Positions 1 through 32,191 of a stretch of 32,191 nt of DNA are shown here, in pieces. The DNA lies in the IMG/VR virus record IMGVR_UViG_3300037311_000038, positions 1 through 32,191 of that record. One strand, 5' to 3'. The notes beneath the pieces are model-generated. The model saw only the letters and a list, made by a program, of their open reading frames with translations. It was not told where the DNA came from and did no database searches. Both the position numbers and the translations under genes were made by a program. Each line of letters starts with the position of its first letter. Positions within the stretch are counted from its first letter, which is position 1. This DNA is from a virus. Lineage: Duplodnaviria; Caudoviricetes.

Positions 1-552
1 CATTGGTACCGAAGCCGATGAGGCTTCGGTAAAAGCTTGTCCGTCTTGTTCGTCACGTTTCGTAACGTGCTCGTTGTTAAACGTTTCGTTACGTTCGTTA
101 CGTAACGTATCGTTCGTACGTTCGTTCGTAGCGGCCAATTTATGCACGCGCACGTTACGTTTATGCACGCGCACGTTACGTGCACGTGCAGATCGGAACG
201 TAAGTAGCTGTTTTGATTTGAGTTTTTTTAGAGCAAGTTGCAAGTCAGTTGCACACATTGTCGTTTCTCTGCAAAACATTTGCACGTTGATGCAAAAAAC
301 TGACGCAGAGTTGTCATTTGTTGACACAAAGTTGTCATTTGTTGACACAGATTTGTCATTTCTTGCGCCATGACTCGACGCACAACACAACAAATACAAC
401 CAAACTGTGTGGTCATTTGGTGTAAAGTCTGCAAATTCATGCCTCCGAAAGTGGTCATTGTTCATTCGAAACCACGAAAAAAGTTTCACGTCTTTGCGCG
501 GATTGAACGCATCAAAGTTGTTAATTGTAACAACGATAGTCTTAGACACCAT
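1..552 (-). CDS. Replisome organizer / replication initiator, N-terminal part; joins 31583-31969 across the circular junction (~312 aa total)
   Basis: Not in ORF track because it runs off the edge. ATG at 552 after GGGGTGAG; open frame MVSKTIVVTINNFDAFNPRKDVKLFSWFRMNNDHF...VWLYLLCCAS...RNVRVHK...SASVPM, in frame with the 31583 ORF; upstream of loader and SSB genes. Confidence 0.8.
   Translation of the reverse strand, partial: MVSKTIVVTINNFDAFNPRKDVKLFSWFRMNNDHFRRHEFADFTPNDHTVWLYLLCCASSHGARNDKSVSTNDNFVSTNDNSASVFCINVQMFCRETTMCATDLQLALKKLKSKQLLTFRSARARNVRVHKRNVRVHKLAATNERTNDTLRNERNETFNNEHVTKRDEQDGQAFTEASSASVPM
7..31. repeat. Perfect 10-bp inverted repeat TACCGAAGCC-GATGA-GGCTTCGGTA inside the initiator gene
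   Basis: Read directly; repeated at 31976-32000. Confidence 0.9.
51..201. repeat. ACGT/CGTT-rich repeat tract with 2x21-bp tandem repeat; probable replication origin (iteron-like)
   Basis: About 13 ACGT tetramers in 150 bp; TTATGCACGCGCACGTTACGT at 140-160 and 161-181; sits in the middle of the initiator gene like lambda ori in O. Confidence 0.7.
309..370. repeat. Three 21-bp tandem repeats (AGTTGTCATTTGTTGACACA[A/G], third degenerate)
   Basis: Units at 309, 330, 351; encode NDKSVST/NDNFVST/NDNSAS in the initiator frame. Confidence 0.85.
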
Positions 553-669
553 AAAGCTCACCCCTTTGTTGGTTATTAGAATTGCCACAGAAGTATTTTT
601 GGATTGCGGTCAAGCCTAGAAGGTTGTATCCGTAGAACCAACACTTCTTGTGGTGAGATGAGTTATAGA

Positions 670-716
670 AGCGGCATCTGACTTACGCAAAGTAAATCAG
701 GTGCCGTTTTTATTTT
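670..716 (+). terminator. Intrinsic terminator-like hairpin with T tract on + strand
   Basis: GCGGCATCTGACTTAC-GCAA-AGTAAATCAGGTGCCGT followed by TTTTATTTT. Confidence 0.7.
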
Positions 717-740
717 ATAAGTGTCGATACTCTAATCCAA
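712..740 (-). promoter_or_regulatory. Sigma70-like leftward early promoter for the replication operon
   Basis: TTGGAT (740-735), 17 bp, TAAAAT (717-712) on - strand in the divergent intergenic region. Confidence 0.55.
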
Positions 741-817
741 TTCCCTCTTGCATATAATCCCGACATCTCGTAAACCGCTCCCATAGCGTGTAGACAACCA
801 TCATTATAAGAGGATTT

Positions 818-1411
818 ATGAGCCAATACTTCACCACACCTAAAGGTACTGTTCTACCTTTTATGGAGATTAAAGGTCAGCCATACTTAAAGGTCATGCA
901 CCGGCTCGTTTGGTTTCGTGAAGATCACCCAGACTGGCGAATCGAAACTGAACAAGTAAAGTCTGATGATACGTGCTCAGTATTTAAGGCCACTATATAT
1001 GACAATGAGGGCTCGGTTATCGCCACAGCTCATGGACGCGAAGACTATAAACACTTTCAAGACGCCATTGAAAAATCCGAGAGCAAGGCCATTGGCAGAG
1101 CCCTAGGATTTTGTGGCTATGGCACTCAGTTCGCCCAGGAATTAGACGAATCCGATCGCATAGTAGATAGCCCTGCGCCAAATAAAGCGTCAGCCACAGA
1201 GCCTTTGAGCGCAAATAAAACCCAAGATGTAAACGCCTACACAATAAGCTTTGGGAAGTTTAAAGGTCAGCTCTTAAAAGACGTTCCCATTGAAGAGATC
1301 AAGACCTATATGGGCGTTATCTATGACAAAGCCAAAGCCGAAGGCAAGCTTGTCACTGGCCCGGCTCGTGACTTTATCTTGGCAGCTGAAAGCTTTTTGA
1401 AACCAAAATAA
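818..1411 (+). CDS. Single-strand DNA annealing protein (Sak/Rad52-like) with C-terminal FGK-x-KG module
   Basis: IKGQPYLKVMHRLVWFREDHPDWRIETE, EKSESKAIGRAL..GYG typical of phage SSAPs; ISFGKFKG at the C-terminus; AGAGGA RBS. Confidence 0.72.
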   Translation: MSQYFTTPKGTVLPFMEIKGQPYLKVMHRLVWFREDHPDWRIETEQVKSDDTCSVFKATIYDNEGSVIATAHGREDYKHFQDAIEKSESKAIGRALGFCGYGTQFAQELDESDRIVDSPAPNKASATEPLSANKTQDVNAYTISFGKFKGQLLKDVPIEEIKTYMGVIYDKAKAEGKLVTGPARDFILAAESFLKPK

Positions 1412-1430
1412 ACGCGGTATAAACAATATT

Positions 1431-1667
1431 ATGGATAAAAATACGCTATATATATGTAAAACACCTGGCTGCAGTGAGTTTGCGTCTAATCTATCTCACT
1501 GCCCAAAGCATCTCTACCTTGCCAAGGTCATACCCATTCGCCCTGCAAAGCCCGTATACCTTGCCGATGTTCAAAGACAGCGCCGCCAAGCCGAGCGTCT
1601 CAAAGAGCTATTAAACACTGATGCTCTAATGGATCTATGCGCCCCTCAAAGCAATGAAACGGCTTAA
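1431..1667 (+). CDS. Small hypothetical protein with CxxxGC...CxxH zinc-binding motif
   Basis: CKTPGC...HCPKH; follows SSAP in the same orientation. Confidence 0.6.
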   Translation: MDKNTLYICKTPGCSEFASNLSHCPKHLYLAKVIPIRPAKPVYLADVQRQRRQAERLKELLNTDALMDLCAPQSNETA

Positions 1668-1827
1668 AAAGCAGCTCCATAAAGTAACCCATCCGTCAGA
1701 GGCCTACTCAGACCTTCCATCATTAATACTAGTAATTGTGTTCTGGAGTATTTTTGTCTACTGGAGTGTTAGATGGTCACGCGCTCTTTATCGCTTTGTA
1801 GATAAGCACCGCTACAAAAAGGCCTAG
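1654..1827 (+). CDS. 57-aa single-pass membrane protein
   Basis: MKRLKKQLHKVTHPSEAYSDLPSLILVIVFWSIFVYWSVRWSRALYRFVDKHRYKKA; exactly fills the gap, and its stop overlaps the convergent lysozyme stop; below ORF track cut-off. Confidence 0.55.
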   Translation: MKRLKKQLHKVTHPSEAYSDLPSLILVIVFWSIFVYWSVRWSRALYRFVDKHRYKKA

Positions 1828-2264
1828 CCGCGCTCCATCATATCACTAAGTGCCCTGACTCTCTCCGGTAGCTGCGTAAACCACTTAGAGTTTATCATCT
1901 CAGCCGATGCCGATAGATAATCCTGGCGCTCTATTGCTTTAATTAAGCGCTTAAAGCGTGAAAACCCAAACGAGCCAAGATTAAAGATCATCGATACGAT
2001 AACCATCTTTCGGTTATCCGAGAGGCTCTTGTACCATAGGTACTTCTCAGCCTCTTCAATCGCCTTATAGATATCCGTATCAAAAAGCACCATGGCTTCC
2101 TGCTTTGATACTCCGTTCGTATCTAGCGCCCTACCTATGCCAATCGTTGGATGCCCAATAAGAGTTGAGCCAGGGCCTACATCCTTACCCGTAGCATCGT
2201 CATAAACCTTAAGCCTAAAGCCCTCGTGTTCCATCACTAGCGCCTTAAGCCTTGTTATGTTCAT
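1824..2264 (-). CDS. Endolysin, T4 lysozyme-like (GH24) muramidase
   Basis: HEGFRLKVYDD...GHPTIGIGR, MIFNLG..G..F, AEMINSKWFTQLPER. Confidence 0.92.
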   Translation of the reverse strand: MNITRLKALVMEHEGFRLKVYDDATGKDVGPGSTLIGHPTIGIGRALDTNGVSKQEAMVLFDTDIYKAIEEAEKYLWYKSLSDNRKMVIVSMIFNLGSFGFSRFKRLIKAIERQDYLSASAEMINSKWFTQLPERVRALSDMMERG

Positions 2265-2273
2265 TTATAGCAC

Positions 2274-2663
2274 CTATTTAGCGCAGTACTCTATTAGACG
2301 GCCTAAGAAGACATCACTCATGCAGATAAAGTTTACCGCTTCGGGCAAAGTGTAATTTCTAGTCTGACAGACAAGACCTTTTTGATCGAAAAAGCAAACT
2401 TCAACTTCCGGTGCGCCGCCTTTGCGACACGCTTTAAGCACCCGGTTATAATCTTTCGGAGCGATGCACAGGTAGCCTTGCGACGCATAGAATGGCCTCT
2501 CATATTGTTTCTCATCATAGGAGCACTGTAGTTTTTCTCTGCCAATAATGCAGATCTCAACGTCCGGTCCATTGGCGCACCCAGTAAGCTCACCGGCGCA
2601 TACGCTTAATGATAGAAGCCCAGCGACTAGCCACCTTGCGCTGCTCATCTTCGGTTTTGGCAT
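2274..2663 (-). CDS. Lipoprotein, o-spanin (Rz1)-like; start may be 2648
   Basis: Hydrophobic signal then LTGC lipobox; overlaps 3' end of upstream membrane protein gene; next to endolysin. Confidence 0.6.
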   Translation of the reverse strand: MPKPKMSSARWLVAGLLSLSVCAGELTGCANGPDVEICIIGREKLQCSYDEKQYERPFYASQGYLCIAPKDYNRVLKACRKGGAPEVEVCFFDQKGLVCQTRNYTLPEAVNFICMSDVFLGRLIEYCAK

Positions 2664-2820
2664 TTTCAGTCTCCTTAGTCACTTGATCAACTTCTTTAGC
2701 TACCTGTTGCTCATGACGTATATCTTGAGACTTCCGCCATGCTGCTATCTCGTCGATGATCTTTGGCAGGGCTGAGAAAAAACCCATAAGCGCCGAACCA
2801 ATTGCAGTAAGCCAGCTCAT
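2590..2820 (-). CDS. i-spanin (Rz)-like protein
   Basis: N-terminal hydrophobic helix then charged helical segment; overlapped by lipoprotein gene. Confidence 0.55.
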   Translation of the reverse strand: MSWLTAIGSALMGFFSALPKIIDEIAAWRKSQDIRHEQQVAKEVDQVTKETENAKTEDEQRKVASRWASIIKRMRR

Positions 2821-2969
2821 TTTTTGGATATCCTTTGAGTGATCTCTAGTAACCAGCGTATCTCCTTATCGGGGTGCTCACCTGGCACTATTAGCGCCAC
2901 AAGGTAAGCACCCACAATAAGTAGCTGTACTACACCTAATATTGATAGAACTTCGCAGTTAGACGGCAT
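2817..2969 (-). CDS. 50-aa membrane protein, putative holin
   Basis: MPSNCEVLSILGVVQLLIVGAYLVALIVPGEHPDKEIRWLLEITQRISKK; ATGA overlap with downstream gene; in lysis cassette; missing from ORF track. Confidence 0.6.
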   Translation of the reverse strand: MPSNCEVLSILGVVQLLIVGAYLVALIVPGEHPDKEIRWLLEITQRISKK

Positions 2970-3228
2970 CAATCACATGGTCGATTTCAACCATGAGCGC
3001 CAGTGCAAACTTAGCTGGATCTGCTTTAATCTCTTCAGGAAGCTTATCTAGCCCCTTCATTCCTTCGCCAGAGAGCGCAGAAAACGTCTCTTGAATGATT
3101 GGCACTACATCGGTGGCTTGAAAACCATCTTTGCTTGCCAAGATCGCAGCCTTTGCAATCTTGCTTAGCATCTTTGCTAGCTCATGCGCTTCTTTGCCAA
3201 GTTCTACTTCGACTTTAACCAATTCCAT
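2959..3228 (-). CDS. Hypothetical phage protein at head of lysis cassette
   Basis: AAGGAGA RBS; amphipathic helical 89 aa. Confidence 0.75.
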   Translation of the reverse strand: MELVKVEVELGKEAHELAKMLSKIAKAAILASKDGFQATDVVPIIQETFSALSGEGMKGLDKLPEEIKADPAKFALALMVEIDHVIDAV

Positions 3229-3252
3229 GGTGTCTCCTTTTGTTAATAAATC

Positions 3253-5814
3253 TTAGATTACTGCGGCAACCATATGAGTCAAAAATGGATCAGTTGCATC
3301 CGTTGTTCTAATTGTATCAGCTTCCATCGATAGCTTCTGACCAGTTAGAGCATTTACCTCATATCTATTTAGCATTTGTGGGAAGTTGCCAAGCGGCCTT
3401 GGACGCCCGCCGTTGTATATAGAATTCACAATGCCTTGGTCGATCTTGTAATTTGCCCAAAATACAAGCTGAGCTAGCTTGCCAGCATTAAATGGAATCC
3501 CTGATGACGTATACCTGCCGATATCAAGCACAAATCCGCTATCGGAGCATGGCGTTCCATTAAACTTAGTCTCAACTCCATTTAGCCATATGCTATTAAT
3601 GTTGGTCCCAGAGGTGTCCTCCCAAGCTAAAGCCAAGTGATTCCACCTGCCAACAATAACGCTAGCGGTAGTAATCCCAGTAGTTGAGTTAAAGTTTACT
3701 TGATACCTAGCGGTGGTTGCCTGAATCTCAACATACCAGCCTTGGTTAGATCCGTTTGTCTTGTGCATTAAGATCTGCTGAGAGCCTGGGGTTACATCTA
3801 AATACACCCAGCATGACATCGAGAATCTTCCAGTAGATCCGGACAGTCCGCTATCTGCAGATATGCCTTGAATGCCAGCGTTTGGATGAGAAAAGTAATC
3901 CGAATCACTAAATGGTCCAGCGCCGAATATTCCAGGTAAGAACTCTACCGTCTGGTTTATCGTTCCGTTTGTCGTAAGCGATACGGCACCGCCAATATTT
4001 GATTTGTTATTTCTGGTCCCAATAGCGTTTGTCTTCCCGCCAAGGTTATAGTGAGCAAGTACGTTTTGAACCCTTGGATACTGAAGCCCAGTGTTAATGC
4101 AGTTTCTTTCAATATTTGTTAGCGCTTGAAAGTTCTCGTTTGCAGTAAGCCCTACGCAAGATAGGCGCTCGTTTGATACCTGACGCATTACAATCGTATC
4201 GCCAACGGCAATCCCAGTGTTCGTTCCAGTATTAATAGTTGTCGTGCCGCTAGAATGCGATGAGCTAGACACTGTTAGAGGTAGTAGCCTAGATACGTAT
4301 TGCTCGGAGCTCTCTGGATCGGCAATGGTTTGAAAAACGTCAAATACTCTTCCAGACACAATGTTTGCCGTAGAGTTTGCAGCATCAGATACTTCAATTG
4401 TATCTGAATCTACAACCGCGGTGACCTTAAAGGTCATGTCCGTGCCCCATCCAATAGAGGCCTGAAAATTTGCAGACGATACTGCAGCTGGAAGTATAAC
4501 CGTCTTTCTAGATGTCTGAAGGTCTGCAGCTGCGCCTGAGAGCCCATCAAGCATCTGAGCCTTGTTATCAGATATCAGGTGCGTACTTCTTTGGATCTTA
4601 GAGTTTGCCGTCGTTTTAAATCCTGCCGTATATGCGTTTGATAACCCAGCTGCTAACGTTACTTCGCCTGCCTCTCTTGCAGATGCGCTAGATACAATCA
4701 GTGTCTCAACTGTAGATGAGTTATATATATTTCGTTTATAGGTTTTAATGCCTAGTGATGCAGGGTTTTCACGCGAAAACACAACACCGTCTACAATGAT
4801 TCCTGTGTAGGTTTGCGTTGCAGATGACGTGACAACTCCGACATGAAAGTATCTAAATAGCTTTGATTTATCCCAGCCAGTGCCAAACGTTGTGCCAGCC
4901 GTAGATAGATCAATTCTAATTAGCTGCCAGCCAGTAGCTAGCGCATTACCCTTATGATCAAGCGTTGCCGTGTATGATTGATAGTTAGTACCATCAATAT
5001 CCATGCGCACTTCGACGCTAGATAAGTTTGTCAAGCTTGGAAGGTTGATCCAGAAAAATAGCTCAGTAAAGCCAGCTGCGCTTCTTACAACAGAGCCAGC
5101 ATCGTATCTGATTCTAGCGCTTGTAGCAGAGTTATCTTTGTTAAACTTTAGACCATGAGTGCCGACTCTAAACTCGCCAGCCGTGTTTGTGGCAGTAAGA
5201 CTTGTGGCAGCTGCTTGCGCAGCCCAGTTTGTAGCCGAATCCGTATCCTCATCGCCTGATTCTAAAAACCTTGGATCATGCACCATTACTAGCGCAGTTC
5301 CAGACGTGTAGTTATCCCACACGTAAGATGTTACTTGATCTGCCACACCTACAAAGCTTTGCACTACTGAGTTTGGAACAGGCGCAGAGTATACCCCAAC
5401 CTGCTCGGCAGCGGCCTTTTGTTCGGCAAGATATAGGTTTGCCATGCCGCCAGAGCCGCCCCCTCCTCCGGCAGAGGAATCTAAAATCCATCGACCAGGT
5501 GCTGGCTCTGTAATATCGCTTGGGGTTACCACCTCATCGTCATCGCCTGGCGTAGTAGATGCCGAATCCCAGTAGTAATAGCCTTTTCCGATAACAATAA
5601 AGATTTGATCATCAATGCGGTCTGCGTCCCCTGAATCTAGACCCTTTAGCGCAGTAACGTCAGCTACCGTGCCGCCTACGTTATCTTTTCTGGTATACGT
5701 GTCATCGGCATAGCCCTTGGTTACGACATCTGCATCGTTACTAGGAGTTACCGCAGTTGGCTGAACGCTTGTCTCATACCCAACCACAACATCCACTACT
5801 CTTATGCCGCCCAT
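3253..5814 (-). CDS. Tail fibre / receptor-binding protein with C-terminal LamG (concanavalin A-like) domain
   Basis: Poly-Gly hinge, beta-rich domains, FSMSCWVY...GRWNHLALAW...IWLNG...FNAGKLAQLVFW; last gene of tail module. Confidence 0.78.
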   Translation of the reverse strand: MGGIRVVDVVVGYETSVQPTAVTPSNDADVVTKGYADDTYTRKDNVGGTVADVTALKGLDSGDADRIDDQIFIVIGKGYYYWDSASTTPGDDDEVVTPSDITEPAPGRWILDSSAGGGGGSGGMANLYLAEQKAAAEQVGVYSAPVPNSVVQSFVGVADQVTSYVWDNYTSGTALVMVHDPRFLESGDEDTDSATNWAAQAAATSLTATNTAGEFRVGTHGLKFNKDNSATSARIRYDAGSVVRSAAGFTELFFWINLPSLTNLSSVEVRMDIDGTNYQSYTATLDHKGNALATGWQLIRIDLSTAGTTFGTGWDKSKLFRYFHVGVVTSSATQTYTGIIVDGVVFSRENPASLGIKTYKRNIYNSSTVETLIVSSASAREAGEVTLAAGLSNAYTAGFKTTANSKIQRSTHLISDNKAQMLDGLSGAAADLQTSRKTVILPAAVSSANFQASIGWGTDMTFKVTAVVDSDTIEVSDAANSTANIVSGRVFDVFQTIADPESSEQYVSRLLPLTVSSSSHSSGTTTINTGTNTGIAVGDTIVMRQVSNERLSCVGLTANENFQALTNIERNCINTGLQYPRVQNVLAHYNLGGKTNAIGTRNNKSNIGGAVSLTTNGTINQTVEFLPGIFGAGPFSDSDYFSHPNAGIQGISADSGLSGSTGRFSMSCWVYLDVTPGSQQILMHKTNGSNQGWYVEIQATTARYQVNFNSTTGITTASVIVGRWNHLALAWEDTSGTNINSIWLNGVETKFNGTPCSDSGFVLDIGRYTSSGIPFNAGKLAQLVFWANYKIDQGIVNSIYNGGRPRPLGNFPQMLNRYEVNALTGQKLSMEADTIRTTDATDPFLTHMVAAVI

Positions 5815-5832
5815 GTTATCCCCTTTACGTAA

Positions 5833-7926
5833 TTACCAGCTGCCGGAATTGTCTTCGATTCCCTTTTGATCGTATGCGCTTATTGTGACTGAAGTTCGGT
5901 TTTTAGTCACAGTGCTAACCGAAAATTTTCTTTGACGCTCGGTTTCAGGATCAAAGCTAAAGCCTGGCACTTTGGTTCGATTAATCTCTAATACATCGCC
6001 AATTTGAGTCAAAAAGAAGCGGTTCTTTGCTTTAAGCGATAGCTCGCCAAAACGATCGCCAAACAAGTAAACAAGCCTAGTTACTAGCTCTATAGCGTCA
6101 GCCTCTTTAAAATGAAGGCTATCGTGCAGCTTTTGGCGGCTAATCTTATGCAGTAGCTTTGCCACTGTAGATGACGCCGATACCGTAGATACCGTATCCC
6201 CACTATCTTGAAGCGATTCGCTTGCCTCTAGAGCTCGGTACCTGACTACAAAGTCCGAGTACACGTCCTTGTAGGAAAACTTGCAAGATATCGAATCATA
6301 GACAATCTCAAAGTCATCAATTTCGCGGTCTGTAACGCCCATTGGGTCTACTGCGCCAACCGTCCACTTTAAATCATCGTCGATATGCATACGAATTAGC
6401 GATGTTTCGATGATATCAACTAAAATATCCCGATATTTTGGCATGTTACTAGAACTTTTGGCAGGTATGGCAAACCCTAGTGCGTCTGTTCTATCGGATA
6501 ATAGCTGCGTAAATGATGCCGTATTTAGCCTAGCCTCTGGAATCCCTAGGCCCTTTTTTATTAAATCTAGGATTACCATGACAGGCCTAGTGATATTGTT
6601 TGTCTCTGAATCGTTTACGCCAAAGGATGGACCGCCAAGAGTTAGGTCATTCTTTCTGCCGTATACCCGCAGAATAACCTTATCGTTATTAGTTAGCGGC
6701 GTTGGCATAGAAACGTTTGCTTCAAAGTTATTTACAAAGGTAATGCCTGATATGCCGCCAGCCATAGAGCCGTTTGTCGTATAATCGCGATTAAAGAGCG
6801 GCCTATAGATAACGTCATTTTGAATGATTGTAACAGCCCCTACAAAGGATCTCTCAACCGTATCGCCATTAGTCATTGGTGATGCTAGAGCCGTATGGTC
6901 AATGTAGTTTACCCCAACTGCCGTTACGATCTTGTACTCATCACCGCCAGAGGCCCGGTTCATAAACACATGATCGCCAACGCGAAGCCCTAAGAGCGCA
7001 GTTAGAAACGTTCTAGTTGTGGTATGCGTTCCGCCGCCAACCGTGGCTACAACATTGTTTAGATTGTTTTGCTCGCCTATTACAGCCCACTGCCGGTTAT
7101 CAGAAGTAGTTGATGCTTGCGGATCAACGTAGGAGACGTTTACTGGCAGAAACCCATCTACAACGCCGTATACGTACCGAACGGGCCTGCCAATTGCCTG
7201 GGGGTCTATGTTCGGAAATAGCGTGCTGCTATAAAACGATGCATGCGTGTTCCGATACTCGGATGATAGCTCATCTTCGCCAGAAACCGTCTCTATTCGT
7301 ATCTTGTTTTGATCCCAAGATACGTCTTGCATCATGCCGTCATAGACAAGCTTTATGTTGGCTACATCTATATCAGTGCCAGGCGCCTCTCTTAGTACAT
7401 GATAGGTCTTTATAGACGCTTTAGAAAAGCTTGAGTCATACACGTCACGCTGAAGCGCATGATCTGTATTAATGATCGATATTGTGGATCTTTGAACTGG
7501 CTGAAAGCCAAATAACGACTGCGATATATCGCTCTTTAAATCCGGAGATTTTTCAACTTTAGCTTCATAATATAAAGGATCACTTGAAGTATTTAGCGGA
7601 TCTCTATGCCAGTGCTCATCTTTTGTGCCGTAGTATAACTCATAAGTAGCTACTACGTAGTTAGCAGTAGGTACGGTTGAGTCAGCTTTTCTAATGTAGA
7701 GAACGTTTGACGCAAAGTAGAACTGACCTGCCGATAACGAAGTAGAGCTCCCGTTTGCTAGCGCTACTCCGTCGACCTGAACGCTAGTCACATACCCGTA
7801 ATCAAATGCCGTGCTATATACAGATCCAGAAAAGAGCGTAAAGCCTGTGGCACGCCTTCTAGGAGATAGAATCACTAGATACTGTGAATCTATTCCCTCT
7901 TTTTCTATAAGATCTGAATACGCCAT
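5833..7926 (-). CDS. Tail tip / hub protein
   Basis: 697 aa, position after distal tail genes, GRPVRYVYG motif, C-terminal QIGDVLEI. Confidence 0.65.
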   Translation of the reverse strand: MAYSDLIEKEGIDSQYLVILSPRRRATGFTLFSGSVYSTAFDYGYVTSVQVDGVALANGSSTSLSAGQFYFASNVLYIRKADSTVPTANYVVATYELYYGTKDEHWHRDPLNTSSDPLYYEAKVEKSPDLKSDISQSLFGFQPVQRSTISIINTDHALQRDVYDSSFSKASIKTYHVLREAPGTDIDVANIKLVYDGMMQDVSWDQNKIRIETVSGEDELSSEYRNTHASFYSSTLFPNIDPQAIGRPVRYVYGVVDGFLPVNVSYVDPQASTTSDNRQWAVIGEQNNLNNVVATVGGGTHTTTRTFLTALLGLRVGDHVFMNRASGGDEYKIVTAVGVNYIDHTALASPMTNGDTVERSFVGAVTIIQNDVIYRPLFNRDYTTNGSMAGGISGITFVNNFEANVSMPTPLTNNDKVILRVYGRKNDLTLGGPSFGVNDSETNNITRPVMVILDLIKKGLGIPEARLNTASFTQLLSDRTDALGFAIPAKSSSNMPKYRDILVDIIETSLIRMHIDDDLKWTVGAVDPMGVTDREIDDFEIVYDSISCKFSYKDVYSDFVVRYRALEASESLQDSGDTVSTVSASSTVAKLLHKISRQKLHDSLHFKEADAIELVTRLVYLFGDRFGELSLKAKNRFFLTQIGDVLEINRTKVPGFSFDPETERQRKFSVSTVTKNRTSVTISAYDQKGIEDNSGSW

Positions 7927-8402
7927 TAAAGCTTATCCCCTACAAACCCATCGATCTTAAATGGCGATCTACCAAGGTTTGCAACGCTGCTAGTTGGCAC
8001 GTTTAGTTTATACGCTGGGTCTGGGTATCCTAGCTGCCACCCAAGATATGCGCTACCCGTTGCGCTATAACCTGTAGCACGCGGCACTAGCGCATAGCTC
8101 TCACCGCCCTTTAGAGCGATATCATTAAAGAGCATGCCAAAGCCCTTATCAGCGTACGCAAGCGTATGAAGGTCAGCCTTAGTCACAAGGTTTGTAGACG
8201 TATATAAGAGCTGCCGTGGCGTAGTGCCGTCTAAGGAGTAAATGTGAAAGTATACGTCTGTAAATGTGGGGTTGTTCCACACAAAAAACCACGTTTGAAA
8301 GCCTCTTAGTACCGTGTTTGATGGAGGGATAATCTTTTGATACCTAGCAAAGCCAGTTGTAAGATCCGCTGTATCTAAAGCGATAAAGAACCTACGTTTC
8401 AT
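7926..8402 (-). CDS. Minor tail protein (hypothetical)
   Basis: Translationally coupled within tail tip module. Confidence 0.6.
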   Translation of the reverse strand: MKRRFFIALDTADLTTGFARYQKIIPPSNTVLRGFQTWFFVWNNPTFTDVYFHIYSLDGTTPRQLLYTSTNLVTKADLHTLAYADKGFGMLFNDIALKGGESYALVPRATGYSATGSAYLGWQLGYPDPAYKLNVPTSSVANLGRSPFKIDGFVGDKL

Positions 8403-9535
8403 TATAGATCCTCCCGCAAGACCATATTGCAGCTAAAATTATTAGGGCTAACTAGTTCCCATGACGGCTCTGACGCAAAGCGCACAAACTTATACATGCG
8501 GTTTTTGGCTGTAGAATAAACAGAGTCAGTATCTAAAGAGATAAAAAACGGATTAGCAGTGCCAAAGTCTGAATAGATTTGGTTTAAATCCTCTTTGTCC
8601 GCCTTTTCTAATCCCTGCCATTTAATAGTGTAGTCCTGAGTTTGCTCATAGACTTCAGTAAATATCTGACCGCCTTCAGATGTAACTGTAATAGATCTGT
8701 CTTCGTACTTTGATTGAAGCGGGAAAGTAATCCTGCCACGAGGCGGCTCAAATGCAGTGCCTAAAAAGAATGCGCCAATCTGAATGTACGCATTAGGGTT
8801 TTGATCTACAAACTTAACACGCCAGTACCTAAGAGATTGGGTATGTAGACCTGTTTCCCGGATAATCCCCATAATCTCATCATCGTACGGAATAACTTCT
8901 GAGTAGCTAGGCGTTGTAAAATCGTTTGATTCATTACCTTGCAGATAGAATGTGCCATTGGGAGATAGCTTTAGTGCTCTATTTCGCTGATCGCACATTA
9001 GAAACGCGGTTGGATTACTTGCAAGGCCCATGTCCCATAGAATCCACTCATCGGTATTTATTCTAAGAGAGTCGGCTGTGTACGAAAGAGCGCCAGTATC
9101 GTCCAATAGAGTAGAAAATCCAAGCATTGCTGCCATGTCAGCGCTAGCAGCTGCGGTCCATTTAATATTAAACGTGCCAGCGCCTTTAGTGATCTGAAAC
9201 TTTAGTAACGCAGTTTGCGATACAGTATATGAACCAGTAGCGCCTGGGGCGGTCGTAAACGCGTTATCGATGGCCGTCATAAACGCTGATACAGACGCAT
9301 ATTCCCCAGGTGCCACGGTAGCAGTTAAATCACTGCCCCCCTCATTGAAAATGATCGTGTTATCGCCAGCTACAACCTTAAAGTATCCTTGAGAGCGCCA
9401 CACTTTAGTACGTCTTTGTAGGTTATACGCATTGGTCACAGGAAAGTTTGGGTTCTCAGAGCTGACATCCGTGTTGAGTAGGATATCAAGTGAGATATAG
9501 TTATATGTAAAAAGCTTGCCTTTAGATAAACTCAT
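8402..9535 (-). CDS. Distal tail (Dit)-like protein with inserted domains
   Basis: Directly follows tape measure; LRYWRVKF discoidin-like motif; C-terminal LREDL. Confidence 0.62.
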   Translation of the reverse strand: MSLSKGKLFTYNYISLDILLNTDVSSENPNFPVTNAYNLQRRTKVWRSQGYFKVVAGDNTIIFNEGGSDLTATVAPGEYASVSAFMTAIDNAFTTAPGATGSYTVSQTALLKFQITKGAGTFNIKWTAAASADMAAMLGFSTLLDDTGALSYTADSLRINTDEWILWDMGLASNPTAFLMCDQRNRALKLSPNGTFYLQGNESNDFTTPSYSEVIPYDDEIMGIIRETGLHTQSLRYWRVKFVDQNPNAYIQIGAFFLGTAFEPPRGRITFPLQSKYEDRSITVTSEGGQIFTEVYEQTQDYTIKWQGLEKADKEDLNQIYSDFGTANPFFISLDTDSVYSTAKNRMYKFVRFASEPSWELVSPNNFSCNMVLREDL

Positions 9536-11892
9536 GCGGTCCTAAACCCATCTTGGTTTAATTGAAATATGGCAGTAGCAAGTACAGCTCTATCGAGCGT
9601 AATTGGCACTGTAACGCTAGTATTGACTGATTGCCTTGGCGCTCTAGAGGCTAGCTCCTGCGCATCTAGGAACTGAGATAGGCGTCTTGTATCGGTCTTA
9701 TCAACTACAAGCTCTTTTGCGTTAAAGCCTGCTAGGATGTTATCGCCGCCTGAAAATACCGGCATACCACCGTCAGCAAAGCCGAAAATCTTTGTAACCT
9801 TTTTTAGAGCCCCGCCTTCACCGCCGCCAAAGATCTTTAAAATCGACTGAAGTCCTTTTTTTAGCTCCTCAATAAACCCCTTCACGATGGCAGGTATCCC
9901 GTCCTTCACAAAACCGATTGCGAACCGAATCGCTATGAATGGGGCCTGCGCGCTTATTGCCAGAGCGAACCGTGTCGCGATGAGTGGCAGCTGGCCGATT
10001 AATTTTCCTATGACTTCTGGCAGGCTATTTGAGAGCGATTCTATGAGCCTTCCGGGGAGTTCTAATAGACCGTTAACCAGGGCCTCAACCAAGGCAGGCA
10101 GCGATAATATTATATTTTCTATAATGAGAGGGATCGCATTTATAAACCCAGTAATAAATCCAGCCGTGGCCTCTGGCCCTGCGGCTAATACGTTAAATAT
10201 TTCAGATGCCACACCGCCAAGACCTGGAATAATCGTGTTTACTACTTGGCCCACAACCGTTGATAGAACTTGGCCAGCGCCTTGCGCGCCCTTAAAGGCT
10301 CCACTTATTACCTCAGCTCCTGCGCCAAGTAGCGTAGCGCCTTGGGCTGTGATGTCTAATTGCTGAAGATTTAGATTTAAACCAAGCCCGGCAGCAATAT
10401 CGCCTTGTCCTTGAGCTACCGCGTTTTTAAATGACGCAAGATCTAGCTGCGGACTAATTACTATATCATTTGATATAGCATCAGATGCTGCTTTAGCTGT
10501 CTGACCAAAACTATCACGGGCAGTAACCCCAAGGTTTGCAATCCTGGCAGTTAGCTCATCTACAGTGTCAGCTGCGCTATTTAGCCCGTTAGTTAATGAG
10601 CTGCTAGATGATGATGCGGCGGCAGTTGTTTTATTTAGCTCTGACCTTACATCAGCAATAGAAGATTGCACCTTTGCAAAGCCCGATCCAATACCAGGGA
10701 TCTTCGATCCAATCTCAATGACCTTTTGAAAGCCCAGCAGCACTGCGTCTAATGCAGTTGATAGCGCGCTTTTAATCGTAGCAGCTAGCCTTCTAAAAAA
10801 GTCCTCAACGCTTGTAGATGCAGCGCCAATCTTAATTAGCTGGTCAATAATCAGCGATAGCCCAAGCGTTGCTGATACTTTAAAAGCGTTTAGCGCGATC
10901 TGAGCTGCGCCTGCGGAAATAGAAACGCCCGTAAATGCTGTAGATATAGACGATATAATCGCTGGGATTACTTTAATCCCAATAGATACAGCCACAAATG
11001 TTGCAATCTGTGATGCTAGCGGCGCAATTACCCTAATTGCAGTGCCAACGGCCTGGCCAATGAATGTGAATGCGTCGATTAACCCTATCAAAGCCGAGTC
11101 AATAAAAGCCCTAATCGTTGTAGAGTTTTTAGATATAAACGAGTTTAGATCATTAAAGACTTTGCCTAGCTCATTGATAAGACCAATTACGATTGGATTT
11201 TGAGTAATAAATCTTCCGACCGTTTCAAGTAGGTCTGAAAAAGCATTACTTGTCTTTCCAATAGAGCCAGAAAATGTTTGCCCAAGTGCATTTGCAGCAC
11301 CGGCAAACTTTTGAGCTAAGATATCTACTGCAACGCCAGCTCTTAATTGCTGCTCAGTTAGTCCTCTTAAAAACGGAAGCTGCCTTTGAAGCTGGCTTGC
11401 ATTACCAGATAGAGACTTTGATAGTTTTTCTGTAGCGCCTTCTAGCGTATCGCCAGTAATAGCCGCAAGGTCAGCAGCGGCTTTTGTAACCTTTACCGCT
11501 TGATCATTTGTTAGGCCTAAGTTCTTCGCAAGAGTTAATGCACCAACCGCTGCATCATCTGAAAAAGTAGTTGTCGATTGAAGCGCGCTAGATAGATTTA
11601 AAAACTCATTTGATGCTTCTCTAGAAAAAGATCCAGATAGCTTTAAAGATATATTGAGCTTTTCAACTGCCTCATCAGCTGCGGCAGCTTCTCTTACAGG
11701 AGCTGAAAAGGCGTTTGCAAGCGACGATCCAAGCCTAGAGGATAGATTAATCGCCGCATCAATCCCACTAATGAGAGATGCAAACGAGATCTTACTTAGC
11801 TGGCTATTAATACCCTTAACGGATGATTTAATCTGCGCTTCTAGGCGCTCTGTATCCGCCTCGACTGGTATTAAAATCTTATCGTCTGCCAT
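9532..11892 (-). CDS. Tail tape measure protein
   Basis: 786 aa Ala/Ile/Gly-rich helical; LQSTTTFSDD, AADLAA; C-terminal FADGG; follows chaperone genes. Confidence 0.88.
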   Translation of the reverse strand: MADDKILIPVEADTERLEAQIKSSVKGINSQLSKISFASLISGIDAAINLSSRLGSSLANAFSAPVREAAAADEAVEKLNISLKLSGSFSREASNEFLNLSSALQSTTTFSDDAAVGALTLAKNLGLTNDQAVKVTKAAADLAAITGDTLEGATEKLSKSLSGNASQLQRQLPFLRGLTEQQLRAGVAVDILAQKFAGAANALGQTFSGSIGKTSNAFSDLLETVGRFITQNPIVIGLINELGKVFNDLNSFISKNSTTIRAFIDSALIGLIDAFTFIGQAVGTAIRVIAPLASQIATFVAVSIGIKVIPAIISSISTAFTGVSISAGAAQIALNAFKVSATLGLSLIIDQLIKIGAASTSVEDFFRRLAATIKSALSTALDAVLLGFQKVIEIGSKIPGIGSGFAKVQSSIADVRSELNKTTAAASSSSSSLTNGLNSAADTVDELTARIANLGVTARDSFGQTAKAASDAISNDIVISPQLDLASFKNAVAQGQGDIAAGLGLNLNLQQLDITAQGATLLGAGAEVISGAFKGAQGAGQVLSTVVGQVVNTIIPGLGGVASEIFNVLAAGPEATAGFITGFINAIPLIIENIILSLPALVEALVNGLLELPGRLIESLSNSLPEVIGKLIGQLPLIATRFALAISAQAPFIAIRFAIGFVKDGIPAIVKGFIEELKKGLQSILKIFGGGEGGALKKVTKIFGFADGGMPVFSGGDNILAGFNAKELVVDKTDTRRLSQFLDAQELASRAPRQSVNTSVTVPITLDRAVLATAIFQLNQDGFRTA

Positions 11893-12124
11893 GACGCCTC
11901 TGTCCCGCTTTCTTATTCTCTGCGTTTTGATGCCGAGTAATCTCGGTATTCACTATCGCAAAGCATTCAGCTCTAAAGCAGTCTAGCTCTGGTACTGCTA
12001 CGCCTACCTCGGCTAGCGCACGACGCATAAAATACTCATTTACGAGTATCGCCGCGTCGTTTGTCGATCTAACCCCCTTTAAAGCCCAGCGCGTTTGTTG
12101 CTCTAAGAGGGTTTTGAGTTTTTT
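11879..12124 (-). CDS. -1 frameshift extension of tail assembly chaperone (lambda gpGT-like)
   Basis: A-AAA-AAC at 12124-12118; -1 frame open for 79 codons (LKTLLEQQTRWALKGV...QRRHGRR) to TAA overlapping tape measure start. Confidence 0.8.
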   Translation of the reverse strand, partial: KKLKTLLEQQTRWALKGVRSTNDAAILVNEYFMRRALAEVGVAVPELDCFRAECFAIVNTEITRHQNAENKKAGQRRHGRR

Positions 12125-12468
12125 GACGGCTTAAACCCCTGTAGCAGCATCATGCACATATCAATAATGATCTGCATACAGTCTGGGTCTTGAGCTAGAT
12201 CATCGTAGGTCTCTAGCTTTTCGCCGTCTGACTTTCGTTTAATATCAATCTTTACAATATGCTTTTTTACTTCCGGAGCTAATACGCGGACAAGCTTTAG
12301 CCCTTCCTTAGGCTTAACTTCGACTTGACCTTTTTCGTCAACGTTCAAGCTTGCTAAGTCAAAGTACGAAAAACGCTCTTCGATTAAAGGGGGACGAAAC
12401 TCAATCGTCCCCTCATAATCAGATTCTGGCTGCTGACAAAGAGCTGGCGTAAAAACAGCTGTCTTCAT
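12103..12468 (-). CDS. Tail assembly chaperone (gpG-like)
   Basis: Between tail tube and tape measure, slippery heptamer near 3' end. Confidence 0.8.
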   Translation of the reverse strand: MKTAVFTPALCQQPESDYEGTIEFRPPLIEERFSYFDLASLNVDEKGQVEVKPKEGLKLVRVLAPEVKKHIVKIDIKRKSDGEKLETYDDLAQDPDCMQIIIDMCMMLLQGFKPSKNSKPS

Positions 12469-14000
12469 ACGAACCCTAGGTAAACTTCGCCAGCGCCTGC
12501 TGAGTCAACGTGCGCACGAAGGATTAGCTCTACAGTCACGATACCGTCCGTATCCGTTAGGCTGTATCCAACGATAACTGCGTCTGGAAGGTATAAACAG
12601 CCAGACTTCCCAGCTTGCCAGTTACCACCGGACTTTTCGCCAAAGTTATACATAAACGATACAGATTCGTTCTTTGCAAAGTACTCAAACTGCTGAGCCT
12701 CATACTGCTGAAGCGTGATAACCATGGTGATTTCAACGTTTCGTGCAGTAGCTACTGGAACATCACGTCCGCTAATAGAAGTAGCGCAAGGAATTGGGTC
12801 CTTGGTTACTTCGATTGAGCACTCCATGGTTTGAACGCAGTCTTTAATGTTAAAGTTCTCGCTAAACTTACCCATAAAGAATTCGTTATTCTTAACCACA
12901 AGCGGGGATGATGCATCATAGGTCGGTGAATATGCGCTCTGAAGAGTAGAGAATGCGTTATCAGAGGTATACCCAGTGCCAGCTGCCGTACCAGTATCGT
13001 CAGCTGCTACCAAAAACCCAATCAATGTTCCGATTGTGTTTGCAGTGTTAGCTCCCGTGTTCCAGAGAAGCGACAATACCGTGCCAGTAGAGGTAAATCG
13101 AAATTTACCAGTATCGTTATTGTAAGATACCGTGTGCACTTGAGTGGTTGCCGTTGCAGTCATAGCCTCGCCAATGACTTGTGCTAGCTCAACTGGGCGA
13201 TATACACCCGCTGGGATCGCTGCAGCAAAGGTGCCGTCATCGTCAGTAAAGTCAACGTAACGAGTAGCTGGCAGAACGATTGGATCAAAGTATCCGCCAA
13301 GTCCTGCAAACTCATGCGATACGTTTAAAATCTCACCTGCGTTTGCTGTAATCGTAGCCGATACAGCTTGCATGCCAGTTAAGGCCTGAATAGCAGCGCC
13401 GTTACCACGATAGTCCCAAAAGCTAAGCGATGGGTGACCAGCGTTCGTTGGCTTAAATGTAACATCTCGCCCTAAGTTTACGCCCGATGCAGGAGCTGCG
13501 GGGAGGTTAAAGCCAAGCGAGAGTGCGTCCGTGGCTACAGAGTAAACAGGACGGATCGAAAATCCGTTCATTGCGTCTTTAATCAAGAGAATATCGCCTC
13601 TTGAAAACTCAGCGCCTTCGCCAGTGTTTACGTTCAGCACAGCTCTTGCGGATGCAGAGCCAGCCGTCGAGCCAGACACGGTGTCACGCTCGGTAGTTCT
13701 TACGCTCTTAGCGCCAAGTAGTGATTCAAAGAACAAATCGTCTTCAGGGGCGGTGCCTTCCACGCCAGAGTGCTTTAGGAAGTGATCGATAGTGGCGCTT
13801 GCGTTATCTACGCCAACCACTGCCTTTGCAGCTCCAATAGAGCCGCGAATTTCAGGAGAGTCGATTAACTCTTTTTCTAGCAGAGTTTCAAAGCCTTCCT
13901 GTAAAGCGACAGCTTGGTTTGAGTTACTTGGGGATTCTAGAACCCCTTCAGTTGTTTCTTTTACAACGAATAAGCGTGATGCACGCGTTGTGAATGCCAT
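12465..14000 (-). CDS. Major tail tube protein with inserted domains
   Basis: LFVVKETTEG N-terminus, HPSLSFWDYRGNG, CLYLPDAVI..Y...DTDG; GGGGAT RBS; position before chaperone. Confidence 0.8.
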   Translation of the reverse strand: MAFTTRASRLFVVKETTEGVLESPSNSNQAVALQEGFETLLEKELIDSPEIRGSIGAAKAVVGVDNASATIDHFLKHSGVEGTAPEDDLFFESLLGAKSVRTTERDTVSGSTAGSASARAVLNVNTGEGAEFSRGDILLIKDAMNGFSIRPVYSVATDALSLGFNLPAAPASGVNLGRDVTFKPTNAGHPSLSFWDYRGNGAAIQALTGMQAVSATITANAGEILNVSHEFAGLGGYFDPIVLPATRYVDFTDDDGTFAAAIPAGVYRPVELAQVIGEAMTATATTQVHTVSYNNDTGKFRFTSTGTVLSLLWNTGANTANTIGTLIGFLVAADDTGTAAGTGYTSDNAFSTLQSAYSPTYDASSPLVVKNNEFFMGKFSENFNIKDCVQTMECSIEVTKDPIPCATSISGRDVPVATARNVEITMVITLQQYEAQQFEYFAKNESVSFMYNFGEKSGGNWQAGKSGCLYLPDAVIVGYSLTDTDGIVTVELILRAHVDSAGAGEVYLGFV

Positions 14001-14008
14001 TTATCCCC

Positions 14009-14479
14009 CTATTGGATCAATTCTCTGATCGTTATTGTGAATGGTACCTCAATACTTATCAACTTGCTTTTGCCAGCCTGTACAAAAATGATCTCTGACA
14101 CAGTGCCAACTTCAATAATGCTGACATCTGATGGAAGCCCAAGCTCATCCTCTCTATGAAGTCTCATCGAGAGAATCTGCGCATCTTCTTTAATTGCCTT
14201 GGCTTTAGTGTGAAATTCAGTCGTATCACTATCTAGCCTGATAACTTCGTATGCGAGCACGTATGACATCGAATGATTTATAGCTAAATGCGAGTTACAG
14301 CTTCGATCAATTGCATATTCGGCAGGGCCTACCTTTAAACCCCATCCTTTATAGAGAAATTGCTGCACGTTATCTTCTAATAGGTATGGGTTTGGGATTT
14401 CTGTTTTGACGTTTACGCCTGTAAACAAGATCCCTGGGAGTGCGGTTAAAGCATCATATACAGTGCTAAACTTACTCAC
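14009..14479 (-). CDS. Tail terminator / neck protein (putative)
   Basis: 156 aa directly upstream of tail tube. Confidence 0.55.
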   Translation of the reverse strand: MSKFSTVYDALTALPGILFTGVNVKTEIPNPYLLEDNVQQFLYKGWGLKVGPAEYAIDRSCNSHLAINHSMSYVLAYEVIRLDSDTTEFHTKAKAIKEDAQILSMRLHREDELGLPSDVSIIEVGTVSEIIFVQAGKSKLISIEVPFTITIRELIQ

Positions 14480-15309
14480 CTAGATAGCCATCCTTGCTGT
14501 TTTTTAGTCTCATAAGGGTCTAAAATGCCGTCTTCAGACTCATCTACAAGATAAATGACCTTATCCATGCGGTCTTTGTATTCGTGTCTTGCGGCAAGCT
14601 TTTGATCGGCATAGTCATCGCCAAAAGCTCCAAAGATCATTTCAGCTACTTTGTGCACAGATGCTAGGCGGTATGCATCGCGCTCTAAAATCTGACCTTT
14701 ATCCTTTATGACGCGCTTTTGAATAAGATCTTGCTCAATAATCTCAGCCGCTCTTACGTGCTGCTCTTCCCAGGAAGTCTTGCCAGCTTCAAATCTTGTG
14801 AGCACCGTTGATCTTACAAGGTCTGGATACTCAGATGCTAGATCGTCATCATCTGAAAACTTCTGACCGATAAACCGAAGCTCAATGTCGTTATCTAAAA
14901 TAGCAGTAAAGGTAATCCTTGCCCAAAACAGATCATAGATCACGATATCTTCAAGGCCAGTGACTACATCGCCATCAAAGTTTGTAGTCTCTCTAGTCCA
15001 TCCTTTGTTCTTATTTGGGTAGAACTCTACAAAGCCGTCTTGAGATAGCCCGCTTGTTACATCTTGAGTATCTACAGCTGGCACCCAAACAGTGCCATCC
15101 CAGTAGTGCACAACCATTTGAGTAGGGTTTGTGTTAGCTACATCGCCCATCTTTACAAAGAAGTGGTTAAAAGGAGATCTCTGACCGATGTAGAGGGCGT
15201 GCGTTGTTTGAAATGAGTCAATTACAGCGGTGCCGCTTTTATATCTAGCAAGCTCTGGGCTCAAATCTAACAGAGTAGTGCCGTCTGAGTATATAATGCG
15301 GTTGCTCAT
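14476..15309 (-). CDS. Head-tail adaptor-like protein with extra N-terminal beta domain
   Basis: C-terminal FSDDDDL..EYPDL + helical connector-like region; N-terminal YWDGTVW...LFWARI module. Confidence 0.58.
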   Translation of the reverse strand: MSNRIIYSDGTTLLDLSPELARYKSGTAVIDSFQTTHALYIGQRSPFNHFFVKMGDVANTNPTQMVVHYWDGTVWVPAVDTQDVTSGLSQDGFVEFYPNKNKGWTRETTNFDGDVVTGLEDIVIYDLFWARITFTAILDNDIELRFIGQKFSDDDDLASEYPDLVRSTVLTRFEAGKTSWEEQHVRAAEIIEQDLIQKRVIKDKGQILERDAYRLASVHKVAEMIFGAFGDDYADQKLAARHEYKDRMDKVIYLVDESEDGILDPYETKKQQGWLSR

Positions 15310-15539
15310 TTAATGACTCCAAGTAGGCGCTTTGGCAGTACAGATTTGTAGCATTCTAATTGTACATCTGATCTAGCTCTTTCAAACTTGTCTTGCCAAT
15401 AATTCGAGCGCTTGTTTCCAGAAATTGTAAGTATTTTATCGGATCTTGAAAATAGAGGTCTATAAAACCATTCGGCCTTTAGAACCTGGATGGACTGCAT
15501 AAACACTGTAGCCTTTCGGCCATTTGCTCTAGTCCCCAT
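15306..15539 (-). CDS. Hypothetical protein
   Basis: Coupled by overlapping start/stop on both sides. Confidence 0.55.
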   Translation of the reverse strand: MGTRANGRKATVFMQSIQVLKAEWFYRPLFSRSDKILTISGNKRSNYWQDKFERARSDVQLECYKSVLPKRLLGVIK

Positions 15540-16243
15540 TATTCCCCGATAATAAATCCTGCGTATGTGTCTATTACGACACTATTATGTGTAATCTGCA
15601 TCCTAGCTCTGTAATGGGTAAATGGATCTAGTGTGGAAGCTGACACAGGTGCTAGCGTGTACACACCATTTGCGTTTGCAGTAAGGCCGGTCTGCGTAAA
15701 CGCTGGTAATAGCGTTTCAGTCTCATCATAGACACTAAATGTAGCGGTTCCTAATAGCGTGCTGACAGCCTTACCGTCTCCATGCAGATACACTAAGCCT
15801 TGCAGCTCGTTTGCTTCGTTAACCGACAATAGAGCGATTCCTTCATACTTTACGGCGGCTGCTAGAACGCCTGTAGAGACGGCATTTTGTGATGCGGTAT
15901 TAGTCTCTCGGTTTCCAACACCGTCAACCGCTCTTACGCCAACGTAATATGTCACGCCGTTTTGTAGATACGTAAGATTAGGAAGCGTAAAGATCCTTGC
16001 GCTTGTAGTGGTAACGATTTGCTGAATATTAGCTAGATTAAAGAGCCCAGTGGCGGTTGATCCCTGGACATAGACCTCATATCTAATTTGAGGGGTTGAA
16101 TCAGTGGCAGCACTCCAAGATGCAGTCATAGAGCCATCAGGATTTACAGATAGCCCGCTAATGCCTGAAAAAGTAGGCGGAGTTAAATCAGTGACGCATG
16201 CAAGCGCTGTATCCTGATAGAACTGCTCAAAGTAGATTGGCAT
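15539..16243 (-). CDS. Fibronectin type III domain virion protein
   Basis: DLTPPTFSGI...ASWSAATD....YEVY...TYYVGVRAVDGVGNRETN. Confidence 0.8.
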   Translation of the reverse strand: MPIYFEQFYQDTALACVTDLTPPTFSGISGLSVNPDGSMTASWSAATDSTPQIRYEVYVQGSTATGLFNLANIQQIVTTTSARIFTLPNLTYLQNGVTYYVGVRAVDGVGNRETNTASQNAVSTGVLAAAVKYEGIALLSVNEANELQGLVYLHGDGKAVSTLLGTATFSVYDETETLLPAFTQTGLTANANGVYTLAPVSASTLDPFTHYRARMQITHNSVVIDTYAGFIIGE

Positions 16244-18309
16244 TAGGCCTCTCTAATCCTTGCCCGCACAATCGTGCCAGGCATTGATGCTAAGTTTAAT
16301 CTAAGCTCAGTTGTAAGCGCAGTGTTTGGAATCGTGCCAAGCGCGCTCCATGTAAAACCATTGTTTGTAGAGTATTCAAAGTCAGATGCGTGCGTCACCG
16401 TCGACTTTGTAGCTACAAGCACATCTGTGTCATCGTATGCGTCCACAATCAGCTCTGGAACAGTGCCTGATTCGTAAGCGTACTGAAGTCTAAATGCGAA
16501 TCTTGTAGGCGGACCTTCCTGAGAGTTCGCAGGAGATCCAACCCACTGGCTGCTTAAGTCGTCTGTTCCAAGTAGCCCAAGCACTAGAGATATAATCTGG
16601 CCAGGCGTTGATGCATCCTCGTTTGCGATATCAAAGGCTACTTTAAACTGAACCTGCTCTCCTAGCGCGATACTTAAGATCTCGGCGGTTGCAATCTCAG
16701 TCCATCCTCCGGCAATAGATCCAAAACCGCTTGTCCGATAGTAGAACACAAGCGTTCCAGTTGACTCAAATAACGATTCAACCGCGGCAATGTTCTTTAA
16801 CGTTGCCGAATTGACCGTGTACACAGGCGATACGATGTATGAATAATCAAACGCAGAGTCTGACCTAAAATCCATGGCCACAACGCCTCGAACTCCAGTC
16901 GTACTAGAATTAATCAAAATCCATCCCGACTGGTTTTCAAATCCGCCGATAGCTGGAAGGCCAAAGTTTACCGTATCTACCGGCATTGCCTCTAAGAATT
17001 TATTGAACAGAGATCCAAACGTGCGATCTATGCTGCTATTTGCGTCACCTTTTTGAACAAACTTGGTGCCGTTAGTGACATATACCCACTTTTGTACTGT
17101 TTCTAAGAAAGCGCCAAAAGCTGCCGTGGGCGCGGTAATCGTGCTTGATGTTATATTATACGATTCAAGGCTAGGCCACGTAGTAGCGCCAGTAGTTAGC
17201 TCGCTAATTCTGCCACGATACACGTTTGATGACGTTAGAAAATCAATACAAGCATTAGATGCGTTTGGACCTGCCGTAGGTGTATGCCTATTTTCATTAT
17301 TTGTGTTTAGTAGCGTCCCAGTCAAAGCCGGAAGGTTACCTGTAGCATCGTGAGTAAGAGATCCGGTAATGCCAAAAGCCCTACGTACAGTATGTGTTCC
17401 CGACTGCGTGCCAGAGGTTGCAATCGATGCGCCGCCGCTAGTAGCCGATAGTTCAAACGTGTTTGCCGTCACGTTTCTAGCAAAGTAGACCGTTCCAGCT
17501 AGTAATCCAGTTGGCAAAGCGCCAGTAGTAGAGAGCACTACTTGATCGTTTACTAAAAAGCCGTGGGCTGTGGCGGTCACAACTCCTGGAGTTGCAATCG
17601 TAACTGTAAAGGTCTGCCCAGGAACGTTTGGAGTACCCGAGTAATCAAACCATCTATATTGATGGGTCGCAGACACGCCGTTATGCAGATATATTCTAGT
17701 AGCGGCTGTATCTAGCACTAGGCCGGCAGCTGAGGTTGCCGTATGAAGTGTTCCAAGCGCTCCCGAGTTTTGAAGAAAATATACCGCCTTTTGGTTAGAT
17801 CCAGTCGCAAACGGGATAGTAGTACCAGACGCCGTAAAGTCTGCTAGATCAATGCTATTAGCCATAAATAGCCCGCCGTTAATCAGCACAGACCCAGTTG
17901 TGGCAATGAACATTTTCCAGCCAGTAGTGCCAGTATTTACAACCTTAAAGCCACGAATCGTATGGGTTGTAGCTGCCGTATTCGGAAGGCTTACAATAAG
18001 CCTTCCAACAATAGACGTCGCTCCAGTATCTAAATTGAAGTTATATAAAACTATTGTAACTAACCCGGCGGCTGGACCTGCGCACACAAAAAGCCTGCCG
18101 TTTGATGTCAGATGCATTGGACCGCCAGGGGTCACGGCACCAAAAGCAGTAGTATCGGTGGTAACATCAATAAACTTTGTTAGCGGTGGGCCTAAGCAGT
18201 CTTCGCCAGAAAGCGTCTTTTGAAATACTCGCCCTTGAATAGTGGTTTTCGTTTGATCGTACACACTCACTACATCTTCTAACAGGTTTTTTACCACACA
18301 CTTAGTCAT
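16243..18309 (-). CDS. Large Thr/Gly-rich virion accessory protein (head or neck fibre candidate)
   Basis: Beta-rich 688 aa with inserted VTIATPGVVTATAHG...GALPTGL..GTVYF module common in phage structural proteins. Confidence 0.65.
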   Translation of the reverse strand: MTKCVVKNLLEDVVSVYDQTKTTIQGRVFQKTLSGEDCLGPPLTKFIDVTTDTTAFGAVTPGGPMHLTSNGRLFVCAGPAAGLVTIVLYNFNLDTGATSIVGRLIVSLPNTAATTHTIRGFKVVNTGTTGWKMFIATTGSVLINGGLFMANSIDLADFTASGTTIPFATGSNQKAVYFLQNSGALGTLHTATSAAGLVLDTAATRIYLHNGVSATHQYRWFDYSGTPNVPGQTFTVTIATPGVVTATAHGFLVNDQVVLSTTGALPTGLLAGTVYFARNVTANTFELSATSGGASIATSGTQSGTHTVRRAFGITGSLTHDATGNLPALTGTLLNTNNENRHTPTAGPNASNACIDFLTSSNVYRGRISELTTGATTWPSLESYNITSSTITAPTAAFGAFLETVQKWVYVTNGTKFVQKGDANSSIDRTFGSLFNKFLEAMPVDTVNFGLPAIGGFENQSGWILINSSTTGVRGVVAMDFRSDSAFDYSYIVSPVYTVNSATLKNIAAVESLFESTGTLVFYYRTSGFGSIAGGWTEIATAEILSIALGEQVQFKVAFDIANEDASTPGQIISLVLGLLGTDDLSSQWVGSPANSQEGPPTRFAFRLQYAYESGTVPELIVDAYDDTDVLVATKSTVTHASDFEYSTNNGFTWSALGTIPNTALTTELRLNLASMPGTIVRARIREA

Positions 18310-18617
18310 GGCTCTTCCTTTGCGACACGTCTAAAATTGTTCCACACAAGCTTTGGGTCAACTGCGATCTCTCTATATACCCTGTCATCCCCATCTAGCA
18401 TGCGCACAGTTATGTACTCATTAAAGCACTGATAAACTTGAAATCTTGATCCCCATAATGGATCAAGTCTAATGGTGTCATCTAGGTCCACCCAGTCATT
18501 TGGGAGGATTCCTAGAAGCATCCCATCTGCTATTACATAATACACTGGCTGAACCCCTTGCGGGTTTTCTAAATCAGAGTCAGGTACTAATCCTGTGTAC
18601 TCATCTGAATCAGCCAT
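18306..18617 (-). CDS. Hypothetical protein
   Basis: Coupled start/stop overlaps in structural operon. Confidence 0.65.
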   Translation of the reverse strand: MADSDEYTGLVPDSDLENPQGVQPVYYVIADGMLLGILPNDWVDLDDTIRLDPLWGSRFQVYQCFNEYITVRMLDGDDRVYREIAVDPKLVWNNFRRVAKEEP

Positions 18618-19027
18618 TACTTAATAAGCCCGTTTCCGACTTCAATTAGTATTGAGCCAACTGTTTGTCTGACTCTGTTTTCAACTACGCCAGGGATTAA
18701 TGACTCAATAAACTCAGGCGTTACCTGCTTTTTAATTGCGTCATTAATCACTTGCTCAGCGATACCTGGCAGGACGTTGTTAACAATCGCCACAACCTGT
18801 TCAGATAGATCGATTGGAACGTCACTGCCCTTTTTCTTAACTGCGGCGATTAGCTCTGGACTAAATCCAAAGATACCCGACTCTTTGAAGTCGATTACAA
18901 GATAAGTCTCAAGCGCTTCCACTACTAAGAAAAAGCCAGGTAGCTTTGCCTGGAAGTCATCTACTAGCCGAACCTCATCGCCTACGTTGATATCGATCTC
19001 TTCTTTAGTCGCAATTATATATCTCAT
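18617..19027 (-). CDS. Hypothetical protein
   Basis: Coupled overlaps; beta N-terminus, helical C-terminus. Confidence 0.65.
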   Translation of the reverse strand: MRYIIATKEEIDINVGDEVRLVDDFQAKLPGFFLVVEALETYLVIDFKESGIFGFSPELIAAVKKKGSDVPIDLSEQVVAIVNNVLPGIAEQVINDAIKKQVTPEFIESLIPGVVENRVRQTVGSILIEVGNGLIK

Positions 19028-19380
19028 GGCGTGTATGTCCTTGTGATGTTGTCTAGCCGGTATTCGCCAGCCACTAGTGTGTATGTATAAGTATCTACAA
19101 CCTGTGCTGTGAGGCTTATTGAGTCAGCCGTGTATGTAATAGTGCTGACTCGCCGTAGCTTTCGGCTATTAAAGTCTAGCCACACGTAAGCCTCAACCTT
19201 ATCGTCAGCATTTATAATCTTTGCGTATTCTGAAGATGATGCGCCTGATGCATCTACTGGTATTGGAAACTGAGATGGATCAATTAGAGCTGTGACTTTT
19301 TGGCGAGATGTACCAGTAGCCAAAGCGTCTTCGACATAAGAGCTTCTTATTCTATCTGATATTTGATCCGGCTGAGCCAT
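19024..19380 (-). CDS. Hypothetical virion protein
   Basis: GGAG RBS; beta-strand C-terminus (TITYT..YTY..NITRT). Confidence 0.7.
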   Translation of the reverse strand: MAQPDQISDRIRSSYVEDALATGTSRQKVTALIDPSQFPIPVDASGASSSEYAKIINADDKVEAYVWLDFNSRKLRRVSTITYTADSISLTAQVVDTYTYTLVAGEYRLDNITRTYTP

Positions 19381-19393
19381 TTAAACTCCAGAT

Positions 19394-19427
19394 AGAAAAT
19401 GGGGCAAAGCATTTTTGCCTTGCCCCA
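19394..19427 (-). terminator. Intrinsic terminator after capsid/decoration genes
   Basis: - strand GGGGCAAGGCA-AAAA-TGCTTTGCCCC then ATTTTCT. Confidence 0.7.
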
Positions 19428-19442
19428 GATCCGGCATAACTA

Positions 19443-19841
19443 CTAGAAACGGCCAACTTCGAGAACAAACACGAGCCTGCCTGCAGTCAAAGCTGCAGTA
19501 GCAATGGTCATGTCGATTTTTTCGCCAGCTACTAGCTTTAGCGAGTTTTGAGTAGTTGGGTTTACTACTGCGCCAGCGGAAAAGCCCGAGATAGCTGCAG
19601 CAGAGAGCATTCCAGTTCCGCCAGTTGCCTTACCAGCTGCGATCGTTGCCGATCCGCCAGAGGTTACTGCGGTTTCAACCAAGATGTAACGAAGCTTAAC
19701 AGCGCATGCTACTTTAGCCTCGAACAAATCAAGGCTTCCGGTTGCTCCGGCATCCTTTGCGAAGTCATAGGTTACTCGTACTACTTCAATGCTTTGAGAC
19801 GCTGGTGCGCCCAATACTTTAACGTCTTTTACGGCTGGCAT
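19443..19841 (-). CDS. Capsid decoration / cement protein (putative)
   Basis: 132 aa Ala/Gly/Thr-rich, VTYDFAKDAGA...ALTAGRL; after major capsid, before terminator. Confidence 0.65.
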   Translation of the reverse strand: MPAVKDVKVLGAPASQSIEVVRVTYDFAKDAGATGSLDLFEAKVACAVKLRYILVETAVTSGGSATIAAGKATGGTGMLSAAAISGFSAGAVVNPTTQNSLKLVAGEKIDMTIATAALTAGRLVFVLEVGRF

Positions 19842-19843
19842 GG

Positions 19844-20041
19844 TTATCCCCTTTTAAGTTTTAACTTTCGATTAGTTTCGATTACTGCGAAATGCTTTTT
19901 CCCATCTGAATACATTGCGACTACTTTAAATGGCGTCTTGATCTGCGCTAGAAGAGCAACAACTGATTCAGCTGTAGGCCCATCTAGCGCTATCAAGTAA
20001 CCCCGACCGCTTAAGTTTGTAGTCAGTACGGGATTAGTCAT
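19844..20041 (-). CDS. Small hypothetical protein
   Basis: Abuts major capsid stop, fills gap. Confidence 0.65.
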   Translation of the reverse strand: MTNPVLTTNLSGRGYLIALDGPTAESVVALLAQIKTPFKVVAMYSDGKKHFAVIETNRKLKLKRG

Positions 20042-20917
20042 TTAGGTGTTGATCACCGTGATGTGCTTCAAAGCGCCTTCAAGGCCAAGCTTTGCACCGC
20101 ACCACATATCAACCGACACAACATAACCGTGCTTCTTTTGAGAATGTTGGTCAGATATCTTAACCATTGGCTCGCCCATAACCAGGTACATAAAGTCAGG
20201 GTGGAAAGCCAAAGCAGCGTCTTGCCCAGAAGTGCCAAGCCCTACAAGAGCCGAGCTGTTATCTTCCAATATCGAAAATCCAAAGCGCTGACGGGCAATT
20301 TGTCCGCCAACTACTGGAGCGTCTGGAACATAGTCGCTGGAGGTCAGCGTCTGAGCATTGAGCAAGTCACTCATGTACTGAGGATCTACCAGCAAGTACC
20401 AGCCAGGCATTTTCGACCATTTAGCTTGAGCTGCAAGCTTCCTTACGTTCAAAAGCGCAGTGGCGTTGAAGTCCGTTACGCTTGTTACCGTATGGTCAGG
20501 AGCAGAAGCCGAAGGAGCTACGAGGCTATAGAGGTAGCTGTTAAGCTCGATCTCCAAAGCTTCGAAGAGCACTTGGCGCATTTTTGGGTTGTCTTGCGAA
20601 ATTTGAGACTGGATATCAACCAAGTCCTCAACTTCGAAAGAAGCCGTGATGCGTTGGTCAGCTACGATGCCGACTCGGCTCGTCTCAAGAGCTGCAGAGT
20701 TAAAGCTCTCAGCGCCTGCGCCTTTTGTTTTACGCTCAGCCAAAGGACGCTTGATCATGCTGACGTATGCAGTGTCGCCGCCGCGCTTGATTACGCCTTC
20801 ATATTCCTTATTAACAAGCGAAGGAAGCAGAGTTTCTTCCTTCAATTGGTCTTGAAGCAAAGGTGCCCAAAACTTTTGTACTTGATCTTCTAACTGTGTG
20901 ACTAAAGTCATGCTCAT
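20042..20917 (-). CDS. Major capsid protein (HK97 fold, P22 gp5-like)
   Basis: VNKEYEGVIKRGGDT, YLLVDPQ, GQIARQRFGFSILE, ALAFHPD, VDMWCGAK; follows scaffold. Confidence 0.88.
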   Translation of the reverse strand: MSMTLVTQLEDQVQKFWAPLLQDQLKEETLLPSLVNKEYEGVIKRGGDTAYVSMIKRPLAERKTKGAGAESFNSAALETSRVGIVADQRITASFEVEDLVDIQSQISQDNPKMRQVLFEALEIELNSYLYSLVAPSASAPDHTVTSVTDFNATALLNVRKLAAQAKWSKMPGWYLLVDPQYMSDLLNAQTLTSSDYVPDAPVVGGQIARQRFGFSILEDNSSALVGLGTSGQDAALAFHPDFMYLVMGEPMVKISDQHSQKKHGYVVSVDMWCGAKLGLEGALKHITVINT

Positions 20918-20920
20918 AGT

Positions 20921-21541
20921 TTATTCTCCCCATTTAATATCAGTTATTTTGTACTTCTTTTTCTCTTTGCCGGTCATGTGTTTCCACTGACTTTCAGTAA
21001 TCCCAGTTTGCCCTCCGCTTGCGCTATTGCTTGGCAGCTTCTTACCCTCGGTTTTAATCAGCTCTGGGTAAGACTTTACAAACTCACTAGCAGCGGCCTC
21101 AGCGGAAGCTAAGTCTACTTCATTGGTTTCCGGGTCTATGACAACTTTGTCTAAGTCGATAAAACCTAAGTACTGAGACTTTTCTACCTTGCCAGGTATC
21201 TTTGTCATCACAGCGCTAAGCTTTACGGAATTTGTCCACCTAGATTCAATTTCAGATAACCTTTGCTTTGTATCCAAGACTTCCTTTTCTCGGAGTTCGA
21301 GCATTTTTTTATAGTTACCTTGTTGCTCTAGTTCTTTTTTCTCACGTTCTTCTTTTTCACGCAGAAGCTCTTGGAGCTTAGCTTCAGTTACCTGCAGCTT
21401 TTCTTTGACCTTCTTTGTTTGTCCAACAGCGTGATCGAATTGTTCGTAAGGGACAATACCCGGTTTGCCGCTATCGCCCCCAGCGTTTGCAGCATCTTTA
21501 CCGTCTTGAGCCCCACTCTCGGCGGTTTGATTCTTTTCCAT
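20921..21541 (-). CDS. Capsid scaffolding protein
   Basis: Coiled coil, VPYEQF, LEQQGNYKKM; directly upstream of capsid; AGGAG RBS. Confidence 0.8.
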   Translation of the reverse strand: MEKNQTAESGAQDGKDAANAGGDSGKPGIVPYEQFDHAVGQTKKVKEKLQVTEAKLQELLREKEEREKKELEQQGNYKKMLELREKEVLDTKQRLSEIESRWTNSVKLSAVMTKIPGKVEKSQYLGFIDLDKVVIDPETNEVDLASAEAAASEFVKSYPELIKTEGKKLPSNSASGGQTGITESQWKHMTGKEKKKYKITDIKWGE

Positions 21542-21552
21542 TGTAGACTCCT

Positions 21553-22011
21553 TTATTTTCTTTTCAATACCTTGAGTATTTCTCTTAGGATGAAGTTTTT
21601 CTCAAACTCCGCTAACCCAAAGAAGAACCTACCCTTGTCCTCCTGAAAGTCCTTCACTTCAGAATTAGACACTTTTGATGACGCGCCTGATAAGTCACGC
21701 GACCTCTTATTTTTTAAGCTTATTACGATCTTATTTTTATCAGCTTTCGCTTCGATAGCGCGTAGCAGCTGACCTGTAGCGGTAAGGTTTGATCTACCTG
21801 GCGAGGTGTTTGAATCAAGATTGTCTGAGTAGCGCCGTCTGTAGGCAACGGTTGATGCGGCAAGCCGTTTAATCTTACCGCCTTTTAGGTCTTTCCCTAG
21901 CTGAGTTCGGATTCTAATCTGCTCTGGTACGAGCTTCACAACTTCTTTTACTGCAAATTCAATCTGAGCATCAGTGAATCGTTTAATCTGCGTCTTCAGA
22001 CTTGGTGGCAT
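21553..22011 (-). CDS. Virion morphogenesis / tail completion-like protein
   Basis: Basic; IRIRTQLGKD...LAAST..YR...NLTATGQLL...RFFFGL. Confidence 0.6.
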   Translation of the reverse strand: MPPSLKTQIKRFTDAQIEFAVKEVVKLVPEQIRIRTQLGKDLKGGKIKRLAASTVAYRRRYSDNLDSNTSPGRSNLTATGQLLRAIEAKADKNKIVISLKNKRSRDLSGASSKVSNSEVKDFQEDKGRFFFGLAEFEKNFILREILKVLKRK

Positions 22012-22492
22012 CAGATGCGCTCCTTGCTTCAGACTGCTCTTCTAATATAGCGGTAGCATCATCTAAATCTGCTACCTTTTCCTTTAATGGCCTTAAGTCA
22101 GCCTGGGTAATGCCTAAAAAGTCTCGTTTTTTTCCTCTAATAGGCTTTGACTGGCCATAAGTGCCACGCACATTACCCTCTACTTTAGCAGCTAGAGGCG
22201 TCCCTGCCTCATAACCAATATGGATCTCTCCTGACCTGTGGGATAAAAGCGATAAGCTCTCTAGCATTTCTCTTGATAGAGTGAGATTAACATCGCCCTT
22301 ACTCTTGCCTGCGATCTTAAAGTCTAGGCTTTTGATGTAAGAATCGGAATAGCCAGGCAAAGGTTTGTTGTTCTTATCGAAACCCTTCCTAGATCTATTG
22401 ATAATGAAGTCTATGACTTCTTTAGCTAGGGCCTCCCTTTGGATTGGCTTTAGCTTCTTTGACACGTTCAGCTTGAACTTTGTGTAGCTCAT
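21983..22492 (-). CDS. Virion morphogenesis-like protein, paralog of downstream gene
   Basis: IINRSRKGFD...YSDSY...VNLTLSREML...RDFLGI. Confidence 0.6.
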   Translation of the reverse strand: MSYTKFKLNVSKKLKPIQREALAKEVIDFIINRSRKGFDKNNKPLPGYSDSYIKSLDFKIAGKSKGDVNLTLSREMLESLSLLSHRSGEIHIGYEAGTPLAAKVEGNVRGTYGQSKPIRGKKRDFLGITQADLRPLKEKVADLDDATAILEEQSEARSASDATKSEDAD

Positions 22493-22676
22493 GCTCTAGA
22501 TCCTCAATGGCTTTTTCATACTGGCCAATATAGTGACCTTCTTTAATCAGAATTTCCTTGCGGCTCTTTAAGAACTGAAGCTTCTGCATCTTCTTCTGTT
22601 CCGGGCTCGCTGTCGGTTCCATCGACTCCGCTACCTTCTTCATTGCTTGCTGCATCAGCTCCATCTCGCGAATCAT
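22422..22676 (-). CDS. Small helical protein overlapping portal 3' end
   Basis: AGAAGGAGAG upstream of ATG 22676; protein-like composition; overlaps both neighbours. Confidence 0.45.
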   Translation of the reverse strand: MIREMELMQQAMKKVAESMEPTASPEQKKMQKLQFLKSRKEILIKEGHYIGQYEKAIEDLEHELHKVQAERVKEAKANPKGGPS

Positions 22677-24039
22677 CTATCTCTCCTTCTTCTTCGATTA
22701 ATAGTAATCTTGCTGCAATTTGTTCTTCAGATAAGTCTGGATATAGCCGCTTCATTGCAGACTTTTTATCCAAATACCCAGAGCGCACTTCTAGATCTAC
22801 AGTTTCAACTTCAGATCTTCTATCTAGCAGAGGACGTGGATCATCAAATTCGATTCTCATGTCAAATGCGCTACTAAAGAGCCCAACATTTGAAAGCATT
22901 CCAGTTGATACCCAGTAGTTATTCATTGTCTTAATAAGCTGCCACATGCCTTTCTCGTCTGCTTTAAACGATGTCATGTTGGCTTTTTTAAGTGCTGTAG
23001 CGTCTGCCTCGTCGATCATCTTTGCAATGCCGCTAGCTGCAGCACCGCCGTCTAGTGATCCGATAGATCCAGACTTAATGCCTTTGGTCTCTAGCCAAAG
23101 AGATAGAGCACTCATAATAAACTTAATTACTTTATCAACATCGGCCTGCGGGGTGATAGTGCCAACCTTTGGCTCTTTACCGCTAGCTGGATCACTCTTT
23201 AAATCCCAGAAAGCGTTTGGCGATAGAGTAAGGTTCTCTGCTTTAACATCAACTCCGTAGATCACAGAAAAGCACTGATACATGATAGCCCCTGCCATAT
23301 CAGTGAGCATGACAGGTACCATTTCAGTCATGGCTTTAATGTCTGTGTCTTGAGTCGGCATGAGCTTAGTTTTTGATCTAAACCCGTAGTAAAAAGGGAT
23401 AACTCCGTATGGATTTACTCCGCCATTACCTTCTAAATATTGAGGCAAGTCCTGACCTGCGGCGTCGAATGCGTCAAATTCAGTGTCAGTGTACACAAAA
23501 TAGTACATGCGCTGATCATAACCGCGTCCAGTTTTGACAGCTTGTTTACCCATAATCTTGATAAACACTGTAGGCTTTAGCGGGTTAACTAGATTGTCTG
23601 AGTACACAAGGAATCTATCGTACGGAATGACGCGCACCCTTGGCACAGGGCTTACGCCGCCGTCATCTAAGTATGGCTCAATGGCATAGCCTTTAAAGAG
23701 CTGAATAAACTCATCAGCGCATGCCATTACTACGTTCATGTCGCACTCATCTTCGTAGTATTTAATTAGCTCTGCGTCTTGGCCGTCTGCGCTTCTAATA
23801 GGGTTGTGGTTATATACGCCGGATACCTTATCAACATAGCGCTTTAGTATGTTGATTGGCAGGACACGATCTTTGATTTGATTGAAATAGTTTTCAGATA
23901 GAGAGTTTTCAAGCACGTTTAGAACGTACTTTTTAAGACCGCCTTCAAAGATATCTAGCATTGAGGCGTTGTATTCAAGATATGGCGTACATGCTTTAAT
24001 GTAGGCCAGTATCTCTTGTCTTCTATCTTTTAGTGCCAT
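22543..24039 (-). CDS. Portal protein (SPP1-like)
   Basis: 498 aa after terminase; INILKRYVDK, NPYGVIPF, AASGIAK. Confidence 0.88.
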   Translation of the reverse strand: MALKDRRQEILAYIKACTPYLEYNASMLDIFEGGLKKYVLNVLENSLSENYFNQIKDRVLPINILKRYVDKVSGVYNHNPIRSADGQDAELIKYYEDECDMNVVMACADEFIQLFKGYAIEPYLDDGGVSPVPRVRVIPYDRFLVYSDNLVNPLKPTVFIKIMGKQAVKTGRGYDQRMYYFVYTDTEFDAFDAAGQDLPQYLEGNGGVNPYGVIPFYYGFRSKTKLMPTQDTDIKAMTEMVPVMLTDMAGAIMYQCFSVIYGVDVKAENLTLSPNAFWDLKSDPASGKEPKVGTITPQADVDKVIKFIMSALSLWLETKGIKSGSIGSLDGGAAASGIAKMIDEADATALKKANMTSFKADEKGMWQLIKTMNNYWVSTGMLSNVGLFSSAFDMRIEFDDPRPLLDRRSEVETVDLEVRSGYLDKKSAMKRLYPDLSEEQIAARLLLIEEEGEIDDSRDGADAASNEEGSGVDGTDSEPGTEEDAEASVLKEPQGNSD

Positions 24040-24048
24040 GGTTGCCTC

Positions 24049-25401
24049 TTAGAGTTGTAATTGCCTAGATGATCTAGATTCGTTTTGAGCTGCGTAAAAA
24101 CATCCATACCCGATCGCAGTAGTAATGTGTTGATAGGTGGCCGAATCATCTTCGATATACTGACCGCCCTTTTTTAGCTTCACAAGAGAAAAGCCTTCGT
24201 TTGCTGTTTTGGCATTTTTGTACACTGTTATTCTAACTCGGCCTTCTGAATTTTTGAAATAAGCGTTCATTAAAATGTGTCGCTGCCTTACAGCTGGGTT
24301 TGCTGCCGGCACTTGCATCTCAAAATTAATGCCGCGCTGCCGAAGGAAGTTTTGAATAATCTCGTAGTCTGATGATGGGCCTCTAGTGTCACGGGCTTTG
24401 CCTGACGCATCGCCATGGATAATGAGCCTTGATCCTTTTGGCATAAGACCACGGTTATATGCGTCTTCTAGTAGCTCCTCTGTTCTAGCACCGTGGATTA
24501 CAGCCTCGTCATAGATATGGAAGTGATCGTTTTTATACTGCATAAAAGCAGCCGACATGGGCTTGTTTAGTGCGATATTAAAGTCAAAGCACATGCGAAT
24601 TGGGTACGATAGATCTGGAGTATAGATAGTATCGCGCTTAAAGTGTGTTTCTGGAGCGTATTGATAATACACAGTATCGGCTGCGATTCTAACCCACCTA
24701 CCTTTTAGCATTCGCTCTGCCATTAAAGGATCTAGGTTTCGCTTTAATGTTTCTAAATACACGGGGTTTAGAAACTTATTTTGTTCTGTAAGCGAGTAGA
24801 ACACATGCCGGTCAGGGTGATCTTCCTCAATAAAGTGTTTATATACCCAGTGATCAGGCCCATCGGGGTTTGTGCATGACAATAGAAACGCTTCTGGCAC
24901 GTGTGAGAGACGCCCTATTCTGCCATATATTTCGTTAAATACAGGCTTATCGCTCTCGTCATTTTCGGTTAGCTCTTCGATAATTGCGCACGATAGATCT
25001 GTAGATCGAATCTTTTTAAAATTACCGTCGCCCCATGACTTTGAAATGATCTCAGATCCGTTTTTAAATTGTATTGATGCCGTGTTCCACTGGACCCAAT
25101 AATCTTTACCTTCGATTAGATCCTCACAGATCATTTCAGTTATCTTTAGAAATATTGTTTCTTTTAAATCCGGAAGAGATCTCCTCCCAAGCAGTAGCTT
25201 TGATCTTGGATAAAGCAGGCAATGCGTAATACCTATGTATGCGGCTAAGGTGCTCTTCGAACTTCCGAGAGACCCTGACAGCATTATTTGTGGGAAGCTT
25301 TTTTTGTAATCAAATCCTTTTCGAACCCAATCAATGACGGTTGCTTGATACGGTATTTGTGTTGGATCGAACTCTGATAAAGATGGCGTCGATCCAATCA
25401 T
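24049..25401 (-). CDS. terL: Terminase large subunit
   Basis: Walker A GSLGSSKS, Walker B-like AIIEE, CTNPDGPDHW, nuclease CFDFN and GDASG. Confidence 0.92.
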   Translation of the reverse strand: MIGSTPSLSEFDPTQIPYQATVIDWVRKGFDYKKSFPQIMLSGSLGSSKSTLAAYIGITHCLLYPRSKLLLGRRSLPDLKETIFLKITEMICEDLIEGKDYWVQWNTASIQFKNGSEIISKSWGDGNFKKIRSTDLSCAIIEELTENDESDKPVFNEIYGRIGRLSHVPEAFLLSCTNPDGPDHWVYKHFIEEDHPDRHVFYSLTEQNKFLNPVYLETLKRNLDPLMAERMLKGRWVRIAADTVYYQYAPETHFKRDTIYTPDLSYPIRMCFDFNIALNKPMSAAFMQYKNDHFHIYDEAVIHGARTEELLEDAYNRGLMPKGSRLIIHGDASGKARDTRGPSSDYEIIQNFLRQRGINFEMQVPAANPAVRQRHILMNAYFKNSEGRVRITVYKNAKTANEGFSLVKLKKGGQYIEDDSATYQHITTAIGYGCFYAAQNESRSSRQLQL

Positions 25402-25736
25402 TACTCTTTTTTATCTACTGGTTTTTTCGGTTCGTACTTCAAAATGATTGTTTTATTTTCAGTAGCATCTTTCACTTCTGTTTTTTCCGTTTGACCAAGC
25501 TCTTGCTTTCCTAACCATACGAGCATTCCAAGGTTGCCTTTTTCGGCTAGCTGCCATTGAAGTTGTCTTAATCTAATTTTCCGATTAGCCCTAGCCTTTA
25601 TCAGAATACTGGAAAAACGCTTTGCTATAGTAGTTTCGTCACAATTAAAATGACCTGCTATTTCTCGGTTTGTAGCACCCAGCCTTGCAAAGCCCTCAAC
25701 GGTTCTCTCATCAATTTGTAGCTTTGGCCTAGCCAT
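25401..25736 (-). CDS. terS: Terminase small subunit
   Basis: MARPK, HTH (ATNREIAGHFNCDETTI), WLGKQELGQ; coupled to terL. Confidence 0.82.
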   Translation of the reverse strand: MARPKLQIDERTVEGFARLGATNREIAGHFNCDETTIAKRFSSILIKARANRKIRLRQLQWQLAEKGNLGMLVWLGKQELGQTEKTEVKDATENKTIILKYEPKKPVDKKE

Positions 25737-26589
25737 TACTCATCTTCCTATTTTTATAGAGCGATTCGTATGCATATCTATTGATGTAAACTTTTTCTAT
25801 TTTGTAAATTCTGCTTTCAGATGAGAAAAGCGAGCGCTTCTTTAAAGAAGCTAGTAATTTAAAACGCCCTGATGGCATGTAATACTCTGAAATAAATACC
25901 GTAACCATTTGTCTATCGCACCAATCATAAAATTTATTATGGTCAAACTTGGCATCATAATATTGTACAGTTCCAATATATGGAGGGTCACAGTATACAA
26001 CTGAGTTTTTTTCTATATGGACATTGTCGTATGACAAATTAGTAAAATTTAACTGCTGCAACTCGCCTCTGCTTTTATTTTTGTGAATTACACGAATTCT
26101 GTTTCTTAAGAATAACATCCTATCTTTAATAGAGTATTCGTCTTTAAATTTTGTAATTCCAAGAATTTTTACAGCAGTTTTATCGAAGTCATTAAAAATA
26201 ATCGCATTATGCAGCGATCGTTTATATAGCTCTATGTCCTTTGAAAAAAGGTAGTCTTCACCATTATTGCCAAAGGACCAACAAAGTTTGATGTAAGGGT
26301 CTTTATCTAAAGACTTAAAGAACTCATCTCTTGATACAAATTTTGGCTTAAAATTATTATAATTATACTTCCCATCGATTGCGTTTTTGAGTAGCTCACA
26401 AATTCCTGGCCTAATCTCGTTAAAGTGGAAGTATTTATAATCTTTGGACCTTTTTAACAGCATGGCGTGAGTTACTGCAAAGCCTCCGCCAAATAGGTCG
26501 TAAAAATGATCTGCTTTTGGAAATAAACTAATTATATAATCGCAGATTTTATCTTTAGATCCCATATAAGGGATGCCGTATTGTGCCAT
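25729..26589 (-). CDS. DNA adenine methyltransferase (Dam/D12 class)
   Basis: PYMGSK, FYDLFGGG, FNE, VYCDPPY, FISEY. Confidence 0.9.
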   Translation of the reverse strand: MAQYGIPYMGSKDKICDYIISLFPKADHFYDLFGGGFAVTHAMLLKRSKDYKYFHFNEIRPGICELLKNAIDGKYNYNNFKPKFVSRDEFFKSLDKDPYIKLCWSFGNNGEDYLFSKDIELYKRSLHNAIIFNDFDKTAVKILGITKFKDEYSIKDRMLFLRNRIRVIHKNKSRGELQQLNFTNLSYDNVHIEKNSVVYCDPPYIGTVQYYDAKFDHNKFYDWCDRQMVTVFISEYYMPSGRFKLLASLKKRSLFSSESRIYKIEKVYINRYAYESLYKNRKMSNG

Positions 26590-26870
26590 TATTTGTACCT
26601 AACAATAAGTCCACGCGCCAAAAGGTCTTCGTAAGTACTCATTAGCTCCGCTTCATTAGCGCATTGCACTTCTAGAATATGTTTTTGTTTTGGCTTGTCG
26701 TCTTGTATGTCATCAAGATCAAATTTTTCTAGCGCTTCGATTGTAAAGTCTTTTATCCCAAGTAGATCAATATCTAGCTCTGGTCCTAGGTCTGCTATGT
26801 CGGCGTTTATGGCTGACATATCTAGCTCGCTCCATGATGCAACTGCATTATCGGCGATAAGATCCGCGCA
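26589..26870 (-). pseudogene. C-terminal remnant of a ParB-like phage protein (ORF 26589-26819 may still be expressed)
   Basis: ADLIADNAVASWSELDMSAINADIADLGPELDIDLLGIKDF matches the end of phage ParB-like domains but is preceded by in-frame TGA TAA and has no GH-x-R core. Confidence 0.65.
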
Positions 26871-26980
26871 TTATCAGCTTCTTCGATCATTTGATTAATT
26901 TCTGCGTGTTGATAAAAAAAGGTTAGCTTTTTAGTTCTAACCTCATTTCTTAGTTCACCTAATGTAATATGGATCTTCAT
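26822..26980 (-). CDS. 52-aa ORF (MKIHITLG...) occupying the start of the disrupted ParB-like gene
   Basis: ATGA overlap with upstream stop; runs out of frame into the ParB remnant. Confidence 0.4.
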   Translation of the reverse strand: MKIHITLGELRNEVRTKKLTFFYQHAEINQMIEEADNARILSPIMQLHHGAS

Positions 26981-27192
26981 TGTCGTTTTCCTAAATCATG
27001 AGCGCACTCATGCGCGTAATCGTGGATGATTTGGTCTAGCTGATCTTTTTTATAAAAGTGAGTGAGAGATTTAGCTCTAAGGTTAATGGCAAACTTTAGA
27101 GCCACAAGATCTAGGCTCTCATCAGATACTGGTTCAGTTACGATGCATCTGACGGCAGCTTTAAATGTTTTAACAATATGTTCGGTTGTCAC
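26977..27192 (-). CDS. Hypothetical protein (probable GTG start at 27192)
   Basis: GGGGG purine run before GTG; coupled to next ORF. Confidence 0.55.
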   Translation of the reverse strand: MTTEHIVKTFKAAVRCIVTEPVSDESLDLVALKFAINLRAKSLTHFYKKDQLDQIIHDYAHECAHDLGKRQ

Positions 27193-27282
27193 TATTAGCC
27201 CCCAGCTAAAGAGAACAAAGCGCCCCACGCTTTAGTCCGATTAGAGCATTGTATTGGTTATTTTATCTACTCACAATAGGAA

Positions 27283-27507
27283 TTAGCAGGTGCCTTCTGT
27301 GGGCTCTGTGAGAAAGCAGCTCTCGCACATATAGACCGTATCTTTAATCCAGGAATCAGCGCAGTAATCGCAGATGACAAAGCCTTGTCCTGGGCGCGGG
27401 CCAACGGATAGTTCGCATGGAGGGCATATGTGCTCTTCTGTGGGGCTAAGCTGAACCATGCATCGCTGGCACTTGTGTTGTTCGTAGGCGTAGGTCATGC
27501 GCATCAT
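27283..27507 (-). CDS. Small protein with four CxxC motifs (two zinc ribbons)
   Basis: CQRC, CPPC, CDYC, CESC. Confidence 0.65.
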   Translation of the reverse strand: MMRMTYAYEQHKCQRCMVQLSPTEEHICPPCELSVGPRPGQGFVICDYCADSWIKDTVYMCESCFLTEPTEGTC

Positions 27508-27513
27508 AGAAGT

Positions 27514-27600
27514 TTAGGGAAAGATCCTTAAAATAACGAGAGATCCCAAGATGCCGGATACAAAAAAGATTAAAAACCAGTCATCTTGGGAGAGTTTCAT
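27514..27600 (-). CDS. 28-aa hydrophobic micropeptide
   Basis: MKLSQDDWFLIFFVSGILGSLVILRIFP; ATGA overlap with upstream stop. Confidence 0.45.
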   Translation of the reverse strand: MKLSQDDWFLIFFVSGILGSLVILRIFP

Positions 27601-27755
27601 TTTTTCTTTTTTTTATCTTTAGCGGCTTCTTTTTTGTATTTCTCAGCGCTTGATAGAGCCATAGCAACGGCTTGTTTGCTTGAGATGCCTTTGTTTTTAG
27701 CTTCCGAGATGTTTGACTTAATAACTTTTGGCGATGAGCCAGGCTTTAATGGCAT
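27597..27755 (-). CDS. Small basic phage protein (MPLK-x-G...QAVA-x-AL type)
   Basis: MPLKPGSSPKVIKSNISE...KQAVAMALS; AGGGGA RBS supports start 27755 rather than 27806. Confidence 0.75.
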   Translation of the reverse strand: MPLKPGSSPKVIKSNISEAKNKGISSKQAVAMALSSAEKYKKEAAKDKKKKK

Positions 27756-27819
27756 ACGTGATCCCCTGTTATGTGGATATTTTAAATGTAGATTTGGATT
27801 CTGCACAAGAGAGATTAAG

Positions 27820-27901
27820 AAGCGCCGCCCTTGGCTGTATTATTCTGCAAAGAATATGCGTTTAGACTTCTACAGGAAGGTTCAAGCCGAAGACAGCGCT
27901 T
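27820..27901 (-). ncRNA. Putative structured small RNA, three-way junction
   Basis: 17-bp closing stem AAGCGCUGUCUUCGGCU/AGCCAAGGGCGGCGCUU (3 G-U pairs favour - strand), inner hairpins CUUC/GAAG and UAUUCU/AGAAUA. Confidence 0.65.
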
Positions 27902-27945
27902 GCATAGCGTATACATGATAGGTGGCTTTCCTTAAAGAGAGATTT

Positions 27946-28017
27946 TGGAAGCGCCCCGCAGGATTGAACTGCGATCTAATGGCTAAAGACCATCCGTTTT
28001 GCTTAAACTAGGGCGCT
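27946..28017 (-). tRNA. Atypical tRNA, nominal anticodon UUU (Lys), possibly tRNA-like element
   Basis: Acceptor AGCGCCC/GGGCGCT + T + CCA; T arm CGCAG-TTCAATC-CTGCG; D arm GTTT-AAGCA-AAAC; anticodon arm GATGG-TCTTTAG-CCATT. Confidence 0.78.
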
Positions 28018-28032
28018 ATAGTGCCAAGAGAG

Positions 28033-28126
28033 CCTATTACTTGCGGATCTACTTGGCGGCTGGCCAAAACCGTTTAGATTCAAACTGCCAGGGCCTTTGG
28101 CCAATTAACGCGCATCTAGCAATAGG
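28033..28126 (-). ncRNA. Putative rod-like structured RNA with internal bubble
   Basis: CCUAUUGCU/AGUAAUAGG, UGCG/CGCA, UGGCCAAAG/UUUUGGCCA, apical GUUUG-AAUC-UAAAC; G-U pairs favour - strand. Confidence 0.55.
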
Positions 28127-28165
28127 GTATGGGATGTTTATAGTCTAAACGCAGTAATGATGTGG

Positions 28166-28194
28166 TTGATACGGTGAGTGCCGCTTCGTGTCAA
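28166..28194 (-). promoter_or_regulatory. Sigma70-like promoter driving RNA cassette and downstream genes
   Basis: TTGACA (28194-28189), 17 bp, TATCAA (28171-28166). Confidence 0.55.
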
Positions 28195-28196
28195 TA

Positions 28197-28487
28197 TTAA
28201 AGATTACGGTCTGTGTGAGACAGTTGGCGCAAGATCTCTTTGATATCGCGCTCCATGCTGCGAATGGTGTCTTTAATCTCGCTAATTACAAGATCAAATT
28301 GGCGATGCGAGACGTACTCTTTATGCAAAGAGTTTATGGCGGTTTCGATTGAATCGATTGCCTTATCTAATCTGCCTAGCTCTTCCTGGATTTTGTTTAC
28401 CGTGGCTTTTTGATTGCCCCACTGGAAGGCAAGACCAAGTACGAAGCCTAAGATTCCAAGCGATGCTGCAAGTAAATCACCTTCCAT
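28197..28487 (-). CDS. Membrane-anchored coiled-coil protein
   Basis: N-terminal TM helix, heptad repeats, EYVS.RQF; AGGAGAG RBS. Confidence 0.75.
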   Translation of the reverse strand: MEGDLLAASLGILGFVLGLAFQWGNQKATVNKIQEELGRLDKAIDSIETAINSLHKEYVSHRQFDLVISEIKDTIRSMERDIKEILRQLSHTDRNL

Positions 28488-28554
28488 GTGATCTCTCCTA
28501 TTATGGAGTGATTATCGCATAAAGATTTAGAAATTGTGAAAGCCGTGTTTCAAA

Positions 28555-28782
28555 TTACGGCTCAAAGATGACTAAAATTCTTTTGTATGCTCTGCCGTTT
28601 TTGATTCTGTTTTCAACGCTAACAGAGATTAGCTCCTCTAGCGCTCTTAGGATGCGCTCTTTAGCTAGCTTTATGTTGCGCTGTACGACCTCGGGGTCTT
28701 GGTCTTCGGTGGCGTAATCTATCTCCATAATATCTTGTATAAACATTTTTTTATGATGCCAGGTAAATCGCATAGCATTCAA
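28555..28782 (-). CDS. Hypothetical protein
   Basis: Co-oriented, fills operon. Confidence 0.55.
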   Translation of the reverse strand: MNAMRFTWHHKKMFIQDIMEIDYATEDQDPEVVQRNIKLAKERILRALEELISVSVENRIKNGRAYKRILVIFEP

Positions 28783-28786
28783 GCAT

Positions 28787-29011
28787 TTACTTAAGCCTTG
28801 CCATTAGACGCTTTGCTTCTAGGTGGACTTTCACAAGGTTTGCGATTTGAGAGGCGGCATTGCAGGCAGCGTTTAAGGATGCTGAGGTAACTTCCTTTTC
28901 AAGGAGGGATTTAGCGGCGACATGTAGCGTATTGCATACATCGCCAACGTTTATAGATATTTGGTCTTGGATTTGATGGGCCACTAGAGGTGCTGGTTTA
29001 TCATCTGACAT
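28787..29011 (-). CDS. Hypothetical helical protein
   Basis: Co-oriented, short overlap with upstream gene. Confidence 0.6.
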   Translation of the reverse strand: MSDDKPAPLVAHQIQDQISINVGDVCNTLHVAAKSLLEKEVTSASLNAACNAASQIANLVKVHLEAKRLMARLK

Positions 29012-29367
29012 ATTTTGATTCTAACCGTAGAGTGATCTGCTTTGAATATAAATCGCTGAAATGCTGCCATGACTTCAATGGATTCGTGAATTACTTGATC
29101 TATTGGCAGTAGCTCAAGGTCCGCCCATAGACACAGCTTTAGCCCGCCAAGTACTTCGGTGTATAGGTACGGACATAGAGGATATACGTCTTTAATCATT
29201 TCATATGGCAGGCCATTAAATGAGCCAACCTTCTTATTTGGGTATCGCTTCCAAAAGGATTCGATTGCAAACTCAGATCTGTTTAGTGTTTTTGTGAGCT
29301 TTTTTGCCTGCACAAGACCATCGGATCTAATGATGGTTAGCATGTCCTCTTCAGAGTAATTGCTCAT
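28984..29367 (-). CDS. Hypothetical protein, possible N-terminal DNA-binding motif
   Basis: YSEED...LNRSEFAIESFW; 3 nt after regulator stop. Confidence 0.65.
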   Translation of the reverse strand: MSNYSEEDMLTIIRSDGLVQAKKLTKTLNRSEFAIESFWKRYPNKKVGSFNGLPYEMIKDVYPLCPYLYTEVLGGLKLCLWADLELLPIDQVIHESIEVMAAFQRFIFKADHSTVRIKICQMINQHL

Positions 29368-29370
29368 CGG

Positions 29371-29907
29371 TTAAATGGTCAAAGTGCCAATTGTTATGGT
29401 CATATCAAGAGCTGACATTATGTCAGTACCCACTGAATGGGCGCTCTTTAGGCGATTAAAGATAGTTGGCGGAGATACGCCAAGCTCTCTTGCGATCTCG
29501 CAGTTATTTAATCCATATACATGTTTTAGATAGAAAATGTTTTCTTCCTCACTGCTCATAAGCCCAAGCCTTGAATATAATTTATTTATATCGATTGGCT
29601 CTTTTTTTACCTCTGGCTCTTCTGACTCTATTAAAGAGCTCTCGGCGGTTATGTTGTCTGTTACCCGCTCTGTAAAGGATGAGAAGCTATCGTCCTCATC
29701 TTTTATCAGTTGTGAATCTGATACTTCTGCAAAGTAGGCATTTAATGATAGCCGCCTTGCAATGATAGTTCGAAGGTTATGCTCTGATAGCCTGGTGATG
29801 TCTTGCTCTATTGCAATTAGATAGAGTTCAGAGAGCGCCTCATCTTTAGGGATTAGTAGCTTTTGAGATATTGGGGTGGCGAGCTTTTCTAGCGCTTTTA
29901 GATCCAT
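29371..29907 (-). CDS. Sigma70 region 4-like HTH transcription regulator
   Basis: MSSEEENIFYLKHVYGLNNCEIARELGVSPPTIFNRLKSA. Confidence 0.78.
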   Translation of the reverse strand: MDLKALEKLATPISQKLLIPKDEALSELYLIAIEQDITRLSEHNLRTIIARRLSLNAYFAEVSDSQLIKDEDDSFSSFTERVTDNITAESSLIESEEPEVKKEPIDINKLYSRLGLMSSEEENIFYLKHVYGLNNCEIARELGVSPPTIFNRLKSAHSVGTDIMSALDMTITIGTLTI

Positions 29908-29916
29908 GACTAAATC

Positions 29917-30312
29917 TTAAGACTGAACCCTGCCAAACTCTAGATGTAGACCTACCTTGTTAGTTACGGTGTCATACATCTTATGCGCTACAAGGCTGAC
30001 AATAAGCTTATCGTCAACCCATAGAATCCCGTTTGCCGCATCAAAAACGCTTTTTAGATAGTTATCGATATCGGCTTTGGTGATGGGATGGGTGTCCTTG
30101 TTAGACTTTGCCTTTGGCAGAAATACTTGCACCACAACCCATATGGGTCCATCGATAGGAGCCTGCCTGTACTTTGACTTAAAGTGAATCTTTAAGAAAT
30201 TCTCGGTAGCCCGTGTTTTTTTATCAGTAAATGCATGCCCTGCTCTAGTAAACCTTGGGCGCCCTTTAGGGGATATGAGCCCTGCGATCCAAAGCTTATG
30301 CGAATTACTCAT
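29917..30312 (-). CDS. rusA: RusA-family Holliday junction resolvase
   Basis: PKGRPRF, KADIDNYLKSVFDAANGILWVDDKLIV..K.Y. Confidence 0.9.
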   Translation of the reverse strand: MSNSHKLWIAGLISPKGRPRFTRAGHAFTDKKTRATENFLKIHFKSKYRQAPIDGPIWVVVQVFLPKAKSNKDTHPITKADIDNYLKSVFDAANGILWVDDKLIVSLVAHKMYDTVTNKVGLHLEFGRVQS

Positions 30313-30404
30313 CTTGAGCCTTTAAAGTAAAAGTACGCAAAAGCGCTGTTTACAGCTAAGAATATTGCAAACGCTATCACGCCTATCCATTCACTAACGC
30401 TCAC
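30309..30404 (-). CDS. 31-aa hydrophobic micropeptide
   Basis: GTG start after AAGGGA; MSVSEWIGVIAFAIFLAVNSAFAYFYFKGSR; stop overlaps rusA ATG. Confidence 0.5.
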   Translation of the reverse strand: MSVSEWIGVIAFAIFLAVNSAFAYFYFKGSR

Positions 30405-30464
30405 AAAATCCCCTTAAAATAGCTCATAGAAACAGAGCTAAATGATAGGGATTATTTTGCAAAG

Positions 30465-30956
30465 CTAAAACGGTAGATCATCAAAGCTATCGTCTGTGTT
30501 TTTTGAAACGTACTCTTGGAACTCTTTAGATGACGGCGCGCTCTTTCCTAGTAGGGCGTCCTTTGCTTTTAAAATGCCCGCCATTTGACGATAGTCATCT
30601 CTTGATACCTTCGGCCTTGGAGTTGAAACGATCGCCACAGCGGTGTGATCAAAGACGGCGACACGAACCGATAGCTTTTCGACCCCATCCTTACCCTTAT
30701 ACGTCTGTGTTGATAGAGCGCCATTTACTCGAATGACCGATCCATCTTGTACGTCTTTTAGCGCTTCGGCTGCATCGTTAAACGCAGACAGGCTGATTCT
30801 AGTCCACTCGGCGCCTTGTTGTTTGGAGTTTGGAAAGCCAATACTCATTTGCACTACCGAATGACCGTTTTTAGTTACAGCAATTGGCTTTTTATACGAA
30901 ACCCTTCCTGTAAGGGATGCAATACACTGCCATTTTTCATTAATTTGTTCGTTCAC
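30465..30956 (-). CDS. ssb: Single-stranded DNA-binding protein
   Basis: LTGRV, AFNDAAE, GSVIRVNGALSTQTYKGKDG, C-terminal DDLPF. Confidence 0.85.
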   Translation of the reverse strand: MNEQINEKWQCIASLTGRVSYKKPIAVTKNGHSVVQMSIGFPNSKQQGAEWTRISLSAFNDAAEALKDVQDGSVIRVNGALSTQTYKGKDGVEKLSVRVAVFDHTAVAIVSTPRPKVSRDDYRQMAGILKAKDALLGKSAPSSKEFQEYVSKNTDDSFDDLPF

Positions 30957-31596
30957 TGTGTGACTCCTTGTGGTTTATTGGTTTTGGGATTTCTGGACTT
31001 GCAATAAAAAGCTTTTTATCTTCGTTTTCAATCTTTAAACGTTTATCGAATTGCAGCTCTGGCATTATTTTTGTTGCCACATCTAGTGTGATTCTCTTGC
31101 TTATTACGCCGTCGATAAGAGCCCTAGTCCGCGTTGAATGATCATGCCCACCAGATAAGAACCAGTTAATAGGCCTTTTTTCGGCCTTGGCGACCTTAAC
31201 CAGATCCGAATATATTTTTTTATAGGCCATGCATGCGCCTACTATATCGCCTTCATTTATTAACCACATTACTTCCCGAAGTGCTGCCAACATTTCGCTC
31301 GTTACGACGCCAGATTCGTTTTCTGATTTTGGCACCATCGCCCAAGCCGCATCAGGCTCAGGCCAGCCGGTCATGCCCGCCGGCTCAATCGTTTCGACGA
31401 TTTCACTTACTTTCGGGAAATGCGTCATTTTAGTAAACCAATCTTGTAATGCAGAAACAACTTTTTGCGCGTCGTATTTTGCTAAAGAATCTAAATAAAT
31501 TTGGGCAATTACTGGCGATAATTTTTTCCCGTAAAAATCCGCCATTGCAAAAATAGTCTCTACAACCTGGGGATCATAAGTATTACGTTTGCTCAT
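30940..31596 (-). CDS. Helicase loader / replication protein P-like
   Basis: Follows initiator; HFPKVSEIVE and P.PDAAWAM motifs of phage loader-inhibitor proteins. Confidence 0.6.
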   Translation of the reverse strand: MSKRNTYDPQVVETIFAMADFYGKKLSPVIAQIYLDSLAKYDAQKVVSALQDWFTKMTHFPKVSEIVETIEPAGMTGWPEPDAAWAMVPKSENESGVVTSEMLAALREVMWLINEGDIVGACMAYKKIYSDLVKVAKAEKRPINWFLSGGHDHSTRTRALIDGVISKRITLDVATKIMPELQFDKRLKIENEDKKLFIASPEIPKPINHKESHSERTN

Positions 31597-32191
31597 TTTC
31601 TCTCTTTCTGGCGAGATTTTCTAACACCTGGTTCCTTGCATTGGTATTTGCTTGATAAAGCTCTGCTTCCTTCGCTTCACTCAATAAAATCGGCCGGCCG
31701 ATACGCCACTGGGTATGAAGACCTTCGGCGTTGGCTAGTAAAAGCCCAACGCTGTGCTGTGATGCTATGTAATTACTGCCACGATGCGTCAAGTAGAAAC
31801 TTGCAACATCTGGAGCATTGGGACCTAGTCGCTTTACAAGCTGGGCAATTTGAGAGTTCACCTTTGCATTCCTAGGAGGGCTTACGCCGTATCTGACCAT
31901 AAAAGCCTCTTGGTAGGCTTCCCAGGTTTTTGCATTTAATTCTTTCTCCCCAGATTGGGATGGAGAATCCATTGGTACCGAAGCCGATGAGGCTTCGGTA
32001 AAAGCTTGTCCGTCTTGTTCGTCACGTTTCGTAACGTGCTCGTTGTTAAACGTTTCGTTACGTCCGTTACGTTCGTTACGTAACGTATCGTTCGTACGTT
32101 CGTTCGTAGCGGCCAATTTATGCACGCGCACGTTACGTTTATGCACGCGCACGTTACGTGCACGTGCAGATCGGAACGTAAGTAGCTGTTT
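31583..32191 (-). CDS. Replisome organizer, C-terminal part (start is at 552 across the junction)
   Basis: TWEAYQEAFMVRYGVSPPRNAKVN..I..LVKRLG...FYL...H.VGLLL..AEGL. Confidence 0.8.
   Translation of the reverse strand, partial: KQLLTFRSARARNVRVHKRNVRVHKLAATNERTNDTLRNERNGRNETFNNEHVTKRDEQDGQAFTEASSASVPMDSPSQSGEKELNAKTWEAYQEAFMVRYGVSPPRNAKVNSQIAQLVKRLGPNAPDVASFYLTHRGSNYIASQHSVGLLLANAEGLHTQWRIGRPILLSEAKEAELYQANTNARNQVLENLARKRENEQT
31970..32191 (+). repeat. Terminal direct repeat, right copy, with 9-bp insertion
   Basis: Identical to 1-213 apart from cgtccgtta at about 32061-32069. Confidence 0.97.

Follow-up and report, generated by a model that had tools for sequence, protein, structure and literature searches.

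The window analyzed here, a stretch of 32,191 nucleotides, probably represents a complete circular genome, since its ends share an overlap of ~220 bases. This terminal overlap (positions 1-213 versus 31970-32191) lies within the replication gene and shows a difference of one 9-base repeat unit. The one DNA run examined, from which the record probably derives, contained no sequence variants. Comparison of 47 ORFs with the PHROGs identified a tailed phage, in which terminase, portal, capsid, tape measure and endolysin are all encoded on the - strand. A replication block, encoding a DnaD-like loader, SSB and RusA, precedes the structural genes. The element discussed here sits between this block, together with a gene for a sigma-70 region 4 protein, and the terminase genes terS and terL; read from the sequence, the order is RusA, promoter, small genes, hairpin, terS, terL. 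In lambdoid phages, the same position is that of pR' (PMC7547250). Among the terL loci retrieved from a genome collection, 3 of 19 were located in MAGs labeled as Bdellovibrionota, and the others were scattered.

The first gene after the hairpin (27597-27755, - strand) encodes a protein of 52 aa (phrog_2423) and also follows the hairpin in L003, the one close relative that was found. Downstream of it are small ORFs, a methyltransferase gene, terS, terL and the portal and capsid genes. An ORF for a membrane-anchored coiled-coil protein of 96 aa (28197-28487, - strand) is located upstream of the promoter in the window and between leader and hairpin in L003. The phage had been described earlier as one without a visible protein repressor. 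Consistently, no repressor or integrase family was found among the 47 ORFs with the PHROGs, but an HTH protein with a sigma-70 region 4 (PF08281, E 1.3e-6) is encoded upstream (29371-29907, - strand). The phage is thus not free of protein regulators. This protein also weakly matches the Q antiterminators (PF06530, E 0.012, below cut-off) and is a candidate late activator or antiterminator.

Structured segments were also observed elsewhere in the window. At 604-720 on the + strand, a promoter-like site (604) is followed by a two-hairpin RNA of ~80 nt with a very strong terminator (z -9.1). This RNA is antisense to the leader of the replication gene (690-588, - strand), whose promoter-like site (690, - strand) lies inside the hairpin, and the layout is that of plasmid ctRNAs. 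With Rfam, ctRNA_pND324 was matched at 637-720, far below the cut-off (17.4 bits, E 4.9). A very stable structure (19920-20045, - strand; z -7.3) lies directly 3' of the stop codon of the major capsid gene and overlaps an ORF of 65 aa; possibly, it is a readthrough, frameshift or stabilizing element. Finally, a stable hairpin (27510-27605, - strand; z -4.6) is found within an ORF for a hydrophobic peptide of 28 aa after the gene for the 52-aa protein.

Predicted promoter, leader box and hairpin RNA

A TTGACA-17-TATCAA promoter is predicted on the - strand at 28194-28166, where the original prediction had it, and a homologous site is present at 900-928 in L003. It is likely a late (pR'-like) promoter. 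Its -10 hexamer lacks the final T, and the site is missing from the output of a consensus promoter scan. Promoters whose -10 has no final T are common in some bacteria, and this T is also absent from three of the four promoter-like sites in the divergent control region at 560-830. The pattern TTGA[CT][ACT]-17-TAT[AC] has a single match on the - strand of the window (0.44 expected), and its only occurrences in L003 (0.35 expected) are those preceding the leader (900) and the hairpin (1926); because the pattern was derived from these very sites, the counts are descriptive. A loose promoter census of nine intergenic windows yielded no further site. The region behind the promoter was said to contain no credible ORF, which is borne out: two ORFs of 33 aa are the only ones inside it on the - strand, and a ribosome-binding site was seen before neither.

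At about +7 to +18 of the predicted transcript lies a leader box of 12 nt (28153-28142, - strand). The proposed folding of the leader on itself was recovered as a weak hairpin (28150-28136, - strand; -2.3 kcal/mol, z -1.8). The perfect 12-nt complementarity between the leader box and a downstream anti-box (27868-27857, - strand) was found exactly as predicted. The anti-box is contained within the predicted antisense effector, a hairpin RNA of about 82 nt (27901-27820, - strand) followed by a U-rich tail, the pyrimidine-rich segment at 27819-27806. This RNA had been drawn as a three-way junction, a fold that was not upheld, as it is 1 kcal/mol above the minimum and each of its inner hairpins has a pair probability of only ~2%; the first inner stem is, moreover, absent from L003. 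Instead, the ensemble prefers a single irregular hairpin, whose tip, a predicted apical loop, leaves most of the anti-box unpaired, the unpaired probability being 0.5-0.99 at 10 of the 12 positions.

The folding stability of the cassette is modest and unexceptional genome-wide. For the hairpin, a z-score of -2.9 was obtained with hand-picked ends and -1.9 with flanks, and in fixed 90-nt windows it reached -2.9, the 5% quantile of 120 random windows being -3.2. No window of the cassette was among the top 20 of 1071 in a genome-wide z-scan, which is noisy because it used 12 shuffles per window, and a consensus terminator scan listed neither the hairpin nor the rod-like structure discussed below. 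The hairpin of the window has only a poor promoter-like site (TTTAAG-17-TATACG, seen by eye), which fails even the loose census, and the RNA may therefore be trimmed from a longer transcript. The tail of the hairpin pairs with the ribosome-binding site that comes next no better than shuffled sequences do (about 300 of 500). The sequence CTCTCTT follows the rod, the tRNA and the hairpin alike (28032, 27944 and 27816, - strand), and the 3' ends of the tRNA and the hairpin have 8 nt in common; these repeats may be a processing signal or the trace of a duplication.

How much weight the complementarity can bear depends on its expected frequency. When the 366-nt region was shuffled 4000 times, 0.4% of the shuffled sequences contained a non-overlapping perfect complement of at least 12 nt. 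The whole window contains 78 perfect 12-mer inverted pairs, overlapping palindromes included, and about 0.6 12-mer pairs within 300 nt are expected arithmetically somewhere in a 32-kb genome; thus, the complementarity alone is weak, and one genome alone is insufficient. Of all potential targets of the hairpin loop, the leader ranks first both in the whole window and in the 11 kb of L003, and the predicted net binding after opening of both RNAs amounts to -13.1 kcal/mol in the window and -8.9 kcal/mol in L003. The divergent operon (ORF 818) also has a copy of the box, with one mismatch, in its leader (786-795, + strand). With a net binding of -5.2 kcal/mol, it is outside the 12 best targets of the hairpin loop, and it is possibly a weak second target.

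Leader and hairpin in the relative L003

The terminase (terL) of L003 is 81% identical to that of the window, and the two genomes are syntenic. The 160-bp gap of L003 equivalent to the region of the window contains no rod, no tRNA and one hairpin (1961-2026; z -3.4) with the same core, a T6 tail and a closing stem of different sequence; the closing stems of the two hairpins do not align in register. The promoter-leader module is located 1 kb upstream, directly behind RusA, with four small ORFs in between. The three-RNA cassette that had been proposed is thus not conserved as such: as rod and tRNA are absent from L003, the conserved unit consists of two parts rather than three RNAs. A promoter-like site (1926) precedes the L003 hairpin, and its predicted start coincides with the first base of the stem. 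Processing from one transcript, as originally envisaged, is not supported as the sole route to this RNA. The L003 leader contains two hairpins, 973-1011 and 1034-1066, the second with a U-rich tail, followed by an ORF for a hydrophobic peptide of 32 aa.

The predicted pairing of the leader with a downstream RNA fared better in this one relative, where both boxes were kept and had changed together. The L003 box (942-954), which has the same spacing from the promoter as that of the window, and its anti-box (1982-1994) match perfectly over 13 nt, and the anti-box is again positioned in the predicted apical loop. The leader cores and the hairpin cores of the two genomes align, with 9 nt common to both. 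Three further matched positions in the window and four in L003 flank this core; they agree within each genome and differ between the genomes, so that the Watson-Crick match across genomes is limited to the core. The calculated duplex energies are -18.7 and -20.1 kcal/mol for the cognate pairs versus -13.7 and -16.2 kcal/mol for the crossed pairs, those involving the L003 leader including extra pairs outside the box. In addition, box copies in sense orientation follow promoter-like sites, and those in antisense orientation occur solely within hairpins. Judged by these comparisons, the two-part element of a promoter with leader box and a hairpin that presents the anti-box in its loop is real and conserved.

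According to a more trivial explanation, the locus is no more than a normal late-promoter region that holds a cargo tRNA and a terminator with a large loop, and the inverted match is a functionless relic of a local duplication or a product of chance. The expected number of such pairs per genome given above, the modest folding scores and the lack of conservation of rod and tRNA would all fit. Yet, the match persists in L003 with the boxes 1040 nt apart and four ORFs between them, even though the whole 441-nt region of the window gave no BLAST match to L003. A 13-nt match arose at any place in 3.6% of 1000 shuffles of the L003 stretch, but the real one is on the homologous core. This explanation is very unlikely and the least likely of the rivals considered.

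Alternatively, the 9-nt core could be a DNA operator for a phage protein, situated shortly downstream of several promoters or inside them, in which case the complementarity at the RNA level is only apparent. Indeed, core copies are found near promoter-like sites at +7 (28153) and 786 (+ strand) in the window and at 918 (inside the promoter), 943 and 1985 in L003. Furthermore, the copy in the L003 hairpin forms a perfect palindrome of 14 bp, 13 nt separate the end of a + strand promoter-like site in the window (27815-27843) from the box that follows it, and the HTH protein is encoded nearby. However, the spacing of the half-sites varies from 0 to 2 among the copies, the + strand promoter was not seen at the matching place in L003, and the seven flanking positions that match within each genome do not match across. 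Besides, the placement of inverted copies at hairpin tips is not required for an operator. An operator is considered an unlikely explanation.

The covariation between the boxes rests on a single comparison, because L003 was the only homologue found in all scans of the sequence collections. A terL search returned two loci, L003 and L002, the latter on a contig without upstream DNA. A broad terL alignment yielded 80 viral and 19 genome loci, an alignment of the close clade gave no loci in the metagenomes, and a search with a neighboring protein of 75 aa retrieved the L003 contig alone. Closer terL relatives (70-84%) are P0005 and P0007-P0009; the comparison of the boxes covers the DNA of the window and L003. 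Among 98 terL loci, L003 alone had the 9-nt core in both orientations; since many terL contigs end before the region, a missing core in these is not evidence of absence. Pattern scans gave a similar picture. The 119 loci of one scan showed no similarity past the pattern, with the 8-nt box nearby in one of them. Two further scans yielded one locus, i.e., the L003 contig, and six loci, i.e., the same contig and five without anti-box, and neither box nor protein similarity was present in any of the 14 loci of another scan. Of 128 pattern loci, 16 of which possibly have short flanks, 20 had an 8-nt anti-core on the same strand, and placement in a hairpin loop was restricted to the L003 contig. No match to the element was found in annotated phages.

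A similar layout with other sequences was also sought. In 99 loci, i.e., the window, L003 and 97 more distant terL loci, 31 non-coding perfect inverted pairs of at least 11 nt were found, and a promoter-like site before the first copy was present in three of them: the window, L003 and L194. Among the 14 of the other 28 pairs that were inspected, one (L204) also touches a loop. L194, whose terminase identity is 42%, has the same layout with unrelated sequence: a promoter and a box over the ribosome-binding site of a RecT-family gene (3021-3069) are followed 1 kb downstream (4093-4180) by a hairpin with a 13-nt complement at its tip and then a terminator-like stem. The 11-nt box is also found ahead of a second gene. 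Because the sequence is unrelated and partly plain anti-Shine-Dalgarno, L194 is an analogue at most. Two unrelated viral contigs, L247 (3001-3200) and L253, contain a 15-bp inverted repeat 120 nt apart that holds the 11 bases of the box, in a long non-coding stretch without Rfam match; this is probably a coincidence of the pattern search.

Rod and tRNA of the window

The rod-like structure (28126-28033, - strand; MFE -34.3) is a candidate attenuator of the leader in the window genome only. Its z-score was -3.6 with hand-picked ends, -1.7 with flanks and about 0 in fixed 90-nt windows. The second copy of the 8-nt anti-box core that had been reported in it is present (28078-28071, - strand), at the tip of the rod; it is mostly paired, and its net binding to the leader is just -0.6 kcal/mol.

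Folding of the growing transcript suggests another connection between leader and rod. At most lengths between 50 and 120 nt, about 8-9 pairs are predicted between a free box and the rod's 5' arm (28119-28111). The expected number of basal pairs of the rod at 140 nt is 14.6 when the box is blocked versus 4.6 when it is free, and a free box does not keep the rod from closing fully at 130 nt. The match with the arm exceeds that expected from shuffling the 44-nt arm region (35 of 2000), but not that from shuffling the whole rod (258 of 2000). Thus, in the folding model of the window, a free box would capture the 5' arm during elongation, and blocking of the box would let the rod close, resulting in an attenuation switch. 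The tail of the rod is U-poor, with four U in eight. Attenuator-type alternative folds of the leader were predicted in the window and not in L003. There, the terminator-like hairpin at 1034-1066 forms in the model with the box blocked or free, and its inner complement is marginal (92 of 2000 shuffles). The rod switch is, by these predictions, not conserved.

The tRNA postulated at 28017-27946 (- strand) was confirmed with ARAGORN and Rfam (tRNA, 47 bits versus a cut-off of 29, E 4.7e-9) as a tRNA-Lys(UUU)-like gene with cloverleaf, T-loop and encoded CCA. It is atypical in having C33, U73, A1-U72 and a 5-nt D loop. U33 and the Lys discriminator base are canonical features of tRNA-Lys, and both are missing here. 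The tRNA is likely cargo inserted behind the promoter, and it may be a nuclease-resistant or non-decoding variant.

Comparison with known systems and predicted function

The CI RNA of phage P4 causes premature termination by pairing with the leader (PMC4825925; PMC3632133). As for CI (seqA/seqC) and its homologs C4 and IsrK, a downstream RNA of the same unit is complementary to an upstream leader box in both genomes studied here. In contrast to these RNAs, there is one irregular hairpin instead of a multi-stem RNA, with one box of 12-13 nt; a separate promoter-like site precedes the hairpin in L003, and the hairpin lies ahead of packaging genes rather than replication or antirepressor genes. 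C4 and CI have a multi-stem fold, and their processing from the primary transcript includes an RNase P step. Also, unlike the seqC arrangement of CI, neither genome has, on the transcribed strand, a box copy with at most one mismatch in the interval from the hairpin to terL. No C4 or IsrK match was returned by Rfam in the whole window (E<=5) or at 27780-28220 (E<=10), where the tRNA and a chance match to CrcZ were listed, and the three matches in L003 (880-2100) were sub-threshold and unrelated. Thus, the hairpin-leader element has a layout like that of CI and C4 and is unrelated in sequence, and it differs from this family in model match, fold, second target and the genes controlled. As an RNA switch of CI/C4 logic ahead of the late genes, the original prediction stands insofar as the paired boxes were kept in L003, while the three-RNA cassette and the junction fold do not.

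Other systems share single aspects of the element. The antisense RNA C4 of P1/P7 (immI) originates inside the very operon that it regulates (PMC8198154). Similarly, the hairpin RNA is encoded within its predicted target operon, but in the window no family of C1-type repressors or antirepressors was found, C4 is matched neither in sequence nor by model, and no ORF resembling icd and equipped with a ribosome-binding site is located at the box. RNAIII of pIP501 (pT181-type) induces premature termination by binding to the nascent leader (PMC4981023), which resembles the predicted box-rod switch. However, RNAIII is encoded on the opposite strand of its target, whereas the hairpin is on the same strand, 285 nt (window) and 1040 nt (L003) away, and the complementarity is 12-13 nt. 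In Vibrio cholerae, OppZ and CarZ, derived from 3' ends, pair with their own upstream transcript in a negative feedback (PMC7398697). The hairpin RNA, too, comes from the downstream part of a unit and matches its own upstream transcript. Where OppZ and CarZ block translation at ribosome-binding sites, however, the leader box sits at the beginning of an untranslated leader, remote from a start codon. In the literature searched, mainly the main text of open-access articles, an antisense RNA that is encoded on the same strand as a phage late leader and acts on it was not described.

The pR' region of lambdoid phages offers another parallel, as it includes StxS, the anti-sRNAs AgvB and AsxR, and tRNA morons (PMC4104026; PMC7547250). 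Like this region, the element lies behind RusA and a Q-like gene and ahead of the terminase, with a short leader RNA and with small RNAs and cargo downstream. Whereas the lambdoid RNAs are described in these sources as acting on host RNAs or stx1 mRNA, here the pR'-like leader itself is the predicted target. The parallel also raises the possibility that the roles are different: the leader transcript could be the active sRNA with the hairpin as its sponge, or pairing could open the leader and activate the late genes. The pairing evidence fits these options equally well, and an invariant 9-nt core with changing flanks would be expected if a target outside the element constrains the core. Precedents are the anti-sRNAs downstream of pR' in lambdoid prophages (PMC4104026), the pR' leader that is itself an sRNA, StxS (PMC7547250), and IsrK, which activates its operon (PMC4825925). 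Still, none of 401 genomes from the phylum of one Bdellovibrio-labeled MAG contained the core pattern of the hairpin, with three short matches only, and folding of the window points to closure of the rod, not opening, when the box is bound. Such different roles are distinctly unlikely.

The element is most likely, as far as sequence and folding predictions can tell, an antisense control of the late transcript. In the explanation to which we give about half of our confidence, the hairpin (27901-27820) would be a small antisense RNA on the late pR'-like leader that dampens read-through into the terminase and structural genes. Through its predicted apical loop, it would bind the complementary box of the leader transcribed from the presumed late promoter at 28194. 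The hairpin RNA itself would be made from its own promoter in L003 and, in the window, by co-transcription and trimming or from a weak promoter. Pairing would then lead to repression rather than activation, and the sigma-70 region 4 protein may override this brake late in infection. The likeness to attenuation has to be weighed against the U-poor tail of the rod and the L003 hairpin that is indifferent to the box; hence, RNA-RNA pairing of some kind is fairly probable, while the balance is even as to whether it represses late read-through.

A broader scenario is improbable at present. In this phage group, RNA may replace the protein repressor circuit: the hairpin would set the late promoter by antisense attenuation and a second, counter-transcribed RNA (about 637-715) would control the replication gene, allowing an integrase-free, plasmid-like dormancy, with relatives such as L194 reusing the layout with other boxes.

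Late genes of the lambdoid type are gated by protein antiterminators or activators, and RNAs of the CI/C4 class gate replication or antirepressor genes. If the proposed explanation is true, RNA feedback would be extended to the packaging operon by an unrelated small RNA acting on a late leader. The two natural alleles, with boxes of 12 and 13 nt and different flanks, constitute a ready-made test of specificity, and, given their difference, cross-immunity between close relatives could be no more than partial.
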